From: Diplonema japonicum
Lineage: Eukaryota > Protista > Euglenozoa: Diplonemea
NCBI GenBank assembly: GCA_964019335.1
Contig: OZ025663.1
Location: forward strand, 496,001 to 560,000
Reading direction: 5' to 3'
DNA length: 64,000 bases
Part shown: piece by piece, positions 1-64,000 of the stretch
How the letters are laid out: each line of letters opens with the position of its first letter
Position numbering within the stretch: the first letter of the stretch is position 1
Translations under genes and position numbers: made by a program
The notes under the pieces: generated by a model
What the model was told of the DNA's origin: nothing
The model's database searches: none
Seen by the model: the letters and a program-made list of their open reading frames with translations, nothing else

Positions 1-2
1 GT

Positions 3-2048
3 ACTTCTGAAGATGAGTCTCTTGATCCCCACCCATTCCTCACACGGAAGCAGCACAGCGCTGTGAAAATGTTGGTAAGATCACTCCCTGCGTTTAAGGA
101 TCTTCTAAGCTCAATCGAAAACAAGCATGCAATGTGGAAGCCTTTTCTTGAAGGTAGCGGCGAGGCACCCTTGTCGTGGCGGGGCGATCTCAGCCCCTTT
201 CAAATGGTTGTTCTCGCAAGGCACGTGTCGCCCTCGCTGCTCGGCGAAATGATGCAAACAATGGCTGGCGTGCACCTTCCACATCCTCTTCCGGAAGGCA
301 GTGCGGCATTGTTCAGTGACATACTGTTCACACGCGTTATGCATCCGGGCACCCCAGTCGTCCTGCTGGTTGATGGCCAAACCTCTTTGAACACCAGACC
401 GCAGCTGGAAAAGATCGGGTGGGGCATTGGAGGCTACACCGTATTCAGCATACCACCCCTCGGAACAGAAGGCATCGTAAAATTGAAAGCTGTCATCAAA
501 AAGACAGAACAGCGGGAAGAGGTGAAGCAAGACGGCATTTGGGTACTTCTAGAGGACGTAACCAAGTATGACGAAAGTACTTTCCGAGCTCTGATGTGTA
601 CCATAGACGATATGTGTAAGTTGTCACGTGTGGACATACGCTTCAGGATATTCTTGGAAGTGGACGTCAAGCACTGGGCGAGTGTTCCGCCGTCTTTGAT
701 GAACTGCTCGCTGAAGCTGTTCAGCTACACCACGACGTCGATGAAGGCACACATTGTGAATTCGCTGGAGGCGGGACCTTTGACTAGGCAAAGGTTTGCC
801 TCGGCAGACCATCCCAGACTTAAGGAATATCACCAGTTGCTGCGTATTGCTACTACGTTCCACGCGGTGCTGGTGTGGCGGCAGTTAGTTGGGGTGCCAG
901 TGTCGGGGGTTGAAAACCATCGGTGGGATGACCGCGATCTCAAGATGCTTGTCGTGGAGATGGAAAGGTGCAACGCGGCGAGGAAGAAGTCCGACTTATG
1001 GATTGCAACCTCGAACCTCATCCAGGACTGCGTTTACGGCGCTTATACAACAGAGCTGGAGTCCAGTAGGTTGGCAAATCTGTTCCTCTTAGTGGTGGAA
1101 GATCTGTGCTCTGACGAACCTTCTAAGTGGTACGCCCCAAGCGCCGACCACACAGAGCAGCTGGCCATCGCGTCGCATCTCCCCCGGTTCTTCCCTGACA
1201 GTCTGTACCACATGTCTCCGTGTGCACAATCGGAGTACGTGGAGAGAAACGCAGACACGTTGCTAAGCATTATCACACAATGTGAAGGAAACACCAGAGT
1301 CCAGAGTGTGGTTGGCTTGGACACCGAAACGTCTCTCGACATGGTGATAAACGAGCTGCAAAACCTTGAGATACAGGAATCGAAACAACCTGCCAGCGAC
1401 ACGATGCAGTTGATGAGAGAGGCTGAGATACATATGCACAACAAACAGATGAAATCGTTATTGACGCAAATATCACAATGCAATACATTACTCCTTGGAG
1501 ACGTGCCTTCTGGATGGGATAAGGTCTTGCCAAGTCACTACATGGATATAACCCGGAAAGGGCAGCCTTTGGCATTCTTACTGGCGCTGCTGGAAAAGAG
1601 AAAGGAGTATCTTAATGGGTGGAACGACAGGACGCTTTGGTTGCCTGCGTTCAGTGTGCCTTATGCAGTGCTGATGTGTTTTACGAACGTGGGAGACGAT
1701 AGATTTCGTGCGGTGCTTCTGAAGGGGCAGCCCCATGAAACGGAGGGTAGAGTTGAGCTCACCAACTTGTCTTTGCACAACGCCAGTTGGTGTTCTACAG
1801 ATAAGATCAGTTTTTGCAAAACACTCAAGGAAGAGCCCTTTTCAATCCTCCTCCAGCCAGAAGAGTGCCCTTTCACCGAGGGCAGCACTATCGAACTCCC
1901 CCTCCTCCTCTCTGGATCCACAACTACTACTCCCGTCCACTGTTGCACTATCGAGTTCCCTACTTCTGCTGGCAGTGAGCAGGCCTGTCGCTCTCTTGCT
2001 GCGCACCTTCCCTGCATCCTTAGTCTCCTTTCAAACTCCTTTTCTTAA
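3..2048 (+). CDS. Divergent dynein heavy chain-like protein, C-terminal part (gene starts upstream of window)
   Basis: Frame is open from the window start. GIWVLLEDV, FRIFLE, FHAVLVWRQ, YGAY and LWLPAFSVPYAVL resemble the DHC AAA6/lid/C-terminal motifs (WVLLQN, FRLWL, FHAVVQER, YGG, WLSGFFxPQ). Confidence 0.7.
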   Translation, partial: TSEDESLDPHPFLTRKQHSAVKMLVRSLPAFKDLLSSIENKHAMWKPFLEGSGEAPLSWRGDLSPFQMVVLARHVSPSLLGEMMQTMAGVHLPHPLPEGSAALFSDILFTRVMHPGTPVVLLVDGQTSLNTRPQLEKIGWGIGGYTVFSIPPLGTEGIVKLKAVIKKTEQREEVKQDGIWVLLEDVTKYDESTFRALMCTIDDMCKLSRVDIRFRIFLEVDVKHWASVPPSLMNCSLKLFSYTTTSMKAHIVNSLEAGPLTRQRFASADHPRLKEYHQLLRIATTFHAVLVWRQLVGVPVSGVENHRWDDRDLKMLVVEMERCNAARKKSDLWIATSNLIQDCVYGAYTTELESSRLANLFLLVVEDLCSDEPSKWYAPSADHTEQLAIASHLPRFFPDSLYHMSPCAQSEYVERNADTLLSIITQCEGNTRVQSVVGLDTETSLDMVINELQNLEIQESKQPASDTMQLMREAEIHMHNKQMKSLLTQISQCNTLLLGDVPSGWDKVLPSHYMDITRKGQPLAFLLALLEKRKEYLNGWNDRTLWLPAFSVPYAVLMCFTNVGDDRFRAVLLKGQPHETEGRVELTNLSLHNASWCSTDKISFCKTLKEEPFSILLQPEECPFTEGSTIELPLLLSGSTTTTPVHCCTIEFPTSAGSEQACRSLAAHLPCILSLLSNSFS

Positions 2049-2145
2049 GAGGCTTCTTACGTGTGCCCTTGATCCCTTCAGTAGTAACTTCTTTATTTTT
2101 CTGCTTTTGTTTTGCCATAAAAAAAATATAGAAAGGGTGGAAAAG

Positions 2146-2217
2146 AGGGCACGCCCGGGTTCGAACCAGGGACCAATCGGACTGCAGCCGAACGCTCTAC
2201 CACTGAGCTACGTACCC
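2146..2217 (-). tRNA. tRNA-Cys(GCA), copy 1
   Basis: 72-nt cloverleaf GGGTACGTAGCTCAGTGGTAGAGC...CT-GCA-GT...GGTTCGAACCC...GTGCCCT, followed by a CTTTT terminator. Confidence 0.95.
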
Positions 2218-2302
2218 ATACGAACCAATTTCGTGCTATAATAATAAGTACCGTACATAGAGACGATTGTATTCGTGAAAGTTGCCCGAATTTACTTTCA
2301 TC

Positions 2303-2374
2303 GGGTACGTAGCTCAGTGGTAGAGCGTTCGGCTGCAGTCCGATTGGTCCCTGGTTCGAACCCGGGCGTGCCCT
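2303..2374 (+). tRNA. tRNA-Cys(GCA), copy 2 (identical, divergently oriented)
   Basis: Exact reverse complement of 2146-2217, followed by CTTTT. Confidence 0.95.
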
Positions 2375-2445
2375 CTTTTCTCCCCCCGTTTTTTCTTATC
2401 CTATCATTCCATTACCAGGAGAAGCCACATGGAAAAGGAGAGGTT

Positions 2446-4983
2446 ATGCAACTAGAGGGACAGCAACCGAAAGAAGATAGAGTGAAGGTCAGAGTGCAAC
2501 TGACACAGCTGTGTTCAGAACGTCCAGATTATTCCTTACAAATAGACAGGAATGCCGTTGTCGTGTTGGCTCCGCCTCAGCCGTTGACTTTCGCATTTGA
2601 CTCCGCACATGAGCCAATCAGCAAGGTGCACTACAATGCCCCGCTTGGATTGTATGATGATTGTCAAGATGAAGTAAACCAGCTTCTCATTGGTGTAAAC
2701 ACGTGCATAATGTTTATGGGGCACGAAACCTTTAAGAAGCATCCTCACGACATCACTGATGGGTTTTTATCGAAACTTTTTAATGGTATCTTCGCTGGTG
2801 TCGATAGACAGATGACAAGTCACCACGTTACAGTAAAGGCGCAATTTGTTGCATGCAGCAATTCCACTCGTGAAACATTGAAGCATTATGCGGACTTGCT
2901 TTCAACTTCAGGCGACGTCCCATACTCCGCATATTCCTCCCTTAGTAGCTACGATGCCGTTTTCGATGCGACGAGTGTGACTCTAGACAGGCCCGAGGAC
3001 GGTGTAAACTGTTATGTGATGGGGCTGCACCAGCTTCAGGCACACTACTCTCAAGCAGTGCTAACCGAGGTGTCTAGCATCTTTGTAGTTGATGTGATCC
3101 AAGCGCCTCGCATGCCTGATGATGTGCCATTTGCAAGCAAGCTGTTTATTGTAACCCTCCCCTGCTATACCAATGCAGGCACAGGTGATGCCCTTTCACG
3201 CTTCACCATGTTCACTGACGATGTGCTTCACACGTATGAAGGGGGCCGCGCTGTAGTCAACACTACCGCTCCCAAGTCGAATGACCCTTTACATGAGATC
3301 CTCATCGGTGAAGGGCTCATTGGGGGAAACTGCACCACAACTCTCGTTCTGCTGCTTGAAGCAAAGGCCGCCACCGACGTCTCAACGGTGTATAAGATCC
3401 TTGACAGAACCAGCAAGCTGCGCGATATCGTGAGCACACCACTTATCAATGACGCACAGACGCTGCTCTACACTACACGCATGAAGAACGCTTACAACCT
3501 ATTCAGACAGATATGCACAGAGAACGGGAGGGCTGTCCCTCTGAACGAGTTCGATAAGTACACTATCAGACACGAGGTGCAGCTCGAGCGAATCAAAGGG
3601 CAACTTGTGCTGTACACGGAGAGGTGTGAAAAGCTGCAAAGCGAGCTCGTGGACAGCGAAAGGGAGAGATTACATCTGGCCAGAACTTTAGAGAGGCTTA
3701 AAGAGACAGGTGATGTGCAGCAGTCAGCACAACATCATACCAACGAAGAGCTGATGGAGAGACTCACGGTGTTCGAGAAAGAGCTTCTTAGAACAAAAAT
3801 GGAAGCCGAAGTGCGGCGGGAGGTAGAGGATAAAGGTAGAGAGACAGATGCCGAGAAACAAGAAATTGAAAAAGAGTACATGTCTTTGCGTGCAAATTAC
3901 GACCACTTGCAAGGACAAAACACCGAAATAAGGAACCAAAATACCGAGCTTAGAGAGCAACAGAACGAACTGAACTTGAAGAATACAACATCTGCGGATG
4001 AAATCGTGCGCCTCAAAGATGAGCTCGAGACCTGCAATAAGAACCTCGAGGCACAGCAGAGAGCGCATGATGAAAAGATACACCGAGCTGAAGAGCGAAA
4101 TGAAATCCACATTCTGAAGCTAGAGGCGGCTTTGGCACAGGCCCGTGATCAAGAGCCGCAAGCGGACAACAAGGTGCTGCTGCAACTGCAGGCACAACAC
4201 ATACAAGAGCTGAGGTCGCTTATCAAAGGGGATTCTGACGCTTATGATGTGTTTTCGACTGCTGTAGATGATCTTCTTGACATGGTGCACCCAGGTGGCG
4301 GAGAGGCACCCAAGCCGGATAGGATGATGTTACAGAGACAAGCGCGCCACTCCAGGCAGTTGCTAGAGTTAGAGACGGAGCTGGCCAAGGCTAAGGATAA
4401 GGGAGAAGAGTCACCAGTGGCTCATGAAGATCCATTGTTAAGGGAGGAACTATATAAGCTAAGGAAGAAGGTGCGGGATCTTAAGCAGGATGTCTCTGCA
4501 AAGGAAAAGGCTGTGTCTGATGCGAAACAGAAGATGCTATCTGTAAAGACGCAGCACGTGGCAGAGCTGAGGAGCGTGATGAGGGATGGAGACGCGCAGG
4601 AGGCAGTGCTACAGGCACTGGACGAGCTCTTGCAAATGATCGAGTGTGATGCCGATACCGCCAAGGCAGGTATCCTCCAGCGCCAAGCACGCCACACAAA
4701 GCACATCCTCGACCTTGAAGCCAGACTGAAGGAAGCTGTCAAGAACACCACCCATGAAATGCTCCTCCCCGAAGACCCGCAGTGCTCTTTCAAAGACTTC
4801 CTCTCTGGACCCTACCAAGATCTCGTAAGGGAAAGAGAAGATCTCCGAGCCAGGGCCTTCAGAGCAGAGGCGGAGCGCGACCAGATGGAACAAAACCTCA
4901 TCGCCAAAATAGAGCTTTTCCAGAGGGAAAAGAACCAGATGCAAGCGGATCTTGCTAGCGCGAGGGCTGGGCAACACTTTTGA
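2446..4983 (+). CDS. Kinesin-like protein with degenerate motor domain and long coiled coil
   Basis: RVKVRV, TFAFD, GVNTCIMFMG, SKLFIVTL and GGNCTTTLV follow kinesin motor motif order, then heptad-rich coiled coil. ATG 2446 chosen because the longer ORF overlaps the tRNA. Confidence 0.65.
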   Translation: MQLEGQQPKEDRVKVRVQLTQLCSERPDYSLQIDRNAVVVLAPPQPLTFAFDSAHEPISKVHYNAPLGLYDDCQDEVNQLLIGVNTCIMFMGHETFKKHPHDITDGFLSKLFNGIFAGVDRQMTSHHVTVKAQFVACSNSTRETLKHYADLLSTSGDVPYSAYSSLSSYDAVFDATSVTLDRPEDGVNCYVMGLHQLQAHYSQAVLTEVSSIFVVDVIQAPRMPDDVPFASKLFIVTLPCYTNAGTGDALSRFTMFTDDVLHTYEGGRAVVNTTAPKSNDPLHEILIGEGLIGGNCTTTLVLLLEAKAATDVSTVYKILDRTSKLRDIVSTPLINDAQTLLYTTRMKNAYNLFRQICTENGRAVPLNEFDKYTIRHEVQLERIKGQLVLYTERCEKLQSELVDSERERLHLARTLERLKETGDVQQSAQHHTNEELMERLTVFEKELLRTKMEAEVRREVEDKGRETDAEKQEIEKEYMSLRANYDHLQGQNTEIRNQNTELREQQNELNLKNTTSADEIVRLKDELETCNKNLEAQQRAHDEKIHRAEERNEIHILKLEAALAQARDQEPQADNKVLLQLQAQHIQELRSLIKGDSDAYDVFSTAVDDLLDMVHPGGGEAPKPDRMMLQRQARHSRQLLELETELAKAKDKGEESPVAHEDPLLREELYKLRKKVRDLKQDVSAKEKAVSDAKQKMLSVKTQHVAELRSVMRDGDAQEAVLQALDELLQMIECDADTAKAGILQRQARHTKHILDLEARLKEAVKNTTHEMLLPEDPQCSFKDFLSGPYQDLVREREDLRARAFRAEAERDQMEQNLIAKIELFQREKNQMQADLASARAGQHF

Positions 4984-5441
4984 AACCAGGAAGAAATTAT
5001 GAAGAAAGAAAAGAAAGTCCACATTTATATTAATTGACGTTCCTATTTTTTTTTTTTTTTTTTTTGGTGGTGGGGATAACATGGAAATATAAAGAAGTAC
5101 ATCAGATGTGTTGTTCGCTGTTGACCTCCCCGTCGGTCATCACCGGTAGCGCCCAAGTGGAAGAAGCAGATGCTCTGGTTGGCGAACAGGCAGCAAACTA
5201 CACGGGCTCAGAATCTTGGTTACCCGGTGCGCCCCGGCTGGGGCTGAGCTGCACACCGCACGCATTAAGGACACGACGCGGAACGCAGAAGAAGCTACAG
5301 CTAGGCCGAGGTGCGCCCCCTGTAATCAAGTAAATGGTGCTTGTGCAGGGTGCCCCCACCGGCTTCCTTTAAATCATCGAGTTTTTTTTGTACTCATGTT
5401 TTGTCAGAAGGGGGACAGGGGGTATCAAAATAGTATAAGGC

Positions 5442-7137
5442 ATGCAATCGATAGGAGAGGAGAAGGACGAAGCCCAAGCAGGCGTGCTTGGCGGAGAAGG
5501 GAATGGGAAGAGACCACCGGAAATTGATGTTATGATGGCGTTGGTGTCAGGGGTGTTCCCGTCGTGGGTGAATGAGCACACGACAGCGGAGGTGGTGGAC
5601 CCCGCAACGAAAGAGCGGTTGATGGTGCCGCTGGCCAACATGGAGAACACGAACGGGCTGCGGACTTACTTTTTGAACAGAGATAACCCCAAAAGAAGAG
5701 AGAGCTACTTGTGCATGTTGTACCAGAAAACAAGGTGTAAGAGCCATGCAAGGTGCAACCAAATACACGCTGACAGAGAATTCGTGAAAGTGAAGAGAGA
5801 AGAGAAGAACGGTGGGGCCGATGTGGAACCTTACTCGGACCAGAGATCAAACGAAGTAATTGTACAGGACCCATCCAACCCTAGCAGCCGGGTGGTCATA
5901 CCTTATACTAAAACCATTGACACGTTAGGCAGGATAAAGTACCTCGAGTCGCAGCAGTCCACCTCCCCGCCTCTCCAAGAGCTGCCCATGTACCAGCTCT
6001 GCCCTGGCATCGTCAACAGCAAGGGCTGCTCCTCTCCCGGCGGTCCCTCCCAATGCCCCCATATCCACGCTCAAACCGATTTCCTTCAATTTTTAAAACG
6101 GCCCAGAGCCTGTTGCAAACTGCATGGTGACCAGGTCCCCGACTTCCCGTTCAAGGGAAGGATATTTATGGTAAACAGACACACGCAGAGGTATTGATAT
6201 TTTCTGTAAGGGGGAAGAAGATGACAAAAAAAAAAAAAAAAAAAAAAAGGTGCCCGTTGCCAGTCGAGAGAATAACGCACACGAGAGGTCTGAAAGAGCT
6301 GCTGCCCCCGACATCGATGCTGCTGGTATTCTTTTGTTTCTGTTTTTCTTATAAAACGCCAGGTGTTCAATGCTAACCGCGTCTGCAGGATGTTCTTGGA
6401 AGGGAAGTGTCCCTTCGGTGCGCAATGTGCGAACCTGCATGTGTGCAGGGAGTTCTACGCCTTTTACGTGAACGCGTCCAACCCGAGCCTCGTAAGCTTG
6501 GGGATGCCGTCGATGCCGGGCACACCTGGAAATTTCAAAAAGCCTCCTGAACAGGAGCAGTACGCCCCACTCAACGTAGGCAGTGTGGGCATGGGCGGGA
6601 TGAATAGCATGGGCGGCATGGGTGCGATGCCTGGCATGGGTGGAATGGGAATGAACATTGGAGCTACACTCCCAGGCATGCCGCACATGGGCATGCAGCT
6701 ATTTGAAACGTTTGGTATACCACTGGCAACGGAAGAAGGGCCTGTGCCCTTGGATGTCTTGCCCCCTCAGGTGTGGAAGCGAAAAAGAAAAAAGAAAAAG
6801 AAAACAAAAAATAGGCGCGGTGCCGTGCTCTGAACATCCCTCCTGGTGCTGCCCCTGCATCGAACCCCTTCTTCTATGGGGTGGGCGGTGAAGGTGCAAA
6901 GGATATGAACCAGGGGGCAGAACCGACAGACACCGATTCCAGTCCTGCTTCGCCAACTTCGATAGATGCGAACGGGAGGGGTGCTGAGCCACATCTTTCA
7001 AGCGATGCTGGGGCATGGTATGAATATTATTTTTTTTTTTTTTTGGGCGGAGGAATATTACCCCCAGGTTGCCTTCACGTAATGCGCCCCCCGACAATGT
7101 AGGGTTTACTGATAGTTTTGCTGAGCAATATGTTTGA
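5442..7137 (+). CDS. Multi-CCCH zinc-finger RNA-binding protein; predicted exons 5442-6190, 6250-6325, 6363-6770, 6815-7017, 7068-7137
   Basis: Three CCCH-type motifs (CMLYQKTRCKSHARCNQIH; CPGIVNSKGC...CPHIH; CRMFLEGKCPFGAQCANLH). Four short GT-AG introns join the ORF fragments in frame. Confidence 0.75.
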
Positions 7138-8295
7138 GAAGAAGAAAAAGGGGTGGGAGAAAAAAAAAAAAAAAAGAAAAAAACAAGAAAGCATGCAACG
7201 TCTTCCATTTTTTTTTCTTCCCCTCCCCACTCACTTTCTCCCCTCTTTTCTTCCATTTTGAAAAAAAAAAAAAAAAAGAAATACCTTCGCAAACTTCCTT
7301 CTTCTTTTATCTTTCTTTTTTTTCCTTCTTTTGTTTTTTTTATATACTTTTGTTTTTTTGTTCTCTGACTTTATGTCCTCCTTTTTTTTTTTTCTTCGGA
7401 AGAGGGGGATTTTTTTTTTTTGGACAAATAAAAAAGAAGTGATGAGCTGAAGAAGTGGAAATATTGTATTTCTTCCCCCCCTCCCCCCTTCCGTTTTCTT
7501 TTTTTTGCACAAAATAGGCAGAACGAGGAAAAGAAACAAGGAAGAAACAAAAAAAAAAAAAAGATTATAGTAATAATACGGAGCAACTTTGTCATTGATT
7601 TTCTTTATTTCTCGAGTACGAAGAGAGAAAGGAGGACAGAGAAAAAAGAAAGAAAAAAAAAAAGCTGTGAAAGAAAGAAGGAGACCCTCCCTTCGGTTAT
7701 TTCTCTTTACTGGTCCAAAGACAATGTGGCCCAAGAAGTGTGTGTCTTGTTTTATAGTTGAATTTGCCCCCCCCTCCCCCCCCGTCCCTTTTCAAGAAGA
7801 TAGTGTTATAGGTGTTTTTTTTCTTCTTGTCTTTCCACTTCCTTCATCCCCCTTTGAATTTAAAGCGATTTTCCCCCACAACGTCTTTTCTATTATTCTT
7901 TTAGTTGCCCCCCTGAGGGGGAGAGTGGGCTCTAGCACAAAAAAAAAAGAAAAGAAGAAAAAAAAGTCACTCACTTATCCAACGTCTTTCCCCTCTTGTT
8001 TTTTTTTTTTTGATTTCTGTCACACGTCACATATATTATTTGTAATCGGTGCAGCTATCCTCCCCCTTAAAAAAGAAAGCGGGTGGGAGAAAAACAAAAG
8101 TTATTTCCGCCCTCCCTTCCTGTCCTACGAGAAAAAAAAAAAGAAGGAAATGAAAAGGGGGAGAAGGAAAGAGGGAAAAAAAAAGAAAAAGCCCCCCCCC
8201 TTTTTTTTTCCCAATTTATTATGATCTTCCCTCCCCCAGTTTCTGTGTCCGGCGAAAGGACGTCATTGGATGAAGAAAAAAAAAAGAAAAGGAAG

Positions 8296-8328
<33 letters not shown>

Positions 8329-8576
8329 AAAACTAGCAAAAGAGGCCTTTTTTTTTTTTAAAAAAAAAAAGGAAGGGAGGGGCTAACACCTGCCAGCGAC
8401 ATACAAGATTTCTTCTTTTTTTTATATTTCCTTTTTTTTTTTTTTTTTTTTTATCTGTTTTTTCTTCCCACACCCATTTCTTTTTTAATTTTTTTTCTCA
8501 TTCATCCTACGTTGCGTCGGGGGGGGGGTTTTTTTTTGTGAAACCATAAGAAAAAAAAAAGAAAACCAACAAGAAA

Positions 8577-9119
8577 ATGCCACTCCACCCATACGTACGC
8601 AGCTTGTACAGGGGTTTTTTAGAAGTAGGTAAGTATCATCCTACTATGAACTATGCAGAGGTGAAGGAGGTGGCCAAGGTAGAGTTTAAAAGGAGGGGAG
8701 GGGACAGTGACCCGGACATGATGAAGAAGGCTTTAGCTTACGGAAGAAAACAGTTGCGGCACTTGAAGAATGGAATGCTCACATACAATGTGTCAAAGGG
8801 GGGTGCCTTGGCGATGGACTGGAAGGCTGAAAATGACCGGCGGGCAGCAGACGCGCTTCTAAGTGAAGACGGCCGTGTGAGGTACATGCCCAAGAGGGTG
8901 GTTTTCGATGGATTTCGTGGTTCGCTGCCAGCTTCTACTCGATCCCCTCGGCTTAGCATACCAGAAAGGGAGAGGCTTGGCCTAATCAACACCCCACAAG
9001 CCACTCAATCCTTGTTATCCGACCCCCGATACCAGACACCAGCCATCCCAACACGGGCAGACCCTGCCAGCACACCCCACACTGTCCTCGGCGCACCAAA
9101 GCCGCAAAAACATTTCTAA
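8577..9119 (+). CDS. LYR-motif (Complex1_LYR-like) protein
   Basis: N-terminal VRSLYRGFL...EFKR motif and downstream helix KALAYGRKQL. Confidence 0.75.
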   Translation: MPLHPYVRSLYRGFLEVGKYHPTMNYAEVKEVAKVEFKRRGGDSDPDMMKKALAYGRKQLRHLKNGMLTYNVSKGGALAMDWKAENDRRAADALLSEDGRVRYMPKRVVFDGFRGSLPASTRSPRLSIPERERLGLINTPQATQSLLSDPRYQTPAIPTRADPASTPHTVLGAPKPQKHF

Positions 9120-9260
9120 TCTTCAAGAACCCTTTTTAAAGTTTTTTTTTTTTTTTTTTTTGAACCTTTCCTTTGGTTTCAAAATTCATTTCACAGAGGA
9201 GGGGTAAAGGTGGAGGAGGGGGTAAGGGGAGGGAGCGAGTCGCCCTAACCTAACCACACG

Positions 9261-11450
9261 ATGCTCCATCGCAAACCCCCCAAAGGTCCCCTGCCGCCCA
9301 TCGACCTACAGTTAGATCAAGACTGGACGAAAGACGGTGTGAGCGTGCGGAACACAAACAACGGAATGCATGTGGAAGTGAAGGAAGAGAAGGGAACAGT
9401 GGTGATCACAGAGAAAGGAACAGTGATGCGAAACGGGGAAAGTATGGGGTTGTACCATTCACAGAAGTGCAGAGAGGTGAACTGCACGCAGTGCCTGTTC
9501 TACCACATGGACGAGGCGAGGAACAGTGCGAAGGACGAGATGATCGGGCAGGGTTCGCAGGGGTTGGTGTACAGGTTTTACGGAAAAGACAAGAAGGCCT
9601 ACGTGCGGAAAGATGTGAGCTTAAAAGGGACAAGCATCGCACCAGTGATGTCGCAGCTGCTTGATGAACAGGCCAAGTCTGGCGTGGCAGCGTCTGTTGA
9701 GGGTGAGGTCAACCGGTTGTTCGTAAGGGGCACACATATTGTCACCTTGCACGGCATCAGACTCAACACAGCTTGCACAGCGCCTTCCACGAGTCCGCGT
9801 GTTTCCAAGAATGTTGGGAACACACGTCAGACGCTTGAGTTTGTGATGGAGTACATGGACTGGACACTTGAAGCGTTGCAGGACTTTGCCAAGCTCGTTG
9901 ATCAAAGGGTCCTCAACCGCATTGCCTCCCGCTGCATCATCGACAAGGACCCTGATCTTGGTGCCCCACACTGCGCTGTCATTGCGGCATCCATCGCTGC
10001 CGTCATGGCCAGCTGCTCGAAACGCTACTCCCTCGCACTCTACATGCGTTCGCACCCTTCTGGGTACAGACGAAAATGCGGCTGCTGCAGCATGGACAGT
10101 GACGACACACCCAAGCCACGCATCGTCGGCAGAAGTGACTACGGCGTGCTGCCCGAACCTATCCTCCTCAATATCTTCAAGCAGACGGCCTGCGGCATCG
10201 AACGGCTGTCCCAGTGCTGCATCATCCACAAGGACATCAAGCCATCGAACATCCTTGTCGACAGGCTTGGGAGAGTCAAGTTCGCAGACTTCGGGACGTC
10301 TAAAAAAGGTAGAAAAGACAGAGACACGAAGGTGACTGTGGCGTCGCCGTGCGGGATGTCGACAAGGATCTACAAGGCACCTGAGCTCGCGGAGAGCATG
10401 TTGGTCGACCTCACCGAGCTGATGACTTCGCAAGAGAAGCAAATCACTGCTGCCGCTGACATCTGGTCGCTCGGCCTGACGATGCTTGTCCTGGCAACGC
10501 CTCACAAGTACGGTCCATGGCCGCCTGAGTTCGCGCCCCACGGCGGGAGGAGGGACATGTTCTACCACCCTGTTTGCGTGAATGACTTCCGCGTCCCAGC
10601 TTCCCTTTCCGAACCGTTCTCATCACTGCTGGGGAGGTGTCTTGCCCACACACCGTCCTCACGGCCCACACCATTGGAGCTGTCGAACCACGCCACACTC
10701 CCTTTACGCTGCTATTGTAAGCATGAAGGGTCCGGGGTGTATGAAGGACAGGGCGTGAGGATGGCAGGGTTTATTGAATGTTTGCTGGCGGTGGTGAGCC
10801 CGTTGGAGGAAGGCAGGAAGGCGAGGACGAAGCTGCTGCAGCATGGGTTGGAGCCCGTGGAGGCAGCACCGGGGCCTTTAGAATTCTCGAACTGGTGCGA
10901 CGACACGCTGCGTGCACTGGAGAACTTGAACAAGTTTGGAAAGTCGGCGAGCGCATGGGACGTGGCACAGTACTATGATGAAGGGAGCACGTCAAGGAGA
11001 GGGGGGAGGGGGTCCCTCCATGCTCCCAACCATGAGGTCTGCAGAGACACGTTACCCGTCTTGGAGGTCACAACACCTGTTGTTGTCACGCCAGCTGAGG
11101 CGGATCTGTCGTCCGAGAGCTTGAAAGGACTGCACAAGCTACACAAAGCACTTCGCGATCGGCAGGAAATGCTGGCACGTATCGAGGCCCCTCTGTGTTG
11201 CGAAATCTACGGCACCGGGCTAGCCATTCAGGTGGGTGGAATACCCGATTTGCAAGAAGATACCTATTCACCTGAACTAATGCGCCCCGTCACTGGATAC
11301 GACCGTTTGAGTGAGATGCAACATCAGAAGATGGATCGAAAAATCCAGAAGCGGCACCAGCAGTTTGTGAACAGCAAACACGACAAACTAGCTCCAAAGT
11401 CCGCCATAGACGGGCTGACAGAGCTTCTCTCCGATCGTAGCAAGAAGTAA
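9261..11450 (+). CDS. Ser/Thr protein kinase, STE/MAP2K-like, with large inserts
   Basis: IGQGSQGLV, HKDIKPSNIL, FADFG, YKAPE, ADIWSLG. Confidence 0.9.
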   Translation: MLHRKPPKGPLPPIDLQLDQDWTKDGVSVRNTNNGMHVEVKEEKGTVVITEKGTVMRNGESMGLYHSQKCREVNCTQCLFYHMDEARNSAKDEMIGQGSQGLVYRFYGKDKKAYVRKDVSLKGTSIAPVMSQLLDEQAKSGVAASVEGEVNRLFVRGTHIVTLHGIRLNTACTAPSTSPRVSKNVGNTRQTLEFVMEYMDWTLEALQDFAKLVDQRVLNRIASRCIIDKDPDLGAPHCAVIAASIAAVMASCSKRYSLALYMRSHPSGYRRKCGCCSMDSDDTPKPRIVGRSDYGVLPEPILLNIFKQTACGIERLSQCCIIHKDIKPSNILVDRLGRVKFADFGTSKKGRKDRDTKVTVASPCGMSTRIYKAPELAESMLVDLTELMTSQEKQITAAADIWSLGLTMLVLATPHKYGPWPPEFAPHGGRRDMFYHPVCVNDFRVPASLSEPFSSLLGRCLAHTPSSRPTPLELSNHATLPLRCYCKHEGSGVYEGQGVRMAGFIECLLAVVSPLEEGRKARTKLLQHGLEPVEAAPGPLEFSNWCDDTLRALENLNKFGKSASAWDVAQYYDEGSTSRRGGRGSLHAPNHEVCRDTLPVLEVTTPVVVTPAEADLSSESLKGLHKLHKALRDRQEMLARIEAPLCCEIYGTGLAIQVGGIPDLQEDTYSPELMRPVTGYDRLSEMQHQKMDRKIQKRHQQFVNSKHDKLAPKSAIDGLTELLSDRSKK

Positions 11451-12052
11451 GAAACTTACCCTTATGAAAGAAAAGAAGAAAGAAAAAAAAAAAAAGAAGA
11501 AAATGGAAAACTATTATGGCTCAACTTAGCAGTTAGTTGGGATGCCCCCAGGAAAAAGGTTTTTTTTGAAGGGGTTTACAAAGGGGAAGGGAAGAAGAAG
11601 AAAAAAAAAAGAAAGAAGAGAGAGGGGCTTCCTCCTCGCTCCGCCCATTCACGTCGCTCTAGAACCTTGCTCGTTTCTTCTTTGTTTATCAGGTCCGTGA
11701 AAGAAAAAAAAGGGGGGGGAGAGAGAGAGAAAGCAAAAAGAGAAAAGAAAACGTGAGGGTTCCTTCTTCAGTTGACATCAGGCTCCTTGGTATCAAGAAT
11801 AAAAACAGAGGGTGGGAGGCAGGGATAAGAAAACAGGAGGCTTGGTTTTTCCTCGGAGAATGAGATAAGAAGAAAGGTAGGCTCAGCCCTGTCTGGTTTC
11901 TTCTTCTTCTCCACCCCCTTTTTTTTTTCCTCTTCCTTCCTGTGCCCCACTGATGAACTAAGGAACGCATCGTTCCTCTCCTTCATTTTATTTTATTTTA
12001 TTTTTATCTTTCCTCTTCCATCCGGTCATTCCTCTTTTAAAAAAAAAAAAAA

Positions 12053-12627
12053 AATAGCTATTTATTGCCAACAAATAATGAGTCATTATTTAACTTGAGT
12101 TCCCGAATTTTTTGCACGAGGGCCCGCAGGGCCCGAGTGCAAAAAAACGGTAACGAGTGTTAAATAATGGCTCATTTGGCGGCAAGTAAGTCGTTTTATT
12201 TCACTTTTCGTCATTTGAGTCACTCACTCTTCACTGCTTTCACTGCTGTTTTTTTTCACGCAGGTCAGCTTTTTGGGGATTTTCCTAAGGTAATACAGGG
12301 TAGCTTTTTCGTCGTGGCATTTAAAGGGGAAGTAAGGCACTTATTCCCACTTTTAAGGGCTGGAATGGCCTCAGATGGCCAAAAATAGTCAAAATACCCC
12401 CACCCCAAAAAAAGATTTTCAAGGGGTTGGGTGCATTTTTTTCCACGACAAGACCCATTTTTTCACTCTGAAGGGCCATTATTTAACTGCAAAATCTCAT
12501 TATTTAACTAGTTAAATAATGGCGATTTCGCGTTAAATAATGGCCGTTTCGCGTTAAATAATGGCCATTTCGCGTTAAATAATGAGGCCCCTAGTGAGTG
12601 AAGAAAATGACGAAGAGTGAAATAAAA
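12053..12627 (+). mobile_element. Hairpin-ended non-autonomous DNA element, copy A (Crypton-like family)
   Basis: AATAGCTATTTA end and ~140-bp imperfect hairpin centred on GGGCCC-GCA-GGGCCC (12120-12134). 35-bp inverted repeats at 12194-12228 and 12593-12627. Tandem 21-bp GTTAAATAATGGC units. Homologous to 30944-31502. Confidence 0.8.
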
Positions 12628-12735
12628 AAAAAAAAAAAAAAAAAGACTTCCTTCTATTTCTCTCCCCCCCACTTGACTCCTCTTGAACCCCTTCGGAGAT
12701 ATTTTTAAAAAAGAAAAAGGAGAAAAGAAGAAAGG

Positions 12736-12766
<31 letters not shown>

Positions 12767-12767
12767 A

Positions 12768-13511
12768 ATGCTCGCCCTGATACAGTCCGTGCTGATAACA
12801 GGCCAGCTGGTCACAGCACCGATGCCTTGCAATGGGCTTATAGACCAATGCAGACAATCGGTGAGGGTAACGAATGCGTTAGGGGCTACTGTGGACAACC
12901 CTTTGTGGGACTCGAGCGGTGCGACAGAAGGCTTTGAGAAAGGAAAATGCTGGACAGGCCTGCTGGATTGCTTCCAAGGGAAATCCGGGAATTGCGGAGA
13001 GTATGAGAACTGCGTGCCAGCAGCAACACGGTGCGTGCAGATAGCCACTGTCAGAGCCTACGGGGTCTTCGCTAGCCAAGAGTGTGACAACTACATGAAC
13101 TGCATAAAGTTGGAGACAAAGCAGGTCTGCCTTGCGAGCTACGGAAGCACCATGATAGTGGACGGTAACCCTCCTGTCAACTGTGATGCTCAGAAGATCT
13201 GTGACAAGGCCGACGCGATGGGCCCTGCAGGAGGCTGTGTGTCGTTCCAGTACCAGATGTGCATGGCCGACTCAGACTGCACGTGGATAGAGTCCTCCCG
13301 TCGATGTGATGACAACGAAGGCAAGCGGGACCTCATGGAAGTCCTTACCATCATCATGGCCTTTGTGCTCCTTCTGTGTGTCCTCGCCTGCTGCTGTGCC
13401 TATGTCATCCGCACCCACACCAAACCCCAAACTAGCTCCTTCAAGCACCTCGAAGACGACGATTTTGACCTTGGCACGGGGCACATCGACGACAATAACT
13501 ACGCCATGTGA
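12768..13511 (+). CDS. Cys-rich single-pass membrane protein
   Basis: Signal-like N-terminus, many Cys, TM segment VLTIIMAFVLLLCVLACCCAYVI. Confidence 0.75.
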   Translation: MLALIQSVLITGQLVTAPMPCNGLIDQCRQSVRVTNALGATVDNPLWDSSGATEGFEKGKCWTGLLDCFQGKSGNCGEYENCVPAATRCVQIATVRAYGVFASQECDNYMNCIKLETKQVCLASYGSTMIVDGNPPVNCDAQKICDKADAMGPAGGCVSFQYQMCMADSDCTWIESSRRCDDNEGKRDLMEVLTIIMAFVLLLCVLACCCAYVIRTHTKPQTSSFKHLEDDDFDLGTGHIDDNNYAM

Positions 13512-13842
13512 AAAGGGGGGGGGGAGGAGAAAATAGATGTATAAGTCCATTTTCACTAATGTGATGTAGGGAGGAAAAAAAGTGAAATTGTAAAAAAAAA
13601 GGAGAGAGAGCGTAATGTATTGTTTGTGCGGGGGGGGGGGGGGGGGGGAGGGCGTGTCTACCATTATGTCGCCTCCTATTCCCTATTTTTTCTTTTATTT
13701 TTTTCTTCTTACTGTTGTTATTCCGTTTAGTATAATACCCCCCCCCCCCCCATCTCCCCTTAGTTCATATGAAATTATTTGTGCTCGTTCCCCTTTTGTT
13801 TTGCATTCATTTATATTCACTGGGAAGAGATAACAAGAAGAA

Positions 13843-14937
13843 ATGAGGGTATTCCTTGTATGCCTGCTCGCCCAGCAGTGTCTTGGGTACATCAAGACCA
13901 CGGCTGATGACCTGGCGAAGAACCCGAACTACTCCTTCTCCGACTACGTCGCGGAGTACGGGAAGCAGTACAACGCTGTGGAGAAGGTTGAGAGGGAAGC
14001 CATCTTCATGAAGAACTTGGAGAAGATCAGGAGGCACAACGCGGACGCCTCGCAAACTTACAAGATGGGTGTGAACCCCTACGCTGACTGGTCCGCAGAG
14101 GAGTTCAAGGCGAAGCGCACTGGGCTTAAGGGTGACAGGCCTGAGATGCTCACCAACGTTGAGATCCCCAAGAAGGGTGCCCGCCCCGCATCTGTCGACT
14201 GGAGGCAGAAGGGCGTTGTGACCCCTGTGAAGAACCAGGCGATGTGTGGTTCGTGCTGGGCGTTCTCCGCGACGGAGACCATGGAGTCTGCTACTGCCAT
14301 TGCGACGGGCACCCTCCCAGTCCTCGGCCCCCAGCAGCTCGTCTCCTGCTCGCCTAACCCGAACGACTGCGGTGGGACTGGCGGGTGCAAAGGATCCACT
14401 CAGATCCTTGCCTACAACTACACCATCACCGCCGGGCTCACACTTGAGAAGGACTACCCGTACAGCAGTGGCATTGGTATCACTCACGAGTGCAAGCCGG
14501 AGCTCATCAAGCCTGCCATCGGCATCAATGGCTTCGTGCTGCTTCCCATCAACAACTACACTGCAATCATGGACGCCGTGGCCTTCGTGGGGCCCGTTGC
14601 CATCAGCGCTGACGCTGCGTCGTGGCAGTTGTACGAGTCGGGGATCTACTCCAAGAACTGCGGCTACGAGGTGGACCACGGCATCCAGTTGGTGGGCTAC
14701 GGCGAGGAGAACGGCACCATGTACTGGATCGTGAGGAACTCCTGGGCCGCCACCTGGGGTGAGCAGGGTTACATCCGTATTAAGCGTTTCGGTGAGGGTC
14801 AGGAACCCTGCGGCATGGACGAGAAGCCCCAGGACGGCCTCGCCTGCAAGGGCGATGACAAGCCCATCAAGTACTGCGGAGAGTGCGCCATCCTCTCCTA
14901 CTCCTCGTACCCCACCGGTGCGCATCTCAGGAACTGA
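13843..14937 (+). CDS. Papain-family (C1A) cathepsin L-like cysteine protease
   Basis: Signal peptide, I29 prodomain (EREAIFMKN, GVNPYAD), QAMCGSCWAFS, DHGIQLVGYG, RNSW. Confidence 0.97.
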   Translation: MRVFLVCLLAQQCLGYIKTTADDLAKNPNYSFSDYVAEYGKQYNAVEKVEREAIFMKNLEKIRRHNADASQTYKMGVNPYADWSAEEFKAKRTGLKGDRPEMLTNVEIPKKGARPASVDWRQKGVVTPVKNQAMCGSCWAFSATETMESATAIATGTLPVLGPQQLVSCSPNPNDCGGTGGCKGSTQILAYNYTITAGLTLEKDYPYSSGIGITHECKPELIKPAIGINGFVLLPINNYTAIMDAVAFVGPVAISADAASWQLYESGIYSKNCGYEVDHGIQLVGYGEENGTMYWIVRNSWAATWGEQGYIRIKRFGEGQEPCGMDEKPQDGLACKGDDKPIKYCGECAILSYSSYPTGAHLRN

Positions 14938-15217
14938 GGAACCTCTTTAACCCCCTTGTGAATTTTCTAGTCTCGTTTTCTCCGCCCAAGCCCGGTGTCC
15001 GGCACCAATGGCACAGGGCATCGTGTGGTATTGTTTCTCACTTTTGCGGGGCTAGAGGTCTACATCAGGACTTTCCCTTGCAAACATCCCCATTTCTCCC
15101 CCTTTCATGGATTCCAGTCCGAAACAACCCCCCCCTTTTTTTTTCCCTCTTAAAACGTTATAAGCTATTTCTTCTTTCCTTTTGGTCACTAATTTTCAAA
15201 GTGGGAATGCCCGTGAG

Positions 15218-17120
15218 ATGATAGCGCACAAGGTGTTTGCAGGGCTTATACTCGTGCTGTTGCTCTTGGGAGGAGCGGAATGTGAAGAGGGCGTGTTCTT
15301 CATCAGTGATGCAGGGTTGGGTGCAGTAGGCGTCTCGGGGACAGCTCATGAGATCGGGAAGAGGTTTACCTCCAGACTAGAGGACCCTCGAGGGATGTGG
15401 TACGATGACACCAACGACTTCATATTGTACACCGACACAGCAGTTGTCGCAGGCACAAAGACGACTATCTTGTACAGAATATCAGGGAAAGCGGACACAT
15501 CAACAGCCCCTGATGTTGTGGGCACATGGACGAAGCTCCGTCCCTTCGGCCTCACAGGCGACAAGGCCACCACTATGGCGTACCTTGCTGTTGAGAACCA
15601 ACTTGACAGCGGTAAGGGCATTCGGTTTTATTATGCAAACTACATGACCCTTGGACAGGTCTTCCCTGTCAAACCCCCCCAGCTTGGAAGCGGGACGCAG
15701 GCCTTGCAGTCAGGAGACGTGGCTCTGTTGGGGGGTACCATTTACTTCAACTACGATGGCTACAAAATAGGCACCATCGTCCTCACAGCTCCCGATGCTG
15801 GCACCATCAGCAAGACGTTCAGTTACGACACTTCTCTTAAGGCAGGCGACGTTATCGGTGCACTTGTCGCCTCCGAGTCCGAGGGCCTCATCTACGCCAG
15901 CCTCACCAACAACGCCTACCCCGCTGCAGTCTACACTATCAAGCCCGATGGGAGCTTCCAAAAGTACGACGACATCATCCCCAAAGCCGCTGCGTGGCAG
16001 AAGCACACGGACCGAGGTGCCACACGCAAGGGTGTTCCTATCCCCAACATCGCGCGTACCGCTGCTGCCACGTCGACTTTTCTGTGCAGCGAAGCCTCCA
16101 TCAGCACAGTGGACCTCGCTACGAATACGCCCAAGACAGTCCACGCTGGCGCTTCACTCGGCCCTGTCGTCTGGACAGCCAGCCTGTCCGAGCCACCTTC
16201 GGCAGCACCTGTGCCACCCACTGATGTGCCCACCCTTGTCCCGACGGGTACCCCTGGGAAGACTGCTGTTCCAACGGTCGCCCCCGGGGCCACGGCTGTC
16301 CCCACCGCTGTGCCTACGACAGCTCCAGACACAACAGCGCCAGCTGTACCGACAACAACTGCGCCAGACACGACTGCGCCAACCACTACAACACAACAGC
16401 CCCCTGCTGTGCCAGTAACAGACGCACCCCCTACACCCGAGCCGCCGCCACCCCCGCCTGCCGCCCCTAGCGACGATGACAACATGCTTATGATCATCAT
16501 CATCGCGTGCAGTGCGGTGGTGCTGATATGCATATGCATAGCACTGGCGTACCTGCACAAAACCCGGAAGGAAGATCAGGCAAAGCTAGAGCAGCGCATG
16601 AGGGAGAGGGAGGGGAAGTTCCAGGACATGCTGCTGAGCACGCAGAAGGCTGTACAGGATCAGGAGGCTAGCAGGTCACCGCCCCCTGAGATGGAACTGA
16701 CGCCCATTACGGTAAAGGAGGATCCGATGCCGCCGTCGCCGAAGGTGAGGTCCGTCACGTCACCGTCCAACGTGTCGATGAAGGAGATTGCGATACCAGA
16801 GTCGCCTGAGTCACCCAGCAGGGACTCAGTGGTTTACTGGCAGGGACTGCACTCGAGGCCCGTGGCACGTACGTCCTTGCCCACACATGGGCCAGGGTCG
16901 CCGATGTACCAGAGGGTGGTAGCGATGTACGAAGTACATGCACCAAACAAATTGGACACGATACCTGGTCTTGTCAACAAGTATGCGCAAAGCTTTGTCA
17001 ATCTATCTATGCACTTACCACAGGTACGGGGAAGAAGCACTGCTGAAAACATTGATCGATAAATTTGGCCCCGAGCCGGGGTTAGGTTTCTCAGAACAGG
17101 TTACCAGTACCGGGAGGTAA
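15218..17120 (+). CDS. Type I membrane protein (beta-propeller-like ectodomain, Thr/Pro stalk, TM); predicted intron 16981-17023
   Basis: Signal peptide, PRGMWYD repeat, TAVP/TTAPD repeats and TM. Splicing restores the C-terminal motif YQRVVAMYEVHAPNKL...KYGEEALLKTLIDKFGPEP. Confidence 0.75.
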
Positions 17121-18343
17121 CTATTTTTTGGGGAAACAAAAAAAAACCTTTTTTTTTTTTTTGAACTGTTTCACAAACACCACAGCACGCTTAGCACTCC
17201 GTTGCTCAGCAGCCCTTCCGGCGGGACCGAAGTGCGAGGGAGCGAGATTCTGAAACAAGCTAAGGTGTAGGGATAATAATAGAAAAAGAGTGCAGGGGAA
17301 CCGCACTTCGATACCCTTATTTTGTTTACGGTTTATTTTCCTTTTTTTTTTTCTTTTTTTTTCTTTGAGGTACGTTTGGTTCTAAAGACAGATTGGTTCG
17401 AACCTTATTTGTATATAAATTGTCCCTATGTACCCACAGAGCGGCCCTGAGGATGAAAAGAAGGAAGAAAGAAAAAAAAAAAGAAGAGGGGAAGAAGAAA
17501 ATAGTTTTCCTTTTGTTCCTTTCTGGTCTCGAGGGGGGTGGGGTTTTTTTGTTTTCTATTTGTCCTTTTGTTTATTTTTTTTTAAAAAAAATAGCCATTT
17601 AGTTGAGCAGCCTATACAACAGAAGTACAGGGTCACGAAAAGTGAACAATACTGGAAAAGGAGAAAAAGAAAAAATGCCTTTTTTTCAAAAATGCACAGT
17701 TCTATGAGTGCGCACTCTTTTCTTCCCTCCCTCCCCTTTTTTTTTTCTCCCCCAGGCCCGTTGCTCTTTCTCCCGTGATTCTTCTCTTTTAAAAAAGAGG
17801 AAAGGGGAGGAGAGTGACGGGATACAATGCCAACTTTCTTTATTTGAATACGCGACTCACTTTTGCACAGATGAGAGAGGTGAACCCTCAACCAGAAGGG
17901 AAAAAGAAAAAAGAAGAAGAAGAAAAAACTTCCCAGAAAACGACATGACAGCTCTCGCGCTTAGAGAATCACCTCAAGGAGTACTTTTCCTTTTTTTTTT
18001 TTTTCATTGTGTTTTGTCCCCCCATTCTTTCTTTCCTCTTGTTCCCACAGCGAAAAAATAAGGTACCCCTACGTTATTCTCTAGCCGGAGGGCTATGTCG
18101 TGTCCTCTTCTACGGTGAGAAGGAAAAGAAAAAAAAAAAAAGAAAAGAAAAAAAGAACTTTCAAGGATTTCTGCATTAAAGTATTTTCATTCAATTCTTT
18201 TTTTAAAATAACCCACACACTTCTCTTTTTGCCTCCCTCACCCTTCTTCGTCCCCCTTCTCCGTTTAGTTAAGTGGTATCTCATTGACACGCTACCCTTC
18301 TGCTTTTGTTAACCACACAAAGGGATCTAAAAAAAAGTCAGAC

Positions 18344-19816
18344 ATGGCAAGCAGTGTGCACAGCCAGCACTCGTACCCTGGTGGGCCATCTGGGCTCCAA
18401 TCCCAGGGGCGTTTAGAACCCGTGACCACGCCACTGATGGCAAAGCCTGCGACACCCGGGTCTAGCATCCCCGGGTCCATTGGGAGTGCTGCCAGTGTGT
18501 CGGGGTCGGGGATGTTGTACCAAGTACGCGACATGCCGATGGCTTATGACGAGGCCGACAATTTTGATGTGTCAAGAGACAATGTGGCACAGTGGAAGCC
18601 ATCTTCGCCGCCTCAGCCTTCGAACGCACAGTCGCACTCTCCCTCGCAAGGACACTCACCTTCGCAGTCGCACTCGCCCCCACAGTCACACTCACCACTG
18701 TCACACTCCCAGCGTTCACAGCGCTCACAGCGTTCAGTTGTGTCCTCCCAGTCGGGTCCCTGGCGTCCCTCCCCCGGTTCCCGCGTCCGCCGCAACCCTG
18801 CGTTCTGGACATGGGGCGACCAGGACGGCGGCGGTGAAGGTACCGTTGTCACCCACGACGCGTCCTCCGGCTGGGTCACCGTCAAATGGGAGGCCAACGG
18901 CTGCACCGAGAAGTACCGTTGGGGCGCAGAAGATGCCTACGACATCGAAGGCATCGCCCCACCCATGGACGTCGTCGGCGAACTGGCACTCCCATGCGGG
19001 AGACTGGTTCTTGACAACCGCAGCCGCCAAGAGCTGAAGGACACCTCCAAGAGGGACATCGCGCAGGCACTCGACGTGCACGCCAGCATCGTCAGCATCG
19101 AGAGCATACAGGCTACCAGCGGGAACCTCATCACAAGGTACCGCGTGCGGTCCAGCACCAACGAGAAGAGCTACCTCACGCAGGCACGGGGGAAGTCGCT
19201 GTTGGAGTCGAGGCGGTTCCATGTACCGTCGTTGCTGAGGGCGATGCAGGCAAACGTGGCGGGAACGCCGCCGAAGGGCTACTTGGCATGGAACAGGTGT
19301 TGGATTGATACAGCACCGGTGGAGGACGCACCAATGGAGGAAGCACTGCCGCAAGCACCAACGCTGGCAAACATACATCATGAGGAGGTGGAGGTTGAGG
19401 CACAACTTGGGTCCAAGGTGGTGGTGGTGGGGTTGCGGGGGAATGCAGAACTTCTACTGGTTGCAAACGTAAGGGAGATGCTGAAGCAAAAACTGCCCGA
19501 GTTGCTGAAGGGCGGGTTCTTTATCCAAAGAGATGGTGTCTCGCTGGATGATGCTGCTACGCTGCGCGAGGCTAGAATTGGGAGCAAGACACGACTCACC
19601 ATAGTCCCCATGCCGTCTTCTCTTTACCCTCACAGAGCCTCCACTCCCCCACCAAAGTCGCCTTCGCCTTACGAGCGGCTGCAGCACCGTGTGACCCCTC
19701 CCTCCTCTGTCTCCTCCCACAACAGTCCTTATGGCGTTGGGTCTTCTTACTACAACGTCCCCCCTGTTACAGAAGACCATACCACACAGTATAAGATGAA
19801 GTCTCTGTTTTCCTGA
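18344..19816 (+). CDS. MIB/HERC2 domain protein with C-terminal ubiquitin-like region
   Basis: GSRVRRNPAFWTWGDQDGGGEGTV...WVTVKW...YRWGAEDAYDI; UBL-like DGVSLDDAATLREARIGSKTRLTIV. Confidence 0.8.
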   Translation: MASSVHSQHSYPGGPSGLQSQGRLEPVTTPLMAKPATPGSSIPGSIGSAASVSGSGMLYQVRDMPMAYDEADNFDVSRDNVAQWKPSSPPQPSNAQSHSPSQGHSPSQSHSPPQSHSPLSHSQRSQRSQRSVVSSQSGPWRPSPGSRVRRNPAFWTWGDQDGGGEGTVVTHDASSGWVTVKWEANGCTEKYRWGAEDAYDIEGIAPPMDVVGELALPCGRLVLDNRSRQELKDTSKRDIAQALDVHASIVSIESIQATSGNLITRYRVRSSTNEKSYLTQARGKSLLESRRFHVPSLLRAMQANVAGTPPKGYLAWNRCWIDTAPVEDAPMEEALPQAPTLANIHHEEVEVEAQLGSKVVVVGLRGNAELLLVANVREMLKQKLPELLKGGFFIQRDGVSLDDAATLREARIGSKTRLTIVPMPSSLYPHRASTPPPKSPSPYERLQHRVTPPSSVSSHNSPYGVGSSYYNVPPVTEDHTTQYKMKSLFS

Positions 19817-20006
19817 TAGTTTCCTGTCCTCCTCTTTTTTTTTTTTTTTTTCTTCCATTATTTGTCTTGTACTCACGTATGCCCCGGATATTTTTTTTGT
19901 CATTTCCCCCCCTCCCCCCGGGGAGTTTCAGAATATAAAAAACCAATGGTACACGTTGGCTTCTTGAAGCCGTCGTTCTTGGCAAGCATATGTGCTCATA
20001 TCCACT

Positions 20007-20037
<31 letters not shown>

Positions 20038-20993
20038 GTAAACAGATTATTATTGTCAGTGCTAAAAAAAAAAGAAAATTGAAAACCCCGACGATTTGTA
20101 ATCTGTTTTTTTTTTTTTTTCTTTTTCTTTCTTCTTTTTTTTTTTTCCCGGCTGACCTTTGGTTGGTCTACGATTGAGGCTTTTTTCTTTTTTTTCTCCC
20201 CCTCTTTTTTTATTTCTTTTTTTTTTTTTGTAGTAATATCTCGAATCGGGAACAGGGAACCAAAAAGAAAGAATACAGGAAAAGAAAAAAGAAAAAAAAG
20301 AGTGTGAATAGAGAATTAAGAAGAAAAAAAAAAAGGAATAAGAGGAAGAGACAAATAGAAAGAAGAGAAAAAAAAAAGGAAAAAAAAAAAAAGGCAAAAT
20401 TTTTAATAGATAAATATTCTGCACTGCCGCGTCTTCCTTCCCTCCTCCTTCCTTCCCCCTCCTCCCCTTCCTCCTAAAGAGAAAAAAACACAAAAAAAAA
20501 AAATTAAGAAAGCGCCATAACCCCGGATATAGAAAAGCGAAACAAGAAGGAAGGAAAAAATAAATAAAAGGGGTGGAAGAAGAAAAAAAAGGATGGGAGG
20601 GAATATTTGTATTGTAAACACTGCTACTTGTTGGTACCCTTGTTTTGAGTTCCTCCTTTTCTTCTTCTTTCCCCCTCCCTCCTTTTTTTTTTTATCTCCC
20701 CTCCCTAATCTTTCTCTGTCTCCCGAAGAATTTACATAAAAATGAATATTAGAACACGAACCCTTATATGGTTCTCCCCAAAGGAACACTTCACTTGGCT
20801 TGCACGGGTCGACAGACTCGGAGCTTGCTATTTTCCCCTCTTTGAATATTCCAATACCTTTGTATGTATCCAATTTTTTTTTCTTCCCCCTGCGCCCGTT
20901 GTTTTCCCGTCCCCCCTCTTCGCACATCACCATTTTTTTTTTTTTTTTTCCCCTTCTCCCTCCTAACAATCTTGGTATAACAACGTGTCCCAG

Positions 20994-21048
<55 letters not shown>

Positions 21049-22182
21049 ATGCACCTCATCTGGATACCATTAACAGTGGGCCTTGTAGGGGTACTGCTGG
21101 CCACAGTGGTGACAATGCCACATCCGTATGCAGGGCTTCGCCCTGTGACAGTGGAGCAAGAGAGGTTGGACACAGTAGGGAAGTACCCCGCCGTCTATGA
21201 TGGCGGCGTCGTGAAAAACCAAAAACTGAGAGACGGGAGCAAAAGGCTATTCGACGGCAAGGTGAGGTCCAGCGAAGGCGTGTCGGCCTACGACGGCACC
21301 CTGTACATGCTCGACAGGTATGGGTGGGTCCACACCGCAGACGTCAAGACTCACCTTCTAAAAGAAAACGTTACATACGTAGGCCCGGGCAGGCCACTTG
21401 GGTTCCATGTCAACAAGGCAGGCCTTTTCGTCTGCGATTCTGTTAAAGGTGTTCTGTATGTGGAGCACCCGCTGGCTATCACATCGGAAGTTCGAATCTT
21501 GGTGAACACCGACGACGACAACAAGCCCATCAACTACTTTAACGATCTTGACATTCAAGGCGACTTGCTCTTCTTCAGCTCCAGCAGCGAAGGTCCGGTG
21601 GCGCTGGACAGCTCGATAGGGTACTACGACACAATGAACAGCTTCCTTATGAACGCGATGCGTGGGGATGCGTCGGGGCGCATCTTTCAGTTCAATCTTA
21701 AAACCAAGGAAATCAAAACCATTGCCAGCGGAGTGTGGTATGCGAACGGTGTGGCGGTCGATGCGCAGGCTTCTAATGTGTATTACGTAGAAACATTGGC
21801 ACATAGAGTCCACCGTGTGAACCTCGAGACTGGGGTGTCGGAGGTTGTGGTCTCGAAGCTTCCTGGGTATCCCGACGGGATCTCCTTTAACGCTGACAGG
21901 ACGGCACTCTATGTTAGTCTCGTTGCGCCGATGTCGCCTGTTGGCCTTACCTTCCCTTACCCTATGCTCCGGCTCGTGCTCTCTCATCTGTCACCTCTCT
22001 TGAGCCGTCTTGCCAAGCCCCACGGTTGTGTCGTTAAGGTCACACCGCAGGGCGACATCCTCGACACCTTGATGGACCAGAACGGTGAGCGCGTCTCTAG
22101 TGTGTCATCTGCGACAGAGTACCAAGGAAGCCTTTACTTGGGGAACCTCAAAGGGGATTATATTAGTTATTATGTGCTGTGA
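21049..22182 (+). CDS. Strictosidine synthase-like / APMAP-like protein
   Basis: N-terminal TM, GRPLGF, YFNDLDI, WYANGVAV, LPGYPDGI, LYLGNL. Confidence 0.92.
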   Translation: MHLIWIPLTVGLVGVLLATVVTMPHPYAGLRPVTVEQERLDTVGKYPAVYDGGVVKNQKLRDGSKRLFDGKVRSSEGVSAYDGTLYMLDRYGWVHTADVKTHLLKENVTYVGPGRPLGFHVNKAGLFVCDSVKGVLYVEHPLAITSEVRILVNTDDDNKPINYFNDLDIQGDLLFFSSSSEGPVALDSSIGYYDTMNSFLMNAMRGDASGRIFQFNLKTKEIKTIASGVWYANGVAVDAQASNVYYVETLAHRVHRVNLETGVSEVVVSKLPGYPDGISFNADRTALYVSLVAPMSPVGLTFPYPMLRLVLSHLSPLLSRLAKPHGCVVKVTPQGDILDTLMDQNGERVSSVSSATEYQGSLYLGNLKGDYISYYVL

Positions 22183-22581
22183 TGGCGGGGGGGGGGTCTT
22201 TTTTTTTATTTCTTCTTTTCTTCGATCAGCTGGTCAGCTGATTCTCGTGTGACTTCGAGGCGTCACTTCCCCCTCTTATTTTTTCTCTTTTTTTTTGTGT
22301 GCTTTTCAAAGCAATGAACATGTACAGCGAGAGGGGTAAATTAAAGAAAAAGCAAGGGGCAATTCACTTAATACCCCCCCAAAAAAAGCGTGAAATTTGC
22401 AGTTCTGCTCAGCGCCCCCCGAGTACGTTGTGAATTTTCTGAACTTTTGTTTTCCCTCCCCTTCCCGTTGTGCACAAAAAGAATTGCTCGCCTATTCCTT
22501 CTTTTTTTTTTTTTTTAAAGGGGAATATTGAGTGAATTGACCCAGAAGAAGAAAAAAAAAAAAAAAAAAAAAGGAAACAAA

Positions 22582-23124
22582 ATGCCGCCCAAAAAAGAGA
22601 AAAAAGACAGAAAGCAAGAGAAGCAAGTGAAGCGCCCCCCGCGGTCTGACTTGTGCGAATGTGGTGCGGGGGAGGAGTTTGAGCGTGAGTCTGGCTGGGC
22701 ACGGGACGACCCAAGGAGAGGATGGGTCAGGGTGGTCGCTGCCCCGAGTAAGGGGAAGAAAAAGAAAGGTCCGGAAGCTGCGAACCACAACGTCTCGTGC
22801 ACGTATCAAAGGGCTCCCTGCGCTAAATACCCTCACCTGCCAAAGTGCTTCGCCTGCAGAGAAGGGTGTGTGAAATGTGAGAAGCTATTCCCCGACTGTC
22901 CGGATGCCTCACCTGGCCCCTGCAGGAAGTGCACCTTCATGTACAAAAGAGACATTCTGCGGTGCACTGTCGCACCTTCCTTCCCCCTTGGGTCCCTTGT
23001 CAACGGGCTTCGTACGACGAATTCCAGCTTTTCAGGATCCACATTCAAAGTATGTGCAGCGGGGGGGGGGGGGGGGGGGAATAAAATACTGTAGAAACTC
23101 GGTAATATCATCCAACCTGTATGA
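22582..23124 (+). CDS. Small Cys-rich basic protein; probable intron 23050-23094
   Basis: ATG after an A-tract, several CxxC pairs, and a GTATG...TAG intron that removes a G-run. Confidence 0.5.
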
Positions 23125-23556
23125 TTTGATTCGCCCCCCCCCCCCCCCCCCCCCTTCCCCCGCCTTTATTCCTCTTCTTTTTTTGTACTCTAGCTTTTTC
23201 TGTTCTTTTTTTCTTTTCCTGCTTCGCATGGTGCGTAAAAGCTGAAATGTTGCGTTATTCCCCCCTCTCCCTCTCCCTCTCCCTCTCCCTCCCCTGCACC
23301 TCGAAAGACGAGTAGCGGTCTACTTCTTTTCCCCTCTCGCTCTTTTTCTTTTTCTTTTTTTGCCAATCTCATTGATTTGGAACATGAAAACTACGAGGGA
23401 AAAAAAAAAAAGAGAGAAAAAAAAGGGGGGGAAAGCCCTTCCGGGTTTTTCTTTCCTCTTCTTCCTTTTTTTTTTTTTTTTTTTTTACGACTTCTTTTTT
23501 GTTTCCCTTCCCCCCCCAAAAAAAAAACAACAACAACAAGAAAAAAAAAAAAGATA

Positions 23557-25014
23557 ATGGCACTAGTCGGTAAGCTAAACCTAGAGGGGATCAAGAGAGA
23601 GCTGGAGGCGGTGAGGGCAATGGCACCGGACGATACCCTTCAACTGAGCCCGCCGTCGGACAAGGGTATGCTGCGCGCTTACTACACCAAACCCCCACCG
23701 GCCCCACCGTGCGACGAAGAATCGTCCCCCCAGAAGGGTACACACCTACACATCGACGACATAAAACAAGAGCTCCGCGAGATGCGGCTTAACGACACGA
23801 CCGCCTATACAATCCTCCTATCAGAGTGCAAAGAGAAGGTAGAGACGATCGACACAAGACGCAAAGCAATGGAGGACAAGGTACTAACAGCGTTGAAAGA
23901 GGAAGGAGAAAGGAGCGACGCGGCATACATATCGAACAAAATCGCAGAGCAAAACAAACAAGCAGAACAACGCCGTGTCGGCGGGATGCGCGCAGGCACC
24001 TACGACGCAGAAACCGTGTTTAAAAAGAGCAATGAACTAAACACAGATGTCTGCACGAAGCTTGAATCCATCGAATCCAGTCTACGGCACCTCAGGCAGG
24101 CCGTTCACAACACAAGAACTGAACTATCCAGCGTTCGTGATCGAACCAGGAAGATCGGAGAAAGCGTGTGCGATGGGAGAATGAAGAAAGACATCGTTAT
24201 AAGGGAGCTGAAGCGTCGCATTGATACCGCAGACGGGTCGATTCACATGCTTGAGTTAGAGCTTCCTAGCATGCAGTGCAAGGAAACAAATTTGGAAGAG
24301 GAGATGCACGAGCTGAAAAGCTTGATGTCGCGCCGTAAGGAAGCCGACGACGAGGCTAGAAGGGACCTGCAGATTATTCGATGCAAAAATTCCTCTTTGC
24401 GAACACAAGTTGCGAAGGAAAACATGGAGTCTGACAAGCGGGCGAAGGACCTCGTTATGTGTGTCGGGAACATCCCCGACTTAGAGAGAACAACCACTGC
24501 TGTGATCGACAGTGAAGAGAAAATGAACTCCAGTGCCGGGCTGTACATTGAGGAGTTGAAGAAAAAGCTATGTTTGGAAAGGGATAAATTGAGAATTCTC
24601 AAGACCACCCCCGTTTTGCCGAAGATAGGGAAAGCTACGCGAAATATGCCTTCTTTTCTGTCATGCGCGTTGCAAGGGCTTTCTTTAAGCCCCTCGGATC
24701 GAATCAGTGATGGTTTGTCTTTTGAAACCCTCGAGTCTGCTTTGCCCCCGTCCGCTCCGGTTCCTTTACGAAACGCCCTTAGAACGTATATTGAAAAAGT
24801 AACAAACCTCGTCTTGATGCAGGGGAAGCTGTGCTTGGTGAGGGAAAGGTCTGAGGAGGCTGAGAACGTCGTCGCAGCTTGCGATAAATCTCTTCTACAT
24901 CTTGAGGAGAGCATTGCTGAGAAGCGTGCCGTGAGGGAAGCATTAAAAACACTGTATAATGCAGAGATAGAGAGAGGGGTTGTTTTAGACAGAACTTTGA
25001 GAGCAGTTGAGTGA
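23557..25014 (+). CDS. Coiled-coil protein, unknown function
   Basis: 485-codon ORF with E/K/R/L-rich heptads. Confidence 0.7.
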   Translation: MALVGKLNLEGIKRELEAVRAMAPDDTLQLSPPSDKGMLRAYYTKPPPAPPCDEESSPQKGTHLHIDDIKQELREMRLNDTTAYTILLSECKEKVETIDTRRKAMEDKVLTALKEEGERSDAAYISNKIAEQNKQAEQRRVGGMRAGTYDAETVFKKSNELNTDVCTKLESIESSLRHLRQAVHNTRTELSSVRDRTRKIGESVCDGRMKKDIVIRELKRRIDTADGSIHMLELELPSMQCKETNLEEEMHELKSLMSRRKEADDEARRDLQIIRCKNSSLRTQVAKENMESDKRAKDLVMCVGNIPDLERTTTAVIDSEEKMNSSAGLYIEELKKKLCLERDKLRILKTTPVLPKIGKATRNMPSFLSCALQGLSLSPSDRISDGLSFETLESALPPSAPVPLRNALRTYIEKVTNLVLMQGKLCLVRERSEEAENVVAACDKSLLHLEESIAEKRAVREALKTLYNAEIERGVVLDRTLRAVE

Positions 25015-25683
25015 ATTTACATTCATTTTTTTTTTTTTTTTTTTTTTTTTTGTAAAAATTGCAAAAAAAAAAAAAAAAAAAAAAAAAAATACCACGCATC
25101 AACAGGAGGGCCCCCCCACCCCCCCCTTTACCCAACCCACACTAGTCCACACCCCCTCCACCCTTTTTTTTTTTTCTTTTTTCTTTTTTTTTTTGTCTTC
25201 TCTAACCCCATCTTCCACACAATCCTTATCCCCCTTTGACTTCGCTACAACGTCGTGCATTTGTTAAGTCCTGTCTGTCATTTGGTTTTTCTATTTTCTC
25301 TTCTAATACACAGTTCTTCTATTCTTTTATTTTATTTTATTTTTGCTTCTCTTCCACTACTCTTCTTCTTCTTTTTTTTTTCCCCCTCACCTTAGTTTCC
25401 CCCCTCTTCCTCTTCTCCTCCTTTCCCGTTCCTGCTTCAGGTTTACCCTACGAGAAGCCTTCAAATAAAACAAAAAACCTAAGCAAACCGAAAACAAAAG
25501 CAAAAACAAAAAAAAGAAAAGGGGGGAAAGCGAAAGGGGATTTAAGAAAGAGGGGAAGGCGAGAAAACAAAAAAAAAAAAGAAGAAAAAAAGACCGTTTT
25601 TTTTTTTTTTTTTTTCCCTTTTTTTATTTCTTTCTTCAGCATATGAGCTTTGTAGGGAAGTACACTTTGTCGTGAGTGTTATA

Positions 25684-25720
<37 letters not shown>

Positions 25721-25736
25721 GCTTTCCCCCCTGTCT

Positions 25737-27056
25737 ATGTCAGTAGAGCTTTCTGAGCCAATGGCATCACCTATTCTGTCGGTTAGAGGCTGCGCTTCTT
25801 TCTTTGCAAGCAGCAGATGGCTGACTGTAGTGCAAGGGCAAGAAGGTCAAGAGATTGAACGGCCGATGCTTGGCTCACTACCGACGTCTGAGGACCTAGA
25901 CGACTTGCTGATGTGCGATGGGAATAGCTCTTCAGTTGGGCGAAGTCCACTGCAGTCCTCAAGCACATGCTACCTATCGCCAAGCAAAGGGTTGCTGAGA
26001 GGGAGCCGCGCATCCTTTGGAGACCTGCTTCCCGACGTGGCAAGCGTCTGCTTATCGAAATCGAAAAGCCTTGAAAACATCCTTGAAATGCTAGACAAAG
26101 CTGAACTCGCTGTATGCAATGACATCCTCCCAGAACTGTCGGTCGAAGGCACCGGCGGGACGTATTTTGTAAACGCAGACTTCAACACACGCATCGGGGT
26201 GTTCAAACCTTCTGATGAAGAAGTATCTCAAGAAGGCAATCCTCGTGGAAACCTTGACATCATGAAATCGTGCATTCCTGTCGGGCAAAGTTGGAAACGA
26301 GAGATCGCTGCGTACCGTCTTGACCACGGACATTTCGCCGGTGTACCCGAGACTATTCAGATTAAAATGCCGAAACAATATTTCCACTCGAAGATCGACA
26401 AAATCGGGAGCTTTCAGAGGTTTGTCCCGTCCGACGCAGAGTCTTGGGATGTCATGCCAGCAGTGCTTCCAACGGAATCGATCCATAGAATTGCAATTTT
26501 AGATATTAGGTTTAACAACTCGGATCGGCATGGAGGGAATGTTCTGGTGTGCAGGGGCGATGGTGTGGCAGTGTCGCATCTAGTTCCCATTGATCATGGC
26601 TGTTGCTTTCCTACAGATTTAACTGAACTTGAATTTGAATGGCTATTGTGGCAGCAGTCGAAGAAACCATTTGGGATGGCTTCTAGGCAGTATATTGCGT
26701 CTCTTAATGGGGAGGAAGATGCTCGAATTTTAGACACGGAACTTGGGATCGATTCCACTGCGGCGAGTTTGGTCCACGCGTCGACATTGTTCCTTCAAAC
26801 AGCGGTCCTTACGTACCAGTTAACGGCTTATGATATCGGGTCTGCAATGCGCAGGCCGAGCATTGGGGAGCCTTCTGCGTTGGAGAGTATTCTTGCAGAC
26901 TCGCGTGTTTCTCTCGACCAGGGGGGCGACATCGATTTTTCCGTGTTGGCCGCGGAGCTCCGTGATTTGTGTTGCAAGATTTCCCGTGAGAAGAACAATG
27001 TTGCCCCGGAGAACAGCTGCTATGTTGGGTGCAATGAAAATAATAGGGGGTTTTAA
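25737..27056 (+). CDS. Type II phosphatidylinositol 4-kinase (PI4K gamma-like)
   Basis: EGTGGTYF, VFKPSDEE, REIAAYRLD, KIGSFQRFV, DIRFNNSDRHGGN, PIDHG. Confidence 0.93.
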   Translation: MSVELSEPMASPILSVRGCASFFASSRWLTVVQGQEGQEIERPMLGSLPTSEDLDDLLMCDGNSSSVGRSPLQSSSTCYLSPSKGLLRGSRASFGDLLPDVASVCLSKSKSLENILEMLDKAELAVCNDILPELSVEGTGGTYFVNADFNTRIGVFKPSDEEVSQEGNPRGNLDIMKSCIPVGQSWKREIAAYRLDHGHFAGVPETIQIKMPKQYFHSKIDKIGSFQRFVPSDAESWDVMPAVLPTESIHRIAILDIRFNNSDRHGGNVLVCRGDGVAVSHLVPIDHGCCFPTDLTELEFEWLLWQQSKKPFGMASRQYIASLNGEEDARILDTELGIDSTAASLVHASTLFLQTAVLTYQLTAYDIGSAMRRPSIGEPSALESILADSRVSLDQGGDIDFSVLAAELRDLCCKISREKNNVAPENSCYVGCNENNRGF

Positions 27057-27075
27057 CAATGATTCTTTTTTTTTT

Positions 27076-27759
27076 TTTTATTTCACTCTTCAGAAATTAC
27101 TTCACGCACTGGGGGGCCCATTACTTCACGATAAATCTCATTACTTCACGGTGAAATAATGGCCTGTTTTCCGTGAAGTAATAGGGGGTTTGCGGTAAAT
27201 AATATGCCTCTGTAGGCCAATTTTTGCCTCGGTTCGGTTCCCAGTGGGGCTACTTCTTCCTCTCAGTTTGCTATTTCCCCCCAGGTTCAGCTCAATTGGC
27301 CAACTTTTGCCTCGGCTCAGTTCCAAGTTGGACTACTTTTTCCTCCCAATTTGCCCACTTTTGGCTAGGCCTTGTTCCCAGTTTCTGGGGGTAACTCTTC
27401 TGTGGGTAAGGGTAACTTAGTCAGCTTACCCAAGCTCCCCAAAAGACTTCAAAATACCTAAGCAGCAGAAAAAAAGGAGCCAGCGGCCGCGCCAGGTATG
27501 GGAAGGCCTGATTAGAGATGGTGACAGTGGCAATGCCAGCGACAGCGGCAGCTCTTAGTCAACAAAAGGAGGGAAAACAACTTGTATTGTAACCTTTGTA
27601 ACCCCTCTCTTGTTGTACCCCTTGTCACCCTGTTGTGCCCCTCGTGGTGAAGTAATTTCTGAGTGTCGTGAAATAAAACCACTTACCTACCGCCAAGTAA
27701 TGCTTTACCGACCTCGAGGTAACGGTAAAGTCATTACTTGTTGGCAGTAAATAGCTATT
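27076..27759 (-). mobile_element. Hairpin-ended DNA element, copy C (different subfamily, inverted)
   Basis: Reverse complement begins AATAGCTATTTACTGCCAACAAGTAATGA. Shortened hairpin at 27679-27759. Inverted repeats at 27076-27109 and 27644-27678. Repeated CATTACTTCACG motif. Confidence 0.75.
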
Positions 27760-28160
27760 TTTTTTTTCTTCTTTTTCGTTTACACACGTTTTTTTTTTCT
27801 TTTTTTTTTTTTTTTCTTTTCTTTTTTTTAAAGTCTTTAAAAAAAAAAAAAAACAAAAAAAGAAAAAAAAAAAAAAAAAGAAATTAATTTCATAGATCAA
27901 AAAGTGTCTGGAGTTGTCCACAGGAGGTTTCATTTTTTTTTTTGTCTGGAAAAAAAAAAGATGAGACTTTTGTGTCAAGGTGTAGTTTTCGACAGAACAG
28001 GGCAAAAAAAAAAAAAAAAAAAAAAAGCGGGGGAAAAAAACAAAAACAGGAAGAGAAGCCATCCCTCTGTCAAAAAATGTGCACCAAACTATCTGAATCA
28101 GCAAATTGAGACACTTTTAGACATTTCGTGTGGTATACTCCAGATTACTTTAGAAATATG

Positions 28161-28203
<43 letters not shown>

Positions 28204-28637
28204 AAAAAAGTTTTCTTTCTTTTTTTTTTTTTTTTTTTTTTCAAACGTTATTTTTTTTTTCTTTCTTTCTCCTTCCCCCCTTCTTTTTTTTTTTTTTTTT
28301 TTTTAAATATTCCACCGTGTTTTTTTTTTTCTTTTAAATTATTAGAAGGTCTTAGTTAAGTATGGGGAAAAGAAAAAAAAAAAAAAAAAAGGAAAACAAA
28401 AAAGGGTTTTGCGAAGGTTTATTTCCCTCTTTCACCTGACGCCTGAAACTGCCATGCGGAAGATAATTTTCACTTCTACGGGACCACGCCGGCTACCACT
28501 TTGGCTGCAAGGTCAAAGCATAAAGCATCACGAGAGTGTTTGTCACATGCTGCGTGTATCTACTGAAATCAAGTTTCGTTTTTTCGGTGCTCCCTCTGCA
28601 GATGTATTTTATGGACTTAGTTTTCAACTCGGGTAAA

Positions 28638-28685
<48 letters not shown>

Positions 28686-29570
28686 AATTCTGTTAGGGTT
28701 TTTATTAACTAAGAACATTTTAGTTTAAAATGCGGTTTTTTTTTGTTTTTTTTTTTTGTTTTTTTTTTTTTTACCAATTGAATAAAGGGGGTTTGAAAAA
28801 AGGGAAAAAGAAAGAAAATAAAAGAAAGAAAAATATTTAAAAAAAAAAAGAAAAGAAAAAAAAAAGAAAAAAAGAAATCTCTATTACTGTAAATCGAAAG
28901 ATTTTCGTCAAGAAGAAGTGCCGAGGAGAAAAAAAAGAAAGAAAAAAAAAAAGAAAAAAGGAAAAAGACGAAAACTATATTGGGGTTCGTTTTACGTCAA
29001 GGAAAAGGCAGATTGCAAAAAAAAGAAAAGAGAAAAAAAAAACTTTTTTGAATGCTGTCGTTCTTTTCCCTTTTTTTTCTTTCTTTTTTCTTTTTTCTTT
29101 TTTTTTTTTTTTTTCTTTGCTGCTGTTGTCCAGTGTTTTTGTTTCAGAAATTTCCTGTTGATGCAAGACGCACGTACGTGCTGCGGCCGTGAAAATCGTG
29201 CGAACGAAAGAAAATAAGAAAGAAAAAGAAAAAAGAAAAACAAAAAAAAAAGAAACAAGTGTTCCAAGCTTCTGGCTTTCCTTGAGAATCAGAATACTGG
29301 TTTAGGGAGGGCAATATGCCCCCCTCTCCTACACACTCTCTTCCCCCTTGTGGCTTCAAAAAAAAAAAAAAACCCTCTTCCAAGATCTTAAATGGCTACC
29401 ACCAATAGGCACCCATTCCGTTCTTAAGGGTAAAGATTTTTTAAAATCTCACTTTTCTTTTTGGTTTGCATTTTTCCTTTTTTTTTTTTTTTTTTTTTTT
29501 GATAGTGTTCACGGCACTCACCAGTTTAAGTCCTTTCGGGTGTGAAGGTTTCTTTTTTTTTTTTTCTTTT

Positions 29571-29681
29571 GTTTTAACAATATTATTGTCGAGACTAAAA
29601 ACTAGTTGATGGCAGCGTAATGAGCTATTTTATTAGGTAGGATTCCGTTCGTGCGCACAAACAAGTGGAGCGCCAAACTAG
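29571..29681 (+). repeat. ~100-bp dispersed repeat, copy 1 (possible Helitron-like 3' end)
   Basis: Closely similar to 30106-30200; ends ...GTGCGCAC...AAACTAG|T in T-rich flanks. Confidence 0.6.
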
Positions 29682-30105
29682 TTTTTTCTTCTTGGAAGGG
29701 TGAATGGCCGGTGTGAACATTTGGCTTTAAAATACTTTTTTTTTTCTCTTTTGATTCTTGTTCTATATCCCATCCCCTTCCCCCCCCACATCTGTACTTT
29801 TTACTCTACACTTGAGTTTTCTTCCCCACCAGCCTTCCCCCCCCCATTTTTCCGTAAGGACAACAAGCCCTTTTGGACTGTAAAAATTAAAAAAAAAAAA
29901 AAAAAAAAAAGATACATTCTCTGACCAACCCGCAAGGTACCCGAATGCCAGAGATTGGATTCGACGACGCCCCCTTCCCCCCCCCCCCCCCCCCCCTCCT
30001 TCTTTCTTTCTTATTTTCCAGGCATAACCCAAGACCTACTCTCCCTTTTCTTCTTTCACTTGGGACCTAAGTACGAGGAAAAGAGTGTCCCCCCCCCACT
30101 TTTTT

Positions 30106-30200
30106 GTTTTAACAATATTATTGTTGAGACTAAAAACTGGTAGATGGCAGTGTGATGAGCTATTTTATTAGGTAGAATACCGCTTGTGCGCACAAACTAG
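30106..30200 (+). repeat. ~100-bp dispersed repeat, copy 2
   Basis: GTTTTAACAATATTATTG...TTGTGCGCACAA-ACTAG|T, matching 29571-29681. Confidence 0.6.
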
Positions 30201-30943
30201 TTTTTTTTTTTTTTTTTTTTTTCACAAATGACCTTTTTCTTATTATTCTTCAAGTAGGGACGTGTTTGCAGGGGAGGGGGGGGTGGGGGAGAGAAAAACT
30301 GAACCATAAGGAGATACACTACTAAGCAAATAAAAAGGGGGGGTTTTTTTTTTCTCACAGTGCTTAACGCAGCTTCAAAAAGCTGGGTTGGACCAAGACT
30401 CGCTGATGCTGGGAGGCCAGCCTACCAGCAACACGGTGTAAGAGATTTTTTCTTTTTTTTTTTCTTTTTTTTTTTTTTGCTGCGCACAGGAAAGGGAAGG
30501 GGAAGGGGGAAATTTTTTTTTTTTATGAGGTTTTTAACGGGAAACGAGGAAAATTGCTGTTCTCTCTCTTTCTTTTTTTTTTTTTTTTTTTTTTCCTTCT
30601 CTCCCCCTCCCCACTACACTTCACCATTTTTCTGTCCACATCTACAAGGGAGGGGAGGGGGAAGGAGGCGGGTTGCTGTCGAATTCCTTCAATTTTTTGG
30701 AGTTAAAAAGTACCCCAGTGAGATTTCCCTCCCTCACTCCCACCGTACTTGCTTTGGGTAGTTTGAGAGCCCCCCCCCCCCCCCCCCCCCCTCCTCCTCT
30801 TCCGCCTCTATTTGCATTTTTTTTTTGATTTCGATTTTTTTTGTTGTTGTCATGGGATTGAAAAGAAATATTTAAAAAAGAATATAAAAACAAAAAGAAG
30901 GAAAAAAAAAGGGGGGAGGGGGAAACATTAAAAAAAAAAAAGA

Positions 30944-31022
30944 AATAGCTATTTATTGCCAACAAATAATGAGTCATTATTTAAACCGAGTTCCCGAAAT
31001 CTTTTGCACGAGGGCCCGCCGG

Positions 31023-31059
<37 letters not shown>

Positions 31060-31323
31060 GGTAGCAAGTGTTAAATAATGGCTCATTTGGCGGCAAGTAA
31101 GTCGTTTTATTTCACCCTTAGTCATTTGTCACTCACTCTTCACTGCTGTTTTCCTCACAGGGACAGCTTTTTTGGGGGCTTCCCCTAAGGCAATAAAGGG
31201 TAGCTATTTCGCTGTGAAGTTTTAAAGGGAAGTAAAGCACGTATTCCCACTTTTAAGGACTGGAATGGACTCAGATGGCTAAAAATGGCCAAAAAATATC
31301 CCTCACCCCAAAGAAGTTTTCAA

Positions 31324-31358
<35 letters not shown>

Positions 31359-31502
31359 ATTCTTTTCACAATGAGACCTATTTTCTTTTCACTCCAAAAT
31401 CTCATTATTTAACCAGATAAATTATGGGCAAACAGCGTTAAAATAATGAGCCCCCCCCCCCCCCCCCAGTGAGTGAAGAAAATGACGAAGGGTGAAATAA
31501 AA
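30944..31502 (+). mobile_element. Hairpin-ended DNA element, copy B (same subfamily as A)
   Basis: Colinear with 12053-12627 throughout, with expanded A, G and C runs. Confidence 0.8.
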
Positions 31503-32847
31503 GAAATGAAATTTCAACGTTTCTCTGTTTTCTCTTTTTTTTATTATTTTTTTATTCTACTGGTATAGAAAAAAATGGGGGGGGGACAAGCGGGAAGGTT
31601 GCATAGCGCGATCTGCGTGTGTGCCGAAATTTTTTTCCTTCTTTTTTTTTTCCCCTTCTACAAAAAGAGAAAAAAAAAAAGAAAAATGGGGCGTAAAAAG
31701 AAAAGAATGGGAGAGGGTAAGAAAAAAAAAAAAAAAAAAAAAGAAACGAATGGAATGGAATAAACAAAAGAGAAAAAGAACACACAGACACAAGACTTTG
31801 TGTTCTTATTTTTTTTTATTGTATTCCACCCCCCTTCCCCCCCTCCCTGCTTTATTTTTTTTTTATTCTCTTAGAAACTGGTATCTTCTTTTTTTTTCCT
31901 CTTTTTTTTTCCTCAGTTTGCGGCGTACATGGAAAAAAAGGAAGAGGGGGGACACAGCAGTAAATAGAAAAAGAAAAAAAGGGAAAAAAAAACCAGGGGG
32001 ACCAATTGTTTGGTTTTTTTTTATTATTATGCATAAGGGGAAGAAAAAGACAGGGAAAAACATAAATTAAAAAAAAGACAGTAAAAAAAAAGTGCAACAA
32101 TTGACAGTCTTCTGTTTTTCTTTCCCCCCCTTTTTTTTTCTTTTCTACTCTGCATAAGGTAAAGGCGTATGCCTGGGTGTTTAAGAAGACTTGAGATTTA
32201 CATAACATACAACGCAGAAAAACAAAAAAAAAAAAAAAAAAAGAAATTCTCTTCCTCTTCTCCCTTTTCCCCTTTTTCCTCTTCGGTAGGTTGTTGATTC
32301 TCACGTATCCTCCCCTGAGTGAGTCCAATTTATAGCAGCATAGTGGATAACAGAGGAAGGCAAAGGGGGGTGGACCAAGTGATGGGTCTAACCGTACCTA
32401 CCTAACCTCACAGTTTTAACCTTTTTTTTTTCTTTCTCTTTTGTGTCTTGAAGTTTAAAAGATAGATGGGGGGAAAAAAAAAGTTTTTCTTCTTATTATT
32501 AACCCCTCCCCCCGGACCAGACCAGACACCACCCGTGAGGAGAGGTACCAAATGCTGTTACACAAGCTCTTCTTTTAAAAATAATCACCCCCCCCCCCCC
32601 CCCCCTCCCCCTTGTTTTCTTTTTCTTTTTTTTTTCAAAGTGGGATTTATCTTTTACTGTGATTTTTTTTTTATTTTAAACAAAAGAATCCCCCCCCAAA
32701 AAAAAGATGCCCTAGGGCAAAAAGAAAAAGGGGGAGAAAAACAAATTCAAAATTGCAATGATACCTGTGCGCAAATAGGGTAAAGAAAAAGGGGGGTAAA
32801 AAAAGAAAAAAAGTTTCCAGAGGCTTGGGACTTCTTTTTTTTTTTAA

Positions 32848-34630
32848 CCCATAACACTCCGGGGCCTATCTACATAGGGGTCCCTTTTTTGCTCCTTTTC
32901 ATAATTTGAGGGGGGAAATGGCAGCATTTAACCCCCGTTTGCAGGTAAAACGGGTTTGGACCAGGAAAATTAAAAAAAAGTTCAAAAATTAATAAAAATA
33001 CAAAGGGGGTGAAGAGTTGAATGGCCGTAGGGTGCTCAAAAACGACCATGTCAAAATGGGTTGCGCACGGGGGGGGTGTAAATTGAGCATCCTGGGACAA
33101 AAAAGGCAGCATCAGGACCCCTCAGATGTCTCAGACCGAGAGAAGTGCCTATTTGCGGGTGGAATATCGGCCTCGAAATCGTCAAGAGGCCTTTTTGGGG
33201 TGATGGAAGAGTGGTACGAAAAAAGCACTTATTTGGACTGAGGTGTTGGTTTCAGGTGCAGCATTTGTAGATTGTGCGTTTTGTGCATTCTTTCAACCTG
33301 CAGACCCTGGAGGTGCCCCCTTTGAGTGGCTAAGGGTCACGTTTGGTGTTATCTGGGGTATAGGGGGTGTGTGCACCACTAGTTGGATGCCGGGAGTGGT
33401 GTTTTTGCAACGCTGGACCCATCAATTAGGCTCTCTCGAAAGCGCTCTTTAAAAGCAGCCAGGGTTGTGTATCTCTTTGGCATCCCTGAACCATATTTTA
33501 TTTGAAGTGCATGGCAGTTAACTATTGTCTTCTAGGGTCCACCAGAAGAGTCCGCAACACCCAACGAAATGCAAGCCCCTCACAGTTCTTTCACAGGGCT
33601 TCGGCCAGACCCACAGTCAAAAAGTAGCTATCGCAAACTACCGTGTTGTCATTTCCCCGGAAAGGCTCTGTTAACCCCAGCCCCGCTTTTTCCACAACAC
33701 TGAAATCTTCAAGTGCGTGCCCCTCGATTTTGGTGGCGTGGATGTGAAAACGCAAAAGATAACCCGTGCTCGCGCAGTTTAGGCAGTAGATTTTTATGCC
33801 ATATCTTTTACGCTTGAGAGGACAGTAGACCCGCAGCCCCCAATTGCCCCGTGAAGGTACGAGTGTCTCGTCAATGCTTAATTATTTTCCTGGCACTGCT
33901 GCTTTTGCCCACTTGTCACCAATTCTGTCCAGAAACCCTCGTATCTTCACAACACATCACCGTTTGACTCTTCTGTGTGAGTGAAGTGGAGGCTACTTTT
34001 GATTTCCCAGTAGCGTCTCCTGGGCATCGTGTTACTGAAAAGGGGGATTTTCATGGGTCCTATGGACCAATACGACTGCTGATTCTGGGCACGCCGTAAA
34101 CCCATCGCAATGCTCAATCCGAGTAAGCGGTGGAGTCCTGGGTCGAAATTTTATCAATCTCAGCGTCCTTTTGCTTGTTTGTCTCTTCTTGGATGACGTC
34201 TGTGAGCTTCTTATAAAAAAACCGAAAGGAATAACCATTTTGCGTCGTCAGGTTTCTGCGTACCACGGGACAGCTTTTTTTTCTCCCCACTGGCCTATTG
34301 TATGGTCTCTATGGGTACCAACTCCCTTACCCATGAAGGTTAGACCTCGTCCGTAGCTGTTTTGACTTTACCTTTGCGTTTTTTGGGAACAATTTGGGCA
34401 CAGTATGCACACCCGTTATTTTGCGTTTTTAGCCTATCTACTCGGATTTGGGACCCACTTGGTGGGTGGATAACAAGGTAAAGTGACGCAGCGCAGCATT
34501 AATTGCAGTTGAAAATAACTCCTCACTATAGTCGTTCTTGGAGATCCAGGGGTCGTGGGGACGAAAAAGTACTTAGAGAAAAAAACGATTTTTCAAAAAG
34601 ACAAATATTTGCGCCTTGGAGTGTTATGGG
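32848..34630 (-). mobile_element. Decayed piggyBac transposon
   Basis: TTAA TSDs at 32844-32847 and 34631-34634; 13-bp TIR CCCATAACACTCC. Minus-strand transposase remnants MPRRRYWEIKSSLHF, LSIDETLVP, YCPLKRKRYGIKIYCL and VVCDSYFLTVGLAEAL, with stops and frameshifts. Confidence 0.92.
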
Positions 34631-35169
34631 TTAAAAAAAAAAAAACCAGGAAATTCTTCTTCGCACATAAGGTGGGAGTCGATCCCTTTTGTTTTCCCCC
34701 TTCTTTCTTTCCGCTCCCCCCCCCCCCTTTTTTTCCCTTCTTAATTTACCCCTTTTGTGGCATTGTTTTAAAAAAAGAAGAACACGAAATAACTTATTTT
34801 ATTCACTAACAAGCTGCTTTCGAATCAAGCTGATGCCCAAGTCAATCTTGAACCTGAGGCCAACTTTGGAGGGTGACCCCATTCGAAACCCTCTTCCCAT
34901 GTGGTGGGTGTGCTTGAGAGCAGCATGGAAGTAAATAAAAGAAAAACAAAAAAAAGCTTCGCTGGGAACCGTGTACTTTTTTTTTCCCCCTCCTCTTTTC
35001 TCTTCTTCTTTCAACTCCCACTCCCTGGGGGTTTCCACTTCCCACTCGTGAAAGTCGGGTGTTCCTCCTCCCCCCCATTTTTTTTTTTTTATTTAGATGA
35101 GTCACCAAGGTTAAGACAAGCACAAAAGGGCGGGGTCCACTTCATGAAGCTGGTGCCTGGCATTCTTTC

Positions 35170-35216
<47 letters not shown>

Positions 35217-36068
35217 AGAATGGACAACAGGGAGGGGGGGTGTACTAGTATAGGACTCCTTACGTATCAATATCCACATGTGAAGTGCAACGAGATTACC
35301 CCCCCGTAGATATTGCTATTTTCTGGTGGTCTTTTTCCTCCCCCTGATTGCAGCCGCCAACCTGTCTGGAGGTACGCTGCAATTTTCCCAAGATTGCCAG
35401 CTTCCCCCCCTTTTTTTTACACCAGGTGATTTAATTTCTTGTTCCAAAAGTAATAATAAAAAAAAAGAGAGAGAGAAACAAAAAAAAATGAAGGGGGAGA
35501 AAAAAAAAAGATGGAGAAAACAATTAAAAAAAAAAAGAGGGGGGAAAAAAAAGAGAGAGAATAACATTCCTGGTTACCAAAAAAAAAAAAAAAAAAAAGA
35601 AGAGACCCCCCCCTCCCCTCGTCAAGAAATACCTGAAGCTGAAAAAACTCGGACATTTTTTTGCCAACCCGACACTTTTTTCATTTCACGGTATTTAAAA
35701 CTTGAACTCTCAGGCCAAGCTGGGCTCCGAGCGGTCCACAGCCTATATAACTTGATCTCGGGGGGGGGGGGAGAGAAGAGAAACGCGATTGAAGGGCGAG
35801 CCCCCTCCACCCCCGTCTCCTCCCTTACTCTCCCTCTTCCTCCTTGTTATTATTATCCCTTTTTTTTCTTCTTCTTTACTTCTCTCTCTTCCTCTCTCCT
35901 TTCTCCTCTCTCTCTCTTTTGCTTGTTCCATTTTTTTTTCTCTTTTTTTTTTTTTCGAAAGAAAATCAAAAACACACAGGTGCCCCCACACCAGCCCCCC
36001 CCCCCCCCCCCCCCCCCATCCTCCTCGCTCCACGTCTTACTCTCTAACCCCTTAAGAAGTAAGTCAAC

Positions 36069-38122
36069 ATGCCCCCCTTTCAGGGATATGGCCCATCTGT
36101 TGTGCCATGCTACCAAGAGGCGTTGGCGAAGCTTAAGGAAGAGTTGATGCCACCATCGACTTATGTGAAGGCAACAGAGGCGTTGGGTGAGGTGGTGGGG
36201 GACATTTTGAAGGATTATGAGATGGTGGTGTGTGGCTCCTTCGCTCAAGGAACGGCGGTGGCGGGAAGCGACCTCGATGTGTCTCTCCTCCTGAAGGGCA
36301 ACACGGCAGGGGTGGACAGGACCCATGGAGTTCGGATCCTGGAAAAACTAATGGAAAAACTGAAAAAGACACTCCCCAAGGACTCTAACGGGTTGCAAGT
36401 GTCTGAAGCCGTTCTCACCGCGTCTGTCCCCATCCTACGGCTGCTCTACACCCCTGTCATCGGGGTTCACTCATCACTCCCCATCGACGTCTCTATCGGG
36501 AATGGCAACAGCGGGCAGCGTGACTCCATTGTCAAAGATATCCTACTGTGCAACCCCTCGGTCCTCCTCCCCCTCTCCATCATCAAGCATTGGACCAAAC
36601 GCCGCCATGTTGTCAAGGCTTATGAAGGCTTTCCGAACTCCATTTCGTGGTCGCTGCTATTCATTTGCCATTGCCAGCTTATCGGCCTTCTCCCACCCCA
36701 TACAGGCATACAGGGTTGGATCCCCAACCCCACCTGCCTCACGGAAGCCGCCATCCTGACGTCTTTCTTCGGCTTTGTCTTCCAATACTCCTCCGACGGT
36801 ACCTTTGCTGCATTTAAGTGCAGTGTCTCCTCCGGCTGCTTGCAGCAGCGTCCCCATGACAGCGGCGACAGCCCTCTCTGGGTGGCTGACCCCGTCGACC
36901 CCACTAACAATGTAGCGAGAAGCATTAAACCCCACCAGTGGTCCATCGCCGTGTCCGAAGCGAATAGAGCGTTCACGCTGCTCAGCAGCTTTTCACCTCT
37001 CACCGAGCTCCTTGCTGACAAGCTCGTCGACTCCACCAACAGCGACGAAGGGTCTTGCTCCGTAGACGAGGCATCCTCACTGGCGTCCCTTCCACTATCC
37101 GAGGAGCCCCCCACTGGGAGGGCACTGCTGTGGAATGGTGAAGCCGCCACCTTGTCGAAGTTTGAAACAATGCAATCTGCAAACCTTGTGCCTTCCGTAC
37201 CTGCTATGGTGGTACCGGCTGCGGCGTGTGTGGGGGACTGCGTGGTGGCAACAGGGTTGCAGAAAGAAGTGCACATCAACAACGCAAAGGGTGTGGTGGT
37301 GGAGAAACGGGAGGGCTCCTTGAAGCTGGTGGACTTCCTGGACCCCCCGCACGGGCGGCTTGTCATCGACACGGCCAACATCAAAGTGTTGGGCGCAGAG
37401 GCCGTGTTCCCGTTGAGCAGCATGGTGCAGGCGCATGGGCTGGTGAAGAATAAGAGTGTAAACGGGTGCAACGGGATCGTGGTAGGGCATGAGGAGGGGT
37501 CCGTGTTGGTGCAATTCCCGCAGCCGCACGGTGGGATGAGTGTGCAGCCGCGAAATCTGCTGCAGGTGAAGACGCAGATGCCGCCGTCGCCACTTGTCTC
37601 GTCGTCGGCCACTACTTCTACAACTTCCTCGGTGGGGCCGCGCAGGTCTTCTGTCTCATCTCTAACCTCCGACTCAGTCGACGTAGATGCGCCGCATAGC
37701 TCGCAATACGAGTTTGAGCTCCGCCCCACCACACCACCCACGTACTACTGCAAGGCGACAGGCACCACGTCGGCAACACCTCCTCCAGGTTATCACCACT
37801 GGCTAGGGACTACCCTCTTTCACCTACTTGCATACATGGGGCCAGAAGCACCTAAGGTGACGGGGATGCTCCTCGACGTATGTGCAAATAAAAAAAGGGG
37901 GGGGGGGGAATTATTATTCACAGGCATCTGCCGCAGACCCTTATAAAGTCTGGTCTCTTCTCTCATCTCCTAAGCAGCTGCGCGCTCAGGCAATGATCGC
38001 TGCTGCTCACATACACCATCACGCTTGCAGGGTGTGTGGAATAGAGTAAAAAAAATAGGGAAAAAAAAAAAACACAGATGCAAATGCAGCAGCCAGCACA
38101 GCCAAGCGTGAGACATGATTAA
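36069..38122 (+). CDS. Non-canonical poly(A) polymerase/TUTase (Cid1/Trf4-like) with two SH3-like repeats and C-terminal MLLE (PABC)-like domain; predicted introns 37878-37923 and possibly 38032-38077
   Basis: GSFAQG...SDLDVSL, IDVS, DPVDPTNNVARS; LGTTLFHLL...APKVTGMLLD/ASAADPYKVWSLLSSPKQLRAQ resembles MLLE. If the last intron is not spliced the stop is at 38049. Confidence 0.8.
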
Positions 38123-38173
38123 AATAAAAATTTTGACTTTTTTTTACTAAAAAATAAACACCAGCAGCCATTG

Positions 38174-38499
38174 ACTGAAGTCGTTACGAGTCATAGGGCC
38201 GATTGCCAAAAAATCGTCCCACAATCGGCCTCATTTAGGAGGCTGGAGCCATGTTGCAAATATAAGCTTTATCCGGCTTTATCCGGTAGTCAAGGCCCTT
38301 ACTTCCATGGCGAGGGTCCTTCCCCGGGCATTCCGGTGGTGGGCCTGCGGTTGGTGTGGCCTCTCCGGCTACTACCCGGCCTATCCCTGCCCACCCGGTT
38401 TACCCCTACCCAAAGGCAAAAATACGGGGGTCCTGCTTAAGAAAAACTACCATAATCGGCCTAGGCGATTATGACTCTATGACTCATAATGACTTCGGT
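38174..38499. mobile_element. MITE, possibly PIF/Harbinger-like
   Basis: ~23-bp imperfect TIRs ACTGAAGTCGTTACGAGTCATAG / CTATGACTCATAATGACTTCGGT; flanks TTG and TTA. Confidence 0.55.
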
Positions 38500-38518
38500 T
38501 TATGAACAGCAAAAAGAA

Positions 38519-39480
38519 AATAGCTATTTATTTGCAACAAATTATGGCCATAATCTACTCGAGAATCGTGGGTTTTTTGGCCGAGGGCCCACAGGGCCCG
38601 AGGTCAAAAAAAACGGTTCGAGAGTAAATGGGATGGCCATATTTTGGCGCAAAGTAAGTAATTTTATCTGATAGTTCAGAAATTGAGTCACTCCGAGTGA
38701 CCGAGAAAGTGGGCCAAAAACCCAAAGCCAAATTATGGGCTATCAACTGTCAATAATAGCTATCAAATTATGAAAAACGGCCTATTTTTAGCTGATTCAG
38801 GCGGAAGTACGGTGACCCAACACATTTTTAGTCCCCCAGGCAACCCTGTTGACCTGTGACATGGCACCTTTCCAGGTTGTAGAAAACAAACAAAGCACGG
38901 TACAGCAAGAAGCGGTTCAGCGGCTCAGATCCAGGGCACTCCATAGACATGAGCTCCTCGAGATCCTCCTGTTCGAAAGTAGATGCTTTCGTCGGGGCCC
39001 TTGTGCTTCAGCACGCTTGCAAAAAAGTTTGACACGGTCCTATTCCCCAACCTTCTGGTTGCACTTTTCCTTAAAAACTGCCCTATTTGGGAGTTCTTGG
39101 TTCAAAGAGAAGAAGGGGCCGTTTTTCTTCAGCTTCCTAAGATGAGCGACTTCAGTTTCTTCGTCTTTTCCCCACGAAAGTCAGCCCATGTTTTCAGGTA
39201 CTGTGCTTTGCTTATTTCGGGTAGAAGACTCTCTTCTTTCTTCGTTTTCGGCATTTGATGTTTCTTTTTTTTGATGATCTTGAGCTCAAATGTGTTAAAA
39301 AGAATTTCACTCTGCCCCCAATAATGTCACTTTCTCCCCTATAATTTGGCAGCCACAGACCATTAACACCTAAGTCTTGCCCATAATTGAGCTATCAAAT
39401 TATAGCCCGGATTATCAAATTATGAGAGGGGGGGTAATCAGATAATAGGAGTGAAGAAATTTCTGAACTATCAGATAAAA
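38519..39480 (+). mobile_element. Hairpin-ended DNA element, copy D, carrying a tyrosine-recombinase remnant
   Basis: AATAGCTATTTA end, hairpin with GGGCCC-ACA-GGGCCC, and 33-bp inverted repeats at 38662-38694 and 39448-39480. Confidence 0.8.
38860..39254 (-). pseudogene. Frameshifted N-terminal fragment of a Crypton-like tyrosine recombinase
   Basis: Minus-strand pieces MPKTKKEESLLPEISKAQYLKTWADF, APSSL*TKNSQI, VKLFCKRAEAQG and PTKASTFEQEDLEELM...VFYNLERCH resemble LLPxxSxxxY, STLWxxYS, PKKSxxFxxEE and the first catalytic Arg region. Confidence 0.6.
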
Positions 39481-39863
39481 AAAAAGGTAGGGGGGGTGTG
39501 TGGTCTTCTTCGGAAGAAGGGTTGGGGGGGTGGGGGGGGGTTCGTATTCGTTTCTTCAAAATTTTCTCCCTTTTTTTTCCCCCTCCCTCTTTTTTTTTTT
39601 TTTTTTTTTCGTGTCCATAAAAGGGTGGCGTTTCCAATGGCCCCCTCTCTTCTTTTCTTTTTTCCTTTTTTTTTCAACCGCGAGTCTGTATCATATCAAA
39701 ATCAATGAAGGGGATAAGAAAAAATATTGATTGGAGGACGGCTTCTTTAAACACTTTCATTTTAAATCTAGTGGCAGACATAACACTTGTGTGTGTGGGC
39801 AAGAACAGACACTGGAGGTCGAGTTGAGCTCGTCCCATGGGAAAAAAAAAGGAGGGGAAAAAA

Positions 39864-39936
39864 TGCGAGGTGCCAGGATCGAACTGACGACCTTAGGATT
39901 ATGAGACCTACGCGCTGCCGACTGCGCCAACCTCGC
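39864..39936 (-). tRNA. tRNA-Met(CAT), elongator type
   Basis: GCGAGGTTGGCGCAGTCGGCAGCGCG-TAGGT-CTCATAA-TCCTA...GTTCGATC...CCTCGCA; G1-C72, TTC in T-loop, T-run terminator. Confidence 0.92.
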
Positions 39937-40149
39937 CTGTGAAAGGCGTGGGGTCGCAACTCCTTATACCTGTTCTTCATTTCCCTTTTCTGGTTTTTTT
40001 TTTCGTGGGTGCTTTTTTCTTTTAAACGTAGTTTAGTACGGTGAGCTTCCGAAGCCTTAGCGTGTTGATTCCAGCCGGGACAATTAACCCCGATAGTACG
40101 TTCGTTTGTAGGCTTCGTTTCAAAATTACATGGATTTGAGAGTTTTAAG

Positions 40150-40184
<35 letters not shown>

Positions 40185-41243
40185 ATGGTTTCTTCTTTTC
40201 CTTTCTTCGATGCTCACATTGGATGGAGAAAGGCGGTTTAAGAATTTTTGTTTTGCATTTTTTTTCTTTTTTTTTTCTCTTTTTTTTTTGCTCCCTGAAA
40301 ACAGGGAGCTGACAAGGACTTGTTACCAGAAAGGTGTCAGCGTGATCGCTTTGATCCACTGATTTCAACTGTATAGCCTTTGCAGTGCGTGTCTCCAACT
40401 TCTGGTGGGAGAAAATAAAGGAACCCCTTCTCCATCTTATTTTTTAGTATGTTGTTCCCTTGCATCCCCACTCCCCAATTCGCCCCCACGAAATATGGAA
40501 CCGTTTCTTCTCTCTCCCTTTCTCTTGAATTTGTGGGGCAGAAAGACAAAAAAAAAAAAAGAAAAAAAAAAAGAATGAGAAAGTCCTGGTTAAAAAAGAA
40601 AGAAAAGAAAAGAAAAGAAAGAACTACGGGAAGTTCGACGATGACGAACAATTAACACACGGGAAATTTTTTTTTTTTTAAAAAAAGAATGAAAGTTGTC
40701 GGACTTCCCGGGACTTGAACGGCACCCCCCCCCTTTTTTTTCACCCGTGCTTGGGTCCAGAATCTTAGAAAAGAAAAAAAGAATAGTCCAGCAATAGTTT
40801 TTGCTATCTCACGTCTTTTTATCTTTACTCGTTTTAGAGGACCATGAGGTCAATCTTCAACAAGTGTGCAACACGCACGTCATTTTTCTTTTCTCCTTTA
40901 AGTCTTTCTCTTCTTCTTCTTGGACAAGAAGTGAGCACCCTGCACACTGAAAATTTATCGATTTTTTTTTCTCCTTCTTTTTTTTTTTTTCTTTCTCCCC
41001 TTTTACGTGTGTATTGTGTACGTGGTGTTTCGTTTATTTTTCCGAGAAAAAAAATAAAAAACGGACGGGACAAATACCCGTATTTTTTTTTCTTTTTTTC
41101 TAATCCTGCCATCCGGTAAATTGTGAACCTCTTATTATATAAGGCCTTAAAAGGACGAAAGGAAGGTTTCAGCAAAAGATAGTTTCTTTACAGCTGTGAA
41201 AGATGTCAGGCAATAGTCTTAATCAAGCGAATTTTTCTCTGCA

Positions 41244-41325
41244 GGCAAGATGGCCGAGCGGTCTAAGGCGCTACGTTCAGGTCGTAGTCTCTTCGGGGGC
41301 GTGGGTTCAAACCCCACTCTTGTCA
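41244..41325 (+). tRNA. tRNA-Leu(CAG)
   Basis: 82-nt cloverleaf with long variable arm, CTACG-TTCAGGT-CGTAG, GGTTCAAACCC and TTTT terminator. Confidence 0.95.
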
Positions 41326-43359
41326 TTTTTTAAGCTTAAAGGACGTTTGGGTGCAGAATTGTATCATTGCAGATCAAGATGGACATCACTCTTTGGCTGT
41401 TCTCCCGTCCTACAATGGGTTTAAAAGAAAGAAAGAAAAAAAGAAGGAAAAAAAAAAAAGAAAAAATGTCCCATGTTTTTTCTTCTCTCTTTTGGCTCAG
41501 TCCCGATGGTGAAGCAACCATCTATTACCAAACAATTCCGGGAAAGTTTAAAAAAATATATATATGAAAACGACCCTACCCCTGATTGTTTGTCTCGTTC
41601 GCCTTTTTGTGGTTTGTGTTTCTTTCATCCCCTTCCCCCCTTTTTTTTTTATCCTACGAAAAAAGATAATAACTTGGTTTGAAACCCTTAGACCCCGAAA
41701 GTCCTTCGGCTAAAACGTTTACCGACTACATTGTCGACAAAAAGAAAAAGAGAAGAAAAAAAAAGAATAAGAAAAAAAAAAGCAGATGGACGGTAGCTCG
41801 GCACTCCTTTAGCCGAAAGCAAAGGGGGAAAAAGGGGTTTTAAAACCCAAAGATCTCACCCCCCCCCCCCCCCCCTTCCCCCCCCCAAATAAAAACGAAG
41901 GCAAAAACATGGCAAAAAAAAGAAGAAGAAGAAAAAAAAGGCAAAGAAAAAAAAAAAAAAAAACTACCCTGTGCACGTCGGGTAGTATTTTGTTTTGACT
42001 TTTTCAAAAGGGAAAAATAAAAATAAAAATAAAATAAAGCATAAAAGAAATGTAAGAGAACAAAAAAAATAATAGTAATCGTAAGAGGCGTGTTTTGAAA
42101 TGCGGATCAAGTAGAATGGCTTTTCAAGGCTAAAATTGCAATCAAGAGTCTACTTTGAGCATTTCAATTTAGGAGGGGGGGAAGAAAAAAAAATATACCT
42201 CTAGTTGGCTATAGGTTTCAAGAACTGAATTATAGGCAGCCCTGCGCTGACACGAGCTGCCTTATGCAAAGTGTTTTGTTACTTACCAAACCAACGAAGA
42301 GGAAAAGAAAGAGAATAGAAAAAGCGTGAAATCGAAAAAAAAAATTAAATAATGAGTCACTCTTTGCACCCAGAAAAAAAAATGAGGGAGGTTCAAATCT
42401 GTTACCAGTGGTATCAATGCGGCCTGTAGATTTTTTCTTCCCGGTATATCCCGGCAGGAGCAGAGGTTCCCTTTTGAACCGAGTAAAAAAGTAAAAAAAA
42501 AAAAAATCAAGATTTAAAGATTTATGAACCACCCCAATTTCAGATTCTTTCGGTCACCGAGTGAAGGAAATTTTCAAAAAAAAAAAAAGAAAAAAAAAAC
42601 CTTGATTTTTGCTTTCCTTCTTTTTTTTTTGCTTTGCATACCATTGAAATATATAAACCCTAGCATGAGCCCAAATGGCTAACATGCATTCGTTCGAAAG
42701 GAAATTATGGTGAGGTGAAGGGGATCCTGTTTAAATTATAGTCAGTTTTTCTATTTTCCCCTTTTTTTTTTTAAACCTAAGGGTCCTCAAGTGGGATTTG
42801 CCCTTAAACATCGCCTTCCCCCCCTCTTTTTTTCCATCTTTCCCTTTTTTTCATTTCAGTTTCATTTCTCTTTCCCGAAAAAAAAAAAGAATAAAGAAGA
42901 AACGAAAAAAAAGTTGTTCCTTAATTTCCTCTCCCCCCCCCCCCCCCCCCCCCCGCCCCTTTCTTCTTTATTTTAGTATTGAATGCACTCCTATTTCCCT
43001 TTCCCTAATTCCAATTGAGAAAAAAAAATCCTTCTCCTGTTTCTTTTTTATATTTCCATCTTGAATACCGGTAAGAAGACGGGTGGGTTTCCCCTAAAAG
43101 TTAATAAAAGGAGGGCAAAGCAAAAAAAAAAAGAGGGTTTTTTTTTTTTTTTTTTAATGTAGAGCAAGAGAAGGGGGGGGAAAAAAAAGGAGGAAAACAA
43201 TTTCTCTCCGAGGAAACCAGTGGTGAGTTATAACATAATATTTCCCTACCCTCTTTTCCTCTTCGCCCCCTTTGGACCCCCCCAAAAAAAAACCCTTTTT
43301 GAGATACTAGTTATGTTTGCACGTTTCTTTTTTTCTTTTTCTTTTTTGTTTCCCTTCCT

Positions 43360-43390
<31 letters not shown>

Positions 43391-43559
43391 CTTTTTTTTT
43401 TTCCCTTTCCCTCCTCATTCCCATCTTTCATTTGGTCTCGCGAGGCAAATAACGTAAACATCATTGTAGTGCCATATTCGGGGGTGGGAAGGGGTGGTGA
43501 GAGGGGAAAAAAAAAAAAAAAAAGAAGAAAAAAGAGTTTAAAAAAAAAAAATCCCCAAT

Positions 43560-44048
43560 ATGCTCAGACACACGCCCTTACTACTAAAGGGCTTACCTAT
43601 AATATCAAAGTACACGTTGCAAGGGGTACCTGTTGCAGAAGTGACGAACGGAAAGTGGAAATATGTTCTCGTCGAAGTGGCGAACAACGAATTCAGCACC
43701 GAGGCTGAACCCGAGAGGCCTGAATGGGTGAAAACCCTTTATGGACCGAAGGGCCTCGGCTACGTGGTAGATCAAAGACCATGCACGAAATGTGACGAAA
43801 ACGGCCATGCGTGTGATCGTAGTTGCTACCACAAAGCCCTAACCAAACCAACCTGTGTTAAACTTGATGAGAAAGGCTACAAGACATGGATGACAGGAGG
43901 GGGGTGGATAGATGTCTGTCATGATGCAAAAACCATGCACATAACGGGAGTGAGCATAGCGCTAGGACCCGGGGACCACGACACCACCGCAAAAATCCTG
44001 TCTCACTCCTTCCCCGACTACAGTGTAACCTTCGAGTCTCTTGTGTAA
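43560..44048 (+). CDS. PHPT1: 14-kDa phosphohistidine phosphatase (Janus/Ocnus family)
   Basis: GKWKYVLV, YH, GGGWI...KTMHITGVSIALGPGDH...FPDYSVTF. Confidence 0.8.
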   Translation: MLRHTPLLLKGLPIISKYTLQGVPVAEVTNGKWKYVLVEVANNEFSTEAEPERPEWVKTLYGPKGLGYVVDQRPCTKCDENGHACDRSCYHKALTKPTCVKLDEKGYKTWMTGGGWIDVCHDAKTMHITGVSIALGPGDHDTTAKILSHSFPDYSVTFESLV

Positions 44049-44143
44049 AACCAGATTTTCCCCCCCACCCTCCCTTTATTTTTTTTTTTTTTTTTTTCGT
44101 TCTCCCTGAGGAGCAACCCTAACCCACCCAGCAGGGCAATGCC

Positions 44144-46230
44144 ATGAAGGGTCCGCTTGCATGGTTTTGCAAATGCACCGTCGACAAGTCCGACGCAGTA
44201 AAGGAAGACCCCGTCTTTGTGGTTCAAGCGGAGGAAAAAGCAGAGCGGCAGAAAATACATAAATCATGGGCACAGGGGTGGGTCGTCATAACAGGGAAGG
44301 TTCGCAAAGGGATCAATGTTGCACCCAGCGACCCGCTTACAGTATCCGTCCCGTCATTCAGAGACAGCAGCCAGGAGCGCCCTGTACATAGCAGCAACAC
44401 ACATATGAAGATTGTGCATATCTTCCGTACCTTTGACACGGCGGGGAAGGACGTGTGGGAGTTGGACGAGCTGCGCTTGTGGTCGTCGATCTGCTTGAAC
44501 AGAATAACAAACGAGCAGGACTATCTGGAAATATGCTTTGCGACCTCAGCGCAGCCCTCGAAAGGATTGCTCCTTAAGAACATTGCCACTTACTACTTCC
44601 GCAAAGGCCGACGTGAAACCGACAACCACTTCGCTGCCTGCATCTCCATCGAAGACAGGCTCAGGCGGCCCACCCCCGACCACGACGTCGTGACATCTGC
44701 AGACAGGATCGAGATACGAGCAGCGCTAAACACCGTTCTGCACAGCATCCCAAGCAGGAACAGACGCTGGGCCGTCATCGCCATCCGTGGCCTCCAGATA
44801 GCCATCGCAAGGACTGCGGCGGAGCAGCGCTACCGAGGGAGGCGACGCGACCTCCTCATCAACCTTTGCCTGTGGTTGGACTGTCAAGCAGGCAGCCACG
44901 TGGACCCAATGCTCCCAAGGAAGACCGTCTCCACAGTAAGACGTACTGAACGTGCGTCGCTGAGCCCTTATGACACCCGCCACAGCCTTGCTGTCTCTAT
45001 CTCACCCATTACACCTGTCATGGAACCCTTGGACATTCCGCAGCCCGCGCCCCTTGCACCGCTTGCACCCCCATCGTACGGGGCACTGTTCAGCGATGAT
45101 GCTCGGGACGCGGTGAAGTCTTCGCGAGACGTGCACCTCATCAAGATAGGTGTGAGCACACCCGCGCAGCCCTGGAAGGGCGACGGCGTCATGCGGTACC
45201 TCCAGCTGCCCACTGACATCACTCATCGTGCGGCATGCGCGCTGAAACGCAACCAGCACAGCACATGGTCCCTGCAGGACACGGGGGACGCGTACCACAT
45301 CTCGCAAGAGGGCTTGTTCCTGTCTGCAGAGCGTGATGCCAACAAACGCGACGCCAACTCAGTCTACTGCAGCGTGCGGAGTGGCGTGGGGAGACAGTCG
45401 GCGTGGCATCTGGAAGACGCTGTCGGTGGCGACTGTGTTTATATTTACACAATAAGCGAAGACAGTAAACTATACTTGTCCCTGTACCATTATGAGGGGA
45501 TGGACTACGAGAGTGCGGCCGATACCATATGGGTTTGCGCTCATGAGTGGAAATCTGCTGCCGCCACTTGGCACGTGCAGGATGCTCAGCAAGAAGAGAG
45601 TTGCGACGAGACGGAAGAAGCCATGCGGGGTAAGAGCTGCCTTACGACGGCGAGCTCCGATTGGAAGACGATTTCCGAAGGGATGAGCCTGAAACAAGAG
45701 GAGGTGTGTTTTGAAGAAGAAGAAAAGAATAAAACCCTCCGACCCCACTCATCAGGAACGGTCGGTGTCAGCATCGCCTCCTCTGCCGCCTCGACCGACG
45801 TCGCCTTACTCGTATGTACATAAGAATAAATAAATAAAAAAAATACAGATCACATTCTGAAGGAGCTGCTCCACTATCGCCGCCACCGGTTGCACCGAAG
45901 AAGCTTGTAAAAAAAACGTTGAAGAAAATAGTGAGGAAGGTACGGCCGTCAGAGGACAAGGCACGGAGCTCGAGTACAGGTGTGGATGTTACAAAGGCTG
46001 CCTCTAGTCGTGAGCTGTCAGCCACATACGAAACACCTACAAGGACCAGGGGTAGCAGTACTTTAAGCAGCTCCAGTGTAGGCTCGCTCAAAGGCACCCC
46101 TCGTGGGGAGGCGAAAGGCCCTTCATCTTCGACGAAGAAGCCGCTTGTACGCAGAGATGTTAAAACGAGAAGCGCGAGCGCAACAAGCACCGCAGGGAAG
46201 AAATCTGTTAAGATAGTGCAAGAGGCGTAG
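44144..46230 (+). CDS. Unknown protein (EF-hand-like and beta-trefoil-like regions, basic Ser-rich tail); predicted introns 45704-45755 and 45812-45848
   Basis: IFRTFDTAGKDVWELDEL; repeated W-containing motifs. Two GT-AG introns join the 44144 and 45919 ORFs in frame. Confidence 0.65.
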
Positions 46231-46567
46231 AATGACCCTTTGCCCTGTGTCTAGTCCTCAAAAGGAGCCCTCTATAGAGAGGCTGTTCTACTTTTTGAAC
46301 GAAAAGAATGAAAGTTGCATCTTTCCTTAGAATACTCGTCGTCCGTGTGTTGTATGTGCGTGAGGGGGGGAAAAAAAAAAGAGAGCTTCTACTTTTGTTG
46401 TTTTCCCCCCGAAGGTTTAAAGCGAAAAAAAGAAGAAGAAGAAAAAAAAGAAAATAGAAACACAGTTCTCTCGCCCCCCCCCCTTTTTTTTTCCCTACGC
46501 AGTTTTTGTTTTGATAATTGTCTTATTATTAAGAAATAAAAATACAGTATTTTCTATTACCCATCTA

Positions 46568-46607
<40 letters not shown>

Positions 46608-46669
46608 ATTCTTCGATAGGTGTTGGTTGGAAAACTCCTAATACGAATTAATAATAAAAATTTAAAAAA

Positions 46670-46869
46670 ATGGCGTGTAAGTGCAAAGAAGGGTATCTAG
46701 AAAAGTATGGATAAAAAAAAAAAAAGAAAAAACCAAACCAAAAACAGGTACTCAATCGGATCACGATTTACAATTCGAAAAAACTGGCAGAAAAGATATA
46801 TGAAAAGCACCCCTGAAGGATTGCAATATTATAAAACTGGGGAGGAAAAAAATCCGAAGGTTTGCTTTA

Positions 46870-46928
<59 letters not shown>

Positions 46929-47148
46929 ACAGGGTTTCGTACCTTACGGTTTTGATACTACTTTGTTTACAAATGTTGATCAGAGTATACACCCCGAGGC
47001 AATTGAGGGGGGCTTTCATTATTTCGCAATTCAATTTGCAGACCCCAACGGCGGGCGGGTGAAAATGCTGCTCCTCAAAACTCTGTCCATTAAAGAAAAG
47101 GCGGAGTGGTGCGAAGCACTGGCCACAATGATGGCCAGAGCTGATTAA
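46670..47148 (+). CDS. Small PH-domain protein; exons 46670-46704, 46748-46859, 46933-47148
   Basis: Spliced product MACKCKEGYLEKYSIG...KNWQKRY...LQYYK...PKGFVP...EKAEWCEAL is a canonical PH pattern. Confidence 0.85.
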
Positions 47149-47268
47149 GCCCATCCATTTTCCATCTAGCTCGAATTTTTTTTCTTTTTTTTTTTTATAC
47201 ATGAAATAGACCCCCCCCCCCACCCTCCCCTTCTTTTCCTTCTAATTTGTTGAAATCCAGGGAAAGCG

Positions 47269-49308
47269 ATGATACCGCGTGTGAAGTTTCAAGAATGGCA
47301 AAGAGTGCTCCAGAGGAACGTGCCTTGTTCCTGTGTGCTGAGCTTGCTGTCTGACAATGCAAATCTCGCAGTTGTATTTTCCGACGAAGGAAGCGAATTG
47401 TGGAGGTGTGCGGTACGAGCCCCTGCGTGCAAAATGATCATGGAGGGACGGCCTTATATGGCTGCAGCCGACCCGGATTTCAAGATCCTTGCATTTGTAT
47501 TTGAGAACAATCGGGTGGTCGGTATCGATATCAGCACCCAAACGGAGGTCTGGTCCTGTCTATCGGCAAATAATTCAAACGTGTCGTGCATTTCTCTGGG
47601 CGACGGGCCTGCCGTGGCCTACTCCGATCGTACCATTGTCTTTCCAGGGAGGTATGCAACACAGCTTGAGCTCTCAAAGGCTGTCGTTTCCATGGCATGG
47701 ACAAAGGCTACCCTCGCTGTGCAGTACAAAGAGTCTATCGATTTGTACAAACGGGATGGTACTGTTATGAAGCTCATCTCACAGAACCTCACCAACGTAT
47801 GGCTCACCAAACCCGGAGAAGGCGAACTCGAACCCAACGTCTGGCCGAACCACGGTCACCGCCTCACTTTCTCCACGGAAGGCGAGTACCTCTGCGCCCC
47901 TGTCGTCGACGGCGTCAAGGTCTACAAAACCAACCCTTCCAGAACCGCTCTCCAGGAGTTCCGCTCCAGCATGTTCCGCGACCCCATTCAAAGCGGCCGC
48001 TTCTTCCCCAAAACACCTACCAAGCTCGTACTCATATCCATGTTTCCTGCGAAGATCATTTTATGGGACCTCGCGCACGACACCGTCCTGTGGGCCATGG
48101 GTCTCTGCCATGCTACGATGCACGACTGCTGCATCACCGGCTCGACTGTGTTCGCCGTCACGGGACTGGGGATCTTCACCATCAAAAGCCTGCGGCCGCA
48201 AAGTAAAACATTGGAGCCTGCAATGAAGAAGCAGAGGCTCACAGCATCGCAGGACAGCGAGCTTGTCATCGTTACTCCCAACCCTCCAAAAAAATCTACC
48301 CCGAGGCCCCCTGCCTCCGTCGAGACTCCTGTCGTCGTGTCCGAGTCGACCAAGCCTGCTGCCACAACATCTACAACAGCCAAGGCCACGGCCATGGCCA
48401 CAGCCACTGCCACATCACCAGCCTCCTCATCGTTCAGTCCAACAAGTACATCTGTGCGTTCTGCAGTTCCTCGGCTTCGGAATGTATCCTTGGTTCAGCC
48501 GGAAGTTCTCTATCAACCCAAGCCGTGGGGAGCGGGTGAGAAGGCTGAGACAAGACACAGGCCGGCGAGGAACGAGAAAATGCCTTCGGACCCGAAGACC
48601 AAGCCAAAGCTAGCCACAAATGAAAGAGTAATACTGAAGGAGGAACCGTCTAGATCAGCAAGAAGCGAGAAGGCAATGTGCGAACCCACGCTGTCGACGA
48701 ACAATGCAAAGGTGATACCGACAAGAGGGCACGGGAAGTGGGAGCTGATGGCTGCAGGATGGGTTCGGCCGGTGTCCATCTGGTGCAAGGAAGCAGCGTT
48801 GGTGGTGAGCGAAGTCAAGGACGGGGTGATGTGTGTGTGCGCAACACACGCGGCGAAACAGCAAGAAATTGTAGTAGTGAAAGTGGCATGCGGCACTGTG
48901 GTCGTGAAGCTGCTTATAGGACTGGGAATAATGAAACCGACAAGTGTGGCAGTGGGTTGTGGGATGGTGGTGGTCATGGCGAATGATGCCATAGTCGGCA
49001 TCGACATAGTGCAGCGCAAAACAATGTGGCAAGCAGTACCGCCGTTCAAGAAGGGCACTATCGTAGAAGCTACACCCACAGGGTGCGTTGTGGCCAGCAG
49101 CGACAAACAGAGCAAATGGGGTTCTTGCAAGGACATAGGCTACACGTCATGGTTAGATCTATCCCACCCTGAAGGTATGCTAGTACACCACATTTCATAC
49201 ACAACAGATATGCTGTATTTCTCTAAAGCAGAGCACCTCCCTCACTATGCAATGAAGGCTGTAGATGCCCTAGGCGTCGGCACTGTGATAGAAAAGCTCG
49301 TGAAGTAA
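47269..49308 (+). CDS. WD40-like beta-propeller protein (possibly Ctf4/WDHD1- or HIRA-like)
   Basis: 679-aa ORF with RLTFSTEGEYLCAP and KIILWD, a low-complexity linker and a second beta-rich domain. Confidence 0.6.
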   Translation: MIPRVKFQEWQRVLQRNVPCSCVLSLLSDNANLAVVFSDEGSELWRCAVRAPACKMIMEGRPYMAAADPDFKILAFVFENNRVVGIDISTQTEVWSCLSANNSNVSCISLGDGPAVAYSDRTIVFPGRYATQLELSKAVVSMAWTKATLAVQYKESIDLYKRDGTVMKLISQNLTNVWLTKPGEGELEPNVWPNHGHRLTFSTEGEYLCAPVVDGVKVYKTNPSRTALQEFRSSMFRDPIQSGRFFPKTPTKLVLISMFPAKIILWDLAHDTVLWAMGLCHATMHDCCITGSTVFAVTGLGIFTIKSLRPQSKTLEPAMKKQRLTASQDSELVIVTPNPPKKSTPRPPASVETPVVVSESTKPAATTSTTAKATAMATATATSPASSSFSPTSTSVRSAVPRLRNVSLVQPEVLYQPKPWGAGEKAETRHRPARNEKMPSDPKTKPKLATNERVILKEEPSRSARSEKAMCEPTLSTNNAKVIPTRGHGKWELMAAGWVRPVSIWCKEAALVVSEVKDGVMCVCATHAAKQQEIVVVKVACGTVVVKLLIGLGIMKPTSVAVGCGMVVVMANDAIVGIDIVQRKTMWQAVPPFKKGTIVEATPTGCVVASSDKQSKWGSCKDIGYTSWLDLSHPEGMLVHHISYTTDMLYFSKAEHLPHYAMKAVDALGVGTVIEKLVK

Positions 49309-49437
49309 TGTATACCTGTTTGCGGCACTTCTGTATCCCCTTTCTTTTTCTTTTCTACAGCGTAGATTATCGTGCCCTGTTCTTTTTTAGGGAACACTGG
49401 GTTTCGGGTTTTTAACATCAAAAGTCGCGAAGACAAA

Positions 49438-51867
49438 ATGCCACCAAAAGGCCGAGGTGGAGCCTCCACGAGGGCGGTTCCTGGGCAGGCTCCTCCAAAA
49501 GGGGGGTCTGGCGAATCCACCAGGCAAGGAGAAGCGGTGGGCGACCTAGCCGGCAGGCTGGGGATGGGCTGGAAGGTCCAAGACGTGGGGAGGAGGCCGG
49601 GAGACTGCTTGTATGAGGCAGCCTCATACGCGGTGCACGGAGCGCGAGACGGGGCCGCTGCCCTAAGGGAGGCAGTGGCGGCAGACCTGGCGACGAAGGA
49701 CTTCTCGTCCTTCATGATTGGAGAGGACCCGGAGGGGGCGTGGAAGGAGTACCAGCGGCTGGTGGCTCTTCCGGGGACGTGGGGAGACCGGATGGCGGTG
49801 AATGCCCTGGCGCGAGCCATGGGCCGCGTGATCTGTGTGTACGCGGTCCGGGACGACCGCCTGGTGTGCACCACCTCCAGGCCGGTGGGTGGGATGGTGA
49901 CCACACAGGAGCTGTGGCTAGGGTATGTGAGAGACCACTACGTGTGTCTCAGCAGGGAGGAAGGAGCGAGGAAGCCGGACGCAGATGAGTATGAGCCGAG
50001 GCCGAGATACCCCATTCCTCTACGCAGCGTGGCCAAGGGTGGTTCGAAGCCCGAGAAGAAAGAAGTACGCAAGCCCGTCGAGGGGTGCCTCGATGGAGAT
50101 GAGTGGCAGGTCCACGTGCAGGAGTGGCAGGGCCCGGAGACGGTGCAAGAGCGCGCGGTGTACCTGGTGCCGAAGGGTGATGAGCGACAGGCGGCAGAGT
50201 GGCTGAAGGGGACGGCAGCGGCGACGGTGGTTTCCTGGGGACGATTACCCTACTTCTGCGGTAAGATGGCGGAGGTCCTCCTGGTGACAAACGAGGGACG
50301 TGGCAAGACGTACAGGCGCCTGTACGTGACGGCAAGGCACGGCGACCCGGCAATGCCCACTAGCGAGACTGTCGAGGACATGGAGGAGACGGAGGAGAAG
50401 GAGCCTGAGCCCACGTGCACTGCAGAGCTTTTTCTCCTGGCGCAGACGACGCAGGACGCCGAGAAAGCTCGGCCGCGTCTGCTGGCATGGCTGAGAGAAC
50501 GCGCAGGGAGGTACCTCGCTAAGAGGGGCAGAAAGAAGGACGGTATTTTAGAAATACCGATCACGGTAAAGAAGGAAGACGTTAAGGCGATCCTAACGCG
50601 CAGCGGAGAGGACGGCGTTTTCGTCAGGCAGCCTTGGGAGGCGCGTGACCTGCTGCCAGTGATCTGGCTGGAGAACACGGCTCTGAAGGTTGCCCTGAAG
50701 ATGAAGAATGACATCGGCGGATGGGGTTTGACCCTGAAAAAATCGAGCAAGACTGTCACGTACGGCGTTCGGGTGCCAAAGGACGGACTCAACACCGCAA
50801 GGCAGATCCTCAAGGACCGCCATGCAGATCTGAAGACAACAGCGACCGCCGTAGACCTGCTAGAGGGTGCCCACTACGAGGTGCAGGGAGTCCCGGTAGC
50901 AATGAACGGGCTGGAGCTCGAGGGCAAGCTGAGCCGTTCCGGGTGGCCAGCAACGGTGAGGAAGAAGCTGCACAGGCATGGTGGCAGACAGACGTGGGTG
51001 GTGACTGCGACGACCGAACCAAGGAGCTTGGTGTTGACAGTCCAGGGAGTGAGGTGGGCCATCCAGCCGATGGAAGGGGACCTGCTGAGGGTGGGCAAGA
51101 ATAAGAAGAAGAAGGAGGTGAAGAACACGCCGGTCTTCACCTTGCCGCCGAACGCCGTGTGGGGAAGACAAGCTGGGCCAGCACCGAATCCAACTGCAGC
51201 ACCCCAACCGGGAGTTCAACCTCAACCACAAGCGACCGAGACACAGCAGCCTGGGCAAGCGCAGCAGTCTGGGCAGTCGACGCATTTCTGCAAACCGCAG
51301 ACGACACCGGTGATGCAGGCGCCGGCGTCGGCACCGCCATCTGCGACCTCCGGTACCGCATCCACCGACCAGTTCGTGGAATGGGCGCGAAGGATGGAAC
51401 TGGAGAACGAACAGGAGAGGAAGACCATGGAGGCCCGGCTCGTCGACATGGAGAGGAAGAACGCGTCGACGGCCAACCTGTTGATGTCCGTGCAACAGAA
51501 CGTGCAAACGCTGAGCGAGCAGATGGGAGTGATGGCTGCACGTCTGGAGCAATTGGACGTGATTGCTTCTGCGGTGAACAACCTCGCACAGGCGGTGGGC
51601 TCAATCCAAAAGGAGATGCAGGCACAGGCGAAAGCGGCAAGGAAGACAGGCGGGAAGAGGAAGTGCGAGGACGAGCCGGGCAACAAGAAAGCGGCCTCAG
51701 GTGCCCTTGTCCCCACCGCTGGAATAGGCAGGGAGATGACGCCGATGATCATGCCCAACAGCACCCCCCTTTGTGCCGCGGCAGCTGGCGGGACACCTGT
51801 GCAGCAGCAGCTAACCCCGATGGTCGCCCCCCTGGCTGTCCAGGACATCGACACCGAGTTCAATTGA
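49438..51867 (+). CDS. Retrotransposon ORF1 with N-terminal OTU cysteine protease domain and C-terminal coiled coil
   Basis: PGDCLYEAAS...LREAVA...GTWGDRMAVNALARAMGRVICVY...LWLGYVRDHY (OTU Cys and His boxes). Confidence 0.85.
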   Translation: MPPKGRGGASTRAVPGQAPPKGGSGESTRQGEAVGDLAGRLGMGWKVQDVGRRPGDCLYEAASYAVHGARDGAAALREAVAADLATKDFSSFMIGEDPEGAWKEYQRLVALPGTWGDRMAVNALARAMGRVICVYAVRDDRLVCTTSRPVGGMVTTQELWLGYVRDHYVCLSREEGARKPDADEYEPRPRYPIPLRSVAKGGSKPEKKEVRKPVEGCLDGDEWQVHVQEWQGPETVQERAVYLVPKGDERQAAEWLKGTAAATVVSWGRLPYFCGKMAEVLLVTNEGRGKTYRRLYVTARHGDPAMPTSETVEDMEETEEKEPEPTCTAELFLLAQTTQDAEKARPRLLAWLRERAGRYLAKRGRKKDGILEIPITVKKEDVKAILTRSGEDGVFVRQPWEARDLLPVIWLENTALKVALKMKNDIGGWGLTLKKSSKTVTYGVRVPKDGLNTARQILKDRHADLKTTATAVDLLEGAHYEVQGVPVAMNGLELEGKLSRSGWPATVRKKLHRHGGRQTWVVTATTEPRSLVLTVQGVRWAIQPMEGDLLRVGKNKKKKEVKNTPVFTLPPNAVWGRQAGPAPNPTAAPQPGVQPQPQATETQQPGQAQQSGQSTHFCKPQTTPVMQAPASAPPSATSGTASTDQFVEWARRMELENEQERKTMEARLVDMERKNASTANLLMSVQQNVQTLSEQMGVMAARLEQLDVIASAVNNLAQAVGSIQKEMQAQAKAARKTGGKRKCEDEPGNKKAASGALVPTAGIGREMTPMIMPNSTPLCAAAAGGTPVQQQLTPMVAPLAVQDIDTEFN

Positions 51868-54800
51868 AGTGCGGACTGGGACGTCCGGAGGGACGTCCAG
51901 TCGGGTGGCGCCAGGGACCCCGATTCGCTCATAATCACCACACTCAATGTGGGGTCCCTGAGCAACAAGGTTGACGAGGTCCTGGCTATGGGGAGCGACG
52001 TGACATGCCTGCAGGAAGTGAAGCTGACGGAGCACGGTCAGGAGATGGTTGGGAGACACGTCGAGGACGACGGTAGGTATCGCGCGTTGTGGGGGAGCCC
52101 GCAACCAGGCATCGTGGTCGATGGACTCGCGTCTCCTGATAAGGCGAAGAGGGGCGGGGTGGGTCTGCTGGTGCAGCGACGCCGACCTGCTCTGGTAAAA
52201 GATACGGCAGGAAGAGCTGACGACAACAGGTGGGTACACTCGATGATCAACCTAGATGGTCGAGATATGTGGTTACACCTGATCGTAGTCTACTGTCACT
52301 CGGGCGGTCACGGCAAGCACCAGCGGGAGGCTCTGCTGGATAAGGTCCTGAACAAGATGAGATGCGTCCTCGGTGACGTACCGATCATCGTGGCAGGCGA
52401 TTTCAACACCGCGGTGTCACAGTCGGGAGTGCTACAACAGGCGGTGGGGAGCGATTGGGTGGATGCTGCTATGCTGCAAGCCGAGAGGGATGGCGTGGAA
52501 CCATGCCACACCTTTGCCAGGCAGGCCACCAACACGAAGACGCGTATCGACTACGTTCTGCTGAACCCGATCGCGGCGGCAGGCCTACAGAAGGTGTGGG
52601 TACACGACGCAGTCTACACCAACGAGCACCGCTGCCTCTCAATCCAGCTCCGGATCCCGGCCCTCAAGTGCATGACGAGGAAATACTTCGTCCCGAGGGA
52701 GTTGCCGATGGAAGCTGCTGATGGTGACCGAGTTGCTGAGCTGCTACAGGTCGGGGGATTTGCGCAGAAGCTGGGCGACGGCGACATTGACGATGCGTAT
52801 AGTACGTTAGCGTGCGTTTCGGAGGAATGCTGCATCGGGGACCTGCCAGCGGTGAGACGGAGGGCCTACGTCGGGAGAAGCGTGGCGCGACAACCAAAGG
52901 AGAAGTGCCTGTCGGCGAAATCTGTGGTTGAGGCGACAGGTGCGGCAGTGGGCTGGCAGAAGTGCATCGCCGAGGTGAAGCGGAAAGTCTCGCACATCCT
53001 TGCGGGAGTCCAAGATTTGCTCGACAGGGGACTAGCAAGCAACATGCCGGAGCAGCTGCTGAGGACTTGGGCGAATGCTATAAAGGTGTTAGCGAAGCTC
53101 CCGCAGCTTCCGAGATGCGAGGTGGGTCTGATGAAGGACAATTTTGAAACGATTATCATCAAACTTCAACGCCTAGACGACGACCTGTCCGCTCTGGCGC
53201 GAGTGATCGCAAAGGACGCGAGGGTCGAGCGTGAAAGGAAGTATGAAGAGAGGATCAACACCCACTTCAAGGAGGAACGGAAGAGGGTGACCGCCTTCGT
53301 GAAGGGCACAACGGCATCAGCAACGCAGGCAGTGGAAGGCGACGGGGTTCTCACGGCAGATCTTGAAGAGATGGACAAGATGATGCACAAGGAGTGGGAC
53401 CCTATTTTTCAGCTGTACGGTGGGGATCGAGGAGAGCCGCAGTACAACGCCTTTAGAACGAGGTACAGGGAGTACATCGTGTCGCAGAAGATGGAACTTC
53501 GACCACTTACAGGAGAGGATCTGAGGGCGGTGTTGGCCAAGAAGTCAACGAGAACGGCTCCAGGGGTGGATGGATGGAGGATGGCGGAACTGCGTGCCAT
53601 GCCGGTAGTACTGCTGGATGCTTGGGCCGAGCTGTTCAACGCAGTCGAGACGACAGGGAAGTGGCCGAAAGCACTCCTGACAGCGCTGGTGACGTTGATC
53701 CCGAAGGGTGGCGAGAGGACTCCTCTGAACCATCGGCCGATCACAGTCACGAGCGCGGTCTATCGGCTGTGGGCATGTGCGAGGCTGCGTGACATCACGC
53801 TGTGGCAAGAGAAGTGGATCGACGACTCTCAGCATGGTTTCAGACCGAAGAGAGGCACGGATAGCATTCTGATGGAGCTCAGTACACAGCTCGAAGAGGC
53901 GCTGTTGACAGGCACCCCTCTCAACGGCATTGCGTTGGATTTTGTCAAGTGCTTCGACAGAGTCCCACAGCAGATAGCTTTTGGCCTGATGCAAGATCTC
54001 GGTTTGCACGAGCGGATACTGACCCCCTTGAAAGCTATGTATGCGAACCTGAAGCGGCGATTCCGTTTCCCGACAGGTGTTGGCTCAGAGTTCCGAGTGA
54101 CGAATGGTATCCTGCAAGGGTGCCCCATCTCGGTAATCATGGTGAACGCCTTGGTGTCGGTGATGGTGAAGTGCGTGATGACGGAAGTACCAGGAGCTTG
54201 GTCACTTTCGTACGCGGATGACGTGTACCTCCTGGCGCGTTTAGCGGAGGTCCTGACAAGGGCGACCAACAAGGTGATCGAGTTCGGGGACCGGACAGAG
54301 ATGCGCCTCAACGGAAAGAAGTCGCAGGGATTCTCGACGAAAAACGAGATCGGCCCTAGTTTAGTATGCACCGGTTCCTCGTTCAAGGTAGCTGGGGAGA
54401 TCAAATCACTTGGCGTGAACCTGAGCATGGATGGGAATCACAGGCTGGACAAGCTGGACGCAGCGGAGGGACGCCTGACCCGTCTCGGAGCTTTGCCACT
54501 AGGGTTTGAGAACAAGTCGACGATGTTGACGAGCACTGTGCTACCGTCGTGTCTGTACGGAGCAACGTATGCGGCACCCTCGGACGACCAGCTGAAGAAG
54601 ATGTGTACAGCGGCAGTGGTCTCCCTGTGGGGCCCCCAGTTCGGGATGAGAAACCCCGTGTCTGTACTGAGCGTTCTGCTGCCAGGGCATACGGCACATC
54701 CGCTGTCGAAGGTCATCTACGGAACGATAAACAGCTTGGTCCGGGAGAGCCTGGCCTCTCCGCGTTTGCGGCAGCGTGTTGGTGAGATCATTGGTCTATA

Positions 54801-55986
54801 CCAGGACCGTGATGACGATGAGGTGATGGGTCCGATTGGAGTCCTGCGGAACAGATGGCTCCCCTTTCTGGGGAAGGGATGGTCCTTTGTGGCCGACCTG
54901 CACGGAGATACAGCGGTGGCTCACAAAGTGAGGCAAGCCATCAGACCGGCAGTTGCGAAGAGGCTGATCGAGAAGAGATCAACCTTCGTGGGGATGGAGG
55001 CAGGGGCGTGCCCGTCCACGAACTATTGGTGGAAAAAGCTCCAGGCCCGGAGACCGTTGGTGTCCTTTAGGTTGCGGCGCATCATTAGTGGTGCAGTGTT
55101 CACGACTCACCCGAGGGTGTGGGGGAGAAAATTGGATGGCCCTGGTGTGGAAAACCCAGCATTAGCGTGTGACGTTTGCGACCACCGGTCCCAGACAACG
55201 ACCAGCATGACGGAGCATGCACTGTGGGAGTGCGAGCCGGCAAGGAGTGTGTTGGAAAGCGAGCAATACGCAGAGGTGAAGCGAGAAGGCCTCCCAGCTG
55301 CCACAGCCCTTCACGGGATAGTCCCAAGAGGAGCCGACAAAGCAGGGAAAGAACGTGCCAGGATGGTGCAACAATACCTCCTGAAAGTAGTGACGGTCCG
55401 TGACGCCAGAGCAGCGGAAAAAAGCAAGAGAGTGCTCACCTCCAACCCTTGGGATGAGGTAACGACAGGGAGGCAACATGATGTTCCGACGGAAGCGTTG
55501 CTGAAGGCGAACGGGGCGTCAGGCGCGGTCCTGACCTTTCATCTGAAGAACGTCCTCAAGTGGCTAAGAGGCCTACGATGGTACGATGGTAAGAAGAAAA
55601 CTTCCGTCACTACAATGGAACTCGCCATAGACTATGAGCAGACCACCCGCCGGTCACTCATAGGTCCCCTCGACGATCAGGACCTGCTCACGGAGAAGGC
55701 CGCAAGGATGCGATACATCTTGGGTCGCATCCAGAAATGCTCAGCACGCTGTGGAAGGTCAGCCTTCCCCGCCAACGCCAAATCAAGGGTGCATACCCTT
55801 CGACATCTTGGGGGCCCGACGGCACACGGCTACGACAGGAGACCACTCTTCTCCTCGAGCCAAACCCCCCCCTACCTAGCACGACTCCAAGCAGTGTTTC
55901 TCGCCCAGATGCCGTCCATCTCATCGCGACAAACAGCCACCGCAGGCACCAGACAGCAACCGCAGAACGGTGACCGATTAGTGTGA
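51868..55986 (+). CDS. Retrotransposon ORF2: APE endonuclease, reverse transcriptase, C-terminal zinc finger
   Basis: TLNVGSL, CLQEV, AGDFN, RIDYVL; APGVDG, QHGFR, LDFVKCFDRV, GILQGCPIS, YADD; CDVC...EHALWEC. The frame is open directly from the ORF1 TGA. Confidence 0.95.
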   Translation, partial: SADWDVRRDVQSGGARDPDSLIITTLNVGSLSNKVDEVLAMGSDVTCLQEVKLTEHGQEMVGRHVEDDGRYRALWGSPQPGIVVDGLASPDKAKRGGVGLLVQRRRPALVKDTAGRADDNRWVHSMINLDGRDMWLHLIVVYCHSGGHGKHQREALLDKVLNKMRCVLGDVPIIVAGDFNTAVSQSGVLQQAVGSDWVDAAMLQAERDGVEPCHTFARQATNTKTRIDYVLLNPIAAAGLQKVWVHDAVYTNEHRCLSIQLRIPALKCMTRKYFVPRELPMEAADGDRVAELLQVGGFAQKLGDGDIDDAYSTLACVSEECCIGDLPAVRRRAYVGRSVARQPKEKCLSAKSVVEATGAAVGWQKCIAEVKRKVSHILAGVQDLLDRGLASNMPEQLLRTWANAIKVLAKLPQLPRCEVGLMKDNFETIIIKLQRLDDDLSALARVIAKDARVERERKYEERINTHFKEERKRVTAFVKGTTASATQAVEGDGVLTADLEEMDKMMHKEWDPIFQLYGGDRGEPQYNAFRTRYREYIVSQKMELRPLTGEDLRAVLAKKSTRTAPGVDGWRMAELRAMPVVLLDAWAELFNAVETTGKWPKALLTALVTLIPKGGERTPLNHRPITVTSAVYRLWACARLRDITLWQEKWIDDSQHGFRPKRGTDSILMELSTQLEEALLTGTPLNGIALDFVKCFDRVPQQIAFGLMQDLGLHERILTPLKAMYANLKRRFRFPTGVGSEFRVTNGILQGCPISVIMVNALVSVMVKCVMTEVPGAWSLSYADDVYLLARLAEVLTRATNKVIEFGDRTEMRLNGKKSQGFSTKNEIGPSLVCTGSSFKVAGEIKSLGVNLSMDGNHRLDKLDAAEGRLTRLGALPLGFENKSTMLTSTVLPSCLYGATYAAPSDDQLKKMCTAAVVSLWGPQFGMRNPVSVLSVLLPGHTAHPLSKVIYGTINSLVRESLASPRLRQRVGEIIGLYQDRDDDEVMGPIGVLRNRWLPFLGKGWSFVADLHGDTAVAHKVRQAIRPAVAKRLIEKRSTFVGMEAGACPSTNYWWKKLQARRPLVSFRLRRIISGAVFTTHPRVWGRKLDGPGVENPALACDVCDHRSQTTTSMTEHALWECEPARSVLESEQYAEVKREGLPAATALHGIVPRGADKAGKERARMVQQYLLKVVTVRDARAAEKSKRVLTSNPWDEVTTGRQHDVPTEALLKANGASGAVLTFHLKNVLKWLRGLRWYDGKKKTSVTTMELAIDYEQTTRRSLIGPLDDQDLLTEKAARMRYILGRIQKCSARCGRSAFPANAKSRVHTLRHLGGPTAHGYDRRPLFSSSQTPPYLARLQAVFLAQMPSISSRQTATAGTRQQPQNGDRLV
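51874..51902 (+). promoter_or_regulatory. Candidate stop-codon readthrough stem-loop
   Basis: GACT(G)GGACGTCC-GGAG-GGACGTCCAGTC: 12-bp stem starting 6 nt after TGA 51865-51867. Confidence 0.55.
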
Positions 55987-56050
55987 ATTTCTACCTGAAC
56001 AGTGAGCACCCCCATGCACACTGAAATTTTATCGAGTTTTTTATCCATTC

Positions 56051-56088
<38 letters not shown>

Positions 56089-56417
56089 CTAATGCATAAA
56101 GGACTGGGACTGATGGATCAGTCTAAAAAATAATAAAAAAATAAAATCCTGCCACGGCATTTTCGGTGTGCAGCGCCGCCCCACTTAACGGATCCGAAGG
56201 GCAGGTGGGAATAATACGTTCATACACCCTCAAGCCCCACCCTTGCAATTTTATTTTTGTCGGAATTAAAGTCCAAAATTTCCTTTAGGCCAAAAAACAG
56301 CGGATAAGAAAAAAACCCCCGCGAAAGGGAGGTGGGGAAGAGGAAGGAAGAAAGCAAAAACAAAAAAGGAGGAAAAAAAAAAAAAAAAAAAAAAAAAAAG
56401 AAAACACCCTCCCCCAA

Positions 56418-59400
56418 ATGAAACTGAAGGTGATAAACGCCTCTGACAAGCAAGAAGTGGAAATTGAAAAATCGCTGTTCAAAACAAAGGAAGAGCTGAG
56501 AGAATTGATACGGAATGAGTTCAAAATAGATAGCGGGGCAGAGGTGAGGGTAGTGGATCTAAAGGGCGAAGACGTTGACGAAGAGTACGACGGTGTGTGT
56601 GTGGCCGTGACAGGTGCGATGGGGACGAACGGGGAAGCGTTATTTGATATGGGCGTGGATATCACACCTGACGTCGATCTGTTGATACAAAGCGGAGATG
56701 ACTACGACATGGTGACAGCGATTGCAGAGCTGCTTGACAACTCCATCCAGAACACCACAGGGCAGCAGGAGCGTGATGTTAACGTGACGTTTGCAAGGCC
56801 GTCGCGTATACTGCCTCCCAACAAGATTGTTGTTTTTGACAACGGGCGGGGGATGACCCTCGACGCCCTCAAGAACTGGGCCGTCTTGGGCAAATCCAAC
56901 AAAGACCGCGAACAGTACTCAAACGTCTCGACTACACCCGCCACCCGCCCCAGCCGCCTACTCCGTAAGGAAGGTACCGGTCTCTCCTCCTGGGCCTTCT
57001 CGTGCGACACTCGTGTCTCCGACTACCTCACCTCTGACTTCTCCCGCTACGGAGTGGGAAGCAAGAAAGCTGTTTTCTCTCTTGGTGACACTGTAACTGT
57101 AACCACGCGTGTCAAAGGCTCGCCTTGGGTCAGTGAATGCTCTCTCTCCCGCGACTCCATCAAACAGAACGGCTGGAAAACGACGCTCAAAGCACGTGCC
57201 CCCACCCAACAGGAAGCTGCGAAGTCTTCGTTCACATGCTTCATCATCACAGACCTCAAGCAGACGTACAAAGAAACTTACACCACTGACTACATGGTCA
57301 GCTGGCTAGCGCACCTCTACCATTACTACATCCACGGCCCCAGGGGGAACACTATGCAGTCTGAAGATGCAGATGATGAACTGAAAACCAGCCGCGGTGC
57401 CAGCTTCACGCCAGTGAATATCACTGTCGACGGAGTCAACGTGAAGGGCTGCACCATTGATTCCGAGACGCTGCAGCTGCACAAAGGGACCGAGAAGGTC
57501 ACATTTGACTTCATACTGGGCAGCGATAGGACAAAGCTGTATGAGAACACACCCACATCGCTCATGAGAGCGGCCCCCAAGCGGACCGACGGGCTGACGC
57601 AGGGCGAAGCAGAGGGACAGCCGTCGCAACCTAACCTAACGGCGGAGCCATTGGCGCCTATAATTAAGGTCGTGCTGCAGTACTTTCCCTTCAAAGACGG
57701 TGTGGAGACGATGCCCATCCCCGCAGGCTTTTGCAGCGAGGTGGACGACGAGAAGCTCCCACTGTGCGACAGGAAGCCTGGAATGGAAGTGTTCTGGAAC
57801 GGCCGTCTGCTTCCTCGAGAGTTCATCGAAGTGTGGCCCTTGCTGCGCAACACGCTGAAGAAAGACGATGACATCCCTGCCGCGTGCTTCCGACGTGTGA
57901 AAGGCATGATCTTCCTCGATTCGTCTTTCGAAGTGACTGCGAACAAGCACTGTCTTTGCAGGGAGACGCCCCTTGCAAAGGCGATGCTGCAGTACAACAA
58001 TCGCACGACCAACCAGTCGATCAGGAAGTGGATCCGGTATTGCCACAAGCAGCATGACGAGGAGCTCATTTTCGGCGATATTGACAAAGCGAAGATGAGG
58101 GGCGACGGTACTTTGTACTACAAGTCTGTGAAGGTCACGAACCTGTACATTGAGCACGGCACATATGTACTGTCGAAGCAGCCGACTGGGCGGGGCAAGG
58201 TCATTGGAAAGGTGGTGTCTATCTTCACGAACCACAAGCTGTACGAGACGGCGCACGGTTGCCAGCTGACTCTGCGTGTCTCGTATTCATCTGCAAGCAG
58301 CTCGGGCGACCTGACGGTCCCTGTAGGACTCTTGCAGAAAGTGCTGACCAATGAAGAGGCAGAGGCAGAGATTAAAAAGGCGAAGAGGAGCTATCCAGTG
58401 AAGCTTGTCGTAGAGGGGCTGACGAAGACGATGCCTGCGACGGACGAACCCGAAGGGAACATGAAGGTCACCATGTGCACGGAGGAGAACAAGGTTCTGA
58501 ACAAACCAGGCACGCTGGAAGTGACTGTGGCTGCACTGCCGAACACAGGGGGGAAGGTGATGGAGCCAGTCTTTGTGCAACACGTGTTTAAACCGTTGGG
58601 AAAGAAGAACTACTTCTCGTGCAGCCTGGAGGACTTGAAGGAGTACGCACCTGACTTGTTCACCTTTGCAGGGAAGTACACGTTCCAGTTCAAGTCGTCC
58701 GTCGCGACCATTGCACCGCTGGAGGTCGTCATGAACGTTGTAGCAGACGCGAAGAAGATACAGAGCATCAGCAGCTCATCTGTGATCGCAGCCACTGTGG
58801 ACAAGGAGCTCTCTGTCATCGATCTACACGTGAAGGACCGTTTCGGGAACCCCCTTCCCTACGATCTGTTTGAGAAGAAGAAGCCAAGGATGCAAGTCAC
58901 CACCACGGTAAAGACCCTTACCGTGAACACTGATAACATAACACTGAAGTCCATTTCAGGTGGAATCCGTGTGTCAGGTTTGAAGCTGACCGGCCTTCTT
59001 GGAGCGGAATCATGCTCCCCTACCTCCCTTTTATTCAATTTCAGCAGCAAAGAGTGCGCAGTTGACATTGCGGGAATTTCTCCGGGCAAGGCCTCTGATG
59101 TGAAAGTTTTGATATGTCCCAAGCAAGTTGGATGGAAAGAAGCTTTCAAGGTCGTGTTGTGTCTGCAGGACTCTTATGGCAACCCCACAACTGGTGCTAG
59201 TCAGGACATTGTTTGCGAGCTCAAGCTGGGCGGGAACGCAAAGCTGTCGAAGGTGCAGTCAGCAGATCTGTCTTCGGAGAACACGTTCGTCTTCGATGAC
59301 GTGGCCGTAACACGGCCTCCTAAGCAACCCATGCCCACTGAAGATTTAGAAATTACACTGCAAGCGAACATCTTCTACATCGTAAAGGGCAAACACAAGG

Positions 59401-62400
59401 CCACGTCCCTCTCTACCCCTATGCAGCTCCTCATCAAGCCGCCTAGGTCGTTCCCTCATATCCTGCTTGAAGGACCCGGTATTGTGCACACGAGCCCGTT
59501 GGATACCACAGTGCAGGCTGAGGTTGGCACTGATACCAGTGCTGTCGCCGTGTTCCACAACCCTCCTACTTGGGTAAAGAGTGCCATTGTGAAATGCAGC
59601 TGGGCTGAAGGTGCAGTGCACCGGTTTAAAGTGACGAAGGAGCAAATGTCTCTAGAGCTGCCTGTGATAACCGCCCCCACAAAGGAAAGCAGAGTGTGCC
59701 ATGAGATCATCATCCACAAAAAGGACGACGAGACGGAGAAGATAGAACACAAGCTGAGCATCACATACTCGCAGGGCGCACCTACCAGCATTAAAATAGT
59801 TCAGATCCCGGACAAGGTGCAGCCAGATCAAAACTTCTCCATCCAGTGCAAGGCTGTCGATCGTTTTGAGAATGAGTTGCCTTGCAAGCATCCGGATCTC
59901 AAGAACTGCACGCTGAAACTGGTTATTGTCGATGGGAAGTGCGATCTGCTTGCAGAAGGCGACACCAAGGCCAGAGAGAACACATGGAGCCTTGCTAAGT
60001 TAAAGGTGACCGGAAAGAGCGGCGTTACAAAGTTCAAGATAGTCGCGGAAAGTGCGTCAATCGAGTCTCCGGAGTTCACGTTGGACGTGGTGCCTGGGGA
60101 GCCGTGTGCAATCACTATCGACGGAAAGCAGCGCACGAAGGAAGACCCCTTATGCTTCAACGTGGAGAACATGGGCCTGCTGAAACCTGTTAGGGTGGGT
60201 CTCGTCGACAAGTGGGACAACGAATGTGTCTTGGGAAAACGTAAGATAGTGATGGAGTGCCCCGGTGATGTGAAGCTGCTCCGCACCACCAAACAAGCTG
60301 TCATGTGGGATGGGCGGCTGGGTGTCTTCACTCCCTCGTTCCTAGCAATCTGTAAACCCGGGCAAGGCACCACCTCATCGAATGCCATTCTGAACCTAGA
60401 TGATCTCCCCGACGATATCATCAAAGGCTTCATTAATGTGAACTGCACGCTTGGGCAGCTCCCGTGGGACGTGCGTCTGACGCTGAAGGACAGCACACAT
60501 CTTTGCGACGTTAAGGACAAGGAGTGCCAGCCTGTGAAGGCAGGCACACCCCTTGGTGAGGCTGCGTGCATCGAAGTTCTTTGTGAAAACGGCACACCAT
60601 GCAACAGCATCCCCACAGACAGAGTCGCCCTACACGTCATCTCACAAGCGCTGCATTCACCTGCGACCTTCCCGGGCCCCCCTGAACCTTCTCAAGCCCG
60701 TTCGGGTGGGCAGGCTCCACCAGTAAAGGTCACCTTCAGCGAGCTTGAAAAATTCACTCCAACTGGCTCAGGGGTGTACACTGTCTTTGCCGAGCTTGAC
60801 CTTATGTACCACAAGTACAAGGACCATTTGGAGAAGATCAAGTGCTTGAGGCGCAGGGTGGAAGTGTTCCACTTCACCGTAATACATACAAAACCTACGA
60901 TGATGAAGTGCAAGGTGTTCAAAGAAATACAGGTGAAGAAGAAGAAGAGGAGTGTGAGCAACAGCAGGGGTTCGCCCTGGGCAGACTCGCACCACCTTGG
61001 GGGTGTGGCATCGAATAAGGCTGTGTTCGAGTCCCTTGAAGTAAGGCTGCTGGATGAACATGACAACTTGTGCACCTCGTGCGATGGACCTGTCACACTT
61101 ACCATCCAGCAGTACGCAGACGGACGTGGCGCGACTCCTGCTAAGTTGGCACCCGTTATCGAGGACCCACCTTCTGTTGTGTTTGCCAACGGGGAGGCAA
61201 ACATTCCTGAGCTGAAGCTGGGACCAAACAAACGCGGCGCACCCGAAGGCTCGTACTGTTTGCACATAGCGCACAAAGGAGTGCAGCCCATCATGCTGCC
61301 CTTCCAGTTCACCGATGACGCCATTAAGGAGAAACAGCTCGCGGAACTAGGTGAGAAGATCAGGGAGTGGGTTGCCTACCAGCATTACCTGGAAAAGAAG
61401 CTGAAGAAGTTCAGCATGTTCAGAGCAGAGCGCGACGAGATAGAAGGTATGCCGACACAACGCAGCAACACGCACAGCGAAATGGGACTCGCGCATGAAG
61501 GAGGTCCAGGACGAGATGCTACGCACCAAGAAGTTGAAGTCCCCAAACTGGGCGACGTTCGACCCACAAGAACTGGCGAAACAGACCCGAAGCGCGCTCG
61601 GCAAGATGGAGGCAGAAGCAGCGTCAGAAGAGAAGTCGGGTTCAAAGAGGCGAAAGAAATACTTCTTTCAAGATAAGCACAAGGGATTACAGATGATTGC
61701 AGATGCAAAGAACGCGGCAGGGAGTGGTGTGGTGGGGGTGGTGGCGGAGATCGGGTGGTGCAGGGACGAGAGAATCGATGCGACAATCTCGAAGACACTG
61801 GGAAGGTACATGCAGACAGTGGTTCTAGAAAATAGCAAAGCGGTAGTGAAGTGGAAGAAGCAGCTTGCCAACCTCCCATCGAACCAACAGCTCGCACTGC
61901 TTTCGTTGGACAACTTCTCAAAGGTAAGCCTCGACGAGGACGGGAAAGTGGCGTCACTCCCGACACCGAACCCGAAGCCCAAAGGGTGGGTGGGGTATGC
62001 AGTGAACCTCGTGGAGCTGGAGGATAAGAACATCTTTTTGCGACCGGTGTTTTACAACCTGCTGGGGAACAAGGCTGTGTTTGACTCAATCGAGAATGCC
62101 CGATCGTGGCGCCAGTCGCTCTTAAGCAGGGGGAGCAAGGTCCCGCACATCACCTGTCTCGATGGAGAAAAGATGGAACAAAACGGAATTGAATGGGCAG
62201 GACAACAACATGCGGATGCTGGGTTCAGATTCGGTGCGATGCCCGCATGTACGACTGACAAGTACAAGAGCGTCCAAAGGCTGCACAACTTGCTAGAGAC
62301 GTATGCTGAGCTGCAGGTGGAGAGGAAGGAGGAAAAGGCAAAGAGAGCGTCTGTTGATCCCAAAGGGGAAGAACCACAACTGCGAGCCAAGCTTGCAGAG

Positions 62401-62688
62401 GTTTGCACCATGATTAAAGGCATGAACAAGCTAATGGACACACCGATAGAAAAGGTCACTACATCTGGAATCGAAACGTTCATGAATGAAGCGATTCCCC
62501 AAACCTCGCAAGCACCGCAAGTCTCCGGTAAGAAGCGTCGTGCACCTTCTCCTTCCTTTGCGGACTCTGAGTCCGAACCTTCGGACACAATTCAGGACGC
62601 TGACGATCCTGTCCTCATACAACCCAGAGACCCCCTCCCGTCTCAAACTGTCCCAGTCAGCAGGCACAAGAAGAAGAAGCGAAATTGA
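56418..62688 (+). CDS. SMCHD1: SMCHD1/GMI1-like protein (GHKL ATPase, long beta-rich region, SMC hinge), ~2079 aa; intron 61447-61477
   Basis: AIAELLDNS, DNGRGM, YGVGSKKAVF, FWNGRLLP; hinge GVVGVVAEIG...GYAVNLV...VFYNLLG...CLDG. A 31-nt GTATG..CAG intron joins the two ORFs in frame. Confidence 0.88.
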
Positions 62689-62960
62689 GTACTCCCTCTT
62701 GCATTTTTTGTTCTCCCATCCCTCGTCTAATGGGTATTGGGAAAACAGAAAAAAAAAAAAAAAAAAAAAGAATCAGAAGGAAAGAAAAAAAGAGGGTGAC
62801 ACTAGTGAATAGGCTCAGCTATCGAGATCACGGTGAATATATCTCATTATATTCCCCCCCTCCCCCTTTTTTTTTGTAGAATGTTTATCTCATCTTATGC
62901 ATTTCCGCATCTTGAATCTCATATTCACTCTTCAAATTCATTGCAGACGAGGGCGCAAAA

Positions 62961-63968
62961 ATGCTTGAAGTTGTGTCCTCCTACGATGACAAGGAACGCA
63001 TACGCAGCCTCTATGACGAACATGGCGTGGTGGTGATAGAGGGTGTGCTTGGCAAAGATGAACTAGAGGGATGCAAGAAGGAAGTATGCGGAATATTAGG
63101 TATCGACATGGAAGATAAGGAAAGTTGGCCCTGGAAGGCCGGAGAAGACCGATCAGAAGATAAAGGCTTCGTCGCCAGCGAGGCGCCGTTTCGGGACGAG
63201 TGGTGCTGGAGATTGAGGGAGCACCCCAGAATCGTTGCCATCTTCAGGGACCTCTTACAAACAAATGAAATTTACAGTGAAATGGACAGGTGGGGCGTGC
63301 TACCGCCGACTAAATCCCACCCAGAATGGAAAACCTGTCAGAGCTGGCTTCATTGGGACCAACACCCATTCCACCACACAAATGACAACTGGCTTCAAGG
63401 CCTCGTCACACTGACCGATCACACGGATGAGTCAGGCGGCTTCATGTGCGTGCCTGGGTTTCAGCATTTTAAATTGTTTAAAGAGGCTTTCCCAGAAGGG
63501 GCTGCGTCAAAAGCCGTGCCTTACATGCTGCCCAAAGAACACCCTGCACAGTCCTGCGTTCAAAAGGTTCGCGCCCCTGCGGGATCCCTGCTTGTTTGGA
63601 ATTCGAAAATCGCGCATCAAAACTATCCGAACAGCAGCAACGCCTTCCGAATGGTGCACTACATCACTTTCAAGCCCCTCGCTTCCCACCCCGACCCTGA
63701 GAAGCGCAAGCTCGCCGTTACCAGGGCACATATGGCAGGCTACCGTGGTGACTACTACCCAACACAGGTAACTCCTTTAGGGCATGAAACTCTCCTGCTC
63801 ACACCTCCCTTCCCTTGTCTCTCTGATGCAGCGATCGCCTCTTTCGACATTATTTCCCAAGCGGGCGTCAAAGAGGCCGAGGCTGACTACGAAGCTGCAG
63901 CTAAGCTCTACAGACGTGCTTTCAAACTGAACCCCGAGCTGGAAGCTGTCTTAAACGATAATTTGTGA
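62961..63968 (+). CDS. Phytanoyl-CoA dioxygenase (PhyH)-family 2OG-Fe(II) oxygenase
   Basis: GVVVIEGVL, WLHWDQ (HxD), QGLVTLTD, GGF, GSLLVWNSKIAH. Confidence 0.85.
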   Translation: MLEVVSSYDDKERIRSLYDEHGVVVIEGVLGKDELEGCKKEVCGILGIDMEDKESWPWKAGEDRSEDKGFVASEAPFRDEWCWRLREHPRIVAIFRDLLQTNEIYSEMDRWGVLPPTKSHPEWKTCQSWLHWDQHPFHHTNDNWLQGLVTLTDHTDESGGFMCVPGFQHFKLFKEAFPEGAASKAVPYMLPKEHPAQSCVQKVRAPAGSLLVWNSKIAHQNYPNSSNAFRMVHYITFKPLASHPDPEKRKLAVTRAHMAGYRGDYYPTQVTPLGHETLLLTPPFPCLSDAAIASFDIISQAGVKEAEADYEAAAKLYRRAFKLNPELEAVLNDNL

Positions 63969-64000
63969 GTTGGTGATCAGGGGGGTTTACACGGGTTTCA

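Follow-up and report, generated by a model that had tools for sequence, protein, structure and literature searches.

The window analysed here, meaning the whole stretch of DNA under study, spans 64,000 nt of the Diplonema japonicum contig OZ025663.1 (positions 496,001-560,000, forward strand). It is laid out as long intron-free open reading frames, predominantly on the plus strand, with homopolymer-rich spacers. Of five window proteins looked up in EukProt, two are present there, as expected of a protist host. Comparison of the window with itself revealed four related elements, hereafter copies A to D:

12055..12623, plus strand: copy A, with no gene and with the end design seen in D
27080..27757, minus strand: copy B, with no gene, a shortened hairpin and the junction design seen in D
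30946..31498, plus strand: copy C, a relative of A in which a poly-A run disrupts the hairpin
38521..39476, strand unassigned: copy D, 956 bp, non-autonomous, with ends common to A, B and C

Copy C is 79% identical to A over 415 nt, and D matches A at 75% identity over 187 nt at the left end only. The A/C pair, B and D have the ends alone in common and differ in their subterminal 8-mers, so that they may use different but related recombinases. Each family has its own 8-mer, repeated at offset 19 and near the ends, where it occurs nine times in A, four in B, five in C and four in D, against 1-4 occurrences in the other 61 kb. In copy A, a second long palindrome near the right end (12455-12584) consists of seven copies of the A 8-mer.

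All four copies have A-runs at both sides, with a TTTT mirror inside each; those flanking D lie at 38517-38520 and 39477-39485. Read on the minus strand, these are T-runs at both ends of every copy, and insertion is next to TTTT without duplication. Copies A to D appear to be inserted into A-runs, with no other target duplication. The ends of D are confirmed by contigs from public sequencing runs, in which other copies diverge at 38519 and at 39479/39485. The structural features of the D ends are as follows:

38521..38531, plus strand: left terminus TAGCTATTTAT, which has four occurrences in the window, one opening each copy
38531..38653, plus strand: long imperfect terminal hairpin, identified by self-comparison and folding
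38582..38602, plus strand: hairpin tip, which a tandem GA/GA mismatch closes on the top strand (CGAG...CGAG)
38662..38694, plus strand: internal mirror of the A-run and right terminal arm, complementary to 39448-39480
39448..39476, plus strand: right terminal arm, forming the asymmetric inverted repeat, with the A-run immediately after it

The inverted repeat of D is 33 nt long (38662-38694 / 39448-39480, 91% complementary). Across the copies the repeats measure 33-35 bp, and their distance from the end is 140-142 bp for A and D, 80 for B and 160 for C. When the right arm, AAAA and the left end are joined, all four copies are predicted to fold into one hairpin of 170-230 nt, with top-strand z-scores of -16.4 for D, -15.5 for A, -9.5 for B and -6.1 for C (60 shuffles each). 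The top-strand fold is 3-6 kcal/mol more stable than that of the bottom strand in every case. In the 20 bp adjacent to the junction, 19 positions are paired in D, all of them Watson-Crick, compared with 18 in A, 18 in C and 10 in the gapped alignment of B, where pairing without gaps is weak (10/20). D and A differ at nine places within these 20 bp and pairing is kept in eight; between D and C it is kept in nine of nine. Compensatory changes of this kind in inverted repeats also arise via gene conversion or selection on double-stranded binding sites.

The pairing is interrupted at defined positions. The first 8 nt of the left terminus face 5 nt of the mirror, forming an unpaired loop beside the A-run, and a G without partner lies two pairs beyond this loop. 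An AA/GC mismatch occurs in register in all four copies, an AGA/GAG bubble is found in D and A, and the GA/GA tip lies at offset 61 in D and 62 in A, being missing from B, where the arm is shortened, and from C, where the poly-A run intervenes. The 8-versus-5 register and the tip recur in a metagenome locus, L004, described below: the register is present in all five elements (A, B, C, D and L004), and the L004 tip is at offset 62. While the arms drift, mismatches are kept: D and A both have AGA/GAG, these two and L004 have GA/GA, and AA/GC is found in A to D.

Ends of this general kind have been described for Helitron2 elements by Bao and Jurka (2013, PMC3627910), which combine a one-sided terminal hairpin with asymmetric terminal inverted repeats, compensatory changes, and insertion adjacent to T-runs without duplication. 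The copies could accordingly be read as non-autonomous Helitron2/Helentron elements carrying a piece of Crypton gene as cargo and mobilised by a RepHel protein, a reading we regard as weak and quite improbable. Helitron2 repeats are given there as 8-15 bp long and 20-30 bp from the end, whereas here both repeat and hairpin are longer, the repeat being 33 bp at about 140 bp. Pfam searches of 24 frames (three from the D coding part only, then 21 more across A to D) returned no match to RepHel, HUH, DDE or RT, the HUH/Rep-helicase and DDE enzymes having been proposed at the outset as what would argue against a tyrosine recombinase (YR); all four copies are deleted derivatives. An Rfam search over the element found just the adjacent tRNA, and none of the RNA datasets listed holds the element.

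The coding remnants of D lie between the inverted repeats:

38882..39254, minus strand: N-terminal half of a decayed YR gene, covering profile columns of about 18-143 of 362, with in-frame stops
38880..38886, minus strand: position at which D lost the catalytic Arg box through a deletion of ~33 nt and at which sibling copies read G-L-R-V-T-E
38778..38879, minus strand: tentative further YR remnant reaching the catalytic Lys region, with GTKN and two more frameshifts

The remnant starts with an ATG at 39254 on the minus strand. The original prediction had placed three recombinase peptides here, and all are present as described, in two frames: LLPEISKAQYLKTW (39227-39186) and APSSL*TKNS (39119-39090) share one, and the second holds PTKASTFEQEDL, which begins at 38995, and the ERCH that terminates at 38861. 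The gene points toward the long hairpin, as had also been proposed. Two further pieces, VAHLRKLKK and RAVFKEKCNQ...KLFCKRAE, occupy the third frame. Frameshift-aware alignment placed shifts near 39177, 39125, 39084 and 39007 and a gap over the Arg box. Inclusion of the stretch 38778..38879 reduced the score from 38.4 to 33.4 bits in the fourth alignment setting.

The reference for these alignments was a profile of 81 relatives of the L004 protein, each at least 325 aa long, representing a single YR group. Over eight runs (four settings, with the APSSL columns kept or masked) D scored 13.5-41.8 bits, and in all eight it exceeded the best of 200 local shuffles and the best of 204 other window bins, with z-scores of 6.2-9.4, these settings having been picked after a strict local setting came out weak. 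Whole-region or milder settings chain all D pieces in order across profile columns 18-143; the stricter local setting aligns the first piece alone, at 23.7 bits against a maximum of 23.2 among 300 shuffles (P about 0.001). With hmmsearch the first piece ranks top of 432 six-frame window segments, at an E-value of only 0.36. With hhalign the three frames match the profile at E-values of 0.0016 for the first, 0.019 and 0.17, the last belonging to the third frame alone, whose match is misplaced and non-significant. The frameshift-aware alignment and hhalign together bear out that the fragments represent the core-binding region of a Crypton-type YR and the beginning of its catalytic domain, and D is very probably a Crypton-type YR element.

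Taken one by one, the D frames gave no significant match in Pfam (three frames), PHROGs (three frames), the PDB or viral contigs, and a search of 5.8 billion proteins with two frame pieces confirmed 0 of 1 and 0 of 81 candidates. A phage tblastn match at E 0.7 was rejected, as it falls inside an unrelated 571-aa ORF. Among viral contigs and prokaryote genomes, the YR alignment gave no locus that could be confirmed, and the D end motif occurred at no locus in metagenome contigs. Matching columns between D and the insect YR profile number about 35 of 125 by hand count, so D is no recent transfer. No YR remnant was detected by frameshift-aware alignment in A, B or C (12-16 bits, at background level), and the presence of YR sequence in just one of the four window copies is what a Helitron2 with captured cargo could show.

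Sibling copies of D were examined in contigs of 7 of 13 listed public runs, aligned to D and with indel variants translated by hand. In run X1, contig depth rises from ~640 at 39702-39849 in the flank to 12,700-37,300 in the D coding part and to 141,000 and 340,000 at the D ends, which points to many copies but gives no copy number. Three of the four frameshifts of D are restored by siblings, each restoring indel being adjacent to a predicted shift: +2 or +5 at 39117 links KKNG to AAPS(S)LWTKYS, with Trp in place of the stop, and the two frames that follow are recovered by +1 at 39083 and by +4 or +1 at 38993. No listed variant restores the first shift, near 39177, where the copies listed have gained 12 or 14 nt. 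A contig from run X12, labelled as another organism, matches D over 325 nt with eight differences and no gaps, so the frameshifts of D are common to other copies.

In runs X2 and X5, from two studies, 37 letters replace 4 at 38880-38885 and encode in frame ALFVVCGFFRGLRVTE-NNLERCH, in which G-x-R-x-x-E is the YR box with the catalytic Arg; runs X11 and X3 carry this box out of frame. Its presence in siblings and absence from D indicate that D has lost the catalytic Arg. The Arg of ERCH is therefore not the catalytic residue, the catalytic box being deleted from D at 38880-38886 with ERCH downstream of it. The X5 contig with the Arg box continues straight into the left end, so the listed siblings, too, are without the His-x-x-Arg and Tyr half. 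Judged by its sequence, D is unable to mobilise anything, the catalytic Arg box, H-x-x-R and Tyr half all being gone. Copy D belongs to an abundant multi-copy DNA transposon family and is itself gene-dead. The listed sibling contigs contained no autonomous copy, the first Arg alone being seen of the R-H-R-Y set, and neither a circle junction nor an empty site was among the listed joints of these contigs, which drop rare forms.

The sibling pattern APSSLWTKYS occurs at nine metagenome loci and at none in viral contigs. Eight of the nine were rejected as chance matches, and the ninth, L004, is a lightly decayed insect-type YR element (1578 bp, 36% GC). Its YR gene (L004 61-1390, with one stop and one frameshift) encodes GACRCDEL, DTKTK, GHCLRRS, HGGWKS and EGYL, which supply R, K, H-x-x-R, W and Y, the full YR catalytic set, and it matches Pfam PF00589 at E 3e-14. 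The L004 protein retrieved 825 relatives, of which the best 120 all have PF00589, and the named members among those 120 are insects. An intact 363-aa YR in public assemblies, P0003, is 96% identical to the L004 protein.

L004 opens with TAGTTATTTAT, matching the left terminus of the D family. The terminus, the CGAG-stem-CGAG tip and TTTTAT lie at offsets 0, 62 and 134 in L004, compared with 0, 61 and 141 in D and 0, 62 and 139 in A; the terminus is absent from the other nine loci (31 kb). The L004 end folds at a z-score of -9.2. Of ten outside loci, it came first under a model derived solely from D and A (23.3 bits, rough E 0.007), and since L004 was found via a protein motif, the match of its end is independent of how the locus was found; the link is a single locus, found with a motif from D's own family. 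The right end of L004 lies outside its contig, where the best mirror match is 16/32. Because an element with the full YR set shares the left-end motifs and their spacing, these ends very probably belong to YR elements and not to Helitrons: under the cargo explanation, an unrelated YR-only element of ~1.6 kb would have the same end motifs, and two independent captures are unlikely. The claim that a YR mobilises copies A to D thus stands in part, the same end design occurring on an element with a complete YR set, while D itself is dead and an autonomous copy was not found.

A YR together with an internal region complementary to joined ends is also characteristic of DIRS-like retrotransposons, whose inverted termini and internal complementary region follow the same logic as the mirror (PMC13465315). 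D could on that basis be an internally deleted DIRS-like YR retrotransposon whose mirror served as the internal complementary region for circularising cDNA. We consider this weak and very improbable: D has only one terminal end repeat, copies A to D lack an RT match, the ORFs of L004 comprise YR only within its 1578 bp, with no RT or RNase H, and the YR of D matches insect YR-only proteins.

The closest counterpart of a Crypton-type D appears to be CryptonI. Apparent resemblances lie in the YR as sole gene, small size, abundant deleted derivatives and the lack of a classical TIR or target duplication, and D aligns to a YR profile whose named members are insects. CryptonI-1_RPro measures 1657 bp and its derivative 709 bp (PMC3212892). 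According to Kojima and Jurka (2011, PMC3212892), CryptonI is found in insects only and no terminal repeats are reported in 50 copies; among the rows of supplement 1 covered (two of four), its termini are entered as 'n.d.'. D differs from CryptonI as described there in its protist host, its 33-bp asymmetric inverted repeat and its 120-bp hairpin. We infer that D works like a non-autonomous CryptonI, taking the insect proteins to be probable CryptonI members. L004 suggests that the hairpin has been overlooked in insect elements. A literature search by titles and the starts of abstracts, with Repbase and most subscription papers outside its reach, returned no Crypton with this end design.

The folded end also resembles the attC sites of integrons. 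According to PMC2727003, attC is a long imperfect hairpin of one strand in which an unpaired spacer lies beside a short paired box and the bulged or mismatched bases are not the same on the two strands; the choice of strand depends on the bulged bases and the unpaired spacer. Unlike attC, the present site is eukaryotic, is associated with A-runs as target, is dominated by G-A mismatches and would form only once the ends join the internal mirror.

Taking D to be a Crypton-type YR element, we slightly favour a single-strand route, on the analogy of attC. The top strand would become single-stranded during replication, allowing the left arm to fold and the right arm to pair with the mirror, which would bring the two A-runs together. 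One YR strand exchange between the A-runs would yield a single-stranded circle with the long hairpin as its junction. The AAAA/TTTT box, the 8-versus-5 loop, the bulged G and the G-A mismatches would tell one strand from the other, as they do in the attC sites of integrons. The circle would then insert through a single exchange with a double-stranded A-run, and replication would resolve the product, giving copy gain without target duplication. Mobilisation would be in trans, by an unseen intact YR. Chlamydomonas Cryptons, according to PMC9977147, excise cleanly yet gain copies, which would fit a single-strand route. For the combined reading, in which D is a dead, internally deleted Crypton-type YR element and an intact relative, recombining one folded strand, likely moved it in trans, we judge the evidence to be evenly poised.

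The strong rival is the standard Crypton model of a double-stranded circle formed by YR recombination between short A-run repeats, which we hold to be possible but distinctly less probable. It is the published model (PMC3212892; PMC13565253), and Crypton movement is said in the latter to lack experimental demonstration. Under this model, the YR would bind the mirror and hairpin as double-stranded arrays, or would use them as a second, inverted site for flipping the interior. The yeast 2-micron plasmid offers a parallel, since FLP flips its interior through an inverted second site. Family-specific 8-mers recur near both ends as binding arrays would, and the gene points toward the hairpin in D and away from it in L004, as inversion between inverted repeats would give. 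The double-stranded model nevertheless leaves unexplained the same-strand, same-offset mismatches of G-A type in protist and insect-type ends. Nor does it account for the mismatch in core length, 8 versus 5, between the two inverted sites: by the spacer rules of Cre and FLP, cores that do not match would hinder a duplex exchange between such sites.

A broader extension of the single-strand route is more tentative, falling somewhat short of an even chance. CryptonI-type elements would occur both in insects and in a protist lineage, with a folded single-strand site in common almost base for base (the TAGYTATTTAT terminus, the CGAG/CGAG tip at 61-62 nt and the mirror of the joined ends), making them a eukaryotic integron-like system in which the recombinase swaps one folded strand into A-runs. 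If true, this would explain the copy gain of Cryptons despite clean excision. An end structure common to a protist family and an insect-type element defines exact test substrates (folded top strand, bottom strand and duplex, with an A-run target), and P0003 is an intact candidate enzyme. The end design also offers a criterion for classifying hairpin elements that carry no gene and would otherwise be entered under Helitron2.

Several other features were noted in the window. A separate small element (38176-38498) lies 20 bp left of D, with imperfect terminal inverted repeats of about 28-40 bp; contig depth is raised at its ends, some copies skip 38232-38470, and it is likely a MITE of another family. 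Adjoining D, the reading frame at 36069-37946 (plus strand) encodes a non-canonical poly(A)/terminal nucleotidyltransferase whose C-terminus matches MLLE weakly. Genes for tRNA-Met (39864-39936) and tRNA-Leu (41244-41325) lie 390 bp and 1.8 kb from D; no tRNA gene is near A, B or C, so tRNA targeting is not indicated. At 2135-2385, two back-to-back tRNA-Cys genes, one on each strand, make up an inverted repeat of 102 nt, and a 100-nt direct repeat (29567-29666 / 30102-30201, 90% identity) is spaced by 535 nt with an AT-rich spacer. An intact non-LTR retrotransposon (49438-55986, plus strand) encodes an OTU-domain ORF1 and an endonuclease-RT ORF2 that share a frame; a single stop at 51865-51867 separates them, and the next ATG follows after 40 open codons. 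At 56418-62688 (plus strand), an ORF of 1752 aa overlaps one of 397 aa; the two, which a frameshift may have split, resemble by eye the ATPase and hinge regions of a protein like SMCHD1.

Follow-up and report, generated by a model that had tools for sequence, protein, structure and literature searches.

The window, the whole 64,000-nucleotide stretch of Diplonema japonicum DNA analyzed here, carries at 49438-55986 an intact, multi-copy diplonemid APE-type LINE (non-LTR retrotransposon), in which one frame runs through ORF1 and an ORF2 encoding endonuclease and reverse transcriptase (RT), interrupted by a single UGA. The stop codon is fixed, the beginning of the ORF2 frame lacks an AUG, and strand 1 of the endonuclease lies upstream of the first Met. 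As judged from sequence, readthrough is the most likely route to ORF2 in this family, and we think it somewhat probable that the endonuclease-RT is made by occasional readthrough of the UGA, stimulated by a predicted hairpin behind it. ORF2 translation is a long-open question in LINEs, the worked cases being reinitiation (L1, SART1) and 2A skipping (L1Tc), and a literature search for experimentally shown readthrough in a LINE found no case. What appears to be new is a conserved stop-adjacent hairpin in a LINE, together with sister families that differ in having or lacking an AUG. If this reading is true, the compact junction (~40 nt) would offer a candidate euglenozoan case of readthrough stimulated by RNA structure.

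The element and its reading frames

The RT domain matched PF00078, with L1 and R2 proteins among its 10 solved-structure matches (the best relatives being a 1114-aa 'reverse transcriptase-like protein', L1 ORF2p and R2 proteins), and an APE endonuclease was placed N-terminal to it by Pfam, a structure model and a fold match. Long terminal repeats were absent from the flanks compared (49301-49440 against 55991-56160; longest match 7 nt, T-rich). Sequencing depth climbed toward the 3' end of the element in runs X1, X4 and X10, pointing to dispersed 5'-truncated copies, and the loose T-tract ends found in run X10 5' of 51786 and 51989 fit such truncation. The 5' end was located at ~49382-49390, where repeat depth starts (contig ends and depth step). 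Ahead of ORF1, pyrimidines occupy 23/25 positions upstream of the AG at 49359-49360 and 18/25 upstream of that at 49389-49390, and one or both are likely trans-splice acceptors for ORF1. At the other end, the 3' UTR is shorter than 70 nt and the 36-T tract adjoining the element could be tail or target; a search for a target-site duplication returned just T-rich matches of 6-7 nt.

Table 1. Features of the element and its borders, in positions of the window
Feature	Position	Strand	Evidence
Pyrimidine tracts ahead of ORF1, each with an AG (49359-49360, 49389-49390)	49335..49390	+	pyrimidine counts
ORF1, 809 aa, ends ...DTEFN-stop	49438..51867	+	ORF, Pfam, comparison with relatives
OTU-like cysteine protease domain, aa 55-167, Cys57 and His167	49600..49938	+	Pfam PF02338
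UGA separating ORF1 from ORF2, the one in-frame stop; context AAU-UGA-AGU	51865..51867	+	sequence; run contigs
ORF2 frame, 1372 aa, first AUG at codon 41	51868..55986	+	ORF analysis
6-nt spacer, stop to stem	51868..51873	+	sequence and fold
Predicted hairpin, 12 pairs, GGAG loop 51887-51890	51874..51902	+	folding; sister family comparison
TCG (Ser12), site of the sister family's Met	51901..51903	+	alignment; structure model
APE-type endonuclease	51928..52650	+	PF03372 E 2.6e-11; model; L1 fold match
Reverse transcriptase domain (YADD)	53698..54420	+	PF00078 E 3.3e-19
C-terminal CX2CX12HX4C motif, taken from LINE anatomy to be zinc-knuckle-like	55168..55233	+	sequence; Cys/His positions common to relatives
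Short 3' UTR, then a sense-strand tract of 36 T; no poly-A	55987..56088	+	sequence

An earlier note, made from the sequence alone, had proposed that the two ORFs are in frame across one UGA and that no in-frame ATG precedes the first endonuclease strand, and both points were borne out: 49438-55986 contains exactly one internal stop, and the first in-frame ATG is at 51988 (Met41), past strand 1 and Asn27. The one other ATG in 51868-51990, at 51947, is out of frame. In the structure model (pLDDT 72, built from 8 rows) strand 1 spans residues 21-27 (51928-51948), and Asn27 was invariant in 8/8 aligned rows; the Pfam match starts at ORF2-frame residue 25, and residues 1-15 are predicted to be disordered. 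The best fold match of the model was the L1 endonuclease (Z 22.1, rmsd 2.9, 214 aligned), whose residue 3 aligns with model residue 14, so that, measured against the endonuclease fold, Ser12 lies roughly at the start of human L1 ORF2p. In this host TGA serves as an ordinary stop, ending 9/17 long host ORFs. The UGA-A context occurs at 3/9 of these host stops, which indicates no leaky context here, and none of the leaky hexanucleotides described in the consulted part of PMC3159437 (UGA-CUA, UGA-CGG, CAR-YYA) follows the stop, which reads UGA-AGU-GCG.

The stop codon and the hairpin across copies and in a sister family

The 12-bp hairpin that had been described 6 nt past the TGA was recovered by folding, with one bulged G among its predicted features. 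It folds at -20 kcal/mol (z -4.2, 0/200 shuffles as stable), z being just -0.7 to -2.1 in wider folding windows, and its pair probabilities were 0.74-1.0 across four contexts of 93-501 nt. It is the most stable of the 6520 30-nt windows in the element (-21.7 vs a mean of -5.6, sd 2.9), and at a window size of 45 nt its site ranks second; it is also the best site behind any of the stop triplets considered, 173 from the element itself and 465 from six host ORFs. No pseudoknot partner was found for it.

The possibility that the TGA is a private nonsense mutation was countered by two studies. A 731-nt repeat-depth contig from run X1 had 0 differences over 51336-52066 at a depth of 181, against 14 on the flank; this run may be the source of the window, and the depth gives no exact copy number. 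In run X10, from another study, no listed variant exceeded 1% at the stop, the one-letter variants standing at 0.2-0.3%. In run X14, arithmetic on the listed matches places at least 2 differences within 51857-51886, so the stop may differ there.

A second record from run X1, identical to the related protein P0001 at 11/11 variant codons, represents a sister family. The comparison at the junction covers the 30 letters of the hairpin stretch, the sister's stop and frame lying just beyond. Although 13/30 of these positions differ, the sister stretch still folds (z -3.1, 0/200 shuffles), and its re-paired hairpin occupies the same place and has an unchanged loop. The inner stem (51879-51898, starting 12 nt after the stop) is in the same register in both families, and the outer stem slips by one register, possibly masking a 1-nt indel; two inner pairs are broken in the sister. 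Across this 30-nt stretch the fold is -20 kcal/mol in the AUG-less family of the window vs -11 in the sister, whose last two possible pairs lie outside. The two rows hold 2 double changes in 12 pairs, a level of compensatory change that was not significant (126/500 shuffles as high). Farther downstream, in codons 24-40 and thus upstream of Met41, 7/7 listed sister differences are silent, which argues that this stretch is kept as protein.

Routes to the ORF2 protein

That ORF2 lacks a start codon of its own held for the family of the window and failed for its closest ORF2 relatives: in P0001 and P0004 (2/2) a Met stands one or two codons before a shared GGA, where L1 ORF2p begins. This Met start is unlikely by chance and counts against readthrough. 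It favours termination-reinitiation, in which ribosomes terminate at the UGA and a few resume translation on ORF2, at an AUG in the sisters and at a non-AUG codon here (51901, or ATA/ATC at 51931-51936); the role of the hairpin would be to retain or throttle ribosomes after termination. We regard reinitiation as possible though rather unlikely. It is in keeping with the UGA-A context, with the AUG-independent translation of human L1 ORF2 (PMC11485995) and with the need of SART1 for structure downstream of its stop-restart site (PMC5972666). The ORF1 relatives of D. papillatum, stand-alone proteins of which 10/11 cluster members share the end residue, fit reinitiation and readthrough equally. 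Several observations oppose reinitiation. The homologous position is TCG, with no AUG and no good near-cognate codon. No stop-start overlap gives the ORF2 frame, ATT 51863 and TTG 51864 being out of frame and closing after 23 and 36 codons. Both sister AUGs are base-paired, so that the in-frame one is buried, and the first AUG past the sister junction is out of frame and ahead of it. Finally, the stem is the stronger one in the family that has no AUG; a stable hairpin in the L1 spacer was reportedly found to block ORF2 translation (Alisch, 2006). The sister AUG and the TCG of the window are two letters apart, inside the re-paired stem, which argues against one recent point loss, and the in-frame ATA 51931 or ATC 51934, from which nearly the whole endonuclease could start, weighs against readthrough (ATA 51931 is AGA in one X14 contig).

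A second alternative, which we hold to be very unlikely, is that little or no intact endonuclease is made, ORF2 being started at Met41 or left untranslated and the copies being moved in trans by the ORF2p of the sister family. Met41 is kept in the window, P0001 and P0004, and the last 30 codons encode the same protein in the window and P0001, which may let either enzyme recognise the 3' ends. However, 1372 codons are open with only silent differences listed upstream of Met41, a start at Met41 would drop strand 1, helix 1 and Asn27, and P0003, from D. ambulator, has no Met41.

Slightly less probable still is an RNA of its own for ORF2, arising by trans-splicing, internal transcription start or processing at the junction, with the hairpin serving RNA processing or packaging. 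Diplonemid mRNAs are trans-spliced (PMC10161547), weak promoter activity has been reported in the Tca2 junction (PMC7175516), and an AG is present at 51899-51900. The AGs between 51858 and 51978 are nevertheless pyrimidine-poor (10-14 pyrimidines, 3-5 of them T, in the 25 nt upstream, vs 23 with 15 T at 49360), no pyrimidine-rich acceptor being found among them, and such an RNA would still offer no AUG before strand 1. Decoding of the UGA as selenocysteine, with the hairpin in the role of the SEPN1 redefinition element, whose 6-nt spacer is identical, is the least probable reading and highly unlikely: an Rfam search of 49200-56200 gave no SECIS match (E up to 1; a divergent element could be missed), the 3' UTR is short, and the UGA falls in a linker predicted to be disordered.

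Counted in favour of readthrough are the single stop, the lack of an AUG before Asn27, the copies sharing the stop and the strongest 30-nt fold of the element at that stop, along with the silent codons 24-40, the missing stop-start overlap and the paired sister AUGs. To these are added the related ORF1 C-terminus P0015 (47% identical over 135 aa, not tied to the sister family), whose identical EFN ending makes the stop position look conserved, and one distant relative, P0019, with an ORF1-type domain and an endonuclease within a single ORF. Counted against it, besides the Met starts, are the UGA-A context, the 6-nt spacer, the non-significant two-row covariation and the possible stop difference in X14, as well as the AUG-independent translation of human L1 ORF2 and the failure of a like prediction for Tca2 in a reporter. 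Known stimulators sit 6-9 nt past the stop and kelch is read through at UGA-A (PMC3159437), whereas viral spacers are at least 8 nt and shortening them impairs readthrough (PMC13517186). The programmed readthrough proposed in the earlier note thus gained from the fixed stop, the hairpin kept in the sister and the absence of an acceptor at the junction, and lost ground through the closest relatives.

By readthrough, an RNA presumably trans-spliced ahead of ORF1 would be translated by ribosomes most of which end at this stop codon, releasing ORF1p. When the UGA occupies the A site, the conserved core of the stem, which begins 12 nt past the stop, would lie at the mRNA entry channel and delay termination; a near-cognate tRNA would insert a residue at the UGA in a small fraction of ribosomes, giving a 2182-aa ORF1-ORF2 fusion and leaving ORF2p far scarcer than ORF1p. 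Readthrough may have taken over from AUG reinitiation in the lineage of the window only, given that the usual LINE start still holds an AUG in sister families. The two families provide a natural control pair, a homologous hairpin with and without an AUG, so that one reporter series could tell readthrough from reinitiation.

Known systems and the OTU domain of ORF1

The contrast drawn previously with other LINEs, said usually to use reinitiation or overlapping frames, was too strong: readthrough has been proposed from sequence for 12 Paramecium LINE families, the 'in-frame stop' rows of Table S3 (Guerin et al. 2017, PMC5405496). In P. tetraurelia Group 3 LINEs an APE-RT ORF2 likewise follows ORF1 in frame across one stop; they differ in their ciliate clade, a short ORF1 mostly with a zinc finger, and TAA-type tails. 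The consulted part of that paper mentions no stimulatory structure or test. MuLV gag-pol, alphavirus nsP3/4, kelch and SEPN1 share an in-frame stop that precedes a polymerase or extension and, a few bases downstream, a ~12-pair stem whose 5' side carries a 1-nt bulge, kelch having UGA-A and SEPN1 a 6-nt spacer (PMC3159437, PMC13517186). Readthrough in all of these systems is shown by experiment, the viral cases mostly using UGA-C or UAG with the longer spacers, whereas the diplonemid hairpin is predicted. Mammalian L1 and silkworm SART1 are also two-ORF APE-RT LINEs, resembling the element in SART1's downstream structure and L1's AUG independence, but L1 differs by its AUG and 63-nt spacer, and SART1 by an overlapping stop-start (PMC5972666, PMC11485995); the diplonemid element has neither. 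Candida albicans Tca2 combines one stop, purine-rich bases and a predicted downstream structure, and readthrough was predicted for it; it is an LTR element, and a reporter found no readthrough (PMC7175516), which calls for caution in the diplonemid case. L1Tc-like 2A/StopGo LINEs are, like P0003, euglenozoan APE-type elements with recoding just upstream of the endonuclease (PMC5972666).

P0003 is 37% identical to ORF2. The 2A/StopGo motif is D(V/I)ExNPGP, and just upstream of its endonuclease P0003 carries DVHPNPGP, which we take to be a 2A motif; the junction translation of the element lacks the motif, NPGP included, and has a true stop codon instead.

ORF1 comprises an OTU domain, a central domain common to related elements, a low-complexity stretch and a C-terminal part predicted to be coiled-coil-like. 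It is conceivable, although doubtful, that the element is a gag-pol-like LINE whose polyprotein, made by hairpin-stimulated UGA readthrough, is cut by its own OTU protease after Gly-Gly ahead of the endonuclease, freeing the enzyme. The cleavage step draws on the intact Cys57 and His167, the disordered linker and the weakly conserved GGA in three families, 19% of tripeptides being identical among the same three proteins anyway. If true, the sister families would record, within one genome and on the same hairpin, how an AUG restart gave way to readthrough.

The OTU domain had been overlooked in the earlier note. Its PF02338 match (E 6.9e-07) is above the cut-off, the Cys is invariant and the His nearly invariant in 18 aligned rows, and an OTU domain is also present at the ORF1 N-terminus of D. 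papillatum and D. japonicum relatives. Ginger1 and Helitron are mobile elements that carry an OTU protease as well (PMC2836005), but these are DNA transposons, whereas the diplonemid domain forms the N-terminus of a LINE ORF1.

Reading frame and internal stop

Translation of 49438-55986 gave 809 residues, a single TGA at 51865-51867, 1372 residues and a terminal stop; ORF1 and ORF2 of this LINE thus share one frame across exactly one internal stop, as the earlier note had proposed. The domains assigned to the two parts are listed in the table.

Domains encoded by the element
Domain	Window positions	Location	Source
OTU-like protease	49600-49938	ORF1 N-terminus, residues about 55-165	Pfam
Endonuclease		ORF2 frame residues 25-234	Pfam
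Reverse transcriptase		ORF2 frame residues 611-851	Pfam

The first in-frame ATG after the TGA is codon 41 (51988). In a model of ORF2 (8 aligned rows, pLDDT 72), residues 1-15 are disordered and strand 1 occupies residues 21-27, which agrees with the earlier claim that no in-frame ATG precedes the first endonuclease strand. The endonuclease model matched the L1 endonuclease with Z 22.1 and an rmsd of 2.9 over 214 aligned residues, and Asn27 is invariant in the alignment. As strand 1 and Asn27 both lie upstream of Met41, a start at Met41 would drop part of the endonuclease core. A single-sequence fold of the read-through junction reached a pLDDT of 31 and has no meaning. None of the 3 matches of a protein search was a fused ORF1-APE-RT protein, and the window's exact proteins were absent (0/3) from the protein collection searched.

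TGA is a normal stop in the host: it terminates 9 of the 17 long host ORFs, mostly followed by non-coding tracts, which rules out a genetic-code artefact. Long ORFs of host-gene type share one strand and are separated by spacers rich in T and A. The element family is multi-copy. In the public sequencing run X1, possibly the window's own source, a contig spans 51336-52066 with 0 differences at a depth of 181 compared to 14 on the flank, and in run X4 the bins across the same stretch stand at 9-14 times flank depth, values that as read depth give no exact copy number. In run X10, from another study, no variant above 1% was listed in 51857-51931, and one-letter variants among the pieces listed amounted to 0.2-0.3%. 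The TGA is therefore not private to this copy, and its unchanged stretch in X1 and X10 rules out an assembly error or a private nonsense change for these runs. In run X14 (other organism label, low depth), difference counts imply at least 2 changes within 51857-51886, whether touching the stop or not; no change was listed over 51887-51931 in its contig, and this copy also appears to be without an AUG at 51901. The junction is real, fixed and unusual, and lies in an intact LINE.

The predicted hairpin and its counterpart in a sister family

The sequence behind the stop is predicted to form a hairpin at 51874-51902 (12 pairs closing a GGAG loop, with one G bulged; -20 kcal/mol, z -4.2, 0/200 shuffles), which bears out the earlier description of a 12-bp stem starting 6 nt past the TGA. 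In longer windows the z values were modest (-0.7 to -2.1) and the pair probabilities were still 0.74-1.0. This hairpin is the most stable of the 6520 30-nt windows of the element, and the second at 45 nt. Among the sites behind 173 stop triplets of the element and 465 of host ORFs it is also the best, and 1/1500 shuffles equalled it. No pseudoknot partner for its loop was found within 98 nt, and an Rfam search returned two weak, unrelated matches.

X1 also contains a second family, at depth 264. It can be aligned from 51903 on and agrees with P0001, one of the two closest ORF2 relatives, in 11/11 variant codons. Ahead of 51903, 30 letters of this sister family are available, ending a few bases short of its stop; 13 positions differ from the window, the loop and closing pairs being kept while the outer stem is the sister's own. 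The sister stretch folds at -11 kcal/mol (z -3.1, 0/200 shuffles). In an ungapped register both sides were changed in 2/12 pairs, and the consensus fold comprises 6 pairs, one of them compensatory; the outer stem of the sister is slipped one position owing to the window's bulge, and two of its inner pairs are mismatched. As to compensatory change in the hairpin, the sister does fold at the same place, but 126/500 shuffles do as well in double changes, and conservation between the families is suggestive, not statistically shown. The sister stretch is open in the ORF2 frame and keeps D-(V/I)-R-R-D-(V/I), a weak indication since the chance of twelve open codons is 0.5-0.76. It carries an in-frame AUG in the 3' arm of the hairpin and an out-of-frame AUG in the 5' arm. 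A third relative in the X1 record, at 51946-52701 (depth 15.5), is roughly single-copy and frameshifted and aligns to the endonuclease; it represents a decayed family.

Routes to the ORF2 product

The position of a strong stem right after the stop is in keeping with known readthrough stimulators, and we consider readthrough of the UGA, with the step from structure to readthrough inferred, the likeliest way in which ORF2 would be made, at a probability slightly better than even. The layout, the fixed stop and the strong predicted stem speak for it; the Met of close relatives, the UGA-A context and the short spacer speak against it.

Non-AUG reinitiation after the UGA is possible, if rather unlikely. 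P0001 begins M-GGA and P0004, the other closest relative, M-S-GGA where the window has Q-S-GGA, at the position where L1 ORF2p begins relative to the endonuclease fold; a Met there in 2/2 close relatives speaks for present or past use of an AUG start in the clade. The UGA-A context is common among host stops (3/9 TGA stops). The codons ATA 51931 and ATC 51934 are in-frame near-cognates inside strand 1, and a start at either is possible, given that the N-terminus of exonuclease III corresponds to residue 21. Against reinitiation, no stop-start overlap at the junction reaches the ORF2 frame, and a strong stem would hinder L1-type scanning, for which work by Alisch in 2006 is said to be the basis.

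A truncated or borrowed enzyme, a separate ORF2 RNA and selenocysteine are, even taken jointly, unlikely. The listed differences between window and sister upstream of Met41 are silent in 7/7 codons, and the AUG site differs by two letters within a re-paired stem; both points speak against decay or a recent accident. A separate RNA is disfavoured by the lack of any splice-acceptor-like site near the junction, whereas one is present at 49360. Of the spliced-leader mRNA or start of its own that the earlier note had set against readthrough, the former thus found no acceptor-like site at the junction, while a Met does exist in P0001 and P0004.

As a concept, readthrough in LINEs has precedent: in the accessible text of Guerin et al. 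2017 it is proposed for Paramecium Group 3 LINEs, 12 families being marked 'in-frame stop' in Table S3 (PMC5405496). Elsewhere SART1 and L1 are described as using reinitiation and L1Tc a 2A peptide (PMC5972666), and L1 ORF2 translation as AUG-independent (PMC11485995). Tca2 has a stop and a predicted structure, yet a reporter gave no readthrough (PMC7175516, PMC4700185). No experimental case in a LINE came up in the literature listings searched, mostly of openly accessible papers, nor any further LINE case in the available text of PMC5009743. Stem-to-stop distances are given as 6 nt for SEPN1, 8 nt for MuLV and 8-9 nt for alphaviruses, and kelch has UGA-A (PMC3159437); the element shares its spacer with SEPN1 and its UGA-A with kelch. 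Viral stimulators are reported to have spacers of 8 nt or more, whereas the spacer here is 6 nt; the footprint of the ribosome extends 11-12 nt beyond the A-site codon (PMC13517186), and the stem part common to window and sister begins where this footprint ends. The D. ambulator APE-RT relative P0003 has a 2A-like motif (residues 93-101) upstream of its endonuclease; judging from sequence, the recoding devices placed at this point seem to differ among related diplonemid LINEs.

ORF1 relatives, element ends and neighbouring features

An HMMER search with ORF1 gave 28 proteins at E up to 0.001, of which 11 were examined, plus 10 further cluster members. P0015 matches the C-terminal part of ORF1 (47% over 135 aa) and ends in EFN exactly like it, in a record that leaves out its ORF type and family. 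In the D. papillatum ORF1 cluster, 10/11 members end at one common residue, which makes a stand-alone ORF1 usual for this group; a single ORF of P0019 contains both a central domain of the ORF1 type and the beginning of an endonuclease. All named LINE-like relatives come from Diplonema species, which together with the one-strand layout and the spacers of the long ORFs identifies the host as a diplonemid. For D. papillatum, many LINE-like ORFs are reported without detailed analysis (PMC10161547), and nothing on LINE structure was found in the accessible part of the supplement. Word-indexed searches, with ORF1 as query and for the junction among shorter proteins, gave no matches; metagenome scans gave 0 relatives in 315 stretches, and 90 pattern loci with 0 tblastn matches.

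The OTU catalytic residues Cys57 and His167 are intact in ORF1, and an N-terminal OTU domain on LINE ORF1 was found in D. japonicum and D. papillatum relatives too; OTU domains are known from Ginger1 and Helitron transposons (PMC2836005, accessible text). Gly-Gly-Ala (51904-51912) is common to the ORF2 N-termini of three families. It is a possible, weak candidate site for an OTU-type protease, 19% of tripeptides being identical among the proteins of these three families.

Copy depth increases toward the 3' end of the element and loose ends at T tracts reveal copies truncated at the 5' end, the pattern expected from a LINE with a history of transposition; no clear target-site duplication was found at its flanks. 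The element lies between T-rich tracts (49335-49390 and 56053-56088), with 36 T on the sense strand at its end and no poly-A, and 5'-truncated junctions in X10 adjoin T tracts too. It likely targets polypyrimidine tracts, which, if true, would put copies beside trans-splice acceptors. Over the last 250 nt (55777-56027), depth in X1 is roughly 1200 times that of the flank, which points either to a great many short 3' fragments or to a SINE-like family with this end.

Downstream, an SMCHD1-like gene (56289-62688; GHKL ATPase and S5-like domains) apparently falls into two frames that overlap near 61440-61676, owing either to an indel in the assembly or to a genuine frameshift. Elsewhere in the window, two copies of a 49-nt intergenic sequence (90% identity) lie at 12588-12636 and 31463-31511, and an inverted repeat at 2135-2385 has 102-nt arms, 89% complementary, with 47 nt between them.
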